A stretch of DNA of 64,000 nucleotides, from IMG/VR virus record IMGVR_UViG_3300025389_000010, positions 32,001 to 96,000 of that record; one strand, 5' to 3'. A program made the translations under genes and the position numbers. Under the pieces are notes generated by a model that was given only the letters and a program-made list of their open reading frames with translations, made no database searches and had not been told where the DNA came from. This stretch comes from a virus (taxonomy: Duplodnaviria; Caudoviricetes). Positions 1 to 64,000 of the stretch are shown piece after piece (positions within the stretch are counted from its first letter, which is position 1; the number at the start of each line of letters is the position of its first letter).

Positions 1-1172
1 TTTGAAAAACCTATCGGTGTAGTATTAGCGGTTGAAGTATTCCATATAAAAATACCACCACTTAATCCTGCTGTTAATACTTCAGGATGGTTTGTTTTTA
101 AATCATTCGTGTCATGAAATTGATAAGATAAAGGTCCAGTAATACTAGTAAGTGTACCGGTTTCAACATCTTCATATATATAAACGTTTATTTGATTACC
201 TCTTATATTATTCGTAATAATATAATCAAAAACAGAATTTAAATTTTTAAAAAATGGTTTTGAAACTTCGTTTTTTGTAAAACTTTCATTACTATCGTTA
301 TTCCAGTTACCATTAATTGTTCTTTTTACTGATGAACTATCAGTTGAATAAGAATCACTAGGTTTTACACCAAAAGAAAAGTTTTGTGTATTATCAATAC
401 TTAAAGCATTGTAACTATTATAATTTAATACCGTGTTGTCTATGTCTATTATACCATGAATAGATGATGCTGAGATTTGATCAGTAATCGTATTTTTTAT
501 TATATTAGAATCTGATGATAAATTTTTTATTATTGTATTAAATGAACTTAAACTATAAAGGTTTGTTTTATTTGAAATTAAATTTTTTGCTGATGTTTTA
601 ACTGTTGATGTTACATTCTCTATTTTTATAGTACCATTTGCTATTTGTTGTGCAATAATATCTGTCATTATAACCGGATTATTGACAGACGAAAACGATG
701 TTAAATTTGTAACATTTATATTATTTGCTGTTAAATTATTAAAAGTTGTATTATTATCAAATTCAGTTTTGCTTTTAAAATAAATGTTATTGTTTATTGC
801 AAGTTTATCAATTCCTGTTAATTTATTAGTTGATAATGTTGGTAAAAAAGAAAAAACAGAATGTAGAGATCCATTTATATCAAATTCAAAAATTGGAGAA
901 GTATTATTATAACCTAATTTTTTACCTTTAATTGTTAAAGAAGAATTATTTGTAAATGTTCTAGAAGATGAATAAGATGAATTTTGAGTTATTAAAGGGA
1001 AATAATAATATTTTAAAATATCAGTAGTCGAATAACCCGGCGGGAGACCTAAACTAGGTTCAAGAACTTTTAAATTTACAAAATCCGGTAATTTAAGTTT
1101 AAATGAATTAACAGCGGTTAAATTAACCATAACTGTAGTTTCACTTATTGAAATTGGGTCTGTGTAATTCAT
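1..1172 (-). CDS. Partial (runs off window start) tail-fibre-like structural protein, paralog of the adjacent 825-aa protein
   Basis: Not in the ORF track. ATG at 1172 reads MNYTDPISISETT...FVNLKVLEPSLGLPPGYSTTDILKYYYFP...SRTFTNN...PIFEFDINGSL, matching the N-terminus of 1186-3663. The same frame reads GGIFIWNT near position 40, matching GGLFFWNK in the paralog. I checked both ends, not every codon in between. Confidence 0.8.
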   Translation of the reverse strand, partial: MNYTDPISISETTVMVNLTAVNSFKLKLPDFVNLKVLEPSLGLPPGYSTTDILKYYYFPLITQNSSYSSSRTFTNNSSLTIKGKKLGYNNTSPIFEFDINGSLHSVFSFLPTLSTNKLTGIDKLAINNNIYFKSKTEFDNNTTFNNLTANNINVTNLTSFSSVNNPVIMTDIIAQQIANGTIKIENVTSTVKTSAKNLISNKTNLYSLSSFNTIIKNLSSDSNIIKNTITDQISASSIHGIIDIDNTVLNYNSYNALSIDNTQNFSFGVKPSDSYSTDSSSVKRTINGNWNNDSNESFTKNEVSKPFFKNLNSVFDYIITNNIRGNQINVYIYEDVETGTLTSITGPLSYQFHDTNDLKTNHPEVLTAGLSGGIFIWNTSTANTTPIGFS

Positions 1173-1185
1173 TTTATTATACTAT

Positions 1186-3663
1186 TTACAATATACTCGG
1201 AATATAAAAGTTTAAAGTATAATAAGGTGAAGACGGTACGGGTGATTTTATATGATAAACGGCATCACCAGTTATTTGATCATATACTTTTAATGAATAT
1301 GGATTTACATAGTATATTAAACTGCTGGTATTGTTTGATCTTATTTGGTTTGAAGCATTTAATAAATTTATATAACCAGTAGCATTTAAAGAATTTGTAT
1401 AATCTATACTACCATTTTTAGTAGAGTTTAAAACTGCTGGATTTGGATTAAAAGTAACCAAATTTTCATATTTTCCATTATATACCGATATATTTGAATT
1501 ATATCTATTCCAACTTATATTTTTTGAATTATATTCTTCTATACTAAAAGTCCAAGTTGCAAATCCATCTGAATTAAAATTAAAACTATTAAATGAATTT
1601 TTTATATTTAAAAATTTAAAATTTAAAAGATTTAAATTATCAGTATAAACTGACATTATATTTGTATTATAAGCATTATAATTATTATTTTTTGTAGTGT
1701 TGGAACTTAATATAAAACTATTTGTTATAAAAACATTATCACTATGTGTAATTTCAGAAGAATCTGCGATTGAATAAAAAGAATAACCATTTATAAAACC
1801 ATCTAACAATATGCTGGAATGATATCCTGTTTTATTACCAGAATAATTGGAATCATAAAGTTCAAAACTTGATTTTTTATCAATTGTTATTAAACTATCA
1901 CCTAAAACCGTTGGTGTGTTATTTTTATTACCAATTAATGCCAAGCCATAACCCGGAAAATTTTGTCCTGTAGTATAACCATAAGTTGCCCATGTATTCC
2001 ATGTTGTTGGTGTTAAATAATAAGGGTCATATAAAGTACTACCTACTACTGTTATTGATGAATTTTCAGTTGCATATATATAACCGGTAGTGTATTTAGC
2101 ATTTCCTAATAATGATATTGTTATATTACCAATATAATAGTTTCCATTTTTAAACACTAAAGGTTTTGTGTTGAAACTATTTGAAACAAATTCAAAACAT
2201 AAATTGCTTATATAAGTTGTGGTAAGATTTGAACAGTTAAAAACTATAGGAGTTGAATCAACTACATTTTTAGTATCAACGCTATTCCATATAACCGCAT
2301 CTCCTCCAAAATTATTAAAACCTAGTGTTGATAACGTAGAAAAATAAGTTCTTGCTATTATTTTTCTAGGTGCATCTTGAAATCCTCTGCTTGTACTATA
2401 ATAGGTTTTATTACTAGTTCTGGAACCTATATCATATCTTCCTTTTATAACCAAATTAATAAACCTTAAAGGCGGAATTGTTAAAACATTTACATTACCA
2501 TTAGTATTAGCATTGTGATTTTTATTCCAGAAAAATAAACCACCAAGCGTATTATTCAAACTAGGTTGTACTTGTGACGTAGTATAAAAATTTCCAGAAA
2601 TATTACCAGTATATGTATATTGATTATTTTGACCTAAAATTATATCTTCGTCTATATATATTGTAAGTCCAGAACCTTCCAATTGATTTGCACTTACATA
2701 ATCAAAAACAGACTGAATACTTTTAAAGTATGGTCTTAATACACTTGAATCTTCTGTTTTATTTAATGAATCCCATGCACCATTTGCATCTCTATTTATT
2801 GTCAAAGAATCAGTAGAATATGAATCAGACGGTCTAACCGCAAAAGAATAAGAAGATTGTCTTGGTGAATAACTTAATTGATTATTTTGATTGTAGTATA
2901 ATGGTGAAAAAGGATCTACGTCTATTTTACCATGAATATTATTTGCAAATATTTGATCCGCACTAATATATTGGTTAACTGTTAAATTATTTGATGTTAA
3001 ATTATTAACATATGAAGAAACAGCTGACAAACTAGCAGTGCTTAATGTACTTGAAAACACAGAATTTGCACTCAATGAGCCAATATTTAAATTTCCATAA
3101 ATCGTTAGATTTGACGAATAATAATTTGTATAATTTGATACAATTAAATTATAATTTGTTGGATAAATATTATTTACTGTTATGTTATTAGCTGTTAAAT
3201 TTGCAAAATTAACATCTTTATCGAAAAATGCATTCGATTTAATAAAGATACCGTTTGGGAAAATGGCAGATAATGCATCATTGTTTGAATTAGGTACAAT
3301 ACTAACAGCGGATAATTGATTTATAAAAGCGGAATTTGCTTTTAATGACCCGTTAATATCAAAATTAAAAACAGGATTTGTATTATTATAACCAATGTTA
3401 TTGTTTTTAAAAATTAAACTATCATCACCCGTAAATCTTCTAGAGGTTTGATACGTTGCGGTATTTGAGCCATCATCTCCACCAAATACGGGAAAGTAAT
3501 AAGTTGCACCAGTTGCTGTCGTATTATAACCTGTTGGTAAACCTAAACTTGGTTCCGCAAAAGGTAAGCTTATAAAATTATTAGCATAAGCATTATAATT
3601 TATATAAGGCGATAATGGTCGTAATTTTACATTATTGGCTAATGATGGTGGAGATGTCTGCAT
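1186..3663 (-). CDS. Asn/Thr/Ser-rich putative tail fibre/virion structural protein (825 aa)
   Basis: Beta-rich low-complexity composition, AEPSLGLP...YYFP N-terminal motif shared with two other fibre-like ORFs, located in the tail operon. Confidence 0.6.
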   Translation of the reverse strand: MQTSPPSLANNVKLRPLSPYINYNAYANNFISLPFAEPSLGLPTGYNTTATGATYYFPVFGGDDGSNTATYQTSRRFTGDDSLIFKNNNIGYNNTNPVFNFDINGSLKANSAFINQLSAVSIVPNSNNDALSAIFPNGIFIKSNAFFDKDVNFANLTANNITVNNIYPTNYNLIVSNYTNYYSSNLTIYGNLNIGSLSANSVFSSTLSTASLSAVSSYVNNLTSNNLTVNQYISADQIFANNIHGKIDVDPFSPLYYNQNNQLSYSPRQSSYSFAVRPSDSYSTDSLTINRDANGAWDSLNKTEDSSVLRPYFKSIQSVFDYVSANQLEGSGLTIYIDEDIILGQNNQYTYTGNISGNFYTTSQVQPSLNNTLGGLFFWNKNHNANTNGNVNVLTIPPLRFINLVIKGRYDIGSRTSNKTYYSTSRGFQDAPRKIIARTYFSTLSTLGFNNFGGDAVIWNSVDTKNVVDSTPIVFNCSNLTTTYISNLCFEFVSNSFNTKPLVFKNGNYYIGNITISLLGNAKYTTGYIYATENSSITVVGSTLYDPYYLTPTTWNTWATYGYTTGQNFPGYGLALIGNKNNTPTVLGDSLITIDKKSSFELYDSNYSGNKTGYHSSILLDGFINGYSFYSIADSSEITHSDNVFITNSFILSSNTTKNNNYNAYNTNIMSVYTDNLNLLNFKFLNIKNSFNSFNFNSDGFATWTFSIEEYNSKNISWNRYNSNISVYNGKYENLVTFNPNPAVLNSTKNGSIDYTNSLNATGYINLLNASNQIRSNNTSSLIYYVNPYSLKVYDQITGDAVYHIKSPVPSSPYYTLNFYIPSIL

Positions 3664-3672
3664 TATTTCTCA

Positions 3673-4050
3673 TTATTGATCATTTCTGGTCTCTAAGATG
3701 GACAATGTTAGATTGACATCACCTTGATTGCTGCTTCCACTGGAAATAATAAAGTTATCACCATCTTGTAAAACAAGTTTATTGACCACGATATTAACTG
3801 CATCTTTAGGTGCAATTGCAAAATCTTTTATGAAATTTATAGGAGTATAATTGTTTTGTGCAAAACTATTTGATACTGTTGAAGAAATCGCTCCTGTCAC
3901 AGTTTGAACGCTATTTGTATTATTGTTAACTAAAGCAGAAATAATAATTGCTGCTCTGTGTGGTGGTGCAATATAAACACTTAAAGGTGTTGAATTCACC
4001 AAGTCGGTTTGTACTCTTACGAATTTATTTAATTGAATTCTAGGTGCCAT
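3673..4050 (-). CDS. Small virion-associated protein (125 aa)
   Basis: Pattern VYxAP...IIISALVNN...KLVLQDGD...LTLSILET resembles small proteins found beside fibre genes in aquatic T4-like phages; late-promoter-like TAAGTATAAATA upstream. Confidence 0.55.
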   Translation of the reverse strand: MAPRIQLNKFVRVQTDLVNSTPLSVYIAPPHRAAIIISALVNNNTNSVQTVTGAISSTVSNSFAQNNYTPINFIKDFAIAPKDAVNIVVNKLVLQDGDNFIISSGSSNQGDVNLTLSILETRNDQ

Positions 4051-4067
4051 AATTTATATATTTATAC

Positions 4068-6080
4068 TTACTCCAAAACTAGGTTCAATGGTGTAACTAA
4101 TGTCATAATTGCACGTTTGAAGGTATCTCCTTCAATAGTACCCGTGCTTTGAACAATTTTAAAATTAGGTCCAACTTTAAAGTCACCCAATTCATTGGAA
4201 CTTGTAAAGTATACAACGCCCGGTGCATTAGTATCATATAAACCATCGAAAACAGCTTCGTTTTCGTTTATGGCTACACCACCGTATGCTGGAACAGCAC
4301 TAACCATTCTTGTACCGGTTCCCATGTATTCAAAGGTATGAGATCCTGTTTCCACCATGCTTCTTGCAAAGAAGTAAACCCATGCGCTTGAAAAATCTCT
4401 ACCTCTTAAATTTCTAATATTTAAATATGGTGTATTATATGTAAGTTGAATGTCATAAGCATTGGTATTATTTATACCATATTGTCCTGTAGAATTGTTT
4501 TTAACTACTGATAAATCAACCGTGAAAATTTTTGGTCTGTTGTTGAGCGGTAATGTTGGGTCTATATCACTTTCCATGATATAATCTGCATTACTTGTTG
4601 GATTAGGAACCGAAACCGTAAAACAAAGATTTGTATATGGAACCGTAGCGATAATATCGGGATGTGGATCATTCTTGGGGAATGGTACATATGCCATATC
4701 TTTAATTGTGAAAGTATCACCACCACTTAAATATCCATATTGATAATTATAACCAGTATTTGAGGTCGGGTCTACTCTGAAATCTTGTGGCATTACTGTA
4801 AATGTTCCACTTAAAATCGGCGTACCTAAATTAAAATAATTGGATAGATTTACAGGTGTACCATTAACGGTGCTTAGAGTTGGATAATTTGCCAATCCAG
4901 ACATTCCTCTTCCAATAAGACCAGAAAGACCAAATGTAGAATTTGATGTACTGATTGAACAACTTCCACCACTTTCACACACTATACCTTCATATGTCGC
5001 AACTGTGAAAATACTAACCAGCTGCGCATAACCATGATTTAAAATATGAAGACCTCTACCGCCTTGATTAACTTGTGTAAACGAATCAAGAACCATGCTT
5101 CTGAATTTACCAGTAACGAGAGATCCATCTATTCGCATACCAACACCAGCATCGTTTAAATTTTTGTCATCAAAAACCGTAGGTAATGCATATGATGTAC
5201 AACCTTGAACATATGGACTTACTTTTATATCAGGTCTTCCTACTGGAATGCTAAATAATGGTGTTAACCCCGAAGAATTCGTGCTTCCATAATATGCCAA
5301 ATTATATGCATTTATATTTTTGTTAGCATTTTGCGTATTTAAAGGATATGCAATAGCAGCAGGTGGTGATATATCTGTTAATCGATTTGCTGTTGTATAA
5401 TAACTTGGATCGCTTGGATCTACACCATTTTCTGTTAATTTTCTATGCCCTCTGAATGTGAAACCCCAAACGTAACATGCGCTGTTTACCCACAAAATAT
5501 CTTTATCTACATTTAATGGGCTTATTGTAGTTCTTCTTAAATTATCTCCAATCAAAGAAGTATTGGGTGGAAGATATACTGGATTATTTTCAACATAATT
5601 ACCACTTCTTACTAAGATAGACCATTGTTTTGGACGAGATGCTGGATTTGGATCGTTTACATCAACTAAACCGGCATTTAAAGCTGCTTGTTCATTTGCA
5701 ATACGTGCAGCTGCATATTTAATTGTACGATATGGTAATTCTTCGTTTCTTCCTCTTTCTGGATAATCATTAGCATCAACACCACTCATGGATACGTAAA
5801 ACGTATTTGCCATTGGATTTTGGTGTGTGTTAATATAATCTAAAAATGAATCTACCGTAACTTGACGAGTTACAACATCAGTATTGGTTAAAACTAAAGT
5901 TTCTTTACCTACTATAGGACTACCTTGAATATCTAATTGACCAATCGAATTTGATAAAAAAGAATATGGTGATACTTTTCTAGTTATATCCTGCTCTATA
6001 ACTAATAAATCATTATTTATATCTATTGGTTGGATCGGGGGTCCACCTGATGGTAATTCTGGAATTCTTGTATATGACAT
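4068..6080 (-). CDS. Virion structural protein with pectate-lyase-like beta-helix (cyanophage-type fibre/structural protein)
   Basis: Motifs FYVSMSGxDAN, PYRTIKYA, ILVRSGNYVENNP, IGDNLRRTTI, SPYVQGCTS, SMVLDSFTQVNQGG, SHTFEYMGTG, YFTSSNELGDFKVG. Confidence 0.7.
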   Translation of the reverse strand: MSYTRIPELPSGGPPIQPIDINNDLLVIEQDITRKVSPYSFLSNSIGQLDIQGSPIVGKETLVLTNTDVVTRQVTVDSFLDYINTHQNPMANTFYVSMSGVDANDYPERGRNEELPYRTIKYAAARIANEQAALNAGLVDVNDPNPASRPKQWSILVRSGNYVENNPVYLPPNTSLIGDNLRRTTISPLNVDKDILWVNSACYVWGFTFRGHRKLTENGVDPSDPSYYTTANRLTDISPPAAIAYPLNTQNANKNINAYNLAYYGSTNSSGLTPLFSIPVGRPDIKVSPYVQGCTSYALPTVFDDKNLNDAGVGMRIDGSLVTGKFRSMVLDSFTQVNQGGRGLHILNHGYAQLVSIFTVATYEGIVCESGGSCSISTSNSTFGLSGLIGRGMSGLANYPTLSTVNGTPVNLSNYFNLGTPILSGTFTVMPQDFRVDPTSNTGYNYQYGYLSGGDTFTIKDMAYVPFPKNDPHPDIIATVPYTNLCFTVSVPNPTSNADYIMESDIDPTLPLNNRPKIFTVDLSVVKNNSTGQYGINNTNAYDIQLTYNTPYLNIRNLRGRDFSSAWVYFFARSMVETGSHTFEYMGTGTRMVSAVPAYGGVAINENEAVFDGLYDTNAPGVVYFTSSNELGDFKVGPNFKIVQSTGTIEGDTFKRAIMTLVTPLNLVLE

Positions 6081-6133
6081 TATATATATTTATGTTTGAG
6101 ATTAATATTTTTTTAATTTTTTTTTATTAAAAA

Positions 6134-7501
6134 TTACATAGATGTTGGTGAATGTGTTGGTCTTGGCGTTCTTGGTGGATAATACGTTGGAGTTCTTTGT
6201 GGTGTTCTGGTTACTCTTGGTGTTTTTGTGTTGGTTATAGTAGCTGTCGGAGTTTGCGTATTTGTAGGTGTTGGTGGTATTGTCGGTGTTACAGTTGGTG
6301 TTTCGGTGTTTGCTGGTGTAGCGGTTGGTGTTGGTGTGTTTGTCGGTGTTTCCGTATTTGATGGTGTATTCGATGGTGTATTCGACGGTGTTGCTGTATT
6401 CGATGGTGTTAAACTGCTTGTCGGTGTATTTGTACTTGTTGATGTAGTTGTTGGTGTAATTGAAGACGTTGGTGTTTGTGATGAAGTAATAGACGGTGTC
6501 GGTGTGTGAGTTGGTGTTCTTGTTGGTGTAGTTGTTTTTCTGGGTGTTTTTGTGTTCGTATTTGAAACCGTAAGATGTGGTGTTCTTGTTGCTGATGGTG
6601 TTGTTGTTGGTGTTGCCGTGTGAGAAGTTTGTGTGAAAGATGCAGTAACAGTTCTTGTTGGAGTTTGAGTTACCTTTGCAGTACGTGTTGGTGTCTTCGT
6701 AGGTGTAACCGTTTTTGTAACTATAGGCGTTCTTGATTGTGTTAAAGTTTGTGTTCTTGTAATAGTATTTGTGGGTGTATTTGTTGGAGTTGTTGTAATT
6801 GTATAAGAAGGTGTAACTGAAGGTGTTGGTGAAGGAACTGGATTTAAATCACCATATGGTATATAAAAATTAATTTCATCTACTTTTTCTTTTGTTAGAT
6901 TTAAACTTATTATACCCAAGTCATTAATATCATTCTTCATCAAGAATGATATATTGAATTTTTTTGTATCTGGATTATATGTAAGTTTTGGATCTTCTTT
7001 ATTGCCGTTAGAATTTGACCAATTACTAACAGTATTAAAATCTAAATTTACATTTTCAGTTATAAGATTTTTAATGTTATTTGTATGTAAATCAACAACA
7101 TTAAAAAATAAAGAAAAGGTTATTTTTGGTTGATTTACACCAACAGTTTCATTAAAACCACAATAATATATTTTGTTTTCAGATTCATCAAACCAATAAT
7201 CTATATTCGTACTTGATAATTGTGTAAAAAAATCAAACTTACTATAAGGTTGAATATTTGAATTTTCATCTAAAAAGTATTTTTCAAAAATATATCCACT
7301 TGTTGTTTGGATATAAAGAGTATCATAAAAAACATCTATTTTTGTTATTTGATTGGAAGATAAATCATAAAAAAAATTAGGTTCTAATTCTTGATATTTT
7401 AAATATATCGAAGATAAAACAAGAGGAGCAGATAAGGTGTTATTATTAGCATCCCTTAACCAAAATTCACCAACATTGTTCTTATCGTTATAATGATCCA
7501 T
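6134..7501 (-). CDS. Protein with N-terminal globular domain and ~230-aa Thr/Pro-rich mucin-like C-terminal tail
   Basis: C-terminal half is almost entirely T/P/S repeats (TPTNTPT, TPTRT). Confidence 0.75.
6140..6840 (-). repeat. Thr-Pro low-complexity coding repeat (GGTGTT/GTTGGT-rich on + strand)
   Basis: Tandem atggtgtattcg / ggtgttggt units are visible in the DNA. Confidence 0.85.
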
Positions 7502-7506
7502 TTTAA

Positions 7507-8193
7507 TTAATAATTAACCTTTTTATAATTTACAGTTGTTGCATCTAAATTATTATTCAATTGACTCAAAAATGGCAATTCAAATGAATAATCTCTATTT
7601 AAATCAAAAAGTTTAACGGGTGATGGTATTTTTTTCTTCCAATCAACTAAAGATAAAAAAAGACCAGTTTGGTTACTGGCTAAATTTGTAATTTCAAAAA
7701 CATAAAGCATATGATTTTCAGGGCCAATCATTTTGGTTTTAACCAAATGTATGTCAGAATAAGCACTTTTAATAAGTAGTGGACCTGAATTATCCGCAAC
7801 AAAATTTTCAGGAAATAAATTTAAAAATATAGTGTATATATCTGGATTGTTGATATTTTTATTAGTATAAACAGTTATTTGTATTGTATAATAACATCTA
7901 TATTCATATTTTCCACTTATTTGATTTTTAACAAAATTTTTTTCAGGATCTATTGAAAAAACATGGGTTTGTGGAAAATTTCTTGGATCTCCAACATCAT
8001 TCGATTTAGTATAATTATTACTAGGTTTATATAAAACAGTATTTGTTGTTCCATCACCCCAAGAATATTCTATTTTAAAAATTCTTGAATTCTTATCAAA
8101 ATATGTCGAAGGATCAACAATTATTTTGCACGTTGAATTACCAGCTATATTTTGTATATTGTTATCTAAATAAACTGTTTTGGTAAAAGCCAT
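7507..8193 (-). CDS. Hypothetical protein with PKD/Ig-like N-terminal domain
   Basis: [12 protein letters not shown]...FPQTHVF resembles the PKD WDFGDG signature. Confidence 0.5.
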
Positions 8194-8238
8194 TAATAAT
8201 ATTTAATGGAAAAGTACAAAAAATATACTATTTTTATA

Positions 8239-10353
8239 TTAATCTATTCTTCTGGCAACTATATAACCACCATAATTTTGTATAGTACCGTTTGTACCTG
8301 CAACATATTTTGTAGTATAAAGATTTAAGTTACCAGCACCAGTTGCGTTCATGATACCTTTAATTGTAACATAAAAATAATTCGATGATGTAATATCGGT
8401 TGTAATACCTATAATGACATTTCTACCGTTAGATGATGTTGTGCTTGTTGTGAAAACCACATATCTATTACTTGCGCTACCATTAGATGGTGAAGTGTTT
8501 GATGTCGGAGCGGATGGAACGGTTGAATAAACACCTTCAAAATCAAATAAATTTGCATTTCCACTAAAAGACAAATACGATTTAAAACCTTCATGTGCTC
8601 CTGTTGATTGTGTATAATTAATAACCATTACAGCATCAATCATATATAATCCACCAGATGTCAATGACGCTGATACAGCTTCATATATGGTAGTTGTGTT
8701 ATTATCCTTATGCGAAGAACCATCGATTAATGATGTGCTATATATAGGCTTATAAGCATAAACAGAATCAGATATAGACCTCGTTAAGATAGATTTATTA
8801 TCAACATAAGTGGAATTCGGTGCCTTTAAATTTCCGTTTAAATCAGATGTTAAAATTTGTTTATTTGCTTGATCAACAAACGCAGTATTGAAGATCAAAT
8901 TGTTTGATGTTTCATCATAATATATATTATATCCTGTGGTATAACCATTTATAGTTCCGGATGACCCATCTCCCTGTTCGCCTATAAACAAAAGAGGATT
9001 ATTAGCATCGTTAGGTTTACCACGTAATAAGTTAATCTGATATGCAGATACTGTTTGTAAAATTGTATTTTCACCTGAACTTAATTGTTTATGCAATGTT
9101 ACGTAATCTGATGATATTGCAATATCAGCTATACTTGAACCTGTTTTTGAAATATTTAAACTGGTATTATATGTTAAATTTTTATCAAGATAAACAGTAT
9201 TGTTGGTACTTATGGCACCAAAAACAGTAAGAGGAGATATCGGAACAATAGTTCCAATTCCAACGTTTCCGTTAGATGATATGAACATGGTATTGGTTGT
9301 TGTACCGTTACTATAAAATGCAAGATTATCTGCACCACCCGCACTACCAACAATTATTCTTCCTGTTTCGTTAATATTGTCATAATCTAATACAATTCCA
9401 TCACCCTTTCCTGAATATGGTCCTGTTGAATAGAAACCATTAGTCGCTTTAATACCGGATGCGGATATATTAGCTGAATAGATACCATTGGTTGCATATA
9501 AATCGTTTGATGCACTTATTGAACCATTAACTGTTAATTCCTTATTGGGTGTTAATGTTTTAACACCAACATATCCCGGTCTTGCTGTGTGTCCATCTAC
9601 GTGCAGAGATATTGTGCTATCATCATAAAAATCAACAATCGATTGATCGCCTGTTTGCGTTACACTCAAAGCAGGTCCGGTTCCAACATTGGTAACAGTA
9701 ACGGCACTTGTTTCCTGAACAAGTGTGTCCAAATATGTCATATTTCCCAATACCGACAAATTGCCCATTATTGTGGTATCTTGAGATACATATAAATTTC
9801 CATTTATATTTGTATCGGCATCAAATATCACATCTCCACCACCACCAGCATAGAGCACCAAAGTTGGGCTATAAAAAACACCACCAGCAGAAAGACCCGT
9901 CATGTTTATACCCGTTAAAGAACTATAACCGCTTAATGCATAATTTTGTGATTTTGAAAGGATTCCAAAATTTTTACCGTTTGCGTTTATTGCGGTTCCT
10001 GCGTTTGATGTTGCTAAAATAGCGGTGTTTGGACTATCTACCGATATACCCGTGTTTGTAGCATATGCTTGTATTGCAACTTTAGGGGATGTTGCGCTTA
10101 ATGCTAAATTATCGGAATAAACCGATATGCCCAATTTATCCGAAATTGCAGATATTGCATTATTTGTGCTATAAAAATAGCCAGCATATGAACTTAAAGG
10201 AGCAACACAACTAAGAGATCCATTTAAAACAAATTCACCCATGAATGGTTGATCCCGACTTGCTATTGGATCATGACCAGCATCTGGATTTGTTGCCCTA
10301 TTATAGGTATGATGATTTGCCCTGTGAAATTTTGAATGAAAACGATTACTCAT
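8239..10353 (-). CDS. Tail fibre protein (704 aa)
   Basis: GNVGIGTIVP and GYVGVKTLTPNKELTVNGSISA fibre repeats, triple-beta-helix-like S/A/N-rich runs, unusual His-rich N-terminus. Confidence 0.7.
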   Translation of the reverse strand: MSNRFHSKFHRANHHTYNRATNPDAGHDPIASRDQPFMGEFVLNGSLSCVAPLSSYAGYFYSTNNAISAISDKLGISVYSDNLALSATSPKVAIQAYATNTGISVDSPNTAILATSNAGTAINANGKNFGILSKSQNYALSGYSSLTGINMTGLSAGGVFYSPTLVLYAGGGGDVIFDADTNINGNLYVSQDTTIMGNLSVLGNMTYLDTLVQETSAVTVTNVGTGPALSVTQTGDQSIVDFYDDSTISLHVDGHTARPGYVGVKTLTPNKELTVNGSISASNDLYATNGIYSANISASGIKATNGFYSTGPYSGKGDGIVLDYDNINETGRIIVGSAGGADNLAFYSNGTTTNTMFISSNGNVGIGTIVPISPLTVFGAISTNNTVYLDKNLTYNTSLNISKTGSSIADIAISSDYVTLHKQLSSGENTILQTVSAYQINLLRGKPNDANNPLLFIGEQGDGSSGTINGYTTGYNIYYDETSNNLIFNTAFVDQANKQILTSDLNGNLKAPNSTYVDNKSILTRSISDSVYAYKPIYSTSLIDGSSHKDNNTTTIYEAVSASLTSGGLYMIDAVMVINYTQSTGAHEGFKSYLSFSGNANLFDFEGVYSTVPSAPTSNTSPSNGSASNRYVVFTTSTTSSNGRNVIIGITTDITSSNYFYVTIKGIMNATGAGNLNLYTTKYVAGTNGTIQNYGGYIVARRID

Positions 10354-10374
10354 GTTTATTATTAATATTTATAT

Positions 10375-12456
10375 TTATTCTACACAATAAGAAGAAGCCT
10401 GTGCCCAAGTTGTTGTTGGATTTGGTGCATATAAATATACAACATTAGCATCAAGTTCTGCGAATGAAATTGGATTTATACCGCATATTTTAATTATGGG
10501 TTTTACTAAATTATAACAAGCGGTTGCTTTCCATGACCAAGAAAACGATTTAGTACAATCATTTTTTATAGTGTTAACATTTTTTATACTTAAGAAATCA
10601 CGCAGTAAATCCAATGCATTATAAAGTTTAAGGAGTTCTTTATTTAAAACTTCCGGTATATGTAATTCGTTTACACCAACACCCAATGTTTCGTTTTCGA
10701 TATCTGCGTCAAATACAGGTAAATCGTTTTTGGTTACGGGTAAAAGTGTAAAAACAGAAGTTGAACCATTAGCAGTAGGTTCTGTCAATATTCCGAACTT
10801 AAAGTTTATAGTTTCTCTTAAAGTTTTTATATTTTGTGCCACTCTTACAAGAGATCTGTTATAAACAATATCACTTGCAAATTCATCTTCTGATACCATT
10901 AATTGATCAAGAGACCAATATTTATAAGATAAACCTTTTCCTATTCTATATATATTCAATATATCTTGACATCTAAATATGCAATTATTTGAACTTATTA
11001 TAATACCCTTTTGATCAGCTTTTTTGATATTATTATAATTTATTGTTGATCCTTTTGGAATATTAAAAGTATTAATAAAATATCCGAAAGCTGAATATTT
11101 ATACACATTTTTTTCAGTTAAAATGTACATAAAATCACCATTATCATCAAAAATTAATTTTAAAACTAGCGAACCATCTGAAATTTCATTGAGTGTTATT
11201 GTTTCATATAATATATTTGATTGATTATCATATATGTATACTGTATTATTGCCAGCTAATACATATACAAGTGATGTTGTTGGGTGTATATCAAACCCAA
11301 ATATTCCATTTTTTTCCAAATCATCATTAAAATATGTAAAAAGCCAATTTAGTGTTTTATTATATTGTTTTATACATTTATTATTATAATCTAAAACATA
11401 AACATTTTCATTAAAATATCTGATTTCATTTGGTGCATTAAACTTGTTATTATCCTTATAATTTCCAAATCCACCCAAATTAAGATTTAAATTAAGAACT
11501 AAGTTTTCAAAATCAATGTATACGTTATATATCCTATTTGAAACTGAATCACAGATATACATGTTTTGACCACTATCATCAATATCAAAAGCAGTTGGAA
11601 ATTTTATTATATCATTTATTTCTAATCTATTTTTGAAAATTATATCTTGTGGATTTTGTGAATTATTTAGAAATCTAATATTGTTTCCATCTATAATGTA
11701 AAAAATATCATTAATTTGTGTCGCATCTTTAACATTACTAAAAAAAGTAAAACCTGTATTTGTTGCTATTTCCGGTGTTTCAAAGTAAAAATTATTACTA
11801 CTTTTTGTTATCCATTTTATACCTGATGAATGGGAAGGTGAATTATTACCCATCCATCCGAAATATACAGTAGGCGTAGTCGTATCAATTGTTTGTAAAT
11901 TTGAATTTAAATAATCTAAATTATTCTGAAGTCTTTCAATTGCCGTGTTAAAAATATCAGAAACGCCCCATTCATTTGGTTGTATTTTTACTTGATCTAG
12001 CGAATAAGGAAAAGATAAAATAATTTCATTATTTAATCTTATATTATTTTGATCAAAAACGCTCCATTTTGACTTAACATTAATCGGAAAATCTAATAAA
12101 TTAAAAGGATCTGCTGTTTCTTCATTTGTCGTAGACGAAACATACATAGCGGAATATGATATATAATATGTGCCTTCTTGTGAATAATTGTGATATGCAT
12201 TTAAATTTGGATCTATTCTAGCTGTAAAACCATCTCCAAAATCAACATTATAATTCGTAACATTTGTCCCATCGGATTTTTTATATGTTTGAAAAGATAT
12301 AAAAAATGGATTTGGATTCGGATTATTATTATCTGCGGTTAATGTATAATAATTTGATAAAAAAACCTGAACCGGAACACTATCAGTATATGCAGTAAAA
12401 TTTAATGGGTTTGAAACAAATAAGCTCATGGTGATTTTAATGTTACTATTTCCCAA
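10375..12456 (-). CDS. PKD-domain plus NHL-repeat beta-propeller protein (693 aa)
   Basis: VDFGDG...HNYSQEGTYYI (PKD); FPTAFDIDDSGQNMYICDSVSNRI and FNAPNEI...VYVLDYNNKCIKQY (NHL-like blades). Confidence 0.65.
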   Translation of the reverse strand: MGNSNIKITMSLFVSNPLNFTAYTDSVPVQVFLSNYYTLTADNNNPNPNPFFISFQTYKKSDGTNVTNYNVDFGDGFTARIDPNLNAYHNYSQEGTYYISYSAMYVSSTTNEETADPFNLLDFPINVKSKWSVFDQNNIRLNNEIILSFPYSLDQVKIQPNEWGVSDIFNTAIERLQNNLDYLNSNLQTIDTTTPTVYFGWMGNNSPSHSSGIKWITKSSNNFYFETPEIATNTGFTFFSNVKDATQINDIFYIIDGNNIRFLNNSQNPQDIIFKNRLEINDIIKFPTAFDIDDSGQNMYICDSVSNRIYNVYIDFENLVLNLNLNLGGFGNYKDNNKFNAPNEIRYFNENVYVLDYNNKCIKQYNKTLNWLFTYFNDDLEKNGIFGFDIHPTTSLVYVLAGNNTVYIYDNQSNILYETITLNEISDGSLVLKLIFDDNGDFMYILTEKNVYKYSAFGYFINTFNIPKGSTINYNNIKKADQKGIIISSNNCIFRCQDILNIYRIGKGLSYKYWSLDQLMVSEDEFASDIVYNRSLVRVAQNIKTLRETINFKFGILTEPTANGSTSVFTLLPVTKNDLPVFDADIENETLGVGVNELHIPEVLNKELLKLYNALDLLRDFLSIKNVNTIKNDCTKSFSWSWKATACYNLVKPIIKICGINPISFAELDANVVYLYAPNPTTTWAQASSYCVE

Positions 12457-15400
12457 AGATCCGGATCTTTGGGATATTGTGGTAGATTCTTATAATTATT
12501 AAAAGTGCTTGGTGGTATTTGGATATTTATTACTGGACTAGCGGAAATTGTGAATGAATCTTCACCATTTTCTCCTGTATTTAATAATACGGCAGGATCG
12601 CCAGTTTTTAAAGTAAATGGTGTACCTCTTAAAGCTTTTATATCAAGGTATGAATCTGTAGACCAATACTCATTTGAGAGTGTATATTTAACATAACCAC
12701 TTACGATTTGTACAGGTGTAAAATATTGTGATGGATTTGTCTGTTGATCTACTCTTACTGTAGAATCAATATCCAAATTTATCCTATCTTGTTGTTCTAA
12801 AATAAAGGAAAAATTAAAATCAGGATATGATTTTATAACAGGTGACATTTTAAACAAATTATCACCATCGACGAGATCAACTTGATTTATAGTATATGCA
12901 TAATTGTTAAAATATCCTGTTAAAAGTTTATTTGTAATACCATCAGAATATAGATACATATTACCAACACTTTGTGGAAAATATGTATCGTTAAAGGCGG
13001 ATAAGGTTATGTTAATACCAAGATAAATTGCAGGATCAACTCTATTGTATGTTATGGGTAATAAATCAAAAGCAGATGCAGTTAAGACTGTGTCGCCGGT
13101 ACTATCGTTTTGATAATAATATTTATTAAAAACACCATCGCCGTTTGCAGATAGCCAATAATTATAGCTGTCTGATTTTTTATGCTCATATCCTGATGGA
13201 CAATAGCTTTGTGTATAATTACTTGTTGTCGTAAAAGTAACAAATCCTGTACTATCCCAATAGTATTCTGGATAAATGATAAAATCAAGAGGTCTAAAGA
13301 AAATAAGTGGGTCTATTTTATAGAAAACAGCTGATGTTATAAAATTATGAGGATAAGACCATCCGGGTGCCGTTGCAGAAATTAAACAAAGATTTAAATA
13401 AAACGCAGAAGCCGGTAAATGTGTTAAATCGTATGAATATCCAACATTAAAACCATCTGTGTTTAAATATTGTTTAATAACAGGTGTTGAATTATTGCTA
13501 TCTTTAAGTTCCCAATATATATTATCATAATAATAACCTGTAAAAGTATTTGTTGCTACAAAATCAAAATAAAAATCATAATTACTAGGTCTTGTTATTA
13601 TTGCACTTCCTGTATCTTTAGTATTTGCTATACCATATTGTTGAAATTTATTATAATAAATATCAAAACCATAATTTAAAACAGATATTGCTGGAAAATC
13701 ATCAACATATACATCATATGTGCCTATTATAAATGGATCTTTTATGTTTGTATATGCACTGATAGTAACTTTATTTGTTCTTGGATTCGATTGAACTATA
13801 TCTGGTAATATATTTAAGGATATTGCGCTTAAATTTATTATAGAATCATAAAAACCATACTGATATTCATTACCATTAATATACGTAGCCGTTATAGGTT
13901 GTTGCAAGGGATCTGTTATATCATTATATTGCCATTCCCAAAATACAGGAATATCAACAGGAATATCGTACAAATAATTTTCAAAAGGAACTTGAACCTT
14001 CAAGGTTATTGTTCTTATTTGGTTAAAATTATTTAAGTCAACTATTGGTGTTATGACAAATTTGTTTTCTGTAAAATAATCAAAAAGATAAGGATTTGTT
14101 CCTATGTAATTATATTCACCTGTTTTTGCCGATGATAAATAAACATTTATTTGAGATGGACCATATCCTTTTACATTTACTGTCCAAGAACTAGAATCAA
14201 AATTAACAACAGAATTTGGAGTTATGGTTTGTAATACATTATTGTTACTATCAATTGCATTGATAACGACATTTGATAATAATGCTGGATCAATTGTGCT
14301 TTGCTCTACACCGTTTTTTACTTCGGTAAAATACCAAGAAATATCAGTATTTGTTAAATCTCTATAAGGCCATGCATTATCATTTGTATTTTTTGATGCA
14401 TCTATTACTATAGAATTCGATTGTTCGGACAGTGTGTTTAAAAATAAACCATTTCCTAAAGATTGAGAATCAAAAAAACCTTGCCCTAATGGTATTTCTA
14501 ATAATTCATGAGAATCGGATTGTTGTGTTGTATCAGTCTTGCATCTTAATGTAGTTTTGAGATATAAAGTAACTGATCCTAAATTAACGCTTGGGTAAGA
14601 TATCCATAAATTTCTGGCAAGTATTGCATCTTGCCATGCGCCATATCCTAAATCATAATGTACCCAAGTTCCAGTATCGGATGGATTAAACGGCGAAGGT
14701 GGAATATAATATCCAGCTGAAAGGCTCTTTACGATATTATCAATTCCAACATTCGGTTTTACCCCAACAATCGTATATTTTATATCATCATTTGAACCAC
14801 CATCTTCTAAAGAATATGTTAATATATTATGATCAGAAGCAATATAAGAACTAACCGTAACGCTTGTTGTATCTGAAGATTTGGCTATTATTTTATTTTT
14901 TACATAAAAATTCAAATAAAATTGATCTTGATATGTACCATCAGATGTTTTTTTTAAATCCACTTTATAACTATAAAAATGTGGTGCATTTGGTGTATTA
15001 AATTTTACTATATTATTATTAGTTGATATAACAGTTTGTGGATAAGCGGTAGATGTTGTAACTGATGTTGCAGGATCTCCCAAAGCTGATGATGTTTTTG
15101 TGCCTATATAACTCACACCAATTACAGTGTTTGGTATAAAAGTTATTTTTCCACTTTTAGCATAAAAATTAAAAGTCGTATCATCTAAATCCAAAGTGGA
15201 ACTTAAAATGCAAAACTGTGTATTATTTAGTGTTTGTAATATAGCAGGATCAGTTGAATTTGAATCAATATTCTGTATCAACTGAAATTTTTGAATATTA
15301 TTTATGGAATCAAAACCTAAAATATAATTCGATGCTATTGTTTTTGATAAAATATCTATTGATTCTTGTTCAACAATATGATGACTTGAATTAAAATCAG

Positions 15401-16205
15401 TATAGACTGCGCTATATGTTACATATGTAGAATCTGCAATAATTTTAGGAAAAATATAATCAAGTTTACCAGACGATGTGGTTCCACTAAAAGTATTAAA
15501 ATCTATAGCTGTTTTATTGTTAACAACAATAGTGCGATAAAGATCGAAACTTAAAGTATAAGAATTATTACCTATAAAAGTCAATGCGTCGGCATTACTG
15601 TAAAACACAGGAGGGTTTGATAAAAAAGTTTTATTTAAATTTGCAATATATTGGTTTGGATTATTATCTTCAAATGTTATAAATTGTGTAGATAATAATT
15701 TTACATTAGTACTTAATGACCAATTACCCGTAATAGGATCATGTGTAAACCCAGCAGGATTTAAAAATAAACGAGTTGGATATACAACATAACCAAAACT
15801 ATCATTAGTAGTCGCATCAATTTGTGAATAAGATGCGTTAAATTCTCTTGGTAATTTAAATGTTGTTCTTAACTTCTCAGCATCATATACTATATATGTA
15901 TTATTATAACCATCAGCAACATAAGAAACTTGACTTACTAATTCTATATATTGTGTTGTTGCAGTAGTAGGATATGCTCCATATTGGACAAATCCACCAA
16001 TTCCCAAATTATTATAAGCAACATATGTTTGGAAAGTACTGAAATCAAAAGATTTAATTACATCATTAATATAATTTTTTTGAAATTTTAAAACATTAAC
16101 AGTTGGAAGACCAAAATTTGTATAAACATAGTTATTAGACAATGTTATTGTATAAACATTGTTTGGATAATCAGCTTGACTTGTTAATATAAAAGGAACC
16201 GCCAT
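12426..16205 (-). CDS. Large putative virion structural protein (1259 aa), function unknown
   Basis: Long beta-strand-rich ORF in the baseplate/tail operon, ATAAATA motif upstream. Confidence 0.6.
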   Translation of the reverse strand: MAVPFILTSQADYPNNVYTITLSNNYVYTNFGLPTVNVLKFQKNYINDVIKSFDFSTFQTYVAYNNLGIGGFVQYGAYPTTATTQYIELVSQVSYVADGYNNTYIVYDAEKLRTTFKLPREFNASYSQIDATTNDSFGYVVYPTRLFLNPAGFTHDPITGNWSLSTNVKLLSTQFITFEDNNPNQYIANLNKTFLSNPPVFYSNADALTFIGNNSYTLSFDLYRTIVVNNKTAIDFNTFSGTTSSGKLDYIFPKIIADSTYVTYSAVYTDFNSSHHIVEQESIDILSKTIASNYILGFDSINNIQKFQLIQNIDSNSTDPAILQTLNNTQFCILSSTLDLDDTTFNFYAKSGKITFIPNTVIGVSYIGTKTSSALGDPATSVTTSTAYPQTVISTNNNIVKFNTPNAPHFYSYKVDLKKTSDGTYQDQFYLNFYVKNKIIAKSSDTTSVTVSSYIASDHNILTYSLEDGGSNDDIKYTIVGVKPNVGIDNIVKSLSAGYYIPPSPFNPSDTGTWVHYDLGYGAWQDAILARNLWISYPSVNLGSVTLYLKTTLRCKTDTTQQSDSHELLEIPLGQGFFDSQSLGNGLFLNTLSEQSNSIVIDASKNTNDNAWPYRDLTNTDISWYFTEVKNGVEQSTIDPALLSNVVINAIDSNNNVLQTITPNSVVNFDSSSWTVNVKGYGPSQINVYLSSAKTGEYNYIGTNPYLFDYFTENKFVITPIVDLNNFNQIRTITLKVQVPFENYLYDIPVDIPVFWEWQYNDITDPLQQPITATYINGNEYQYGFYDSIINLSAISLNILPDIVQSNPRTNKVTISAYTNIKDPFIIGTYDVYVDDFPAISVLNYGFDIYYNKFQQYGIANTKDTGSAIITRPSNYDFYFDFVATNTFTGYYYDNIYWELKDSNNSTPVIKQYLNTDGFNVGYSYDLTHLPASAFYLNLCLISATAPGWSYPHNFITSAVFYKIDPLIFFRPLDFIIYPEYYWDSTGFVTFTTTSNYTQSYCPSGYEHKKSDSYNYWLSANGDGVFNKYYYQNDSTGDTVLTASAFDLLPITYNRVDPAIYLGINITLSAFNDTYFPQSVGNMYLYSDGITNKLLTGYFNNYAYTINQVDLVDGDNLFKMSPVIKSYPDFNFSFILEQQDRINLDIDSTVRVDQQTNPSQYFTPVQIVSGYVKYTLSNEYWSTDSYLDIKALRGTPFTLKTGDPAVLLNTGENGEDSFTISASPVINIQIPPSTFNNYKNLPQYPKDPDLWEIVTLKSP

Positions 16206-16236
16206 AAGATTATATATTTATTACATTGTTAAAAAG

Positions 16237-19200
16237 TTACAATAAGCCTAAACCATGATAAATGTCATATGACAAGATTCTATCAATCATTTGTTCATTT
16301 CCAACCCATTGTAAATAACTTGATAAGTTTTTATTTAACGTAGTAAGATCGTTTTGCCAATCTATAATACCGTCAATTTGTTTTTGATCATTACCGGGAA
16401 TGAATTCATAAAATTCATAAAAATCATTCCATGCGCTACCGGTCGATTGGTTTAATTTTAAGAAAATTACAAGTTCTTCTAAAGGATATTGCATTATTTT
16501 TATATTATTTCCAACGTAAGATAATAATCTTGGATCTAATTTTATTAGATAGTTATTCAAGAAGTTTATAGTGTCTATTGTATTTTTTATCTGATCTGGC
16601 AAAATATTTTGTGGTAATCTGCTTGTACTACCTTGCCAATAAGCTAAAGCATATTGAATTGTTCGTGAATTAACACCTGTTATCAAATCGTTTGCAACAG
16701 CATCAACCATATATCCAACATCTCTCTTACACTTTGCGCTAAGAGCACCAGAAGCATCAGGAGAAACACTGTATTGTGTTACCAAATAATCATTGTCATA
16801 AACATACTGTGCGACAGTTTGTCGAATAATGTCTCTATTTAAATCAATTGCATCAGCAAGAAGTCTATCCTCTGTTTTTGGATATCCGTTTGGAATGTAT
16901 GGTTTTAATGCACCTTGATTTTGTAGAGGGAATATAATATCGTCTATTCTATTTAAAACATCTTGGTTTCTATCGGAACCCATTTTTGTACTAGAAAGAA
17001 TACCTGTTAATGTAAACGTTGGCACATTTTTAGGGATGTCTTTTCCGGTAATATAATAACCCAACGCTTGAATTGCAGCAATTGTAGGTGCCACTTCATC
17101 TGACGGTAATGTTGGTACACTGCTGTTATAATTAGGTGCTTTTGTTAAAGTTCCCTTGAAATATAGATTTCCTACTTCAATTGATCTGTGGTTTGTATTA
17201 TTTGCAATGTCCGCAGCTATGGCATCAATAATGTATCCGGTATCTCTGTAACATTTCAGAGAAAGAGCGGTATTTGTTAATACACTTGGAAAGTTATATT
17301 TTACAAAATTTACTATTTGATCTTGTAAATTTGATTTGTATTTTAAAATATTTGCACTTGCATTTTTATATGCATCAGAATTGATGGCACCACCGGGTGT
17401 GGTTCTTGGTACATTGTTTATGCTTAAAATAATTTTATTAAAGTTTTCAAGAATATTTGAAATTTTACTTTTTTGAATTGAACTTAAATTATAAGAATTT
17501 TTTTGTAAAACATTTATTATTGTTTTCTTTAAATAATTGATAGTATCAATAGTTTTTTGTTTTTGATTTGGTATAGCCGTTTCGGGTAATCTACTTGTGC
17601 TTCCTTCCCAATAAGCCAAAGCATATTCGATTGAACGTGCAACAACACCAGTTCTTATATCACTTATCACTGCATCAAGCATTAAACCAACATCTCTGTT
17701 GCATTTTGCGGTTAATACTGGATCAGGATATATTTTTGTCAAATATTGTTTAACTTTTACATAATCAGCAACAGCGTTTTGTATTTCTTCTTTTCTTGTC
17801 AATAATTCTTGTCCAAGTTGGATGTCATTTTTTAAGGGATTACCTTGTGGTAAATAAACTTTTGTTTGACCGTTATTTTCAAGTGTGTATATTATATCTT
17901 TTAATCTATATGTTACATCTTGTGCTCTATTTACCATATCATCTCCGGAGAGAACACCTGTTGTTGTAAAGGGAGTTGGATATTCGGGTATACCTTTACC
18001 TGTTATATAAAAATTTATAGCACTTATTGCAGCTATTGTTGCTGTTATCTGATCTGATGGTAATGATGGAATGCTGCTATCCGGATATGTTAGTTGTGTT
18101 CCTAATGTTCCATTAAAATAAATATAAGATACGTCTATGGATCTATGATTTGCATTGTTAGCAATATCCGCAGCAATAGCATCAAGAATAAAACCAACAT
18201 CTCTATAACATTTTGCAGAAAGTGTTGGGAAAAGAGGATCATCTTGTAAATAACCCGACTGTACAACATAAGCAGACATATAATTTTGAATCGCTGCTCT
18301 GTTTTGTATTAAAAATTGACTTGTTTCTATATCTTGTTGAGTTGGGCTACCAGCAGGAACATAGCTATTAAGTTGTCCGTTATTTTGTAAAGGATAAACA
18401 ACATCGTCTACCCTATTTGATAAATCTGTTTGTCTATTGATTAGATTACCGCTTGATAAGATTCCAGTATATGTAAAAGAAGGAATACCTGTCGGTATAT
18501 TTGTACCATTGATATAATTCTTTAACATGCTAATTGCATCTATTGTGACTAAAATCTGATCTGATGGTAAAGTTGGTACACTACTATCATAGTTTGGAAG
18601 GCCCATCAAGGTACCTTTAAAATAAATGTTTCCTACTTCAATTGATCTGTGGTTTGCATTATTTGCAATGTCAGCAGCTATGGCATCAATAATGTATCCG
18701 GTATCTCTATAGCATTTTGCTGATAAAGTGCTATTACTTAAAGTTGTAGGATATTGATAATATACATAGTCTACAATTTGCTGTTGTAATTGAGATTTAA
18801 ACTGAAGAATTGCATTAGAAGCATTTGCATAAGAATCATCACTAACAATACCAGATGGTGTGGTAACAGGAACATTATTTTGATCTAAGATGATATTAAT
18901 AAAATTTTGTAAACTATTTTTTATTTCATCGTATTGTGTTTGTGAAAAATCTTGAATATTAGTTTGACATAAATTTTCTATATAATTTCTAAGTTCCGCT
19001 ATCGTATCAGTTGTGTTTTGTATTTGATTGGGTATAAGATTTTCTGGTAGTCTGCTTGTGCTTCCTTCCCAATAAGCCAAAGCATATTGAATTGTTCTGG
19101 AAACAACACCAGAAGATAAATCATTTGCAAGAGCATCAATCATTAAACCTATATCTCTTTTGCATTTTAAAAGATTTGCACCGTTTTTATCTAAAGCTGC

Positions 19201-22200
19201 TGGAAAATAATAATCGGCATAATCAACAATTTGTTGTTGTATTTGTGGTTTAAAGTACAATATTTTTTGACTAGCTATTTGATAGGATGAATCTGTAATG
19301 TTACCACTTGGTGATGTTTTTGGTGTGTTTGTGTTGTCTAAAATAATATTTCTAAAATTATCTAAACTTATTGTTATTTTATCAGGTGGAAGTTGAAACA
19401 ATGGACCAGTTTGTATTAATTCATATTTGTTTAATGATTTTGTTTTTAAAACAACTGGTGTACCAGCACTTACTTGATAGTTTATTGTTAATAATTTTCC
19501 TTTATTTAAAACACCTTCATTACTTTGATTTATAAAATTATTTTGGTTCATTGCTGATGAACCCCATAATCTAGATTGGTTAATTGAAACCAAATCCATT
19601 ATTCTCTTTGTATTGCTTGGATAATTTATTCTATAATCATTTGTGTTTTCATCCAATATGTCGGACATGTCATAAACATGGTTTATATTTGCAGTATCTA
19701 TGTCCTTTGTGTTTTTTATAAAATTTGATATTTTTTCATATGGAAAAATACCGAGATCAAAATGTGAAAAAGGATATGTTCCAAAAATAGAAGGTATAAA
19801 TGAATTTAAAAGAACCTCGCTTTCATATAAAGAAGGTATAAAAGAAAAAGATTTAATCTGTGCAGCAAAATCAAAATTTTCATTGATCTTAAAAAGATCT
19901 ATTTTATTATCCAAATATAAAGGAACTGGTGACAGTACATTGTCAACTGTTATATCCAAACCATAATTTGTTTCTATTAATCTATTATAATTTGTTACAA
20001 GTAATGATTGGCTTTGTTGCAATGAAGAAGAATTAGATTGAAACACATCAAGTGTTCTGGAAACACCGCTTAAATTTAAAAAAAGAGTTGAACTGTTATA
20101 GTTGGCACGATAAACATATTTGTTAAGCCATTTGAAACCTGTCCAATCACCATAGGCTTGTGCTGATTTTTGCCATTGATTATATTCTTTTAATGTTCTT
20201 GTATATTCCCCGTTTGTGTAAAAAGTAAAACCTTGTGGGTTTATATAAAATTTTTCTGAAAAATCTACTATTTTTGAATCAAACACATAAATTTGATTTT
20301 CTATTGAATTTATAACATATATGTTTCCTTTTAAATCACAGGCTATACCTTCAATTGCAGTTTCTGATGTGTTTTTGGATGGTGTTGTTAAATAACTATC
20401 AACACCAAGTGATGCATCGGTATAAGAAGATAACGAAAAGGTTACATTTCTTGCATTTTGATTATTAAGATAACCTATTTCATTATATCCAAACGTATAC
20501 CATAAATTTTGATTGATATCCAAAGCAAGATTATTAACACCTTTTATTGGTCCAAAACTACTCAAAAGAATACCATCTGTATTTCTTTTTTCAATGTAGC
20601 CGTCTGTATCCCAAATTGTATTTGATAATGCAATCCAAACATTGTTTTCACTGTCAACAATTATATCTTGTGGACATGATTCTGGATCATATGTTATTGT
20701 GTTTAGTAAATTACCATCTGTATCAAATTTAATTAAAATACCACTTGCATAATTTGAATAACTAACCCATATATTATTATCAATATCTGTTTCAATAAAA
20801 GTAGGTTGTATTAAGTTTTCTGTTATTGTATTTGGATAATCAAAGTTATCTTTATACCAATTTAAATCTATATTCGGAGGATCTTGATAATTAATGAAAA
20901 GATTAGTATCTATAGTGTTTAAATAGTTTCCTTCTGCATCAAATTTTAAAACTGATGTGGTGTCATATAATGTCATCCATATGTTTTTATTACCATCTAA
21001 TGATATCGATGCAGGAGAAGGATATGGTAAAGTTTCATACTGTCTACTTGTTGTTTTTGGTAAACCAGTAACTGAATATATATCTATAGCACATAGGATT
21101 TGACCATTTGTTGCAAACTTATAAAGATAATTTAAATCACCATCACATGCCCATGCATTAAATTCAGGAAAAGGTAATACCGCAATACTGTTTATATCAT
21201 GATGACCAGAAGTTGCATATGTTCCCGCTAAAAAATCTTGATTAATAACAGGAACATCAAAATTATAAATTTGTGCTTTTAATAAATTTCTAGAATCTTC
21301 TAAAAAGGAATATTGTGAATTATATTCAACAATTGACACGCAACCAGCATTTGGATTTGATATCCAAAGTTTAGGTGAATAATCATTTCCAAACAAATTA
21401 GGTGTGCTTAAAGATGTACTTGCTGTTATAGCACACCCTAAGGTTGTTTTCATATAAAAGTCAAAATGGTTTTTATTATATCCGGTTGTTAAATAACCAT
21501 TTTCATCATTATAATATATATTTAAATCATTTAAAAATATCGCACTAACCGCTGTTGTTTTTATAAAATGTGTTCCACTTAATAATACAATATCTGTATT
21601 AATAGCTATTGTATTATCACTTTCAGAAAAAGGATGTGTTTTACAAAAATTTGAGTGTGTGTTTATTGGTGTTATCTGGTTACCTGATGGTATATAATAA
21701 TCATATTTGCTATTCCAGTTTAATGTATATACAATTGGTTGTGTAGCAGCAATCCATCTTGGGTTTATAAAATCACGAATTCCATTTTCTGAAATTTTAA
21801 TATACTCCGGTGGTCTATAATGAAAAATATGAGGTTGTATAGCAACTGCAAAACTATTGCTTTCCTTCGATGCTCCTATATAATTTAAATTAGGATCATA
21901 ATAGTTTATAGCACTTGTTTGTAATGTTGCAACAATACAAGTATAAGGACCATTGTCCATAGCTAAATCAAAATTATACCAATCATCGACGAAATAAAAC
22001 TCAGCGTACCCACTGACACCTATAAAATTTCCAGTTACTGTGCTTACTAAGCCATTTTTATCCAAATATAAAGGAGTATCAATTGTTTTAATTGCACTTA
22101 TTTTGTTTCCACTTAAATCTAAAAATCTGAATTCTGATCTTAAAAATGACCATTTATTTAAAATATCCTGTGGATGATAAGATCTTGAATATTTTGAATC

Positions 22201-22347
22201 TAAAAAAACATAATGGTCATCATCATTTGATGATGATATTACAATACGAAATGGATATCTATTAATATGACCGGCTAAAGTAGGAGGCGGTGCATAATCA
22301 AAGTATATAGATTCATTTAAAATTGATGGTATTGAATATGATTGCAT
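16237..22347 (-). CDS. 2036-aa baseplate-operon protein: N-terminal beta-propeller plus six phycobiliprotein-like (C-x-R-D) repeats
   Basis: Propeller blades (IWMTLYD, IWVSYSN, VWIALSN, LWYTFGY, IYVINS); six helical repeats KC(K/Y/N)RD(I/V/T)G(Y/L/F)xxDA; starts 2 nt after the gp6 stop. Confidence 0.75.
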   Translation of the reverse strand: MQSYSIPSILNESIYFDYAPPPTLAGHINRYPFRIVISSSNDDDHYVFLDSKYSRSYHPQDILNKWSFLRSEFRFLDLSGNKISAIKTIDTPLYLDKNGLVSTVTGNFIGVSGYAEFYFVDDWYNFDLAMDNGPYTCIVATLQTSAINYYDPNLNYIGASKESNSFAVAIQPHIFHYRPPEYIKISENGIRDFINPRWIAATQPIVYTLNWNSKYDYYIPSGNQITPINTHSNFCKTHPFSESDNTIAINTDIVLLSGTHFIKTTAVSAIFLNDLNIYYNDENGYLTTGYNKNHFDFYMKTTLGCAITASTSLSTPNLFGNDYSPKLWISNPNAGCVSIVEYNSQYSFLEDSRNLLKAQIYNFDVPVINQDFLAGTYATSGHHDINSIAVLPFPEFNAWACDGDLNYLYKFATNGQILCAIDIYSVTGLPKTTSRQYETLPYPSPASISLDGNKNIWMTLYDTTSVLKFDAEGNYLNTIDTNLFINYQDPPNIDLNWYKDNFDYPNTITENLIQPTFIETDIDNNIWVSYSNYASGILIKFDTDGNLLNTITYDPESCPQDIIVDSENNVWIALSNTIWDTDGYIEKRNTDGILLSSFGPIKGVNNLALDINQNLWYTFGYNEIGYLNNQNARNVTFSLSSYTDASLGVDSYLTTPSKNTSETAIEGIACDLKGNIYVINSIENQIYVFDSKIVDFSEKFYINPQGFTFYTNGEYTRTLKEYNQWQKSAQAYGDWTGFKWLNKYVYRANYNSSTLFLNLSGVSRTLDVFQSNSSSLQQSQSLLVTNYNRLIETNYGLDITVDNVLSPVPLYLDNKIDLFKINENFDFAAQIKSFSFIPSLYESEVLLNSFIPSIFGTYPFSHFDLGIFPYEKISNFIKNTKDIDTANINHVYDMSDILDENTNDYRINYPSNTKRIMDLVSINQSRLWGSSAMNQNNFINQSNEGVLNKGKLLTINYQVSAGTPVVLKTKSLNKYELIQTGPLFQLPPDKITISLDNFRNIILDNTNTPKTSPSGNITDSSYQIASQKILYFKPQIQQQIVDYADYYFPAALDKNGANLLKCKRDIGLMIDALANDLSSGVVSRTIQYALAYWEGSTSRLPENLIPNQIQNTTDTIAELRNYIENLCQTNIQDFSQTQYDEIKNSLQNFINIILDQNNVPVTTPSGIVSDDSYANASNAILQFKSQLQQQIVDYVYYQYPTTLSNSTLSAKCYRDTGYIIDAIAADIANNANHRSIEVGNIYFKGTLMGLPNYDSSVPTLPSDQILVTIDAISMLKNYINGTNIPTGIPSFTYTGILSSGNLINRQTDLSNRVDDVVYPLQNNGQLNSYVPAGSPTQQDIETSQFLIQNRAAIQNYMSAYVVQSGYLQDDPLFPTLSAKCYRDVGFILDAIAADIANNANHRSIDVSYIYFNGTLGTQLTYPDSSIPSLPSDQITATIAAISAINFYITGKGIPEYPTPFTTTGVLSGDDMVNRAQDVTYRLKDIIYTLENNGQTKVYLPQGNPLKNDIQLGQELLTRKEEIQNAVADYVKVKQYLTKIYPDPVLTAKCNRDVGLMLDAVISDIRTGVVARSIEYALAYWEGSTSRLPETAIPNQKQKTIDTINYLKKTIINVLQKNSYNLSSIQKSKISNILENFNKIILSINNVPRTTPGGAINSDAYKNASANILKYKSNLQDQIVNFVKYNFPSVLTNTALSLKCYRDTGYIIDAIAADIANNTNHRSIEVGNLYFKGTLTKAPNYNSSVPTLPSDEVAPTIAAIQALGYYITGKDIPKNVPTFTLTGILSSTKMGSDRNQDVLNRIDDIIFPLQNQGALKPYIPNGYPKTEDRLLADAIDLNRDIIRQTVAQYVYDNDYLVTQYSVSPDASGALSAKCKRDVGYMVDAVANDLITGVNSRTIQYALAYWQGSTSRLPQNILPDQIKNTIDTINFLNNYLIKLDPRLLSYVGNNIKIMQYPLEELVIFLKLNQSTGSAWNDFYEFYEFIPGNDQKQIDGIIDWQNDLTTLNKNLSSYLQWVGNEQMIDRILSYDIYHGLGLL
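16540..19320 (-). repeat. Six tandem ~150-170-aa helical repeats in two subtypes (order A-B-B-A-B-A)
   Basis: Cys codons at about 19162, 18712, 18208, 17701, 17251 and 16729; near-identical DNA between ~17170-17255 and ~18630-18715. Confidence 0.9.
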
Positions 22348-22349
22348 TT

Positions 22350-24167
22350 TTAGTAATCAGTTATTTGGATAACACCTGTTTGCTCAATAACGGATATTCT
22401 ATTCATCAAATCATTTATCGTATTGAAAATAGGATATTGAAAATATTGAAGCTGTACATTTTGTGCATAAACGTTTATGTCTAATGTTGGATAACTTTCA
22501 TTCCACACTAAAAAGGAAATACCATTAGTGTACAAATTAAGATCACTTCTATATGTTTTGATATGATCAACACCTTCAATATTAAGAATATCAGATGCGA
22601 TTTGATTTGTATTAACAAGTTGCCCTAAAGACATATTAGCTTTTGAAAAAGCATTTGTTATGACAGCTTCTACTTCTGCTAATATACCGGATGATGTTTT
22701 ATTTGAATTTGCTTTCTTATAAATTAAAAGTTTACTATTTGCTATATCGTTTATATTTGGTGTATTGTTTGGATCTCTTACATAAAAATCAAAATACATA
22801 TAAACTGGATCAATTGGCACAAGTTCTGAAGTAAGAATTTTCATGCTTTCTATTGAATTTAAAACATATTCTTTTTGTGCAACCGTTACATATTTCTGAA
22901 CGGCATTAATAGGAACCATATACACATATATGTTGTTAAAATTACAAGATGTTGCAAATTTTATTTGATTAAATAAAACTCTATTTTCAAGCTGTGGCGA
23001 TTTCAATCCGATATCATATAGATATTTTATATGCCCCTTTAAATAATCAGTATTATTTACAACCTTAGCATCAGCCAGTATGTTGTTATAATTGTCTATA
23101 ATATAATTTTGAAAATCATTGGTGGTAACTAATCTTTGTTGAAAGGTAAATTTTTTAGCTGCATTTTTTCTTATAGAATCAACACTTTCTTCGGACAAAT
23201 ATGGATTTGACGGATAATCGTTTGATAAAGTAATGTAATTAATATTTGTTGTGTTTAACAATAAATCCGTATTAAAAATAGAATTTGTTTGAATTTCCTG
23301 ATAATTCAAACTATTGTAAAAAACAATTCCACTAGATTGACTTAAACCGTTCGCACCAATAGTTAATGCATTTGTATCTATTTCTAAATAAAAAACCAAA
23401 ACTTGATCATTGGGTGATAATTTCATACCATTGATATCATCACCAAATTTAATTTCATAATTTTGATTGGGGTTGTATCTAATTTCAAAAACTTTATCTG
23501 TTTTGTTATTTAAAAATAAATTTTCAGTTTTTGTCCATTGTTCCCATGTATTTGTAATTGAATTTTTCACATATACATGAATATTAAAATGATCTATTGC
23601 AACAGAATTTCCTAAATTTAAATATACCACTTCATTATCATTTCCAAAAGCATTATAAATAGGATATTCAGAAAAAACACCTTGGTATAAAAATAAATCT
23701 TGTTTTGAATTTTGAATCAACGATATATTCTGCTGTGAATTTGTAAAATAGATATCAGTATTAAATGAAAATTTTGTTCCTCCTACATTAACATAACTGT
23801 ATCTTGGTATTATAAAATTACCATCTGGTAAATCGCTTGTTGCTGAAATATTATAAGAAAGGGTTTGTGCAAATTTTCCTTTTGGATTATAGTTAATTAA
23901 TTTAACAATCCTATTCATGTTTTCATAAATTTGAGCTTCTGAAAACATTGATTCAGATGATGTTTTATTTAAATAATATAACAGTGTACTGAAACAATAA
24001 CTTATTACATCTATAAATGCAGAAAAATTAGATCCTTCATAATTTTGATCAGTAAAAACCTGACCTTGATTTAAACGGTCTATAATTAAATTTTTAACGC
24101 TCGTAGCATCAAAAGATATATACGAGTTTACATTAAAAAAAGGATCGTTGTTATTGTTATTAGCCAT
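22350..24167 (-). CDS. gp6: Baseplate wedge subunit gp6
   Basis: FTDQNYEGSNFSAFIDVISY, SESMFSEAQ...LINYNPKG, YEIKFGDDINGMKL, ESVDSIRKNA...QRLVTTNDF. Confidence 0.92.
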   Translation of the reverse strand: MANNNNNDPFFNVNSYISFDATSVKNLIIDRLNQGQVFTDQNYEGSNFSAFIDVISYCFSTLLYYLNKTSSESMFSEAQIYENMNRIVKLINYNPKGKFAQTLSYNISATSDLPDGNFIIPRYSYVNVGGTKFSFNTDIYFTNSQQNISLIQNSKQDLFLYQGVFSEYPIYNAFGNDNEVVYLNLGNSVAIDHFNIHVYVKNSITNTWEQWTKTENLFLNNKTDKVFEIRYNPNQNYEIKFGDDINGMKLSPNDQVLVFYLEIDTNALTIGANGLSQSSGIVFYNSLNYQEIQTNSIFNTDLLLNTTNINYITLSNDYPSNPYLSEESVDSIRKNAAKKFTFQQRLVTTNDFQNYIIDNYNNILADAKVVNNTDYLKGHIKYLYDIGLKSPQLENRVLFNQIKFATSCNFNNIYVYMVPINAVQKYVTVAQKEYVLNSIESMKILTSELVPIDPVYMYFDFYVRDPNNTPNINDIANSKLLIYKKANSNKTSSGILAEVEAVITNAFSKANMSLGQLVNTNQIASDILNIEGVDHIKTYRSDLNLYTNGISFLVWNESYPTLDINVYAQNVQLQYFQYPIFNTINDLMNRISVIEQTGVIQITDY

Positions 24168-24180
24168 TGTAATAATTATC

Positions 24181-24687
24181 TTAAACTAAGATTTGTCCTC
24201 CTATTTGTGCTATTAAATTTAATATTGATTGCTTCTGTATTTCTAATAATGTATATGAACATATAATATAATATTGATTTAAATCCGGTTGTGGTAATAC
24301 TGATATATTATTAACCTTTATTCTAGGTTCAAATGTTTCAATATTATATAATATATCATCACCTATTGCCTTCGCATAAGCTGTATTAACCGGTTCAAAT
24401 AAATATTGCTCTAGTGAACATCCGAATTGTGGGTTCAAAAGCTTTTGACCTTTTTTAGTTGTAAAAATATTTCTTATTGAATTTTTAATAGCATCTATAT
24501 CATTATCTACTATCATATCAGTAGAAACAACAGGATTTACACCTAAACCTATGTTTTTACCTATAGTTAAATCTAAATGCAAATCTGTATATACAGACGT
24601 AGATGTTGTTACGACAGAATTAAGTTGTGTTTTTTGATTTGCCGTCTGTTTTGGTCTTACTAAATTGTTTAAATCGATGATAGCCAC
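24181..24687 (-). CDS. gp25: Baseplate wedge subunit gp25
   Basis: DAIKNSIRNIFTTKKGQKLLNPQFGCSLEQYLFEP...IETFEPRIKV; GTG start. Confidence 0.93.
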   Translation of the reverse strand: MAIIDLNNLVRPKQTANQKTQLNSVVTTSTSVYTDLHLDLTIGKNIGLGVNPVVSTDMIVDNDIDAIKNSIRNIFTTKKGQKLLNPQFGCSLEQYLFEPVNTAYAKAIGDDILYNIETFEPRIKVNNISVLPQPDLNQYYIICSYTLLEIQKQSILNLIAQIGGQILV

Positions 24688-24767
24688 GTTATATATACTT
24701 ATTTCAAAAGTTCATTTAATTCTTTTTATGATTTTGTATGTTTTGGAAGTAAATATTGATATACACC

Positions 24768-25298
24768 ATGTCAAAATTTAACAAATACAACACATTATTG
24801 GAAACTGCATTTGCTCACTATTCAAACGGTGGATTTCGTGAAGGCACACCAGTTAAATTAAAAAAGAGCTTTCTTTCTAGCCCTTACTGTAAAATGCATT
24901 ATAGTGGAGACGAGCATTTTATGGCTTTCTTGCAAGATTTGATTGAAAGGGAATATTTTTTCTTTATCAAAAGAGTTGTAGGTTATTCTGCATTACAGAA
25001 TCCTAAAGATTCCAACGATAATGAAGGTGCTGGTGACTGTTTCTTGGTTTTAAGAATGGACCCAAGAACAGTTCAGGTTCCAACTGAACTTGGTGAATTC
25101 ACTGTTCCCGGTGATTGGAACTATGTTGAAGTCCTTAAATTTGGTAATAACCTTCCTCCGGTACAAGGTGTTCCTAATAGATACGAACACCCCATTGGTA
25201 CAAGACCAGAAGTATTACCAAGCGATTCATTAGGTGTTGGAAATCAACCAACAGACAATACTTTACCAAAAGTAAACGTTAATATTAGCGTTAAGTAA
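24768..25298 (+). CDS. Hypothetical late protein, possible internal head protein
   Basis: ATG at 24768 preceded by GTAAATA; N-terminus MSKFNKYNTLLE. Confidence 0.55.
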   Translation: MSKFNKYNTLLETAFAHYSNGGFREGTPVKLKKSFLSSPYCKMHYSGDEHFMAFLQDLIEREYFFFIKRVVGYSALQNPKDSNDNEGAGDCFLVLRMDPRTVQVPTELGEFTVPGDWNYVEVLKFGNNLPPVQGVPNRYEHPIGTRPEVLPSDSLGVGNQPTDNTLPKVNVNISVK

Positions 25299-26220
25299 GG
25301 ATATTCGTTATCCCAATCGCACAACAGAAGAAGTTGATTTCGTGGTCAACTACAAAATTGTCTCTGTACATATGCTCACCTATTTCGAGCATTAATTGTT
25401 TCTTTTTGGTTTCGGGATAAGAAGAGCCATAAAATAGATCAAAAAGATTCTTAAGTAATGTTTGATAATCAGCATTGAAGTTTTTCTCTTCATCTATAAC
25501 TTTCTTTCTGATTACGTTTATATCTGTCTTATTTTTAAACATATCATATAGTTCTTTAGACAAGTCTCTTACGAGATCATATGATTTTACAATTAAAGCT
25601 CCTGATAATGAAAACTTTTGAAGATCATTTACAATCCTTCTTATATCAGGAAAATTAGAATTTACATGCTTTACAAGCTTTCCATTTTCTTCGTCTGATA
25701 CTGTAATGTTTTCCTTCTTTAAAATTTGATGACATCTCTTTACTGTATCAAACAATTCAGGGACTATATTAAATAGCAAACACCTTGAACATATTGGCTC
25801 AATAATCTTGTTAATATAGTTAGCAGTAAGAATAAAACGAGTGGTAGAAGCATATTCTTCCATTACGTTTCTTAAAATTCTCTGTGCTTCCGGTGTAGTT
25901 CCGCAAAACTCATCCAAAATGATAACTTTCTTTTTACCATCAATTGATCTTGTTTGAGAGAACGAGATAACTTTGTTTCTTATAGTATCTACACCATTCT
26001 CGTCAGAAGCATTGATATAAAGATACTGACACTTGAGAATATCTTTGACTAAAATCTTTGCCAAAGTAGTTTTACCGGTACCTGCATTCCCATAAAGAAG
26101 CAGATGTGGCGTATCTTCTGTAATCTTTGAAAAGAAATCACGGTTTTCCTGACTCAGGACGATTTCATCCAAATGTTTGGGTGCATACTTCTGTACCCAT
26201 AAATCCTGATAATTGCTCAT
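25291..26220 (-). CDS. gp44: Sliding clamp loader large subunit (RFC-like AAA+), gp44
   Basis: LWVQKYAPKHLDEIV, GNAGTGKTT, INASDENGVDTIR, IILDE, FILTANY, FPDIRRIVNDLQ. Confidence 0.95.
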   Translation of the reverse strand: MSNYQDLWVQKYAPKHLDEIVLSQENRDFFSKITEDTPHLLLYGNAGTGKTTLAKILVKDILKCQYLYINASDENGVDTIRNKVISFSQTRSIDGKKKVIILDEFCGTTPEAQRILRNVMEEYASTTRFILTANYINKIIEPICSRCLLFNIVPELFDTVKRCHQILKKENITVSDEENGKLVKHVNSNFPDIRRIVNDLQKFSLSGALIVKSYDLVRDLSKELYDMFKNKTDINVIRKKVIDEEKNFNADYQTLLKNLFDLFYGSSYPETKKKQLMLEIGEHMYRDNFVVDHEINFFCCAIGITNILT

Positions 26221-26226
26221 CAGAAA

Positions 26227-26255
26227 ATACTAAACGTAATAATGTCTTTTGTCAA
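26227..26255 (-). promoter_or_regulatory. Sigma70-like promoter for gp44 (TTGACA-N17-TAGTAT-N6-ATG)
   Basis: Read directly on the minus strand. Confidence 0.6.
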
Positions 26256-26451
26256 CCGTTTATTAAGGATCTACCGTCTTGTGGAACATGGCTTACAACT
26301 TCTCTGACTTGACTATGTGATGTATCAACTATCTTATATGCCTCCAAAAGAGACACAATATGTTGTATTTTGTCATTTGGAATAACGTAAGTTTTGCCCA
26401 AAAAATTAATTGTTGTTGTCATATGCTATATTATTAGTAAATATATTTACA

Positions 26452-26943
26452 ATGTCAACTGATAATAACAATCAAGAAATTGAATCTATAATTGAAGAAT
26501 TAAAAGCGGATGAAATTAATACTCCCGTTAGACCAAAACCAGTAGAAGTACAAAAAATCGATGATGAGAATGTTGGTGAGTATGTTTACAAGAAGTCTTC
26601 TGAACTTGTTGAATCAACACTTGGTGCAATTCAATCATTAAAAGATAATGTTTTAACCGGAAGCGACCCAAAAGAGATTGCAGCACTTTCACAGCTTATA
26701 GGTGCAGCTACAAAAGCTTTAGATCAGTTAAATAAGATTAATTTACAAAACAAACAATCAAAGAATAATGTAGAAATTAAGAAAATGGAAATCGAAGCGA
26801 ATGCGAATCGTCCGCTTATTCCAAACACTACAAATGTTATGATCGCAACAAGAGATCAAGTCTTAGCTCAAATTTTTGATAAAACATCAGATAAAAAACA
26901 AGATAAACTTGAGTATATAGAAGGAGAATTCTCAAAAGAATAA
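26452..26943 (+). CDS. Probable terminase small subunit (gp16-like)
   Basis: Helical core STLGAIQSLKDNVLTGSDPKEIAALSQLIGAATKALDQLNKI followed by TTNVMIATRDQVLAQI mirrors gp16 architecture; GTAAATA upstream of ATG 26452. Confidence 0.55.
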   Translation: MSTDNNNQEIESIIEELKADEINTPVRPKPVEVQKIDDENVGEYVYKKSSELVESTLGAIQSLKDNVLTGSDPKEIAALSQLIGAATKALDQLNKINLQNKQSKNNVEIKKMEIEANANRPLIPNTTNVMIATRDQVLAQIFDKTSDKKQDKLEYIEGEFSKE

Positions 26944-26990
26944 CAGTTTACTCAATATACTGAGTATTTTTATTCAATTGTTTTAAATAT

Positions 26991-27032
26991 AAAAAAAGAA
27001 ACCCATCCCCTTTCGAGGATGGGTTCTTTTTT
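26991..27032. terminator. Bidirectional rho-independent terminator between convergent gp16-like gene and gp23
   Basis: AAAAAAAGAA-ACCCATCC-loop-GGATGGGT-TCTTTTTT. Confidence 0.9.
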
Positions 27033-27048
27033 GATTGGTTGTTGTTGC

Positions 27049-28560
27049 TTAGAGATAAGCGACCTGACCGTAAGCTCCGCCTTGGAATGCGTTGTTATAG
27101 CCGAGACCCTTAACTATGATGAGGTGGTAGTATAAGTTAGCACCAAAGATATGATCGACAACGCCATAACGGGTCATAAGACCTACTCTTGGAGCAAAGT
27201 CATTAGGACCAACTGTACGTTGAATCATAACTGGGATGTATGGGCAGTATACAATACCTGTGTCATAGTATTCAGATCCTTTATAGCCTAACAATGCATA
27301 TTCAATTGCGTTAGCTCTCTGACCTGCGAGATACTGTGCATCAGTACGGGTGTCACGATAAACTTGGAAACGACCACCGAGTGTTCCAACCTTGGCAATG
27401 CCGGTTGGCTGGGTGTTAACGTTACCGTTTACGGGCATCCACTGATACTCTGGAAGCATTTCGAGAATTGCGCAAACACGTGGTGTAGCGATAATAAAAT
27501 TAGCACTACCTCTACGGTTACGAATTGCGATACGGTTAGCTTCAACGATGATCTTGGAATAGAAATCACGATTTCTTTCTCCGAGCCAACGTGCGTCAGC
27601 TGACTGTGCATACCAGAATGTGTATCCGGGGCCATTGTAGTGATTAGCATCACTTGGACCGCCAGCGTTTAAGCAAACTTGGATCATACGGATAACCATT
27701 TCACGGTCGATTTCGGACTGAATTTCATAGCTCATGGCGTTTGTTAATTCAGAATCGATGTCGAGACCGTTCATGTTCTTAAGATCCTGTTCGAGTTCAA
27801 CAGACCAACGAGCAGCGAGGCGGCGTGTGCCAGCTTCGACAGCTGTTTTGCTGAATTCGACAGTAACCTGTGGGATGTTACCGGTTAATTCAAACTGGGA
27901 GAGAAGGGCGGCTACGCCACCATCAGATCCGACGAAGTCGAAGTCTGAATTGTCTACTCCACTAGCACCGAGACCTGAAAGGGCTGCGGAGCTAGAACCA
28001 GTGAATCTTGTGTCCAAGTATTGATACCCGATTTCGGGGCGTTTACCATTATCAGGTGTGCCGAGTTCTATGCTGCGGTTAATACCGTCAGTGCCAGTGT
28101 ACTGGCTTGCAACAGAACCATCGAGCTTACCGTCAGTGTAACCGAGAGCCGTTGGCTCATAACGATAGCGGAGAGCAAAAGCTAAACCTACTGGTCCACT
28201 CATTGGCTGAACACCGACGATTTCGTTGGTGATGAGTTCGGGGAATGTACGACGTACCATTGGGATAAGAATCTTAGGTAAACGTGCGTCATTCTGTGCA
28301 TATCTGTCACCAGAGAATGCACCAGCAACATTACCTGCTGCTGAACCGAAAACACCTGAACCGCCACCAGAAACGTTAGCTTCTTCAAGACACCATCTCT
28401 CTTGGTTTTCCATGAGAATGGCGGTTGAAAGACGCTGATGTTCGTCTTCGATTGCGGAAACCTTGTCGCTTGAATAATCAAGAACAGGTGCCCACTTCTC
28501 TACTAACTGCTGTGCACGGCTTCTATCGATGTAGCCTGTGGAAGGGTTAACATTTTTCAT
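27049..28560 (-). CDS. gp23: Major capsid protein gp23
   Basis: LVEKWAPVLD, LIPMVRRTFPELITNEIVGVQPMSGPVGLAFALR, WSVELEQDLK, YCPYIP, PRVGLMTRYG. Confidence 0.98.
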   Translation of the reverse strand: MKNVNPSTGYIDRSRAQQLVEKWAPVLDYSSDKVSAIEDEHQRLSTAILMENQERWCLEEANVSGGGSGVFGSAAGNVAGAFSGDRYAQNDARLPKILIPMVRRTFPELITNEIVGVQPMSGPVGLAFALRYRYEPTALGYTDGKLDGSVASQYTGTDGINRSIELGTPDNGKRPEIGYQYLDTRFTGSSSAALSGLGASGVDNSDFDFVGSDGGVAALLSQFELTGNIPQVTVEFSKTAVEAGTRRLAARWSVELEQDLKNMNGLDIDSELTNAMSYEIQSEIDREMVIRMIQVCLNAGGPSDANHYNGPGYTFWYAQSADARWLGERNRDFYSKIIVEANRIAIRNRRGSANFIIATPRVCAILEMLPEYQWMPVNGNVNTQPTGIAKVGTLGGRFQVYRDTRTDAQYLAGQRANAIEYALLGYKGSEYYDTGIVYCPYIPVMIQRTVGPNDFAPRVGLMTRYGVVDHIFGANLYYHLIIVKGLGYNNAFQGGAYGQVAYL

Positions 28561-28570
28561 ATATATTTGT

Positions 28571-28576
28571 CCTCCT
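28571..28576 (-). promoter_or_regulatory. Strong Shine-Dalgarno (AGGAGG) for gp23
   Basis: caatAGGAGGacaaatatatATG on the minus strand. Confidence 0.8.
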
Positions 28577-28604
28577 ATTGGATAGAATACAAATTAAAAA
28601 GGAA

Positions 28605-29495
28605 TTACTTCCTCTTTAATTCAGTCAGATATTCGCTGACAACACCGTTGTCAGTACCAACAGTTGAAGATTCAGTGACAACAGAAGTGGCGGGAATCTT
28701 AGCAGTGCGTGTTACGGCTTTCTGCTTTGCTTCTTTTACCAGTTCTGTCGCAGCTTCTTCCTCACTGCGCTCGAACATCTCAACAACGTAGCTAAAGTTC
28801 TCTTGAATATAGGAACTGTCCTTGTCGTTCAATAATTTAAAAATAAAATCTTTTTTGGCGGAAGGCATGCCCTGTGTTTTTTCATTAAGGATTGCCTTTG
28901 ATTCGATTGTTTTGATCTTTTCGAGAAGAACTTCGTTATCTCTATAAGATTCATTGAGCTTTTCTGCAAGCTCATCGATCTTGCCTTTACCTTGGGAGAT
29001 TGTACCCTTGATTGATTCATTGATATGTTCAGGGTCAATTCCGATAAGGTTACGGATTGAATCAAGCTGCTTACGAGCATATGTGTTCGTAACAGCTTCT
29101 GCTAATTGTTCCTTTGGAACTAATTTCTCAAGTGTGATATCAAGGAAATTACTAACTTCATCAATCATCTTGTTTGAAAATTCTTGCGCATTTTCGTTTA
29201 ATGCCTTGCGATAAAAACTTACAAGATTGTTTAATTTGTTTGCGTGATCTTCGTTAATCGCATTAACAACTTTTTCGAGTTTGCCTGTATGATCGACATC
29301 AATAGCCTCTAAAAGATTTTGTAATTTTGTAGCATGATCTTCGTCGATTTTTGAAAGAGCATTTTCAACTTCGAGTTTGAGTCTGGAATCAACTTTTTCG
29401 TTGACTGCTGTTTCAAAAGCTTCGGCAATTGCTGAAGCTTCCTGTTCACTAAGAACATCTTTATCGAATTTTTCTAAAAGAGCTTTGATATTCAT
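28605..29495 (-). CDS. gp22: Prohead core scaffold protein gp22
   Basis: Coiled-coil, IAEAFETAVNEKV, upstream of gp23, LxE-type cleavage sites, C-terminal VSEYLTEL. Confidence 0.88.
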   Translation of the reverse strand: MNIKALLEKFDKDVLSEQEASAIAEAFETAVNEKVDSRLKLEVENALSKIDEDHATKLQNLLEAIDVDHTGKLEKVVNAINEDHANKLNNLVSFYRKALNENAQEFSNKMIDEVSNFLDITLEKLVPKEQLAEAVTNTYARKQLDSIRNLIGIDPEHINESIKGTISQGKGKIDELAEKLNESYRDNEVLLEKIKTIESKAILNEKTQGMPSAKKDFIFKLLNDKDSSYIQENFSYVVEMFERSEEEAATELVKEAKQKAVTRTAKIPATSVVTESSTVGTDNGVVSEYLTELKRK

Positions 29496-29523
29496 ATTTT
29501 GCTATATAATAACTTATCCTTGT

Positions 29524-29805
29524 TTATTTCCTTTTTGAGGACTTTTTTTTATTTTTTACCATTTCAAGAAAACGCTTTTTGTTTTCTTCTTTAGATAATT
29601 TCTTTTTTGCACCTGCTTTTGCTGGTGTTTTTTCTTTTGTCTTTTTAGCAAAAGGATTTTCCTTTTTTTCTTTTGCTTCGACTAAAGCTGAAACACGTGT
29701 TTTAATCTTGGCTTCAACAATTTCTTTTAATTGTTCGTTAGCTTGTGAATAATTTTTTTCACAAAGATTGGTTAAGAATTTTGAAATGAGTTTACGTATA
29801 TCCAT
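29524..29805 (-). CDS. Small basic prohead-core-like protein (gp67/gp68-like by position)
   Basis: Lies between gp21 and gp22; Lys-rich C-terminus; ATAAGTA upstream. Confidence 0.5.
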   Translation of the reverse strand: MDIRKLISKFLTNLCEKNYSQANEQLKEIVEAKIKTRVSALVEAKEKKENPFAKKTKEKTPAKAGAKKKLSKEENKKRFLEMVKNKKKSSKRK

Positions 29806-29832
29806 AATATTACTTATCTTTATTTATTTCAA

Positions 29833-30501
29833 TTAAACAGATTTAAGAGCATTAATGAATGCTATAATATTTTCTTTCAAATATTGTTTCTTGTTTGTTT
29901 TTGGTAATGATGCTATATTCTTTTCAAATCTTTCATAGAAAGGTTCAAACTTTCCATCATCGGCAAGAACCCATTGTTTGGATTCGAGAATACCATTTAC
30001 AAATGCTGTTGGAACCGAAGGATCGGCAACAACATCAATTGCAACAAGTCTGAAATCACTAACTTTATTATAACCTTTTTCAGCTTCAAGTCTTCCAAGT
30101 GCACGAGAAGAAACACCGAGCTTAACGCCATCTAAAATTAAAGAACGAACAACTTGTCCCATTGGGGTTGAAAGAACTTTTGATTTACCATGAAAAATAT
30201 TTCCATCTTGTTTAAGTTCAGTTACCATGTGACATGCTCTTTCCAAATTAACTTCTGGTGATGTTGGGTGATTAAGTTCACCCGTTGAACGGTTGTTTGC
30301 AATAATTTCTGTTGAATAACGGTTAACCTCTTCTACCATTGTGTCAAGAGGATAAACTCTATTATTTCTGTTAGGCTTTCCACCTAATAAAAAATGTCCT
30401 GATAAAATCAGGCTGGATGGTGAATTTCTGTTTTGCTCATCAATTAAGCATTTGATATCGTAGCTTGGTGATTCAACTAAAAGACTATAAGTATTACTCA
30501 T
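29833..30501 (-). CDS. gp21: Prohead protease gp21
   Basis: NRNNRVYP, GELNHP...VNLERACH, LGVSSRALG, DVVADPSVPTAFVNGILE. Confidence 0.96.
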   Translation of the reverse strand: MSNTYSLLVESPSYDIKCLIDEQNRNSPSSLILSGHFLLGGKPNRNNRVYPLDTMVEEVNRYSTEIIANNRSTGELNHPTSPEVNLERACHMVTELKQDGNIFHGKSKVLSTPMGQVVRSLILDGVKLGVSSRALGRLEAEKGYNKVSDFRLVAIDVVADPSVPTAFVNGILESKQWVLADDGKFEPFYERFEKNIASLPKTNKKQYLKENIIAFINALKSV

Positions 30502-30509
30502 CTTAATAT

Positions 30510-30516
30510 TACTTAC
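30510..30516 (-). promoter_or_regulatory. Late-promoter-like motif GTAAGTA (representative of >20 NTAA(A/G)TA sites)
   Basis: Sits a few nt upstream of the gp21 ATG; variant of T4 late TATAAATA. Confidence 0.6.
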
Positions 30517-30527
30517 ACATTACATTA

Positions 30528-30974
30528 TCATTTTAAATGATTTTCATTTAAAATAATGAAAGTATATCCGTTTGTCTTGCACCATGCTCTTGCAGCTTCC
30601 CATTTTTTAGTGTTAACAGCAAACTGATATTTTTCGTATAATATTGTTTTTTGTTTTTTTCTTGATGTTATTTCAGGTGGTCTTGTTTGTCTTTCAGGTT
30701 TTACTTCTATCAATAATTTTTTAATCGTACCGTCTTTTGAATTTAGTTTTGCAACAAGATCAACAAAATAACGATGTATTTTTCCATCAACCGGAGATTG
30801 ATATGGTATAACAACGGATTCTGAACCCCATGTTAAAACATTTGGATTATTATCCAAATATCTAAATGCTTTTAATTCAAGCATTGAACGATATACGATA
30901 GGATATGTGCCTGAATATTTTTTAGGATTTTTTGGACTATATATTCCTTGTGTATATCGTTTATCTTTTTTCAC
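30528..30974 (-). CDS. gp4: Head completion protein gp4 (TnsA-like nuclease fold)
   Basis: YSPKNPKKYSG...IVYRSMLE...WGSESVVIPY...HRYFVD...IEVKP...NTKKWEAA. Confidence 0.93.
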   Translation of the reverse strand: MKKDKRYTQGIYSPKNPKKYSGTYPIVYRSMLELKAFRYLDNNPNVLTWGSESVVIPYQSPVDGKIHRYFVDLVAKLNSKDGTIKKLLIEVKPERQTRPPEITSRKKQKTILYEKYQFAVNTKKWEAARAWCKTNGYTFIILNENHLK

Positions 30975-30976
30975 TT

Positions 30977-31858
30977 TTATCCAAGGAAAAATCTTGTAGG
31001 GTGTCTATCTATCATGTCAGTCTCAAGTTCCTTTTCAAGATCATCTTTTTCTTTTAATCCTTGACTCATCAAGTCTGCTGAATTTACAGTTTGTCCTCCA
31101 AATAAATTTGTACCTTGATATTTTCCTCTAACGTGCGCAATTGCAATTTTAGCTTGAGCTAGTGTGTATCTGTAAACCCAAAGTTGTGATATTAAATCTT
31201 TAATTGGTTTTTGAACTTTGCATCCCAATAAACCATAATATATATTATTATATGTTGGTTCTGGTATAATTTTTAAAATTTGATTATCAGCATCAAAACG
31301 TATATAAGGCATAAGACCTAATAATTTTTCTCTAGTATCTAACCATGTTTTTAACGTCTGCCATGTTATCAAATCATAACCAACATTACCAAGTAAGTGA
31401 CCAAAATAAGCTTGTTGTGCAATTGTATTTTCAATTGTAAACAATGTGTTTACACCTGAATTATTACCTTGATCGAATGAAAACACATCAACGACTCTTC
31501 TGAAATCACCAAGATCATAATCAAAGCATGCACTTAATCCAACAGTTGTAGTATCCGCTGGATTAATTGGGTTATACATGTCAGGTGATGTGCTGAACAT
31601 TCTTGCAATTGGAAGACCAACCTTTGGTATATAAAGATCAGATCTAAAAATAAGGTATTCTTCGGTTTCACCTGCAAACTTTGTAAAGAACTCAAGTGAA
31701 ATATCGATTAATTCGTATATCTGTTCACTGCTTATTTCAATATCAATCAAAGGTGCACCTAAAGTTCTTTTAATTCTTTGTGCTAAATGATCATAAGTTT
31801 TAACCTTTGAATTAAAGGTTACGCTTCCGTGAAATCTGTTTGGTACAACGCTATCCAT
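30977..31858 (-). CDS. gp13: Neck protein gp13
   Basis: IKRTLGAPLIDIEISSEQI, WVYRYTLAQAK...RGKYQGTNLFGGQTVNS. Confidence 0.88.
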   Translation of the reverse strand: MDSVVPNRFHGSVTFNSKVKTYDHLAQRIKRTLGAPLIDIEISSEQIYELIDISLEFFTKFAGETEEYLIFRSDLYIPKVGLPIARMFSTSPDMYNPINPADTTTVGLSACFDYDLGDFRRVVDVFSFDQGNNSGVNTLFTIENTIAQQAYFGHLLGNVGYDLITWQTLKTWLDTREKLLGLMPYIRFDADNQILKIIPEPTYNNIYYGLLGCKVQKPIKDLISQLWVYRYTLAQAKIAIAHVRGKYQGTNLFGGQTVNSADLMSQGLKEKDDLEKELETDMIDRHPTRFFLG

Positions 31859-31881
31859 CGATTATACTTATCATTATAGAT

Positions 31882-31909
31882 TTGACTTTAACTGATATTA
31901 TTATAATAT
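31882..31909 (+). promoter_or_regulatory. Sigma70-like promoter (TTGACT-N16-TAATAT) for the small ORF/GT/sulfotransferase unit
   Basis: Read from sequence; ATG follows 5 nt later at 31915. Confidence 0.5.
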
Positions 31910-31914
31910 AGTGT

Positions 31915-32055
31915 ATGAACTTTGACCAAGATATCGTTTCAGTAAAAAATAAAGATTTAAGTCCAGATGTAAATGAAATTACCGAAGATGTACAAGTTAC
32001 ATCTGCTAATCATGATATCAAGCCAGCAAACAAAGAAGACGTTTTAAATGGATAA
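31915..32055 (+). CDS. Small acidic ORF (46 aa) overlapping the glycosyltransferase start
   Basis: MNFDQDIVSVKNKDLSPDVNEITEDVQVTSANHDIKPANKEDVLNG*; below the track length cutoff. Confidence 0.5.
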   Translation: MNFDQDIVSVKNKDLSPDVNEITEDVQVTSANHDIKPANKEDVLNG

Positions 32056-32977
32056 TTATGTTATATACCATATTGATGGTGGTTGTGGTAAAAACATAGC
32101 GGGTACTGCTGTTGTTAAATCTATAAAGGAAGCTTATCCGGATCATAAATTGATTGTTGTTAGTGCATATCCTGAAGTTTTTTTACACAATCCAAGCGTT
32201 CATCGTGTTTATAAATTTGGTTATCTTCCTTACTTTTTTGATGACTATATCAATAATAAAAATTCAGTTATTTTAAGAGCAGAGCCTTATCATTCTGGTG
32301 ATCTTCTTTATAAAAGAAAATCATTGATTGAGATTTGGTGTGATGTTTTTAATATCCCATGTGTTTCAAAAAAACCTGAGTTGTATTTGACACAACGTGA
32401 ACTAATGCTTGTGGAAAATAAGATACAAAAAAAGGGTCCAATTTTATTATTGCAAACAAATGGCGGTGCAGAAAAACAAGAAAACAAATATTCATGGTCA
32501 AGAGATTTACCACCGGTATTTGCACAGGAATTAGTCAATAGTCTTAAAAATAAATTTGAAAAAATTATTCATGTGAGAAGAGATAATCAACCGGAATTGA
32601 AGAATACATTTTCTTATAGTGACAACTTCCGTAATCTTTTTTGTGCAGTATATTTCTCTGATAAGATCATAGCAATTGATTCATTTTTACAACATGCTGC
32701 TGCTGCATTTAACAAGAAAGCAACTGTTGGTTGGATATCAAATTCACCTGTTGTTTTTGGTTATGACATTCATGATAATATCGTTGCAAATGGAACGGAA
32801 TTGTTTCGTCATAGAATAGATTCTTATCTTGAAAAAGACGATTGGACAGGTGGTAGACCACATGAATGCCCTTATGATAATATCAATAATATTTTTGATA
32901 AAAATCAATTTATTGAATCGGTTTTAAATCAAAATATTGAATACACTATTAACCAACCAAGTATAAAATTAATATGA
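32048..32977 (+). CDS. GT-B glycosyltransferase, GT9 (heptosyltransferase)-like
   Basis: IDGGCGKNI, SAYPEVFLHNP, KYSWSRDLP, IIAIDSFLQHAAAAF. Confidence 0.75.
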   Translation: MDNYVIYHIDGGCGKNIAGTAVVKSIKEAYPDHKLIVVSAYPEVFLHNPSVHRVYKFGYLPYFFDDYINNKNSVILRAEPYHSGDLLYKRKSLIEIWCDVFNIPCVSKKPELYLTQRELMLVENKIQKKGPILLLQTNGGAEKQENKYSWSRDLPPVFAQELVNSLKNKFEKIIHVRRDNQPELKNTFSYSDNFRNLFCAVYFSDKIIAIDSFLQHAAAAFNKKATVGWISNSPVVFGYDIHDNIVANGTELFRHRIDSYLEKDDWTGGRPHECPYDNINNIFDKNQFIESVLNQNIEYTINQPSIKLI

Positions 32978-33792
32978 TATTTTTTAATTCATCAATGCCT
33001 CGTAGCATGAGTACTCTCATGCAGTGTATACTCGATCAAAACCCACAAATATCTGCAACACCAACTGATCCTGTTCTGGAATATCTTTATGGTGCAAGAA
33101 TGAATTATACCAATACACCGGAAGTAAAAGCTATCGACAAAGATCTTGCGCTTAAAACTTGGAGAGGTTTTTGTTGGGGTGGTTTAGAAGGTTATGCGAA
33201 GGCATATACAAATAAAGAAAATATCTGCATCAAAACAAGAGGCGGTACGATACATTATAATTGGTTTAAATCATTCATGCCATATGAACCGAAGATGATT
33301 TGCATGGTTCGTAATTTAAAAAGCATTATTGCATCAATGGAAAAGCTCTATAGAAACAATCAAGAGAATCATCAGGCAATTCAAAATCATTCCCAAATGA
33401 AAGGTACAACAACCGCAAAGAGAGTTGATGAATGGATAGCTTCTCCGCCTGTTGGAATGGCACTTGAGAGACTTCAACAAACAATTCTTGAGGGTGTTAA
33501 TAAAAAAGTTTTATATGTAAGAGCCGAAGACCTAACGAGCTATCCACAAAGAGAAATGGATAGGATTTACAAGTATCTGGAATTAGATTCTTATAAACAT
33601 GACTTTGATAATGTAGAACAAACAATCAAAGAAGATGATTCTGTTTATGGGTTATCCGATAACCTTCATACCATCCGTAAAAAGGTTCAGCCTTTGATAC
33701 CTGACCATGATGAGATTTTGAGTAAGCAAGTTTGTGAATGGATTGACCAAAGGTTTGCTTGGTATCAACAAGGTTTTAATTATACAAAATAA
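32974..33792 (+). CDS. Sulfotransferase family protein
   Basis: SSMPRSMSTLMQCILDQNP (5'-PSB-like), KMICMVRNLKSIIAS (3'-PB-like), VRAEDLTSYPQREMDRIYKYL. Confidence 0.85.
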   Translation: MIFFNSSMPRSMSTLMQCILDQNPQISATPTDPVLEYLYGARMNYTNTPEVKAIDKDLALKTWRGFCWGGLEGYAKAYTNKENICIKTRGGTIHYNWFKSFMPYEPKMICMVRNLKSIIASMEKLYRNNQENHQAIQNHSQMKGTTTAKRVDEWIASPPVGMALERLQQTILEGVNKKVLYVRAEDLTSYPQREMDRIYKYLELDSYKHDFDNVEQTIKEDDSVYGLSDNLHTIRKKVQPLIPDHDEILSKQVCEWIDQRFAWYQQGFNYTK

Positions 33793-33797
33793 TAAAA

Positions 33798-34517
33798 TTA
33801 AAATGGATATTGTTTATTACCATTAAACAAATATTTTATTTGATTTTGTGTTAAAGGTGTATTCCAAATTCCAACTGCATCTATTGCACCGCTGAAATAA
33901 TATTCATTATTTTCGCCACCACCAACACTAAAAACAGTGTTACCATAAAATGTATATCCATCTGCGATAGTTGCAGAACCTGCAATTTCACCATTAAGAT
34001 ATGCTGTAACATTATTACCTGATCTGGTATATGCAAGATGATACCAAGTGTTAATACTTAAATTTCCTGTACTAAATATATATGGAGCACCGTCATTAAT
34101 GCCTGTATTGATTAGTCCAATTATAAATCCATTATCATTACCACTAATAAAAAAACCATTTCCAAATGGTGCACCCATTATGTGTTGATATCCACTAAAA
34201 TTAAAGTCTGCTTTAAACCACCCGGTTACCGTGAAATCATTATTAACCGGAACACCAAAACTTGTTGTGCCTAATCTATTATTACCATCAAATTGTGCTG
34301 CATACCCATTTATACCAGTGATTGTATAAACACCGCCATTTATATCTGTTAACGTATTGTCATTGCCAGATGAATCAAGCCAGTTAGTATCATCAAAATT
34401 ATAAAAAGCTATAGGATTAGGGATTACTATTGCTGACCATATAGTAGTATTACCAATATAAATTTTATTTATATTAGTATCTCCCAATTTAATATCATTA
34501 ATATCACTATTAATCAT
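33798..34517 (-). CDS. LamG/ConA-like lectin domain protein (fibre tip)
   Basis: AFYNFDD...DSSGNDNTL, FTVTGWFK, WYHLAYT...AYLNGE, FSGAIDAVGIWNTPLT. Confidence 0.88.
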   Translation of the reverse strand: MINSDINDIKLGDTNINKIYIGNTTIWSAIVIPNPIAFYNFDDTNWLDSSGNDNTLTDINGGVYTITGINGYAAQFDGNNRLGTTSFGVPVNNDFTVTGWFKADFNFSGYQHIMGAPFGNGFFISGNDNGFIIGLINTGINDGAPYIFSTGNLSINTWYHLAYTRSGNNVTAYLNGEIAGSATIADGYTFYGNTVFSVGGGENNEYYFSGAIDAVGIWNTPLTQNQIKYLFNGNKQYPF

Positions 34518-37500
34518 TATGTTATAAGATATAAAGTATTAGAATCTTTTACCGAAAGTCCATCGTATTGACTTTGTGTTAATTTAACAATAGAATATAC
34601 ATCATTTGAAACAACAACTGTACCACTATTATCTGGAAAACAAATTGTACGGTTAGATGTAGCAGTACCACAAATCATTGTTTGTGTATAACCAGAAGCT
34701 GTGCCTAATCCAATACAACCTGATCCATTTGTTATAATTGAACCGCCGCCACTTGATGTATCAATTGAACCGCCGGGAGTAGATAGATTTGTACCAGCGG
34801 ACATATTTAACGTTCCACCGCTTGCACCACACCCGCCGTTTGCTATAATGGAACCACCGTTTGAACTACCACCATGACCGCCATTCATTGTTATTGAACC
34901 GCCATCACCACCATCATTATCACTCCAAGCTGTTCCATTCATGGTAATGCTACCACCGCTACCAGAATGGAATTGACCGCTAGAATTGTTAATTGCATTG
35001 GCTCCGTTTAATGAAATACTACCACCACCGCCACCAGCAGTTACGAAAGCACCATTAAATGCACCAGAACCAGCATTCATGTTAATAGTACCACCATTAG
35101 AGCCACCACCACCGTATAAACTAATGTAACCACCACATCCACCGTTAAGACAAACGGAACCTATATCACTACATCTATATCCAGATCCGGTGCCACCGTT
35201 CAAATTAATATATCCAGCATTACCACCCGGCACATATGCTGGAGTAAAACCATCTTGGTTTGCGTAATTATTTACATCGATATAACATCCACCAGCATTC
35301 AATATAATGCTTCCAGCATTTGAACAAAGATTTCCATTCATGTTAATGCTGCCACCATGTCCGCAAGCACCACCTATCATGGAAATTGATCCACCATTGC
35401 CGCCAGTTGTTTCTATATATTGATTAGATATATTTGAAACTCCACCAGATAAATTTATTGATCCGCCGTTGCCACCTGCAACATAAGCACCACTTGAAGT
35501 ATCTTCACTCCAATTACCTCCATTGATAATAATAGAACCAGCATTACCGCCAGTTGCAGCATCGCTACAACCGCCATTTAAACATATAATTCCACCTAAT
35601 CCACCAGACGTACCATTTGATCCATTACCGCCATTTATACTAATATAACCACCATTTGAAACAAATATTTCTGAGTCGGTTATATATCCAGATGCACCAT
35701 AAAAAACCGTAGATGTTATATATGGATTTGTTTCTCTTAATGCAAGAGTACCGTCGTTATCTGGAAAACAAATTGTACGGTTGTGAGTGGCAGTACCACA
35801 AAGCATTGTTTGGTTATAATTAGAAGCTGTGCCTAATCCAATACAACCTGATCCATTTGTTATAATTGAACCGCCGCCACTTGATGTATCTATAGATCCA
35901 GCATTTCTAAAAGTATCACCTCTCATTGTTATAGAACCGCCATTTCCTCCCGGTCCATTAATTTCACCATTTGATCCTCTTAAATCTATAACACCACCAA
36001 AACCTCCATTTGTAGTATTAAAACCATCAAAATATCCATCTCCGCCATCGAGTATGAGGCAACCTGCATTACCACCAAGGCCAACATTTCCATTACCACC
36101 GCTAAATGAAATACACCCAGCATTACCACCCGTTCCAATATATGGACCAGAATAATCACCGCCTTTTCCTATAATATATCCACCTTTACCAGCGCATATA
36201 GCAGGGTCTGTTCCTGCATTTATAAGTTGACCTGCATTTAAATTTAAATATCCAGCATCAGAACCGCATGTTGCTCCGGATGCATTAGATCCTTTAAGTG
36301 TTATACAGCCACCATTTCCACCATTTCCTTTATTATCATTATCAGCATAATCAGCATTACCTCCAGATATATCTATAAAACCTCCAATACCGCCATGAAC
36401 ACCATCAAAGGAAATTCCACTTATTCCTTCAAAAATTGTAGCTTTAACTGAGCTTAAAGATAGTAAATTGTTAACATGTGCTGTATTCTTTTGAAGAGTG
36501 ATTATATTTGAACCAATTACAAAAGAATTACAATCTTTTGCAATATTATCATGACCACCCATTATTGCAGAATAATTTGCGGATGCATTATTATTTCCCT
36601 TTTTTGGTTCTATAGAATAATAAGGTGAATCATTTACACCATATTGATATATGGAAGCAGCTTCTCCTATTGAAGATAAAGCTCTACCGGTCGTATCATA
36701 AGATGCGGTTAATGCAAAAGTTGATGTATATGAATCATATGCATATCCTGATGTTGTAGCATAATAAGCACTACCTGTTGAGCCATTTGGTGCCCACAAT
36801 GAGCCAGAAACAGTAAGGTTGTTAGTATATGTTGTATCATCGTTATAAGATGATAGCGCAGAACCTAATGTAAAAGAATTATTATTTCTTATGCAGTTAT
36901 TTTGACCACCTAAAATGCCAGAATAATTACCAGAAATAAAATTTGCACATCCACCGACTATGTTGGAATGTGTGCCCATTATGCAGTTTAATTTACCACC
37001 AACTATATTTGAAAAATCGGTTATATTATTAAAATAATATCCAGAAGATGTTGAATCAATCCAGTTGCAAACACCGCCACCTACGGTTGCATAATTACCA
37101 GTAACAAATCCAGAAATACCGCTTGTTATTGATGAATAGTATGCAGAAGCTGTGTTTTGTTGTCCGGAAACAACGCTAGATTGATACCCAGAAGCTGTAT
37201 TTTGAAATCCACCTCCAACAAAAGAATAAAGATTTACAGTATTTGAAGAACCGCCACCTATTGTACCAACAGCATAAGCACCATTGAAATATCCACCACT
37301 TATCACGGCACCATTGCCAGAAATTTGATTGAAAATACCACCACCTACAAAAGAATTGGAAGAACCAACACCAATGGAACTAAAAGAACCTCCAGCTATT
37401 GCGCTATTATCTGCTAATACTTGATTATAAGACCCGCCACCTACAGTGGATGTTGCTCCTGTTACTTGATTATAACCACCACCGTTTATTGTTGTGCCAT

Positions 37501-38092
37501 CACCAATTGCTTGATTGAAGCTACCTCCGTTTACAACAGATGCATATCCAGATGATGAATTATAAAAACCACCAACAACAACACTATATCCTGATATAGC
37601 TTGATTGTGTGTACCTCCAATAACAATTGATTGTGTATCGGTAGCACTATTATTAGTACCACTACCTATATATGAATAATTTCCAGTTGCCGAATTATTA
37701 CCATACATTGGATGAATGGCATATGTTTCATCCTCTAAATAATATGGTAATTTATCAGCATATAACCTACCGGTTGCGCTGATTACACCAACAACTGAAA
37801 GTCTTTTATCAGGCGTTGATGTACCTATACCAATATTATCATTAAAGAGAACTAAATTATCATTATTATTTGAAAATTTTCTAGAATCACCGTATGTTGA
37901 TGCATTTGTTATTACCGGAAAATAATAAGCAGAATTAGCAACTGTATATGTAAGCTCTGTAGGTATACCTAAACTTGGTTCTGCCTTTCTTAAATTTATA
38001 AAATTATACTGATAAGCATTTACATTTGTATTTTGATCCAATGGATCTAACTGCACATTACCAGAAGCTGTTGGAGGTATAATAGTTGACAT
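34517..38092 (-). CDS. Glycine-rich tail fibre (1191 aa)
   Basis: AEPSLGIP N-terminal motif, NIGIGTSTP, GGxxN pentapeptide-like repeats, GGNGGSI repeats, C-terminal IVKLTQSQYDGLSVKDSNTLYLI. Confidence 0.8.
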   Translation of the reverse strand: MSTIIPPTASGNVQLDPLDQNTNVNAYQYNFINLRKAEPSLGIPTELTYTVANSAYYFPVITNASTYGDSRKFSNNNDNLVLFNDNIGIGTSTPDKRLSVVGVISATGRLYADKLPYYLEDETYAIHPMYGNNSATGNYSYIGSGTNNSATDTQSIVIGGTHNQAISGYSVVVGGFYNSSSGYASVVNGGSFNQAIGDGTTINGGGYNQVTGATSTVGGGSYNQVLADNSAIAGGSFSSIGVGSSNSFVGGGIFNQISGNGAVISGGYFNGAYAVGTIGGGSSNTVNLYSFVGGGFQNTASGYQSSVVSGQQNTASAYYSSITSGISGFVTGNYATVGGGVCNWIDSTSSGYYFNNITDFSNIVGGKLNCIMGTHSNIVGGCANFISGNYSGILGGQNNCIRNNNSFTLGSALSSYNDDTTYTNNLTVSGSLWAPNGSTGSAYYATTSGYAYDSYTSTFALTASYDTTGRALSSIGEAASIYQYGVNDSPYYSIEPKKGNNNASANYSAIMGGHDNIAKDCNSFVIGSNIITLQKNTAHVNNLLSLSSVKATIFEGISGISFDGVHGGIGGFIDISGGNADYADNDNKGNGGNGGCITLKGSNASGATCGSDAGYLNLNAGQLINAGTDPAICAGKGGYIIGKGGDYSGPYIGTGGNAGCISFSGGNGNVGLGGNAGCLILDGGDGYFDGFNTTNGGFGGVIDLRGSNGEINGPGGNGGSITMRGDTFRNAGSIDTSSGGGSIITNGSGCIGLGTASNYNQTMLCGTATHNRTICFPDNDGTLALRETNPYITSTVFYGASGYITDSEIFVSNGGYISINGGNGSNGTSGGLGGIICLNGGCSDAATGGNAGSIIINGGNWSEDTSSGAYVAGGNGGSINLSGGVSNISNQYIETTGGNGGSISMIGGACGHGGSINMNGNLCSNAGSIILNAGGCYIDVNNYANQDGFTPAYVPGGNAGYINLNGGTGSGYRCSDIGSVCLNGGCGGYISLYGGGGSNGGTINMNAGSGAFNGAFVTAGGGGGSISLNGANAINNSSGQFHSGSGGSITMNGTAWSDNDGGDGGSITMNGGHGGSSNGGSIIANGGCGASGGTLNMSAGTNLSTPGGSIDTSSGGGSIITNGSGCIGLGTASGYTQTMICGTATSNRTICFPDNSGTVVVSNDVYSIVKLTQSQYDGLSVKDSNTLYLIT
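34694..35890. repeat. Identical 69-bp direct repeat (34694-34762 and 35822-35890) inside the fibre gene
   Basis: agaagctgtgcctaatcc...ccgccgccacttgatgtatc present twice; offset 1128 bp = 376 codons. Confidence 0.9.
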
Positions 38093-38126
38093 ATATTAAA
38101 AATACTTACATATTTTATTCTTATAA

Positions 38127-40013
38127 TTAGGATGCAATTGGTGTTGTTGGAGCAGTTGGTGCTGCACCAGCTTCAGGTGTTGTTGGTGCTGCACCAGCTT
38201 CAGGTGTTGGTGCGGCTTCTGATCCCGGTGTAGTTTCTTCTCCTGCTCCTCCACCTCCGCCAAATTCTGGTATTTCTAAACCTCCGCCACCGCCTCCGCC
38301 ACCAAGTGGTGATGCTCCACCACCTGCGCTTTGTGCTGCTTCTTCAGCTGCTGCAATGTGTTCTCTCCAATTTGGACCTGTAGTTGAAATTTGTTCAAGT
38401 TCCCACTTCAAAGCAGCATCTTTTCTAAGCCATTCCATGTTTTCACTGATTCTTGCATCATTAAATTCAAGATAATGACGTTGAGCAAACGTTTTTGATA
38501 TGGACTCATTATTGGACATGTCGCTAAATAGCTTCATTTTGAGTTCAAGCTCTTGGTTTTTTCTAATTGCAAAGAAATTAGAAGGTGGATTAAACTCAAG
38601 ATGGAAATAAGATTCGTGCATCTTGAATTCTTTCCACCAACCTCTGAGTTTTAAGTGAGTAATGAACGCATTTTTGAGTCCATCTGCAAATTGTGCCTGT
38701 AAACGAACAATAAATTTAGCAAAATGCAATTCTTCTCTTAATATTTCGGCTCCATCCTTGTATCCATCCTCTGGGTTGAGTCTTGTGAGAGGAACTTTGA
38801 GAGATTTGTACAATTTATTGACAAAATACATCAAATCTTTGAGTTCTCCAAGGTTTTGACCACCCGGAAGTGTTTCAACATCAGATCCAGAGCCGTTTGG
38901 ACCCTTTGCGAACCAATATGAGTCAAGCATTGACTGTGGATCATAGATATTTGATGCTCCCGGTGATGCCTGAGATCCATCATATGTCTTTTTGTTCCAA
39001 TATGATTGCATTAATTGCTTTAAATACGCTTCAGCCTTTGCTGGTGGCATGTTTCCAACATCAATTTTGAATTTAAGACGTTCTGGTGCTCTTACTAATC
39101 TATAAATTACTATCGCATCTTCAATCAAAGACAATTGTTTATACGCTCTTCTGCAATTTTCAATGAAAGGAATCCTTATTGTGGCATCTTCGTTCCACAT
39201 ACCAGAATTAATATATGTAATCTGATTACCTTGGAATGTAATAATTTGTTGTTGAAGAGAATTTGCAGGACTTGGTTGTGTGCTTGGTTGCTGCAATGCA
39301 ACATTTTTGTTATCTTGAACACTTATTGGTTTTTGAAATATGAAATTTTGAATAACATTGTTTTGTACATTGTCATAAATTGGATTAATAAGTTCACCGG
39401 GAATGTTTAAAACACCAATGATACCCAATTCTTTCTTTTCTTCGTGTATAATATTTTCAAAAAATATCTCAGCTTCCGTTAAAAGTTGTCTACAATAACC
39501 CCAACCTTTAGTTTCTAAATCAAAAATATTAATAAATTTATAATATTCCTTTTCGATTTCATTTCTTTCTTCGGCTGTTATCTTTGAAAAAGGTGAAAAT
39601 TTGAGTTTTAATATTTTGCCATTTTCATCTTTGTTGATAAATTCATCACAAATTTCATCCAAGCAATCTGAAACTTCTGCATATGCGCCCATTCTGCGAT
39701 ATTCAGCTATTCTTCTTATTTTATCACTGTCAATACTGGCATAAATGTATTTATGATAATTTTGATTTGATCCAAAAGTGTTTGGACCATAAACACTTCC
39801 ATCCTGCATGAATGGTCCTGTTATTACAGACTGTTGTAAAAGTCTTAGTTCTTTTCTTTTTGAAAGTTTTTCAAATAATTCATATTTTGGATTATTAACA
39901 TCTGCTTCCAATGTTGTTTTAACATAAGGAAGTTTTGATAAAATAGAAGAAACGAAGTTTCTACTTCCATTATCTGGTTGCTTTATACTACTTGACTGAA
40001 AATAATCGGGCAT
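38127..40013 (-). CDS. gp20: Portal protein gp20 with Gly/Ala/Pro/Glu-rich C-terminal tail
   Basis: QLSLIEDAIVIYRLVRAPER...IDVGNMPPAKAEAYL, SMLDSYWF, VETLPGGQNLGEL, LYKSLKVP...EILREELHFAKF. Confidence 0.97.
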   Translation of the reverse strand: MPDYFQSSSIKQPDNGSRNFVSSILSKLPYVKTTLEADVNNPKYELFEKLSKRKELRLLQQSVITGPFMQDGSVYGPNTFGSNQNYHKYIYASIDSDKIRRIAEYRRMGAYAEVSDCLDEICDEFINKDENGKILKLKFSPFSKITAEERNEIEKEYYKFINIFDLETKGWGYCRQLLTEAEIFFENIIHEEKKELGIIGVLNIPGELINPIYDNVQNNVIQNFIFQKPISVQDNKNVALQQPSTQPSPANSLQQQIITFQGNQITYINSGMWNEDATIRIPFIENCRRAYKQLSLIEDAIVIYRLVRAPERLKFKIDVGNMPPAKAEAYLKQLMQSYWNKKTYDGSQASPGASNIYDPQSMLDSYWFAKGPNGSGSDVETLPGGQNLGELKDLMYFVNKLYKSLKVPLTRLNPEDGYKDGAEILREELHFAKFIVRLQAQFADGLKNAFITHLKLRGWWKEFKMHESYFHLEFNPPSNFFAIRKNQELELKMKLFSDMSNNESISKTFAQRHYLEFNDARISENMEWLRKDAALKWELEQISTTGPNWREHIAAAEEAAQSAGGGASPLGGGGGGGGLEIPEFGGGGGAGEETTPGSEAAPTPEAGAAPTTPEAGAAPTAPTTPIAS

Positions 40014-40077
40014 ATTATACTTTATATTTATTCAAAAAATTCAATATATCAATTTTTATTTGAATAAGTATTTACAT

Positions 40078-40431
40078 ATGGCACTCACTAATTTAGATTT
40101 ACCTGAAACAGTTTCAACTAATACATGGAATGGAACAGGTGTTTTACAAATATTAACAGATAACGGTAATCCTATAAATTTAACAGATTGTTTAATAGAA
40201 ATGAAAGTGAGATTATCTTTTGATAGTCCTTCAGTTTTATATTTTTCAACAACAGATGAAACTATTGGAATTGTTAACCCAAATACACTAGGTAAATTCT
40301 TTATTGAGCCGAGAATAATCGATATACCTCCCGGTTTATATCAATATGATATAAAAGTTACTTTTCCAAGTGGTGATGTTAGAACATATTACAGTGGTAC
40401 TTGGAATATTCTTCCTTGTATAACACGATAA
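40078..40431 (+). CDS. BppU-N-like Ig-fold virion protein
   Basis: NPINLTDCLIEMKVR...GKFFIEP...PGLYQYDIKVTFPSGDVRTYYSGTWNI; ATAAGTA upstream of ATG 40078. Confidence 0.65.
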   Translation: MALTNLDLPETVSTNTWNGTGVLQILTDNGNPINLTDCLIEMKVRLSFDSPSVLYFSTTDETIGIVNPNTLGKFFIEPRIIDIPPGLYQYDIKVTFPSGDVRTYYSGTWNILPCITR

Positions 40432-40435
40432 TTTA

Positions 40436-41851
40436 TTAATGCGATCTTGATTTTGTTGGCGTAACTGATGGCGTTGATGTTCGTGTGCAAGTTACTGTAG
40501 GTGTTGGTGTAACACTAATAACTGTTGTTGAAGTTACAGATGCCGTTGGTGTTTTTGTTATATCAGGTGTAACTTGTGGTGTATAATCAGGAGTTGCTTG
40601 TGGTGTACCTGTGTTTGTTGGTGTAACAAAAACAAACCCTCTTGATGCGGTAGCTGTGGGTGTTTTTGTTGGAGTAACAGGTATATTACCTGATGTGGGT
40701 GTTACTGTTGAAGTTGGAGTTACTGTTGAAGTTGGCGTAACGGTATTAGATGGTGTAATCGGTAATGTAATATCAGGCGTTACTTGTGGTGTACCTGTGT
40801 TTGTTGGTGTCGGTGTTGTTGTAGGTGTTCCTGTTGGGGTTGGTGTAGCTGCTGTATTTAAAATATTAATATATACTGTACCGGAACCATAAAGATAAAG
40901 CTGTACATTATTTTGATCAACTTGTAAAGTGCTTACACTGACACCACTTGTTGTATATCCAGCATAATATGCATAAGGTAAAGTTATGAAAGCTCCGCCG
41001 GGTTGACCATCTTGCGCCGTACCCGGTCTGTTTGAATATCCACTGTTACCGCCTATTCCTGCATTATTTGGGTATTGGGGTCCAGAAGCACCGTATGAAT
41101 TAGGACCATAAGAAACAGGGCAGAATGTAGGTGACCAATAAAACCCTGTTGATCCTGCTCCACCGTTACCACCAATAGCAGATGCAATAAGATTGTTTTT
41201 ATAAATAAGAATCGTATTACCACCATTTTGACCGTTGGCACCATCGGTATTTGAGTTTAGAGTGTGTCCTGCGGCTCCGCCAGCACCAATATCAATTCTT
41301 ATAGGATCAGTATTTAAGGATGCTGAAAATGCACCTGATATTTCGCTACCTGCACCACCACCATATGCGCTAATAGTTGCACATGTAAAATTTCCAGCAT
41401 GAATATCATTTGAATAGGCAGAATCACCACCACCACCACCGGCACCTTTAATTCTATAACTGACATTAAAATTAAAACCAGCTGATGGTGTGTTCGTTGG
41501 TGTATATGTTGGGGTTACTGTTAATTGTGGTGTTGGTTGGTTTGTATTATCAGGTGTAGGAAATGGTGTTTTTGTACTTGTATTTGTCGGAGTGGGTGTT
41601 TTTGAAGAAGTTGGAGTCTTTGAAGAAGTTGGAGTTGTAGTAGCACCAAGTGTCGGTTGTGGTGTATGTGTCTTTGTGGCAACGGGTGTTGCGGTATTTG
41701 TTGGCGTAACTGATGGCGTTGTAGTTTGTGTTTTTGTTTGTGTAGGTTGCGGTGTTGCCGACTTCGTTGCAAGTGGTGTTTTTGTACTGGTTGGAGTACC
41801 AGTACGTGTTGGTGTAGGAGTTTTTGTTGGCAATACAGCTGCGGGATTCAT
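40436..41851 (-). CDS. Thr/Pro mucin-like protein with central glycine-rich fibre domain (471 aa)
   Basis: TPT repeats flank YRIKGAGGGGG...IDIGAGGAAG...GQNGGNT. Confidence 0.75.
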   Translation of the reverse strand: MNPAAVLPTKTPTPTRTGTPTSTKTPLATKSATPQPTQTKTQTTTPSVTPTNTATPVATKTHTPQPTLGATTTPTSSKTPTSSKTPTPTNTSTKTPFPTPDNTNQPTPQLTVTPTYTPTNTPSAGFNFNVSYRIKGAGGGGGDSAYSNDIHAGNFTCATISAYGGGAGSEISGAFSASLNTDPIRIDIGAGGAAGHTLNSNTDGANGQNGGNTILIYKNNLIASAIGGNGGAGSTGFYWSPTFCPVSYGPNSYGASGPQYPNNAGIGGNSGYSNRPGTAQDGQPGGAFITLPYAYYAGYTTSGVSVSTLQVDQNNVQLYLYGSGTVYINILNTAATPTPTGTPTTTPTPTNTGTPQVTPDITLPITPSNTVTPTSTVTPTSTVTPTSGNIPVTPTKTPTATASRGFVFVTPTNTGTPQATPDYTPQVTPDITKTPTASVTSTTVISVTPTPTVTCTRTSTPSVTPTKSRSH

Positions 41852-41896
41852 ATTATATAATAATACTTAACTTTTTTTGTGCACAATTTTTAAATT

Positions 41897-42358
41897 TTAA
41901 ATATATTCTATTTGTATACCAAATATACTAGGGTTTTGTGTATATGCTGATATATCATATGCTGTTGAAATTTTAGAATTGCTATCTTTTATCAAAGAAC
42001 CATATCCTGCTTCGTTTTCAACTATAACATCAACATATCCATTTATTTTTGGAATTTGTGGGAAATAAAAAGCTACAAATTGTTCATTATAAACAAAATT
42101 TTGAAGTTTTACGGCACTAAAAGGTGGATTATTTGCTGATAGGTTATTTACATTTGAAAATATGTCATAATATGAAATATTATCAAACATTGATGTATCC
42201 GATGCGCTTAAATATACATTTCTAATATCTTTTAGAAAAGGACTTTTAACTAAAAATTCTAATTTATCAATTAAATCAGTATATTGGTTTACATACACAA
42301 CATTTCTGTTTATGCTTATTAAAAATGGTTTTGCTGAAATTACAAAATGATCTTGCAT
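41897..42358 (-). CDS. Hypothetical protein (possible Ig/IPT-like fold)
   Basis: FYFPQIPKINGYVDVIVENEAGYG. Confidence 0.45.
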   Translation of the reverse strand: MQDHFVISAKPFLISINRNVVYVNQYTDLIDKLEFLVKSPFLKDIRNVYLSASDTSMFDNISYYDIFSNVNNLSANNPPFSAVKLQNFVYNEQFVAFYFPQIPKINGYVDVIVENEAGYGSLIKDSNSKISTAYDISAYTQNPSIFGIQIEYI

Positions 42359-42366
42359 GATATTAT

Positions 42367-43110
42367 TTAATTGTTTCCAAAAACAGATTCAAAATCTTTT
42401 AATAATTGTGTATTTTGATTAACTATGGGGCTTGTACCATCATAATCAAAATAATCAGATGTTATCGTATATATTTTCTTTATAGGATCTTGTGCTTTTT
42501 TAAATAACCATCCTTTTATTGTAAAAGTTGTATCTGCTGTTATTCTAAAAGGCTGTGTTGGACCTAAATCCTGTGGATATGATAAATTTATACTTCCACT
42601 CCATAAAACTTCACTTCTTATTTCATATGGTATGTTTGAATCTTCATTGTTTGGTAATTTCCATGAAATTACAACATATGGATCATTATATGGTATAAAA
42701 TTACTTAATATTTGATCCATATCTAATTGATATCTTGTTACAATACTCATATTAACCGTAATATTGATTGGAACCGGTTGTAAAACATTTTTTAATAGTG
42801 TACCAGTAATATCTTTTTGTTCTGTATTAATCAAAAAACCTTCATTTTTATTAAAAACACGACTTTGATCTCTTGCTATACCACCAATACTAACTGCAAT
42901 TACAGGAACTGTTAAACCGCCGGGTGCTGGATTTTTTAAACTATTATAAACTCTTTGTTTTGGAGAATATACGTATAATACTTTAAAACCACTTGCTGGC
43001 GGTACTATAGTATTCGCATGATCATATCTTTTAATGACAACATCATTGAAAGCACCAATAAATTGTTCAAGTAATGTTTGGATTTCAAATCCAAATGTAT
43101 AATTTTTCAT
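42367..43110 (-). CDS. gp15: Tail sheath stabilizer/terminator gp15
   Basis: FIGAFNDVVIKRYD, PVPINITVNMSI...DMDQILSNFIPY, TFTIKGWLF. Confidence 0.88.
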   Translation of the reverse strand: MKNYTFGFEIQTLLEQFIGAFNDVVIKRYDHANTIVPPASGFKVLYVYSPKQRVYNSLKNPAPGGLTVPVIAVSIGGIARDQSRVFNKNEGFLINTEQKDITGTLLKNVLQPVPINITVNMSIVTRYQLDMDQILSNFIPYNDPYVVISWKLPNNEDSNIPYEIRSEVLWSGSINLSYPQDLGPTQPFRITADTTFTIKGWLFKKAQDPIKKIYTITSDYFDYDGTSPIVNQNTQLLKDFESVFGNN

Positions 43111-43116
43111 TCATAT

Positions 43117-43368
43117 CTACTTATCAAGATTATGAAGATCTTTAATCAAACTAATATCAATTTTCTTTTTGATACAATTACAAATTTCGTAAACTAGTGT
43201 GTTTTTATCTCTTCCGATATAACCTCTATTGTAACATTTTGAACAATTTCTAGGTTTTTCTAATAATGGAATTTGACCATCATCAAGTAATTTGATATCT
43301 TTTTCAGGAACTTCATAAAAGGTTCCGGAAAAAACACTATATATTTGTTTAGTTTTCGCTGTTGGCAT
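43117..43368 (-). CDS. Small Zn-ribbon-like hypothetical protein
   Basis: CSKCYNRG...CNC. Confidence 0.5.
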   Translation of the reverse strand: MPTAKTKQIYSVFSGTFYEVPEKDIKLLDDGQIPLLEKPRNCSKCYNRGYIGRDKNTLVYEICNCIKKKIDISLIKDLHNLDK

Positions 43369-43711
43369 TTATCAATAATATACTATCCCAAAACTTATTT
43401 CCACTTATTTTTTTAGGATATACGATTAAATTTGTCTCAATCTCAGGTGCATGTTTTGCAAGAGTTTTGATTCTATAATCAAAATATATAAGATTTTCTT
43501 TTTCGTGTATTTCAACGCCATAAGGTATTGGTATTTCTATTTTTTCTTTATCTTTTTTTAAAGTATTTATCACAAAAGTTATGAAGAAGTTTTTTTGATA
43601 AAAAAGAATAAGTTTTCCTTGTTTTAAAGATTTATTTTTAATTTCTAAATCAATATTTTTTTGAAGTAAAAATTTACAAGCTTTTTCTATTTCCGTTCCA
43701 TGTATTGTCAT
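43349..43711 (-). CDS. Hypothetical protein
   Basis: ORF coupled to neighbours in the operon. Confidence 0.5.
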   Translation of the reverse strand: MTIHGTEIEKACKFLLQKNIDLEIKNKSLKQGKLILFYQKNFFITFVINTLKKDKEKIEIPIPYGVEIHEKENLIYFDYRIKTLAKHAPEIETNLIVYPKKISGNKFWDSILLINANSEN

Positions 43712-44088
43712 TATATTAACATAAATGTCTGCTTCTCAGCATGAGACATATTTTTTATTTTCTTATCAAAGTAATTTATAAAATCTCTTTCTGGAATAGA
43801 ATTCATTAATTTTACAGCATCAACTGGAACGTTTCTCCACTCTTGCATCATTATGTCCCAAACTGTTATGAGACCTTTTGATGGTGCACTATATGGTGGA
43901 TCATGTTTTGGTTTTTTAAAATTTAAAGTTGCTGCACCAAAAGGAGAATATAAAAGATAATCACTAAGTGTACAAAGCATTCTTCTTGTTGTTACATTTG
44001 TCCATTTTGCTTTGTTTCTTCTGACAAATTGTATTTCTAATACATTTGATTTTAACTGTTTAAATAAATCAATATAACTTATTGCCAC
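43711..44088 (-). CDS. DUF2693/WYL_2-like SH3-fold protein of T4-like phages
   Basis: LEIQFVRRN...RRMLCTL...LITVWDIMMQEWRNV. Confidence 0.7.
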   Translation of the reverse strand: MAISYIDLFKQLKSNVLEIQFVRRNKAKWTNVTTRRMLCTLSDYLLYSPFGAATLNFKKPKHDPPYSAPSKGLITVWDIMMQEWRNVPVDAVKLMNSIPERDFINYFDKKIKNMSHAEKQTFMLI

Positions 44089-44091
44089 TTA

Positions 44092-44499
44092 TTATTTATC
44101 CTTTTTAGATTTTTTAGTTTGTTCTTTAGATTCACAAATTCCAAAAATCCTACTTTCATTCAAGAAAACAATATGCTTCAAATCATTAAGATTTGCTACT
44201 TGTATCCCTTTATCATTTGGAAAAACAATAACATCACCTTCTTTGACTGTTCTGCAATCAGGTCCAGCAAGAATAACCTTTGCCAACCTCCATGTAAAAT
44301 TAACAGTATGAATAGGAACAAAAATACTACCTCTTTTAATTTCTGTACCATCTTCACTAACGTCGATATATTGACACATCAATATGTCATCCAAAACTTT
44401 TGTAAGATTCCAATCATCGAGTGCAAATGCATGTCCTAAATAATTGTCTAATTGTACTTTGCCGCCGATTCTGTCTTCTTGTGCTGGTCTTGGTATCAT
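44092..44499 (-). CDS. groES: GroES-like co-chaperonin (gp31-like)
   Basis: EIKRGSIFVP (mobile loop), AKVILAGPDCRTVKEGDVIVF, FLNESRIFG. Confidence 0.75.
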   Translation of the reverse strand: MIPRPAQEDRIGGKVQLDNYLGHAFALDDWNLTKVLDDILMCQYIDVSEDGTEIKRGSIFVPIHTVNFTWRLAKVILAGPDCRTVKEGDVIVFPNDKGIQVANLNDLKHIVFLNESRIFGICESKEQTKKSKKDK

Positions 44500-44507
44500 A
44501 TGTGTTT

Positions 44508-44879
44508 TTATTTACTAACGTTATCAATTTCTGCAAGTGTATTCTTGAAATATTCTATTTCTCTAATTGAACATTCCATTAACGTAGCTAAATCATGATT
44601 ATCTTCTTCGTCTTTTTCATGATTTGGCTTCTTGATATAAGAAATTCTTTTTGAAAATTTAGGTAACATTGCCCTATAAAAATATTGCACATTAAACTCA
44701 TTTTTAACACTAAACCACTTATTCGTTGTTAAGTTTATAAGCTTTGCAATCGGTGCGTTTGTCATAGACAACCACCGATTAACCAAAAAATTAGGAACAT
44801 TATAATTTAAAACAGGTTCATCTGATTGTTTTAAAATATAATTTAAAAAATCAAAGAGTCTATTATCCTTGTTTATCAT
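44508..44879 (-). CDS. gp62: Clamp loader small subunit gp62
   Basis: FLVNRWLSM...IAKLINL...QYFYRAMLPKFSKRISYIKK. Confidence 0.7.
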   Translation of the reverse strand: MINKDNRLFDFLNYILKQSDEPVLNYNVPNFLVNRWLSMTNAPIAKLINLTTNKWFSVKNEFNVQYFYRAMLPKFSKRISYIKKPNHEKDEEDNHDLATLMECSIREIEYFKNTLAEIDNVSK

Positions 44880-45546
44880 TTCTATATAATTTTATAAATT
44901 TATCAGCACTTTTTCTCCATTCTATTGTTGTCATACTGTCACCCAAGCCAAAATGAACAACTTTTATTGGCGTAACACCCATCTTAAGCTTGTTTTTATT
45001 AGCATTCAAGCAAAATGTTATATCATAATGATGAAAATCAAAATTTTCATCAAATGTTGTTTTAGTTTCAAGTAATCTTTCGACGTTTACTGCTATAAAC
45101 AATCCATCCATTATCAAAACCCTTGATTCGGTTGGACCAAATACAGTAGTCCATGTTTTGCTTTCGTGTGAATGTGAAACTTCGCCGCAAAAATCTTCTT
45201 TATCAGCCATTAAATGCCAAGCTGGTGTTTTTTCCAAATTGCATTTCTTTGCACCTGCTAAACCAACAATATCATATTTTGTAAATGCAATATTTAATTT
45301 TTCTTCAAGAAATAAATCTTCTATTAAAACATCATCATGTACAAATATTACTTTTTTATGACTAAAAGATTCAGATATAAATCTATTATATAATTTTGTT
45401 AATCCTTTATTGTTATTATAAAATACTGATGCGTTTTTAAAATTGTCACTTTTTTCCAAATAAGTACAAATTGGAGTATTTCTAAAATCAGATTTAGATT
45501 TTCGTGTAGCTATGACAAAATGATATTTATTTTCAGAAATAGACAT
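44863..45546 (-). CDS. GT-A fold glycosyltransferase-like protein
   Basis: VIFVHDDV, VGLAGAK, MDGLFIA, FDENFDFHHYDITFCL. Confidence 0.8.
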   Translation of the reverse strand: MSISENKYHFVIATRKSKSDFRNTPICTYLEKSDNFKNASVFYNNNKGLTKLYNRFISESFSHKKVIFVHDDVLIEDLFLEEKLNIAFTKYDIVGLAGAKKCNLEKTPAWHLMADKEDFCGEVSHSHESKTWTTVFGPTESRVLIMDGLFIAVNVERLLETKTTFDENFDFHHYDITFCLNANKNKLKMGVTPIKVVHFGLGDSMTTIEWRKSADKFIKLYRNDKQG

Positions 45547-45573
45547 ATTCTTGTATAAATATAAATATCAGAT

Positions 45574-46209
45574 ATGGCAATTAAATCAAAGAAAAAAAGT
45601 TTAAAACCAAAAAAATTGGTTAAAAAGACCCCAAAAAACATTGTTCCTTCTTCTCCAAAGAAAGTTCAAAATGAAGTTTCTAGAATTCTTACACAAAATA
45701 AAGAAAGAATGAATCTCAAAGAAGGTCATATTCCATTTGCTTCAAGATTTTTAGCCTCTTTGTTAAAAGAACAAGAAGAAACTCTTCCAACACCACCTGT
45801 TGGTGATGATGAAATCAAAACTCCGGATAAATTTACACCAGAAGGTGATAAAGAGGCTTTTGATAAGTCATTAGAGCCTGAAACAGATAAAGATGAATTT
45901 GAGACACAAGGTGTTTCGCCTGATGTTACTTCACAGACAATAAACAGCATCAGAGAATGGTCCGTAAAACTTGATCAGTTTGCCGAATTCTTAAATGATC
46001 CTTCATCAAAGTCACTTCACAAAATTCTTGCTGATGGTGACAGAGCAGGTAGTTTGCTTCGTGGTGTAACTAGAAAAGCATCTGATTCTATCACTCGTAT
46101 TGCCGGTGAAGTTGAGAAACTTAAAGAAATTCTCAATACCTATATTATCACTGCTCCTAAAAAGCTTCGTGATACGGAACAGCAGACTGCTGGTTGGACA
46201 CAATACTAA
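45574..46209 (+). CDS. Hypothetical late protein, possible internal head protein
   Basis: Canonical TATAAATA at 45554-45561; basic N-terminus, then LLKEQEE and an acidic region. Confidence 0.55.
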   Translation: MAIKSKKKSLKPKKLVKKTPKNIVPSSPKKVQNEVSRILTQNKERMNLKEGHIPFASRFLASLLKEQEETLPTPPVGDDEIKTPDKFTPEGDKEAFDKSLEPETDKDEFETQGVSPDVTSQTINSIREWSVKLDQFAEFLNDPSSKSLHKILADGDRAGSLLRGVTRKASDSITRIAGEVEKLKEILNTYIITAPKKLRDTEQQTAGWTQY

Positions 46210-47165
46210 AATACGTTATCAATTATAATTTGATAATCTATTTCGTTTAAATCCTCAAATAGTGCCATCTCGTTGAAGTCTTTGTAGGCCATTCTCGGTT
46301 TCCATTTAAAAACCGTTTCATTGCTAACTAGTAATTGCTTGGTTTTTTCATGTGCAGAATCATCAAAACTTGGATTATCCAAAACCCATATCCTTTTATG
46401 AAAGGGAAACTCCAAAAGCTGTCTTTCCTGTATTCTACTCATCGTTAAACCTGCTAAACTTACTCCATTTTTAACAAACATTGCATCTATTGGCCCTTCA
46501 AACATGAATATATAGGGAATATCGTTTGATACACGATCTATACCAAATACTGTCTTGTCTGAACCGTATTTCCCCAAATATCTAGGTTCTGTTTTATCAA
46601 TAGATCTTGTTTGGTAGAAAACTATCTTTTTAGATCTATCGTAAAAAGGAATACAGAGTCGATTCTTATGTGAAAAATCAGTAAGACTTAAAAATAAATT
46701 TGGAGATTTATTAATAGCAGTATCTAGTCTTCTATTTTTAGCATATTCCAATGCCTGATTGAATATTTTGTTATTACTATAGTATTTTTGCTGAACAACA
46801 TCAAAAATGTTTATAGAATCATAAGGCAAATCAGGAACTTCACGTTTAAATGTTTTATTTTCCGTTATCTTGTTTGATATATCAGTTGAATATTCATTTG
46901 ATAGAATTTCATTATCAAGTTCTTCCTTTGATAAATTACATACGTTTGTAATCCACGAATAAGCCGACCATGTCTTTGAACAATTGAAGCAATGAAAGGT
47001 ATTTGAAGACGGATAAAAGAAAAGTCTCTTCTTTTTACCGTAACTTTTACCTTCTTTACATACAGGGCATCCCGCATTATAGGTATTGTCTTGCTTCCTA
47101 TATGTTGGATCGTAAGAATGAGCCAAAAATTTATTTAAAACGTAACTTTCCGGTATTTTAGGCAT
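46206..47165 (-). CDS. gp61: DNA primase gp61
   Basis: CPVCKEG...FHCFNC zinc finger, RLCIPFYD, FYQTRSI, FMFEGPIDAMF (TOPRIM), WVLDN, KDFNEM. Confidence 0.95.
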   Translation of the reverse strand: MPKIPESYVLNKFLAHSYDPTYRKQDNTYNAGCPVCKEGKSYGKKKRLFFYPSSNTFHCFNCSKTWSAYSWITNVCNLSKEELDNEILSNEYSTDISNKITENKTFKREVPDLPYDSINIFDVVQQKYYSNNKIFNQALEYAKNRRLDTAINKSPNLFLSLTDFSHKNRLCIPFYDRSKKIVFYQTRSIDKTEPRYLGKYGSDKTVFGIDRVSNDIPYIFMFEGPIDAMFVKNGVSLAGLTMSRIQERQLLEFPFHKRIWVLDNPSFDDSAHEKTKQLLVSNETVFKWKPRMAYKDFNEMALFEDLNEIDYQIIIDNVF

Positions 47166-47172
47166 AGTACTG

Positions 47173-47200
47173 ATTATAAAATCAGTATAATTTAAGTCAA
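47173..47200 (-). promoter_or_regulatory. Sigma70-like primase promoter TTGACT-N16-TATAAT-N7-ATG, with a palindrome over the -10
   Basis: Read directly; inverted repeat tactgatt-ataa-aatcagta at 47168-47187. Confidence 0.7.
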
Positions 47201-47203
47201 GCC

Positions 47204-47623
47204 TTAATATTCAGGAGAAAGATCATCTGTTAATTCAGATGTTTCTGTGGGTTCTTGTTGAACCGGCTCCGGTTCTACCTTTTTAGGTTTTTCATATTCA
47301 TTAAAAGGTGAATCTGCTCTATTTTTTAGAAATTCATAAAACATTCTTGCATAACCGTCTGCAATTTGACCTTTTCCTTTATCCATCATGATAAGTTTCA
47401 CGTGTTTCATGAAATCTTTTGGAGTATAAACATGACTTCCGCTAAGTTCATCTGCAATGGCACCAAAATGTCCCTTATCGTGAATATGTAAATGATGTTT
47501 TTTATCTATTTCTGAAATATGTTGCTTTACTTTATCAACATTAATAGTAAAAGGTTTGTCTTTATCTGCCTTTCTACCTTCAGTTATTATAGAATCACAA
47601 AAATTATCGAATTTTTTAAGCAT
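47204..47623 (-). CDS. Hypothetical late protein, possible internal head protein
   Basis: MLKKFDNFCDSIITEG N-terminus; ATAAGTA upstream. Confidence 0.55.
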   Translation of the reverse strand: MLKKFDNFCDSIITEGRKADKDKPFTINVDKVKQHISEIDKKHHLHIHDKGHFGAIADELSGSHVYTPKDFMKHVKLIMMDKGKGQIADGYARMFYEFLKNRADSPFNEYEKPKKVEPEPVQQEPTETSELTDDLSPEY

Positions 47624-47637
47624 GTTTATACTTATCT

Positions 47638-48282
47638 TTAGATATTATCATTAATAATATCAGTTATAAGACTTTGCTCTTCGCCATAACAACCACCGGA
47701 TTCGGTTATATAAAATTCTGTCATCTTTATTCTCTCTTCAGGGTTGCCGTATATCTCAATAATTGCAGGTGAATCACCAGCAGGGAAAATTCTACCATCA
47801 CCTTTATGATAACATTGCTGAAGAACCTTAAATATATTATCAATTTCTTCCCTAAAGACAGGATCAACAGATCTAAATCCATCATCCTGTAAATCAACTT
47901 CTGAAAATTTCGTAATCGGTAAAAAGAAAAGAATATCGTATAATCTAAGAGCTTCTCTTGCAATAACTCTTTGTGTATCAAGAAAATCTTCTGATACAAG
48001 ACCCTTTAAATTCAACCACATTGTATAAGCCAAACAATCAAGAACTGATCTATCTAAAATAACATTATCTTTCTTTGAATATTTGGTAGCCTGATCAACT
48101 AAAAAGTTCATTATGAACTCTTGAGTCTCTTGTGTTGAATTCTCACTATGAGAAAGATTCTTTTCTTTCAAAGCTTCTCTATATGACTCTTTGGGTGTCT
48201 CATACATCGACCACTTTTTAAGAAAGTCTTTAATATAAGTTGACTTGCCGATACATTGTGTTCCTATTACTGCTATTTTCAT
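47638..48282 (-). CDS. P-loop nucleoside/nucleotide kinase-like protein (AAA_28/NadR-like)
   Basis: IAVIGTQCIGKST, ILDRSVLDCLAY, YDILFFLP, FRSVDPVFREEID. Confidence 0.8.
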   Translation of the reverse strand: MKIAVIGTQCIGKSTYIKDFLKKWSMYETPKESYREALKEKNLSHSENSTQETQEFIMNFLVDQATKYSKKDNVILDRSVLDCLAYTMWLNLKGLVSEDFLDTQRVIAREALRLYDILFFLPITKFSEVDLQDDGFRSVDPVFREEIDNIFKVLQQCYHKGDGRIFPAGDSPAIIEIYGNPEERIKMTEFYITESGGCYGEEQSLITDIINDNI

Positions 48283-48587
48283 TATAATGATTGTGCTTGG
48301 TTTATGATTTCTTCCTGATTCTTTTTAATTTCTGGAAAAATTTCCATTATCTCAGTTGAGTGTTCATCGTGAAAACTAATATTTTGACCCTCATACAAAT
48401 AAACATTTTCTAAAAAAATATCAGGAAAAAATTGTCTGATTTTCTTCGCAAGATCGAAAGCTCTTAATGAATCTTCTTTATACCAATTGGCACAAACATC
48501 AGTTGATGATGAAAAAAGAAGAGATTCTAAAATTGTTGCAATTTCTTCTTTGGTTAAAGAATTTATCGAATACGATTTATTTGTCAT
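48282..48587 (-). CDS. Hypothetical protein
   Basis: Likely start MTNKSY at 48587, after TTGATT-N16-TAAAAT-N7. Confidence 0.5.
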   Translation of the reverse strand: MTNKSYSINSLTKEEIATILESLLFSSSTDVCANWYKEDSLRAFDLAKKIRQFFPDIFLENVYLYEGQNISFHDEHSTEIMEIFPEIKKNQEEIINQAQSL

Positions 48588-48630
48588 GTTTTTTATTTTA
48601 TATAAAAACAATAATAAATCAACTTATATT

Positions 48631-49032
48631 TTAATCACCTTCTGTATTATTTGGATTTGATGCAAATAATGAATTAAGAGAATCTAAATTTTTATCAAGA
48701 TTATCTTTATTAATAGCAGAATCTAAACTCGTAAAATTTTCATTATTTCTAATTGAATCCAATGTATTATTTGGATTAGAAACAAATTCTTTAAAATTAT
48801 TAATCATTTGAGAAACATTGTTAATGTGACTATCAAGTTGTGTCTTATAATCATTTTCATTAACTTCAGGAATACCGCTTTCATCGCTTGTTCCTTCTGG
48901 TGGAGAATCCTGTCCAATTGGATTTTCGGGTGTAGCGGTTTCAGGTTGTTCACCCGTTGCAGTGTCTTGCTCTAAATTATCTTCACCGAGAAGGCTGCGA
49001 ACTTGTTCATAAAGTTTAATAAATTTACTCAT
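48631..49032 (-). CDS. Acidic hypothetical late protein, possible internal head protein
   Basis: MSKFIKLYEQVRSLLGED; ATAAATA upstream. Confidence 0.5.
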   Translation of the reverse strand: MSKFIKLYEQVRSLLGEDNLEQDTATGEQPETATPENPIGQDSPPEGTSDESGIPEVNENDYKTQLDSHINNVSQMINNFKEFVSNPNNTLDSIRNNENFTSLDSAINKDNLDKNLDSLNSLFASNPNNTEGD

Positions 49033-49141
49033 AATGTATAATATTTATCTTAGTTTATGCAAAATCAAAAAATAAACCAAACAATAGGTGGTTGTATTTC
49101 TTTAATCAAGTTCCAAATTTTCTTTAACATAAAAATATTTA

Positions 49142-49169
49142 TTGACATATCGTTCCAATATCATATATT
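49142..49169 (+). promoter_or_regulatory. Sigma70-like promoter for heme oxygenase (TTGACA-N16-TATATT-N6-ATG)
   Basis: Read directly; spacing implies a leaderless mRNA. Confidence 0.65.
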
Positions 49170-49175
49170 AATTAT

Positions 49176-49721
49176 ATGAACTTTCAAGAAAAACTTAAAA
49201 ACGAAACTAAAATCAATCACGATGCAGCCGAGCAACATCCTTTTAATGAGCAATTGATGAAAGGTGAACTTCCTGATCAAAAATATTACCTTTATTTAAA
49301 AAATATTGTTCCCGTTTATGATTATATTGAAAAGCGTTTGAGTTTTAATGGTGAACTCATTAGATCCACTTTGATTTATAATGATATTTCCGCTTATGCA
49401 AAAGATGGTTGTACAAATGGCCCTTTAAATTACTTTGTTTATGATTGGATGAATGTTCTTGCTCAAAAGAGCAATGTTCAGCTTCTTTCTGAAGTATATG
49501 TCGAGTGGCTTAAGGATGTATATGGTGGACAAATCATTTCAAAGTTTGTTAAATTCAACAGTCATCTTAAATTCAGCAACCAAAAGGAAACAATCGGTAA
49601 CGTAAGAGGATTGTTGGCATCTATAACACCTGAACTTGAAAAAGATTTTATTTTTGAAGTCAACAGGACTTATATTAATCACTATAATTTGATGGACAGC
49701 ATAATGTACGGATCAAAATGA
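49176..49721 (+). CDS. ho1: Heme oxygenase
   Basis: LKNETKINHDAAEQHPF (proximal His), YYLYLKN, distal DxxGGQII motif. Confidence 0.85.
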   Translation: MNFQEKLKNETKINHDAAEQHPFNEQLMKGELPDQKYYLYLKNIVPVYDYIEKRLSFNGELIRSTLIYNDISAYAKDGCTNGPLNYFVYDWMNVLAQKSNVQLLSEVYVEWLKDVYGGQIISKFVKFNSHLKFSNQKETIGNVRGLLASITPELEKDFIFEVNRTYINHYNLMDSIMYGSK

Positions 49722-50398
49722 TTAAAGAACTTCATGATGAGTATAAAAAACTCGCAGACCAATCGTTCCAAAGATTTGAACTCCATTTTCAACCAGATGG
49801 TTCAGACATCATATGGGAAAACAACATATATCAATCTCCTAGCATTAGGTATGGTCATTTGGAACATTTCAGATCCCCAAATGGTAAGGTTGAAGTCATG
49901 CATTGTGTCTTCTTTCCATCTTTTTTTAAACCACTTCCTATTTTTGGATTTGATATCATCGCATTAAACGAAACTATTACGGGTATTTTCTGTGATTTTA
50001 CTCGTGCTCCTTTTGAAATAGAAGCATTGGCTCGTTCTCTAAAAGATTTAAAGCATGAATATAAAGATCATTTAAGGACACTTCCTGAATGGGCTAATTT
50101 TTTTTCTGAAAATTTTGTATGTATTCGTCCAGATGGTCTTGATCATAAGAAATTGATTGAAGATTTTTCTGGTATATTCAGGTGTTTTATCGGGTATAGT
50201 AACTGGCAGGACTATACTGGCAAGTATAACAGCATGGAAGATGTAAAAACATCCATTAATTTTCAAAATGGTTATTCTTTAAATCAAAGAAAAAATGAAA
50301 AGACATCAAAAGCTCTTGCTGCTTATATTGGAGAAGAAAAGGCCAAAGAATTTATAGAAGAAATCTTATTCCCTGTCTATAGAGAGAACACTTTTTAA
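49718..50398 (+). CDS. pcyA: Ferredoxin-dependent bilin reductase, PcyA/PcyX-like
   Basis: GHLE (His74/Glu76 equivalent), VMHCVFFP (His88), PIFGFDII (Asp105), RTLPEWANFFS, QRKNEKTSKAL...ILFP; ATGA overlap with ho1. Confidence 0.85.
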   Translation: MIKELHDEYKKLADQSFQRFELHFQPDGSDIIWENNIYQSPSIRYGHLEHFRSPNGKVEVMHCVFFPSFFKPLPIFGFDIIALNETITGIFCDFTRAPFEIEALARSLKDLKHEYKDHLRTLPEWANFFSENFVCIRPDGLDHKKLIEDFSGIFRCFIGYSNWQDYTGKYNSMEDVKTSINFQNGYSLNQRKNEKTSKALAAYIGEEKAKEFIEEILFPVYRENTF

Positions 50399-51006
50399 GA
50401 ACATGACTCTACTAACTTTGCTTCTGCTTCTCTTCGCACAATAAGACCATCAAGGTTTTTACCTTGCCATATTCTTTTCATCTTTCTTAGCTCTTTAGCT
50501 ATACCTTTATAGTCTTTTTTAGGTACTAGATCACGAATATTACGCATTTCCAAACGACTATCACCTATCATTGATGTTCCCCTGTTAAAAACAAGAGAGA
50601 CTATTGCGCCATAGGCATCATCGCAAAGCTCTGACAGCCCCGGAAAAGCTTTTTCTGCTAGTTTTGTAAACTTGGGCCATGTGTACGTATCAAATATTTC
50701 CACGGCTTTATTCCAAGGGATTTCAATACCGTCATTTTTATGTTGATTAGTATATTCTTTGCCAGCTTGACCGGTTTTACCTGATGCATTTTGTACAACT
50801 TTAAGTTTATCAGGAGGTAAAAAGTTAAAAATTTCAGATAATTCATTAAATGTATAGTATCCACAGTCTATACCTATAGCTAATGTCATGCCACTTGCAC
50901 CACCGGGCCATTCTGGTTTAGTCAAATACTTTTCATAGTATTCTTTTCCACCACCTACTTCATATTCAAGAATTAATGCTAATGCTTTTGGTGATGGGGT
51001 TTTCAT
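50395..51006 (-). CDS. Endolysin, lysozyme-fold (pesticin-like/GH24-related muramidase)
   Basis: LILEYEVGG...WPGGASGMTLAIGIDCG, AIVSLVFNRG, RIWQGKNLDGLIVRREAEAKL. Confidence 0.85.
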   Translation of the reverse strand: MKTPSPKALALILEYEVGGGKEYYEKYLTKPEWPGGASGMTLAIGIDCGYYTFNELSEIFNFLPPDKLKVVQNASGKTGQAGKEYTNQHKNDGIEIPWNKAVEIFDTYTWPKFTKLAEKAFPGLSELCDDAYGAIVSLVFNRGTSMIGDSRLEMRNIRDLVPKKDYKGIAKELRKMKRIWQGKNLDGLIVRREAEAKLVESCS

Positions 51007-51467
51007 ACATCCACCTCCGATATATTATAATCATCTTCTTTTGCATTATTGGTTGAAATATTTTCATTCAAATTAACATCTTTTTCTTCACTAGAAGATT
51101 CGCTTTGTGCTTCACCTTCAACACTCGCACTTGAAGAACTATTATAACGAAGATCCACAAGACCTTGTGCTCCTATATAAACCGATATAACTAGACCAAA
51201 TATTTCTATTATCTTTGTGAATATTGTTGAATATGCGGTAACAACAATATCATGATCTCTTGGAATTAAAAAAAGAAACCCAACTGCCATTAGAAACATA
51301 ACAACAATCATTATGATTGCTGAAAATATTACAAAAAACTTTTTAGATGCAAGATGGTTGGTATCTTCCATCTGTTTTTGTAATTCAGGCGGTGTATTAG
51401 GTGGTGCTTTTCCGTTTGTAAGAAAAGCACTAACCGTTTGGCCTATATTTATTAAATTCTCCCACAC
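51003..51467 (-). CDS. Putative holin (2 TM helices)
   Basis: KKFFVIFSAIIMIVVMFLMAVGFLFLI and IIEIFGLVISVYIGAQGLVD; overlaps endolysin start. Confidence 0.6.
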   Translation of the reverse strand: MWENLINIGQTVSAFLTNGKAPPNTPPELQKQMEDTNHLASKKFFVIFSAIIMIVVMFLMAVGFLFLIPRDHDIVVTAYSTIFTKIIEIFGLVISVYIGAQGLVDLRYNSSSSASVEGEAQSESSSEEKDVNLNENISTNNAKEDDYNISEVDV

Positions 51468-51474
51468 GTAATAT

Positions 51475-52230
51475 TTACATTATTGCAATATCTTTAAATT
51501 TAATTGCATGATTTTCGTTATTTATATAATTGTTTGGTAAATGATAAATTTTACAATCTTCTATTATTTTTCCATTTAAAATAGGAATAACTGTTGCTTT
51601 ATACCAACTAGTCCATAAACCATGAAGCCCTATTGAAGATTGTTCTCTAATATCATATCCAATAATATTTTTTGGATCAAAAAAATTACTTTCAACAAAT
51701 TTATTAAATTCTTTTTTATTATAAATCCAAAATGCACAATATGGGTTTATATCATTTAAAAAATATTCATTTTCTCCAATATTTATTTTTTTAAATTCAT
51801 TTTTATCTTTTGGAATATCAGTTAAGTATTCTTCATTATCTTTTTCTGAAATCTCAATTCTAAAAAAACCCAAATTATAATTTAAAGATATTAAAAAATC
51901 ATTATTTTTTATCCAATATTCTAAAGTTTTTTTAGGTACAAGTATATCATCTTCAACATAAACAAAAATATCGTAATCGTCTTTTTGTTTTTTTAAAATT
52001 TCTCTACATTTCCATGTAAGATAAAAAGGATTTTCACCTTTAAGGTCGTGACAGATAATATTTAAATTACCATTTTTATTTTTATTTAATAAATTAAAAT
52101 CAAAATTATTATTAGTATGTATAAAAATATCGACTATATGATCATATGATGATATTTCATCTATTATCATATTTAGATATTTTATTCTTTCTTGTATAAA
52201 AAAGAATGAAATATGTTTTGATATTTTCAA
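51475..52230 (-). CDS. Glycosyltransferase-like protein (GT-A)
   Basis: YDIFVYVEDDILV, NPFYLTWKCR. Confidence 0.55.
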   Translation of the reverse strand: MKISKHISFFFIQERIKYLNMIIDEISSYDHIVDIFIHTNNNFDFNLLNKNKNGNLNIICHDLKGENPFYLTWKCREILKKQKDDYDIFVYVEDDILVPKKTLEYWIKNNDFLISLNYNLGFFRIEISEKDNEEYLTDIPKDKNEFKKINIGENEYFLNDINPYCAFWIYNKKEFNKFVESNFFDPKNIIGYDIREQSSIGLHGLWTSWYKATVIPILNGKIIEDCKIYHLPNNYINNENHAIKFKDIAIM

Positions 52231-52374
52231 TTAAAAAAACAAAGCACCGATAATTACACCAACACTAAAAGTTGCTATTAGTAAAGTAGCTTTTGGGTGA
52301 GCTTGTGCCCAACTATCAACTGCAAATGCTACGTTATGTGCAATATTATGTAATGTTACGAATATGTTGTTCAT
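52231..52374 (-). CDS. Small membrane protein (47 aa)
   Basis: MNNIFVTLHNIAHNVAFAVDSWAQAHPKATLLIATFSVGVIIGALFF*; not in the track. Confidence 0.6.
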   Translation of the reverse strand: MNNIFVTLHNIAHNVAFAVDSWAQAHPKATLLIATFSVGVIIGALFF

Positions 52375-53027
52375 AGAAATGGAATTGGTTTTGTGACTTT
52401 AAGGTAAACGAATCCTAAAATGAGAAGTGATAATCCACCAATGATTATATCTCTCCAGAGAAGTTCAAATCTAAGCTTATAAACTTCCTTTTGATAATTG
52501 TTTAAATCAGTTATCATTTTATTATTGATATCTTTATCTTTTACAATCTGTAGATCAACCTGTTTTTTATCTTCATTAAGATAATAATAGTCCCATTTTA
52601 ACTGTTCAGCGGTTTTCCTATCTTCCAAAAGCTTTTTATACTCAGAACTATTAACAAAAACAATTTTGTCTTTTGCAAAACTTTCAGGTAATGTCACCAC
52701 TTTCTTTCTATTAGGTTGAACATTTTCATTATTTTCATCTTTGGCAGAAGATGAAAGCCTTGATGTTTTGTGTGCATTATTGCTATGTACCTGTACAGGA
52801 ACTGCTGTGTCATCCTCAGAATAAATTGGACTTACAGGAATTCTCTTCTTTGGTGGAACAACAATTCTTACGGCTTGGTTTATATATTGTTGAGCAAGAT
52901 CAACTCTTTCATTATCAAGAGAGTCTTTTGATGCATATACGCTTTGTGATAAAGCTTCGCTATTTTTTTCCGAATAAACGGTACATCCGCTTATCAGAAG
53001 CAATGATAAAAATAATATATTTTTCAT
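52371..53027 (-). CDS. Putative unimolecular spanin (N-terminal lipoprotein signal plus C-terminal TM)
   Basis: Start at 53027: MKNILFLSLLLISGC lipobox; coiled-coil middle; C-terminal IIIGGLSLLILGFVYLKV; located in the lysis cassette. Confidence 0.65.
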   Translation of the reverse strand: MKNILFLSLLLISGCTVYSEKNSEALSQSVYASKDSLDNERVDLAQQYINQAVRIVVPPKKRIPVSPIYSEDDTAVPVQVHSNNAHKTSRLSSSAKDENNENVQPNRKKVVTLPESFAKDKIVFVNSSEYKKLLEDRKTAEQLKWDYYYLNEDKKQVDLQIVKDKDINNKMITDLNNYQKEVYKLRFELLWRDIIIGGLSLLILGFVYLKVTKPIPFL

Positions 53028-53031
53028 AGAA

Positions 53032-53145
53032 TTATTTAAACAAGCATATTGAATAATCAATACCCGTTCTTAAAGAAACAAATGTTATAAACCATATAAG
53101 GGAACATATGACAAAAGCTATAAACCCTATTATATATTCTTTCAT
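53032..53145 (-). CDS. Small membrane protein (37 aa)
   Basis: MKEYIIGFIAFVICSLIWFITFVSLRTGIDYSICLFK*; fills the gap upstream of the spanin. Confidence 0.5.
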   Translation of the reverse strand: MKEYIIGFIAFVICSLIWFITFVSLRTGIDYSICLFK

Positions 53146-53146
53146 A

Positions 53147-53761
53147 TTAAAAACACCTCCATGTTAAATTAGCAAGATTAACAAAAAATGAAGATATTTT
53201 CAAAAAGAATGGTCTAAATAAGAATCTTCCAATTTGTGACCAAGTATCAAAGGTTATCTTGTTCATAAAAACACGAAAACGTGTTAAAAACTTTTTCTTA
53301 TCATTAAGAAATAAATTTTTAATTTCATCTTCTCTTTTTTTTACTTCTTCAAATGTAGTTTGAAGTTCAATTTTAACTAATTTTACTTCCATTAATTTAC
53401 CTTTAAGGAAAGTTGATACAAATTCAATCCACCATTCATTTCCTTTTTTATCTTTAATAATATGATAAAAATAAACGGCACCCGTATGTTGTATTTTCTT
53501 TTTAGTTCTTGATTTTTCAATAAACTCATACGGAAACCAAAATCCTTTATGACCTTTTGGTTTTGGTTTATCAATATAATCACCTTTTACAATCTCCAAT
53601 AAAAGATTACCGTTTTTATTAACAAAATAATTACCAAGAATGTTTTCCAAATCTTTTGTTTGAAAATCTTCTTTATTCCAAAGAATATGATCAAACATCT
53701 TTGATTGTTTTTTGTTTAATGGAAGCGGAGCTTCAAAATGAATATAATCAAATAGTCCCAT
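53147..53761 (-). CDS. Hypothetical protein
   Basis: MGLFDYI...FQTKDL...YFVNKNGNL. Confidence 0.55.
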   Translation of the reverse strand: MGLFDYIHFEAPLPLNKKQSKMFDHILWNKEDFQTKDLENILGNYFVNKNGNLLLEIVKGDYIDKPKPKGHKGFWFPYEFIEKSRTKKKIQHTGAVYFYHIIKDKKGNEWWIEFVSTFLKGKLMEVKLVKIELQTTFEEVKKREDEIKNLFLNDKKKFLTRFRVFMNKITFDTWSQIGRFLFRPFFLKISSFFVNLANLTWRCF

Positions 53762-53784
53762 AAAATTTAATTTATCATTTATTT

Positions 53785-54597
53785 TTAACTTGTCCAGAGA
53801 TTATTTTTATTATTTTTCTTATAGAAATTATCAAATCCAGTATCGATAATAGTCCATGCACCATGTTCATCTATCTCAAGAACCTGAGATAGACCACAAT
53901 CGATACAAATATTGACACCACCACTGTCTTCAAACACATCAATACCCCTAAAACCGGGAGTATGTCCAAGAACACCACACGGAGTATGTCCATAAACTTG
54001 AAAAACATCTTTTACAGGTTGAGCTTCTCTTTGATGATCATGCCAAGTAATCCCACCTTTGGGATACATACCACCACGACAACGACCAGCAGCACCAATA
54101 GCAGCATTATATTCTCTATTGAACAAAGAAGTTTCCATGTCCTTAATGTTTTTAAGGATTGTTTCATTAGTCATACCCAAAACAGGATGCTCAAACCAAT
54201 CATCACACATACCAGCATGAGTAAAATGCCAATTATTTTCAAAATGATGAAGTTTACATTTATCCCATTCCGTATTACCAAGAATTTCAGTAATCATTGC
54301 ATCCTTAGCTTCTGTAAAACCAGAGCACATGTAAAGTTTCATTACTTTACCTTTATCAATATATTCACAACGAGTATGATAACCCAAATCATGATTACCT
54401 AAAAGGTGAATACGATTAGGTTTCATCAAAGAAGATTTTAACCATAAAGCAGTTTTACGAGCTACTTCTGCATTATCACCAAAATCATCAAAATAGTCAC
54501 CAGTAAAGATAATCTTATGAGTATCTTCATACTTCTGAGCAATAGCTTCAGCAGCTTTAATGTGATTATGAACATCACCAATTGCTATTATTTTCAT
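53785..54597 (-). CDS. Calcineurin-like metallophosphoesterase
   Basis: IGDVHNH, FTGDYFD, LGNHD, FTHAG, VYGHTP. Confidence 0.9.
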   Translation of the reverse strand: MKIIAIGDVHNHIKAAEAIAQKYEDTHKIIFTGDYFDDFGDNAEVARKTALWLKSSLMKPNRIHLLGNHDLGYHTRCEYIDKGKVMKLYMCSGFTEAKDAMITEILGNTEWDKCKLHHFENNWHFTHAGMCDDWFEHPVLGMTNETILKNIKDMETSLFNREYNAAIGAAGRCRGGMYPKGGITWHDHQREAQPVKDVFQVYGHTPCGVLGHTPGFRGIDVFEDSGGVNICIDCGLSQVLEIDEHGAWTIIDTGFDNFYKKNNKNNLWTS

Positions 54598-54603
54598 ACG
54601 AAT

Positions 54604-54631
54604 ATTATGAATGAAAATTCACTAGTGTCAA
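54604..54631 (-). promoter_or_regulatory. Sigma70-like promoter TTGACA-N16-CATAAT-N6-ATG
   Basis: Read directly on the minus strand. Confidence 0.7.
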
Positions 54632-54777
54632 CAAAATAAAATTTTTTACTAAGAAATATTTCTAAGAATATTTAAATTGTATATACAATATACTATAAAT
54701 TTATTTAAAATTTAATATAAAGGTAGTTTAAAACCTCCACATTAATATTTTACAAACTAGGTATTGGAAAGTCAATA

Positions 54778-55260
54778 CTACTTTTTTAATTTTTTTAAGT
54801 TTTTGTTTAAAAACTCTTCATCTTCTCCTGATAAAGACACTGTTGGAATGTTTTTAAACGTACCGTTTATTGTTTTGAACAAGTCTAAACCATCTTCTAT
54901 AAGAAAAAAATTAGGAAGATTCTTTTTTAAGATCCTCTTTAACATTTTTATTACTTTTTCTGAATCTTCAAAGAAAGAAGACCACTGGTTGTACTCTTTT
55001 TTGTCTTTGAAATAACATAAAACACTACAATTCAGCTTCTGAGCCTTTGTGTTTATCATTTTGATATCAAACGAAACCCTTTGATTTACAAATTCTTTGA
55101 AAATTGTGTTTTTTAAGGATACTTTATTGTCTTTAACCAAGTTCCAATCAAAGAAATAGTCTACAGTATCAGCTGCAAGCTCTTCAAGATAGTCAAAAAC
55201 ATCAAAGATTAAAATATCATCTTTGACACAGTAAAAAAAATACTGTTTATTTGTTCTCAT
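54778..55260 (-). CDS. Hypothetical protein
   Basis: ORF coupled to the upstream gene. Confidence 0.5.
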   Translation of the reverse strand: MRTNKQYFFYCVKDDILIFDVFDYLEELAADTVDYFFDWNLVKDNKVSLKNTIFKEFVNQRVSFDIKMINTKAQKLNCSVLCYFKDKKEYNQWSSFFEDSEKVIKMLKRILKKNLPNFFLIEDGLDLFKTINGTFKNIPTVSLSGEDEEFLNKNLKKLKK

Positions 55261-55786
55261 CGTCAGCCATTATAGCATCAACGACGATTTCTTCAACAAT
55301 TTCCTGTGGTAATGCTAAATTAGCATGTTTTATTGTCTCGTAAAGTTGTTTATATTGTTCAGTAAGTCTTTCTTTGAGTTCATGTGCCAACATATTCTGT
55401 TTTTTGTCCAAATTAGCATATGTTGGTTTGGATTGAAGCTGTAATGCCTCTAAAAGAGGTTGACCTGATGTACAAACAATTTCATAAAGCCTCTTATAAA
55501 ATCTATTTAAAGGCGACATATAAGGTGAATTTTGGAGTTTATTAACTTGTTCGTAAAGATATTTTAAAATTGTTGATTTTTCAGTTTGCTCTTTAACACC
55601 TGCAAGAAATTCGGGTGCTCTTACATGATTTTTACCAAAAGGATTGAATATACATCCGGAACCTTGCATTTTAGATCCACAATAAATGCATTTTCCCGGT
55701 GAATCAAAATGCACATGTGTGTTTGTTGGCGAAAATATACAAGGTCTTCCGTGAGCCGTAGAATTACAATAAATGCAATGAGACAT
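55247..55786 (-). CDS. Protein with two N-terminal C3H-type Zn-finger-like repeats
   Basis: CIYCNSTAHGRPCIFSPTNTH and CIYCGSKMQGSGCIFNPFGKNH. Confidence 0.6.
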   Translation of the reverse strand: MSHCIYCNSTAHGRPCIFSPTNTHVHFDSPGKCIYCGSKMQGSGCIFNPFGKNHVRAPEFLAGVKEQTEKSTILKYLYEQVNKLQNSPYMSPLNRFYKRLYEIVCTSGQPLLEALQLQSKPTYANLDKKQNMLAHELKERLTEQYKQLYETIKHANLALPQEIVEEIVVDAIMADDENK

Positions 55787-55787
55787 A

Positions 55788-56228
55788 CTATATAATTACT
55801 CCATTATCTTTAAATTTCTTAAGTTCTTCTTTTGGAGGAGTACCTATTCTGACATTAATAATGCCATTATAGTAATCGTCTCTTAACAAAACATTTCTAT
55901 CAAGCTGTTCTTTGATTTCAAAATAAGCTAAAGACCATTTGGAATCACAGGTTCTTAATATTTTAAATGTAAAATTTTCTTTACCGTGTTTTTTTATGTC
56001 TTCGTTCAGTTCTCTTGAAGAACTTGTATATGTTTTCCAATCGGATTCTACAAAATCTATTCTGTTACGAGTTTTTCCTTTTAAAGGTTTTCTTTTTAAT
56101 CTTGACATGCATTGCTTCTTACCGATATAATTTTTTCTATCAATATTATTAGAAATTTCATAGATAAAACCAAAAGTACTTTGATTTATTGTAACATTTT
56201 CTTCTAATATCCAATGTCCTGTGTCCAT
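55788..56228 (-). CDS. denA: GIY-YIG nuclease, endonuclease II (DenA)-like
   Basis: GFIYEISN...NYIGKKQ, WKTYTSSS, FTFKIL, YFEIKEQ, YYNGII. Confidence 0.75.
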   Translation of the reverse strand: MDTGHWILEENVTINQSTFGFIYEISNNIDRKNYIGKKQCMSRLKRKPLKGKTRNRIDFVESDWKTYTSSSRELNEDIKKHGKENFTFKILRTCDSKWSLAYFEIKEQLDRNVLLRDDYYNGIINVRIGTPPKEELKKFKDNGVII

Positions 56229-56542
56229 TATGTAGTTTGTTTTAAACTTCTTCTAGTTGTATATAAAACTGATTTATTTATAGGTTCTTTAGGAAAAGCT
56301 ACATTGTTTTTAATTTTATTTTTATGTTTTTTTCTTTTATTTCTAGAAATCTTTCTGGAAGGATTTACACCGCCAGCAACTGACATGTCGAATTTAACAT
56401 TAGGTGAATAACCTGCACCTGTTGTTGGGTTAGGGATTGGATCTGTAGTTGAACCAAATGCACCAGTAGTACCAATACCAACTGCTGCTGTATTCATTTC
56501 ATTTAAAGTATCTAAAATAATTTGTTGAAAATTAATATTCAT
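56228..56542 (-). CDS. Hypothetical late protein, possible internal head protein
   Basis: MNINFQQIILDTLNEM; basic C-terminus; ATAAGTA upstream. Confidence 0.5.
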   Translation of the reverse strand: MNINFQQIILDTLNEMNTAAVGIGTTGAFGSTTDPIPNPTTGAGYSPNVKFDMSVAGGVNPSRKISRNKRKKHKNKIKNNVAFPKEPINKSVLYTTRRSLKQTT

Positions 56543-56552
56543 GTTATATAAT
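56525..56552 (+). promoter_or_regulatory. Sigma70-like promoter TTGAAA-N16-TATAAT for the uvsY-uvsW-gp55-gp47 operon
   Basis: Read directly. Confidence 0.55.
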
Positions 56553-56567
56553 GTCTTCTATATACTT

Positions 56568-56966
56568 ATGGACATTCTACTCAAATATTATGAAGAATTG
56601 AATGAAGATGTTAAGTTTGATCAAATTAATATTTTAGAAAAACAACTAATGCTTCCTGCAATCAAGCACAAATGGGTTGCAAGATTAATTCAATTAAAGA
56701 AATCCAAGAATGATTTGGATAAAAAGAAAAAAGACCTTAAAGAAGATGCATTTAAAGCTCTTGAAGACAAAGGTATCCCAACAGGAATGCCAAAAACTGC
56801 AATAAAAGCTAAAATTGAAGCATCAGAACAGATAAGAAAGATAGATGAAGATATAAAAAACATAGATATTTGCATTGAATACTTGGAAAAGGTAGAAAAA
56901 ATACTCAGTTCAATAACTTATGACATTGGGAATGCTACAAAATTAATGGTTCTTGAAACAACATGA
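56568..56966 (+). CDS. uvsY: Recombination mediator UvsY
   Basis: EDVKFDQINILEKQLMLPAIKHKW...IEYLEKVEKILSSITYDIGNA; adjacent to uvsW. Confidence 0.75.
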   Translation: MDILLKYYEELNEDVKFDQINILEKQLMLPAIKHKWVARLIQLKKSKNDLDKKKKDLKEDAFKALEDKGIPTGMPKTAIKAKIEASEQIRKIDEDIKNIDICIEYLEKVEKILSSITYDIGNATKLMVLETT

Positions 56967-58381
56967 CCGAATTAAAGTTAATAAATAAAACTCAGGGTCA
57001 AATTTTTACTGATGTTGATACTTTAAATCAAATAAGGGAAAATTTTTCAATTAGTAATCCTGCTTACAAAAGAGCAGGAAGATTTACTCCTGCAAGAATT
57101 TATTCGATCACACCTTCTGGTAAGTTCGACATCGGATTATGCGATGTCATAGTTTCTTATTTAAATTCAAATAGAATTCAACACAATGTTGATAAAAATT
57201 TAATAGATAAAATAAATATAGGGTTTTCTGATCCTATTATTAAAAAATATGCTATGATTTATAGAGATCACCAAGATCGTTCTATAAGAGAAGCAGTTAA
57301 AAAAGGTAGAGGTGTTATTATTATTCCAACAGCAGGTGGTAAAACCCTTATTATGGCGGGTATTATTGAAAGTATGAGGCTTAGTATGGGAAAACCATAT
57401 GCAAAAGCATTAGTATTGGTTCCTTCGATACAACTTGTTACTCAAACTGCCAAAGATTTTGAAAATTACGGTATGATAAACGTCACAAAATGGTCTGGTG
57501 ATAATTTACCAGATGAAAAAGCTACCGTTACAGTTGCCGGTACTCAAATTTTATTGAGTAGTAAAACAGATTTATCTTCACTTGCTGATTATGACTTACT
57601 TTTAGTTGATGAGGTTCATGGTTTAAGGCGAGGAAACGAAATTAATAAAGTTTTGTCGTGTATAACCACAGATTATAGGTTTGGGTTTACGGGAACAATG
57701 CCTCCATCAATGATAGATCAATGGAATATCATTGGAAAAATTGGTCCTGTTCTTTATGAAGAAAAAACAAAAGATTTAAAAAACAAAAAATATGTTTCTG
57801 ATTTTAAAATTGTTGTTTTAAACATAAAACATCAAAATATACCAAATTTTGCAATAAATTTAACAAAACCATCGGAACAATATAATTTGGAACTAGAATA
57901 TTTGATGAATAATTCAAGAAGGAATGAAATTATATCAAAACTTGCATCTAAAATACCAAATAATACAATTATCATGGTTGATAGAATAGATCATGGTGTA
58001 AATATTGAACTTTCATTAAAAAAAGTCTGTGAAGAAAACAGACCAATTTATTTTATCCGTGGATCAACAGAAATGGACGAAAGAGAAAGAATAAGAGCTT
58101 TAATGGAAGAAAGAAATGATGTTATTGTAGTTGCTGTTTCAAAAATATTCAGTACTGGTATCAATATACCAAACTTACATAATATAATTTTTGCATCTGC
58201 TGGAAAAGCTAAAATAAAAATAATGCAATCCATAGGCAGAGCTTTGAGATTACATCCCACAAAAACAATGGCTACTATTTTTGATATTGCGGATAATACA
58301 AAGTATTCTAAAATCCATCTTAAAGAAAGATTAAAACTTTATACAAAAGAAAATTATGCATATGAACAAAAAGAAATATAA
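56963..58381 (+). CDS. uvsW: SF2 DNA helicase UvsW
   Basis: YRDHQ, PTAGGKT, VDEVH, FGFTGT, FSTGINIPNLHNIIFA, QSIGRALR. Confidence 0.95.
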   Translation: MTELKLINKTQGQIFTDVDTLNQIRENFSISNPAYKRAGRFTPARIYSITPSGKFDIGLCDVIVSYLNSNRIQHNVDKNLIDKINIGFSDPIIKKYAMIYRDHQDRSIREAVKKGRGVIIIPTAGGKTLIMAGIIESMRLSMGKPYAKALVLVPSIQLVTQTAKDFENYGMINVTKWSGDNLPDEKATVTVAGTQILLSSKTDLSSLADYDLLLVDEVHGLRRGNEINKVLSCITTDYRFGFTGTMPPSMIDQWNIIGKIGPVLYEEKTKDLKNKKYVSDFKIVVLNIKHQNIPNFAINLTKPSEQYNLELEYLMNNSRRNEIISKLASKIPNNTIIMVDRIDHGVNIELSLKKVCEENRPIYFIRGSTEMDERERIRALMEERNDVIVVAVSKIFSTGINIPNLHNIIFASAGKAKIKIMQSIGRALRLHPTKTMATIFDIADNTKYSKIHLKERLKLYTKENYAYEQKEI

Positions 58382-59051
58382 CGCAAAAGCCAAAAAAATA
58401 TTAGATAATAATATCGATTATCCCTTCAAAGATGATATTGATGACATCATTGAAGATGAAATTATTGAAGATGATGTAATCGATGAAGAAGATATTATAA
58501 TTGATGAAGAAGATGTAGATTTGGTCGAAGAAAGTATATTGGAAGAAGAACCTATTGCAGTTGAAATCATCCAAGAAGAAATTATTGTTATAGAGCAAAC
58601 AGATGCACCAAAGAAAAGAGGAAGAAAACCAGCAGATAAAGAAAAATTCTATGTTGAACCTAAAAAGTTTGATGAAGAAATCATGAAATATTATGATACA
58701 GGTAAAATGTCGAATGAATTAGCCGAAATGGTTAGTAAAATTTCACATAAATTAAGCTATGCTCCTAATTTTATCAATTATTCATACCGAGAAGAGATGG
58801 TAGGTGATGGTGTCATCAGAATGATGAAAGCTTTGATTGCTAAAAAATACAACAGAGAGAAAGGAACCAATCCGTTTTCTTATTTTACAAGAATTGCTTT
58901 CAATGCTTTCCGAAATAGAATTAAAAAAGAAAAACATATCCACGAAACGCATGAAAAATACCAAAAAGAAATCATGTTTATGTCGGAACAATATAATAAC
59001 TTGTCAAAGAACAACAATATACGTATAATGAAAGAAAGAAATAAAGAATAA
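58356..59051 (+). CDS. gp55: Late-transcription sigma factor gp55 with acidic N-terminal extension
   Basis: LSYAPNFINYSYREEMVGDG, NPFSYFTRIAFNAFRNRIKKEK. Confidence 0.9.
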   Translation: MHMNKKKYNAKAKKILDNNIDYPFKDDIDDIIEDEIIEDDVIDEEDIIIDEEDVDLVEESILEEEPIAVEIIQEEIIVIEQTDAPKKRGRKPADKEKFYVEPKKFDEEIMKYYDTGKMSNELAEMVSKISHKLSYAPNFINYSYREEMVGDGVIRMMKALIAKKYNREKGTNPFSYFTRIAFNAFRNRIKKEKHIHETHEKYQKEIMFMSEQYNNLSKNNNIRIMKERNKE

Positions 59052-60076
59052 TGAAGATCTCCAGCAGATATATAGGTTGTTTTTCAGATATACACCTTGG
59101 TTTGGGTCAAGACTCAAAACAATGGCATGAAATTGCTTTGAATTTTGCAAAATGGGCATCTGAATATTATAAAGAAAATTCAATTGATGAAATTATAATT
59201 CCCGGTGATATATTTCATAATAGAAGTGAAGTTTCCGTTGAAACATTAGATATTGCAAAAAGGTTTTTTGATTATTTTAAAGATTTTACTATATATATCT
59301 CAACCGGAAACCATGATTGTTACTATAAAGATAACAGTTCTGTTAATTCCATATCTATTCTTGCCGGTTGGAACAATATAAAGATTATAGATTCTAAACC
59401 AGAGTTAATTGAAACTAACTATGACAAAAAAATAGCATTAATACCTTGGGGTACTGAGATAAAAGACATGCCTAATAGTGATATTATGTTTGCACATTTA
59501 GAAATATCATCATTCTACATGAATGGACATAAAATGTGTGAGCATGGTATGGAATCGAAGAATCTTTTTGATAAAACTAAGTTTGTAGTATCAGGCCATT
59601 TTCATAAAAAAGATCATAGGAAGTATGATAAGGGTGATATTCTTTATTTGGGCAGTCCTTTCCAACATAATTTTGGTGATTTAGGAGATTCTCGTGGAAT
59701 TTATGTTTTTGATGTAAAAGAAAGCACATTTAAATTCATAGAAAACAATATTTCACCAAAGCATTATCGATTAACGCCTGAAAGTGAAATTAAAGAAGAT
59801 ATTGTTAAAAACAATATCATATCTTTGGTTATAAATGATAAGAATGACGAAAAAACCATCCTTGAATTTAGTTCAAAAATATCAACATTATCTCCAATCA
59901 ATTTAAGAATTGATTATGAGAAGCCAAAAGATGAAATCATGGTAAATGATGAAGATAAAGAATACAAAGCTGATAATATTTTAAAAAGTATAGAGGAATA
60001 CATCAAAACACTTGACATAGAAAACAAAAAAGAAGTTGAAGAATGTATAAAAACAATATATAATAGTTTGATATGA
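59051..60076 (+). CDS. gp47: Recombination endonuclease gp47 (Mre11/SbcD-like)
   Basis: SDIHLG, PGDIFHNR, GNHD, FAHLE, SGHFH, YLGSP. Confidence 0.93.
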   Translation: MKISSRYIGCFSDIHLGLGQDSKQWHEIALNFAKWASEYYKENSIDEIIIPGDIFHNRSEVSVETLDIAKRFFDYFKDFTIYISTGNHDCYYKDNSSVNSISILAGWNNIKIIDSKPELIETNYDKKIALIPWGTEIKDMPNSDIMFAHLEISSFYMNGHKMCEHGMESKNLFDKTKFVVSGHFHKKDHRKYDKGDILYLGSPFQHNFGDLGDSRGIYVFDVKESTFKFIENNISPKHYRLTPESEIKEDIVKNNIISLVINDKNDEKTILEFSSKISTLSPINLRIDYEKPKDEIMVNDEDKEYKADNILKSIEEYIKTLDIENKKEVEECIKTIYNSLI

Positions 60077-60810
60077 GTGATATAGGAATTGCTATCTTAG
60101 ATATAGGTACACAAGATGAATTAAATGCATGTTACGACTCTTTACCAGAGTTAGAAAACATTATTGTAGTATCCAACACTAAAAACACATTGCCAGATTG
60201 TGTAAGAAAACAGTTTAGTGTCGGAACACAAATGGCTACATTAAGGAATTGGGCTATATCTCATTTTAGAATAAATGAATTAAAGCATTTCTTTTTTATT
60301 ACATCTAATTTAACCATAATAGATAAAAATGTTTTTGATAATACTATAAAAACAGCTGAAACGTTTGGAACTTGGGCAATGACGGGTCCAGATGTTGTTA
60401 CATATTCAATTGAAGATGATGAAAAGAATATTTCTTTGTCTATTTCTGAAAAATTAAACCATAATTTTTTGTATTTGTTTAATGGAATTGTTTCAAATGT
60501 TGGATATTTCGATGAAAGGTTTTATGGTGGCAAAAACCTTGAAGTCATTGACTATATTATAAGATTAAGAGATAAAAAAGTTTATCCGCCTTTAAATTAC
60601 AATCCTATTATAACTTCTAAAATTAAAAATAATAAAAAAGAAGATGATGTTCCTTTTGATTTAGGTACTGATAATAAAGCAAACGTTGCTTATGGTTATT
60701 TTTTATATAAAAATAAATATATTCCAAATCAAAATGACCCAAAATCAGTTGAAAAAGATGAATTGTTAAAATCTTTAGAAGAAATTCAAAAGAATTATGC
60801 AAAAAAATAA
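60073..60810 (+). CDS. Degenerate GT2-like protein
   Basis: Paralogous to the next two ORFs (IGIAIL, VGYFDERF) but lacks the EDD motif. Confidence 0.55.
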   Translation: MSDIGIAILDIGTQDELNACYDSLPELENIIVVSNTKNTLPDCVRKQFSVGTQMATLRNWAISHFRINELKHFFFITSNLTIIDKNVFDNTIKTAETFGTWAMTGPDVVTYSIEDDEKNISLSISEKLNHNFLYLFNGIVSNVGYFDERFYGGKNLEVIDYIIRLRDKKVYPPLNYNPIITSKIKNNKKEDDVPFDLGTDNKANVAYGYFLYKNKYIPNQNDPKSVEKDELLKSLEEIQKNYAKK

Positions 60811-61609
60811 AATTGGTGTTGGTATAATAACATGTGATAGAATAGATTTCTTTAAAAAAGCAAATTCAAGTCTTCGTCGTGCTTTAAAAAAGCATTCGGA
60901 CGCAGAATATATCTGTATTAATGATGGTAAACAATCTTTTAATATCTCTGGATCATGTATTAAAACTGAAGGATATACCGGTGTTGCTAAAGCAAAAAAT
61001 TTAGCATTAAAACATCTTATAGAAAAAGATTGTGAACATATCTTCTTAATGGAAGATGATATCGAAATCATAGATGATAATATTTTTGATGCATATATTA
61101 ATACATCAAAAGCAACAGGATTAAAACATTTAAATTTTGGTCTTCATGGTAATCATAATCGAGATTCAAAAGGAAATCCCACAATTATTAAGACTGTTAA
61201 TTATGGAAATGGCATTAGTATAGATTTATATCCAAATGTATTGGGTGCTTTTAGTTATTATCACAGAAATGTATTAGATGATATTGGTTTAATGCCAACT
61301 TATTATTTCAATGCATTGGAACATGTTGATCATACATATAAAGCATCATTAAAAGGATACACAAGTCCTTGGAGATATTTTGCAGATATAAATAATTCAT
61401 CCGAATATATTAAAGATATTATTCCGGATCACAAACAATCAAAAATTAGAAACAACCCTAAATTTCAAGAAAATTTTATGAAAAGTCTTAATGTTTTTAT
61501 TGAAAAAAATGGATTTAGCGTTGTTCAAGGATATGGTCCAGCTGAAAAAGTGATACCAATTGATAATTGTATTATAAAATTAAAAGAAATTTATGGCAAA
61601 CAGCAATAA
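60797..61609 (+). CDS. GT2 family glycosyltransferase
   Basis: IGVGIITCDR, INDG, GVAKAKN, FLMEDD, FNALEHVDH. Confidence 0.85.
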   Translation: MQKNKIGVGIITCDRIDFFKKANSSLRRALKKHSDAEYICINDGKQSFNISGSCIKTEGYTGVAKAKNLALKHLIEKDCEHIFLMEDDIEIIDDNIFDAYINTSKATGLKHLNFGLHGNHNRDSKGNPTIIKTVNYGNGISIDLYPNVLGAFSYYHRNVLDDIGLMPTYYFNALEHVDHTYKASLKGYTSPWRYFADINNSSEYIKDIIPDHKQSKIRNNPKFQENFMKSLNVFIEKNGFSVVQGYGPAEKVIPIDNCIIKLKEIYGKQQ

Positions 61610-63080
61610 AATAGGTGTAGCGATAATAACTTATAATAGGAAAGAATATTACAGAAAAGTTCTTAATACAATACCTAAGAACAGAATAGATTTTCTTGTT
61701 GTTGTTAATGATGGCAAAGCATCATACGTGAGTGATGATGATGCAAACGTTGTTATTCGTAATAAACGAAAATTAGGAGTAGCAAAAACAAAAAACATAG
61801 CAATTGATGTGTTATTAGAAAATAATATCACACACATGTTTATAATTGAAGATGATATTTTAATAAAAGATAAAAACGTATTTCAAGAGTATATAAACGC
61901 TGCAAACACTACAGGAATTCATCATTTATGTTTTGAAAAATGTGCAGATAATTCAAAATATTTGTTATATGATATTGAATATCCAAACGGTGTAAAAATT
62001 GGATTTTATAAAAACCCACAAGGAGCATTTATGTATATAAATGCGGCTCTTATCAAGAAATTTGGTAAATTTGATGAAAATTATACAAACGCATTTGAAC
62101 ATATTGATTTTTATTATAATCTTTCTGAAAAAGAATTAGTACCGCCTTTTTGGTTTTTTCCTGATATATTAAACAGCGAAGAATATCTCCAACCAATAGA
62201 AGGAAGTGATGAAAACTCTACAATTACCAATAAAGAAAAATATAAAGAGAATTGGACAGCAGCAGCAACGCATTTTGTTTCAAAATGGGGCAAATTTACC
62301 ATAGATATACCACACCCATCAAATGAAGATGTTGAAAAAAGACTTATATTTTTAGAAAAAAATTACAGTAAAAAGAAAATATACAATGAACATCATAAAC
62401 TTTCTATAATAGTACCATATAGAGATCGCAAAGAAGCATTATATAGATTAATTCCATATTTGGAAAAATATGTTTCAAAACAAGTAGAAAATTATGAAAT
62501 TATCATAGTTGAACAGAATAACGATAAACCTTTTAATAAAGGTCTTCTTAACAATGTTGGTTTTTGTTTTTCTGCAAAAGATTCTGATTATGTTTGTTTT
62601 CATGATGTTGATTTATTACCAGAAATAGCTGATTATAGTTATCCTAAATTTCCTGTGCATATGAGCGCACATTGCAGTCAATTTCAATATGTTAATATAC
62701 CAGATAAAATAATGGGCGGTGTTGTTTTATTCCAAAATGAACATTTTAAAAAAGTTAATGGTTATAGTAATGAATTTAATGGTTGGGGTAAAGAAGATGA
62801 TGATTTATATGTAAGATGTGAAAAAGAAGGTCTGCCGCCTTATAAACACAGATTTGGTAGATTCTATAGCATACCTCATACACACAGATTAACTATTCCA
62901 GAAGAAAAAGAACTTCATGAAAAAAACGGAGAAAGATTTCGTGCATTTGAATCTAATGCATTAGGAGATAATTATCATAAAAATGATGGTCTTTTTAATT
63001 GTTTATCTTTAATCGACAATAATGAACCAATATTAAAAGAAATAACAAAGAACACAAGACATTATTTGGTCAATTTTTAA
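61593..63080 (+). CDS. Two-domain glycosyltransferase: GT2 plus GT7 (beta-1,4-galactosyltransferase-like)
   Basis: N-terminal GVAKTKN/IIEDD; C-terminal IIVPYRDR, PFNKGLLNNVG, FHDVD, GGV, FNGWGKEDDD. Confidence 0.9.
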   Translation: MANSNKIGVAIITYNRKEYYRKVLNTIPKNRIDFLVVVNDGKASYVSDDDANVVIRNKRKLGVAKTKNIAIDVLLENNITHMFIIEDDILIKDKNVFQEYINAANTTGIHHLCFEKCADNSKYLLYDIEYPNGVKIGFYKNPQGAFMYINAALIKKFGKFDENYTNAFEHIDFYYNLSEKELVPPFWFFPDILNSEEYLQPIEGSDENSTITNKEKYKENWTAAATHFVSKWGKFTIDIPHPSNEDVEKRLIFLEKNYSKKKIYNEHHKLSIIVPYRDRKEALYRLIPYLEKYVSKQVENYEIIIVEQNNDKPFNKGLLNNVGFCFSAKDSDYVCFHDVDLLPEIADYSYPKFPVHMSAHCSQFQYVNIPDKIMGGVVLFQNEHFKKVNGYSNEFNGWGKEDDDLYVRCEKEGLPPYKHRFGRFYSIPHTHRLTIPEEKELHEKNGERFRAFESNALGDNYHKNDGLFNCLSLIDNNEPILKEITKNTRHYLVNF

Positions 63081-64000
63081 ATGAAAATATTAATTAAATT
63101 TCCAACCCGATCAAGACCTGATAAGTTTTTCGATGTATTAAACAAATATATTGAAAATGCTAATGATTTAAAAAATATAGCTTTTTTGATAAGTTGCGAT
63201 CATGATGACTCGACGATGAACAATCCAGAAGTAATTGCTAAACTGGAAAAATTGAAAGAAAAAATAAAACTTGTTTATTTTTTTGGTAACAGTAAGACTA
63301 AAATACAAGCAATAAATGTAGATGTTAATAAAGTTAACGGTTGGGATGTTCTTTTACTTGCTTCTGATGACATGGTACCCGTTATTAAAGGTTATGATGA
63401 CCAGATAAGAAAAGATATGTATTCATATTTTATGAACACCGATGGTACATTATGGTATAATGACGGCGGACAAGATAAAATCAATACTCTTTCTATTTTA
63501 GGTAAAAAATATTACGATAGATTTGGATATATCTATCATCCTTCATATATAAGCCTTTGGTGTGATAATGAATTTACAGAAGTATCGGTTAAACTTGGAA
63601 GATGTCAGAAAATCGATAAAAAAATAATAGAACATTTTCATCCTGTTTATAATAAAACTGATTATGATCAGCTTTACATCAAAAACGAATCTTATTTTGG
63701 TTTAGATCAACAAAATTATATGAAAAGGGCTAAAAAAGATTTTGATTTATATGATCAGTTCCCTTTATTTTCAATATTAACACCAAGCGTATATTCAAGA
63801 ATGGACAATGATTTAAAGAAAATCATAAACAAAATTGAAAAACAAATAAAAGAAAACAAACTTGAAGGTAAAGTTGAACATTTAATAATGATTGATAATA
63901 AAATTTCTACAATTGGTAGAAAAAGAGATTCTCTCGTTCAAACATCAAATGGTAAATTTGTTGCTTTTGTTGATGACGATGATGATATTTCAGATGATTA
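63081..64000 (+). CDS. Partial two-domain GT-A glycosyltransferase (runs off window end)
   Basis: Not in the track. MKILIKFPTRSRPDKF...LLLASDDM...YISLWCDNEF...HFHP, then FSILTPS...TIGRKRD...FVAFVDDDD. Confidence 0.85.
   Translation, partial: MKILIKFPTRSRPDKFFDVLNKYIENANDLKNIAFLISCDHDDSTMNNPEVIAKLEKLKEKIKLVYFFGNSKTKIQAINVDVNKVNGWDVLLLASDDMVPVIKGYDDQIRKDMYSYFMNTDGTLWYNDGGQDKINTLSILGKKYYDRFGYIYHPSYISLWCDNEFTEVSVKLGRCQKIDKKIIEHFHPVYNKTDYDQLYIKNESYFGLDQQNYMKRAKKDFDLYDQFPLFSILTPSVYSRMDNDLKKIINKIEKQIKENKLEGKVEHLIMIDNKISTIGRKRDSLVQTSNGKFVAFVDDDDDISDD

Follow-up and report, generated by a model that had tools for sequence, protein, structure and literature searches.

The window analysed here is a 64,000-nucleotide stretch of viral DNA, corresponding to bases 32001-96000 of the 225,756-bp IMG/VR virus record IMGVR_UViG_3300025389_000010, which CheckV grades complete; the GC content of the window is 32%. 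Within it, two plus-strand genes encode a short heme oxygenase (hemO) and a PcyA-type ferredoxin-dependent bilin reductase (FDBR), and these genes overlap by the tetranucleotide ATGA (Table 1). The flanking genes between 46206 and 56542 are all on the minus strand, and the vicinity of the cassette contains one other plus-strand gene. At the downstream end, the reductase stop codon TAA (50396-50398) and the stop codon of a lysozyme-family endolysin share the palindrome TTAA, giving a 4-nt tail-to-tail overlap. A preliminary description of this DNA had proposed two coupled plus-strand genes with their own sigma70-like promoter inside a minus-strand region, ending in such an overlap with the endolysin; each of these elements is borne out by the open reading frames, the promoter-like site and the shared TTAA.

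Table 1. Positions of the cassette, its surroundings and the candidate acceptor, numbered within the window
Feature	Position	Strand	Description or basis
Probable sigma-70-type promoter	49142..49169	+	TTGACA (49142-49147), 16-nt spacer, TATATT (49164-49169); 11/12 matches
hemO, short heme oxygenase, 181 aa	49176..49721	+	Pfam PF01126 Heme_oxygenase
PcyA-type ferredoxin-dependent bilin reductase, 226 aa	49718..50398	+	Pfam PF05996 Fe_bilin_red
Endolysin, lysozyme family	50395-51006	-	Pfam Phage_lysozyme; convergent with the cassette; context, not a pathway member
Other plus-strand gene near the cassette	45574-46209	+	
Baseplate-region protein, 2036 aa	16237-22347		Contains the array at residues ~1015-1975
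Six tandem phycobiliprotein-like domains, candidate bilin acceptor	16423..19305	-	Motifs, repeat alignment, profile, AF2 model

The TTGACA-16-TATATT element is the best promoter-like site within 48.5-51.6 kb, in a background where such sites are common: 21 were found against 16 expected in this AT-rich DNA. In three diverged relatives (L025, L026 and L201), the -35 and -10 hexamers occur at the same place upstream of hemO and the spacer differs. This retention of the hexamers while the spacer diverges argues that the element is probably a real promoter, of the early type. The -10 hexamer ends 6 nt ahead of the hemO ATG, and with 6-10 nt left before the start codon the mRNA would be nearly leaderless.

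The organization of the locus is likewise conserved. A short hemO, followed by the reductase and the 4-nt endolysin overlap, recurs in relatives whose reductases are 59-95% identical, and the cassette, its promoter and its position are all kept in relatives at 59-69% reductase identity. The convergent endolysin with its 4-nt overlap is retained in L025 and L026; in the lake scaffold L365, the endolysin is instead of the Peptidase_M15_4 type, and the overlap is still present. In more distant members of the family (P0040 and G001), the cassette has different neighbours.

HemO matches the Pfam Heme_oxygenase profile with E 8e-10 and 39 bits (cut-off 23), and the match spans only profile positions 2-141 of 204. 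Short length is the rule for such proteins: the oxygenase open frames of other phage cassettes measure 173-197 aa. His15 aligns with the heme-ligand (proximal) His of human HO-2 and is invariant, together with Asp114, Gly117, Gly118 and Gln119, in five phage HemO sequences, that of phage Mosig included. The latter four are taken to be residues of the distal helix known from HO-1. The vHemO of CB_2 is active (PMC11480375). An oxygenase accompanies the reductase in every phage checked. This constant pairing is among the observations that favour an alternative function, iron release or heme disposal, in which the reductase merely clears biliverdin for oxygenase turnover and the bilin has no dedicated target; a section of PMC11480375 discusses iron supply for such cassettes.

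The reductase matches the Pfam Fe_bilin_red profile with E 4e-24 and 86 bits (cut-off 31). With both Pfam matches above their cut-offs, the original identification of an ho1-pcyA-like cassette stands. Alignment to Synechocystis PcyA places reductase residues His47, Glu49, His62 and Asp79 at the positions of PcyA His74, Glu76, His88 and Asp105, in agreement with the equivalents that had been listed previously. Three of these PcyA residues, Glu76, His88 and Asp105, define its catalytic triad (PMC13446030). At the site of PcyA Asp220, the reductase has an acidic equivalent, Glu194, as does the Bradyrhizobium PcyA with its Glu211 (PMC13446030, table 2).

The side chain at the Glu76 position is informative for the product. 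PcyA needs Glu76 so that it can reduce the 18-vinyl group, and in PcyX this position is Asp (PMC10151467, PMC13446030). Here, the reductase reads G-H-L-E at this site, whereas the Mosig enzyme and the crystallised PcyX (PDB 5OWG) read A-H-V-D, containing PcyX Asp55; the Mosig reductase matches 5OWG over its full length (E 2e-138), and its Asp at the Glu76 site is confirmed. The vPcyA of CB_2 reads A-H-V-E and has been shown to make phycocyanobilin (PCB) (PMC11480375). Glu is present at this site in 39 of the 45 close homologs whose sequence extends across it, and the His and Asp are present in all homologs covering theirs. Six family members have Gln instead of Glu: P0011, P0012, P0014, P0020, P0028 (identical to the protein of L001) and the enzyme of G001, which suggests that the chemistry drifts within the reductase clade. 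Based on the role of Glu76 (PMC13446030), these Gln variants are predicted to lose 18-vinyl reduction. Among the papers searched, none on the product of PcyA E76Q was found. Work by Tu et al. in 2007 reportedly supports such a loss.

An AF2 model of the reductase, built from 41 sequences (pLDDT 94), has the alpha/beta/alpha FDBR fold and matches 37 FDBR chains at E < 1e-5. Its 18 best PDB fold matches are all PcyA (TM 0.72-0.80, E 7e-15 to 2e-12), and PcyX ranks 25th, so that the fold matches favour PcyA over PcyX by seven orders of magnitude in E-value. Comparison with PDB sequences gives the same order, at E 1e-18 for PcyA and E 4e-13 for PcyX. Structural alignment gives 24-26% identity to solved PcyA. 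Against the NCBIfam PcyA equivalog NF002760, the reductase scores 111 bits, below the cut-off of 206, and the cyanophage-like PcyA loci L002, L019 and L020 from IMG/VR score above it, at 210-223 bits. Given this low score and low identity, the regiospecificity of the reductase could differ from that of established PcyA.

The phylogenetic position of the reductase was analysed with its close homologs, the top 150 out of 1.84 billion cluster representatives, named cyanobacterial PcyA loci, cyanophage-like loci and the Mosig PcyX. Two trees were calculated: a 143-row PMSF tree and a 54-row LG+G4 tree, the latter being used for the AU test. The trees agree on four points: cyanobacterial and cyanophage PcyA form a single 100/100 clade that excludes the reductase; PcyX, with a few basal Glu-bearing forms, makes up a 100/100 clade from which the phage enzyme is also absent, and this PcyX clade is sister to one holding the sequences that best match a Bradyrhizobium PcyA fragment; CB_2-like sequences form a separate group; and the family of the reductase is a 100/98 clade within a 98/88 clade of uncultured sequences only. 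A joint clade of this family with PcyX is rejected (AU p=0.0018), and its placement as sister to the cyanobacterial PcyA clade is not rejected (AU p=0.125). The bilin reductase phylogeny that the preliminary description had suggested as a check thus separates the enzyme from PcyX and from cyanobacterial and cyanophage PcyA alike. The 2024 CB_2 paper's sequence set contains none of the signature peptides of the family (PMC11480375). Among GTDB representative genomes, the only close match to the reductase lies on a 3.4-kb contig binned in a lake Proteobacteria MAG, and this contig is probably phage DNA. Taken together, the trees point to a well-supported new lineage with PcyA-type residues that is apparently unpublished.

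The preliminary description had left the product as either PCB, made by a PcyA, or phycoerythrobilin (PEB), made by a PcyX. If the phage encodes an enzyme of the latter type, PEB would be produced via 15,16-dihydrobiliverdin, as in marine pelagiphages. The gene layout is the same as in the non-cyanophage Mosig, with hemO directly upstream, and PcyX is a detectable relative of the reductase. Three observations make this very unlikely: Glu49 is present in place of the PcyX-specific Asp55, the reductase falls outside the PcyX clade, and the fold matches rank PcyA first. Of the two products, PCB is favoured by the Glu site, the tree and the structural comparison, and PEB is disfavoured. Judged from the residues, the two enzymes likely act as an oxygenase and a PCB-forming reductase.

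The genome that carries this cassette has a T4-like gene content: portal, gp23-type capsid protein, baseplate wedge, clamp loader, gp55-type late sigma factor, SbcD-like nuclease and primase. Searches of the whole 225,756-bp genome, with positive controls that were detected, found no psbA/psbD, hli, cpeT or cpeS, no plant-type (petF-type) ferredoxin gene, no GAF domain or phytochrome gene and no alaS (ALA synthase; no TIGR01821 match). A search for pmoC in the genome also returned nothing; it had no positive control, and this negative carries no weight. One reductase and one oxygenase were found in the genome. The lack of cyanophage photosynthesis genes previously noted for the window therefore extends over the complete record, and psbA or cpeT elsewhere in the genome, named earlier as the sign of a standard cyanophage with an ordinary auxiliary gene pair, was looked for genome-wide and none was found.

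These absences indicate that the phage is not a standard cyanophage. The contrary explanation is that the cassette tops up the phycobilisome pigment of a cyanobacterial host. Cyanomyoviruses do carry pcyA and ho1, and the cultured phages that come closest in capsid and portal sequence are cyanophages, the Kyanoviridae. However, identity to these is low (32-35% for the capsid protein and 30% for the portal), the complete genome has no psbA/psbD, hli, cpeT, cpeS or ferredoxin, and the reductase lies outside the cyanobacterial/cyanophage clade and below the equivalog cut-off that cyanophage-like PcyA passes. An ordinary cyanophage gene pair is accordingly extremely unlikely, and a non-cyanobacterial T4-like phage is a probable component of the best explanation.

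Uncultured viruses of this phage lineage are common: its capsid patterns match at least 600 IMG/VR stretches, and 80 loci were retained that are 64-80% identical to its capsid protein. Cassette relatives come from lake-named records, including a Lake Lanier MAG contig (L031) and the GROS21 and KRAE22 lake scaffolds (L026 and L365); the GROS21 naming corresponds to Grosse Fuchskuhle (PMC11480375). A lake habitat is suggested solely by these record names of relatives. A blastn search with the cassette against 50,697 GenBank phage records gave no match, and matches occur at the protein level only, at 25-30% identity.

Cassettes of hemO and a bilin reductase outside cyanophages have been known since 2016, when PcyX was described in pelagiphages. 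The cassette type seen here is thus already established, by the Mosig PcyX and by the CB_2 vPcyA of 2024; the reductase lineage is new. Mosig EXVC030M PhiHemO/PcyX, of the marine pelagimyophages (PcyX_EBK42635, PDB 5OWG), similarly has an overlapping hemO-reductase pair in a T4-like non-cyanophage, and PcyX, like the reductase described here, keeps the His88 and Asp105 equivalents. Identity to the Mosig enzyme is 25%; PcyX carries Asp in place of Glu76, yields PEB and belongs to a separate clade. This reductase has the fold and catalytic residues of cyanobacterial and cyanophage PcyA (EC 1.3.7.5; PDB 2D1E, 2G18), and its best structural matches are of this type. These PcyA proteins differ from it in sequence, with 24-35% identity, in their separate 100/100 clade and in length, the phage enzyme being shorter at the N-terminus (226 vs ~245 aa).

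Another close system is that of CB_2, a freshwater jumbo phage from Crystal Bog (Nat Commun 2024, PMC11480375). CB_2 is a phage of a non-photosynthetic host and likewise combines hemO with a PcyA-type reductase bearing Glu76. Its enzymes have been demonstrated to form biliverdin and PCB (PMC11480375). Its reductase is of another clade, the CB_2 fragment being nearest to P0081/P0068 rather than to the family described here. The phages also differ: the present one is a 226-kb T4-like phage rather than a member of the jumbo lineage of CB_2, and the alaS member of the viral hemO-pcyA/X-alaS three-gene cassette is missing from it.

A candidate bilin acceptor lies in the same genome, in a protein of the baseplate region that contains six tandem phycobiliprotein-like domains. 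All six repeats contain the motif K-C-x-R-D-x-G, and these residues are invariant. When a profile of the repeat was compared with the PDB, the 12 best matches were to C-phycocyanin alpha around the chromophore-bearing Cys84, weakly, at E 0.1-0.3. An AF2 model of one repeat consists of six helices (pLDDT 71), and phycobiliproteins account for 45 of its 46 best fold matches, with TM 0.50-0.67 and weak Foldseek E-values of 0.04-0.2; the remaining match is a bacterial fluorescent protein. A Pfam search of the repeats gave no PF00502 (phycobiliprotein) match, and tblastn of one domain against cultured phages gave none at E 1e-3. The domain call therefore draws on the motif, the weak profile match and the fold, and the resemblance to phycobiliproteins is consistent but statistically weak. 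With this proviso, the six Cys-x-Arg-Asp domains of the phage's own baseplate protein are, tentatively, the most likely place of use for the pigment.

A related arrangement exists outside photosynthesis in heterotrophic bacteria, where pre-PcyA clusters with bilin-binding globins (BBAGs; PNAS 2023, PMC10151467) similarly bring a heme oxygenase and an FDBR together with a phycobiliprotein-like globin. In BBAGs, bilin attachment proceeds without a lyase (PMC10151467), as it would have to in the phage array. The two systems differ in that pre-PcyAs lack the full PcyA triad, which the phage reductase has, and in the location of the globin-like domains: in the bacterial clusters the BBAG is a neighbouring small gene, and here the domains are tandem modules of a virion protein ~27 kb from the cassette.

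The distribution of arrays among phages was next compared with that of cassettes. A reductase-selected set comprised 74 IMG/VR loci with non-cyanobacterial-type reductases, and the repeat profile was run on 30 long records and also on G000, G001, G007 and G011. Arrays bearing the Cys motif were found in five cassette-bearing phage lineages, each with a reductase from a different clade: G000, with 6 motifs; G001/G011, with 2 motifs inserted elsewhere in the orthologous protein; G007/G030-G032, with 5 motifs in a 2522-aa protein; G040/G042, with 22 motifs in a protein of >4000 aa; and G052, with 6 motifs. Three further cassette-bearing phages, G044, G048 and G049, contain just one homologous domain each, which lacks the Cys, and the repeat profile found no array in the cassette-bearing G034 (453 kb, complete) and Mosig.

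A matched control consisted of 13 records of the same phage lineage, picked by capsid similarity. The reductase is absent from all 13, and an array is absent from them bar one weak match. The two complete genomes among them, G058 and G059, with capsid proteins 75-77% identical, have no heme oxygenase, reductase or array, and their orthologs of the baseplate protein (1347 and 1413 aa) are without array or Cys-x-Arg-Asp motif. When the comparison is confined to records at least 50% complete, 10/15 of those selected by reductase and 0/7 of those selected by capsid have the domain family (hypergeometric p ~0.005, with records that are not all independent). Owing to this dependence, it is the five-lineage count that carries the weight here, not the p value. 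The comparison suggests that cassette and array were gained or lost together in this phage lineage, and that the pairing recurs in four others.

The reverse relationship is looser. At least 439 IMG/VR stretches encode this phycobiliprotein-like domain, and among array-selected records at least 50% complete the reductase is found in 1/7. The complete G010 has 5 motifs and psbA and neither oxygenase nor reductase; its psbA marks it as a cyanophage, whose host makes bilins. G003 (331 kb, 93% complete) has 9 motifs and neither psbA nor the cassette. Phages with the cassette thus usually have the domain, and phages with the domain often lack the cassette. Such an asymmetry would be expected of a cassette that serves the array, rather than of an array that serves the cassette; it would also fit an array whose role does not involve bilin.

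The co-occurrence bears on the two alternatives that accept PCB synthesis or biliverdin clearance without a virion target. For iron release or heme disposal, the complete cassette phages without a Cys-bearing array (G034, Mosig, G048 and G049) add to the constant oxygenase-reductase pairing described above. Against it, the product-defining residues are strongly conserved across the clade, which mere biliverdin clearance would not need, and cassette and array are present or absent together within the same phage lineage. On balance, an iron or heme function appears rather unlikely. A second alternative is host manipulation, in which PCB made by the phage would load a regulator of the host (a phytochrome, a BBAG-type globin or some other) and thereby reprogramme the infected cell. 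The authors of the CB_2 study raise this idea, and CB_2 vHemO and vPcyA together can load a phytochrome in E. coli (PMC11480375). The phage itself has no GAF or phytochrome gene, and this proposal leaves the coupled presence of the virion array unexplained, making it distinctly unlikely.

Taken in sum, the comparisons suggest an intact PcyA-type cassette, in a phage without photosynthesis genes, that would make a PCB-type pigment from host heme, with baseplate domains as the candidate target. The reading put forward is that the cassette supplies pigment for the virion, to which a probability of roughly 0.35 is assigned: PCB formed early would be carried on the Cys residues of the six domains without a lyase, and the particle would be pigmented and possibly light-responsive.

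The best explanation comprises four steps, the enzymology and the PCB-type product being likely and the attachment to the baseplate protein tentative. First, host RNA polymerase would transcribe the hemO-reductase pair early, as one nearly leaderless and translationally coupled message; the conserved sigma-70-type promoter points to this. Second, HemO would open host heme, yielding biliverdin IX-alpha, iron and CO, as its intact family residues suggest. Third, the reductase would transfer four electrons from ferredoxin to biliverdin, producing PCB rather than PEB. Pointing to this step are the full set of PcyA residues, the resemblance of the model to PcyA and the biochemistry reported for the Glu-bearing CB_2 vPcyA, and since the phage encodes no ferredoxin, that of the host would be used. 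Finally, PCB would become attached to the baseplate-protein domains. As no lyase gene is present in the phage, PCB would attach autocatalytically, in the manner known from ApcE and the BBAG globins.

What is new at this locus is the reductase lineage with PcyA-type residues, together with the comparative link between cassette and array. The discussion of PMC11480375 asks what purpose such cassettes serve, and the locus offers a concrete candidate acceptor in the same genome. If the proposal is correct, phages of non-photosynthetic hosts would carry their hemO-reductase cassettes as accessories to such arrays, and a phage whose host produces bilins, the psbA-bearing G010 for example, could have the array without the cassette. 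It would then answer the published question of why phages of heterotrophs make bilins.

The reductase family of the window contains members that differ at a catalytic position. Gln replaces the equivalent of PcyA Glu76 in the homologs P0011, P0012, P0014, P0020 and P0028 (the protein of locus L001) and in the L192 reductase, with the equivalents of His88 and Asp105 retained. Because Glu76 is required for 18-vinyl reduction by PcyA (PMC13446030), these substitutions suggest that the reaction of the Gln-bearing enzymes may halt at a phytochromobilin-like product. Among the best 150 cluster-representative matches, four homologs (P0051, P0052, P0055 and P0078) are 380-410 aa long and have an additional C-terminal half of ~180 aa, which may represent fusion to another protein, for example heme oxygenase.

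At the 3' boundary of the cassette, a Peptidase_M15_4 endolysin in a related lake phage occupies the place of the window lysozyme. It, too, has a 4-nt overlap with the reductase stop; therefore the endolysin was exchanged and the junction retained. A terminator-like hairpin downstream of the window cassette lies within the antisense of the lysozyme gene, and early cassette transcripts may extend, in antisense, into the 3' end of this lysis gene. The hemO-reductase pair of G007, a CB_2-like jumbo phage, adjoins a full-length RpoD-type sigma-70 gene.

Coordinates of features in the window and in related phage loci
Feature	Location	Strand	Context	Remark
Peptidase_M15_4 endolysin	L365:3666-4139		related lake phage	same locus as window lysozyme 50395-51006
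Terminator-like hairpin	window 50451-50466	+		53 nt 3' of reductase stop
Gln-bearing reductase	L192:1381-2025			
hemO-reductase pair next to RpoD-type sigma-70 gene	L193:26-1435	-	G007, CB_2-like jumbo phage	
K-C-x-R-D-x-G domains	L368 (G010:C1:46500-54500)		giant protein, complete psbA-bearing cyanophage	5 motifs
K-C-x-R-D-x-G domain	L366 (G025:C1:21000-26000)		giant protein, cyanophage-like contig	1 motif

Phycobiliprotein-like domains also occur in cyanophage-type genomes. The single L366 motif falls within a 7077-aa open frame, and its contig, G025, encodes a standard PcyA. The cassette-bearing phages G044, G049 and G048, whose reductases belong to a different clade from that of the window, carry one homologous domain each (L359, L360 and L361, respectively). 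Here, S-T-I-K-D stands in place of K-C-x-R-D, retaining the Asp and losing the Cys and Arg.

The position of the array differs between orthologous baseplate proteins: the six domains of the window phage protein (16237-22347) follow approximately residue 1000, whereas the two domains of the ortholog in cassette-bearing phage G001 (L362, G001:C1:124500-129000) follow approximately residue 650. Given these different insertion points, the phycobiliprotein-like domains act together like a mobile module.
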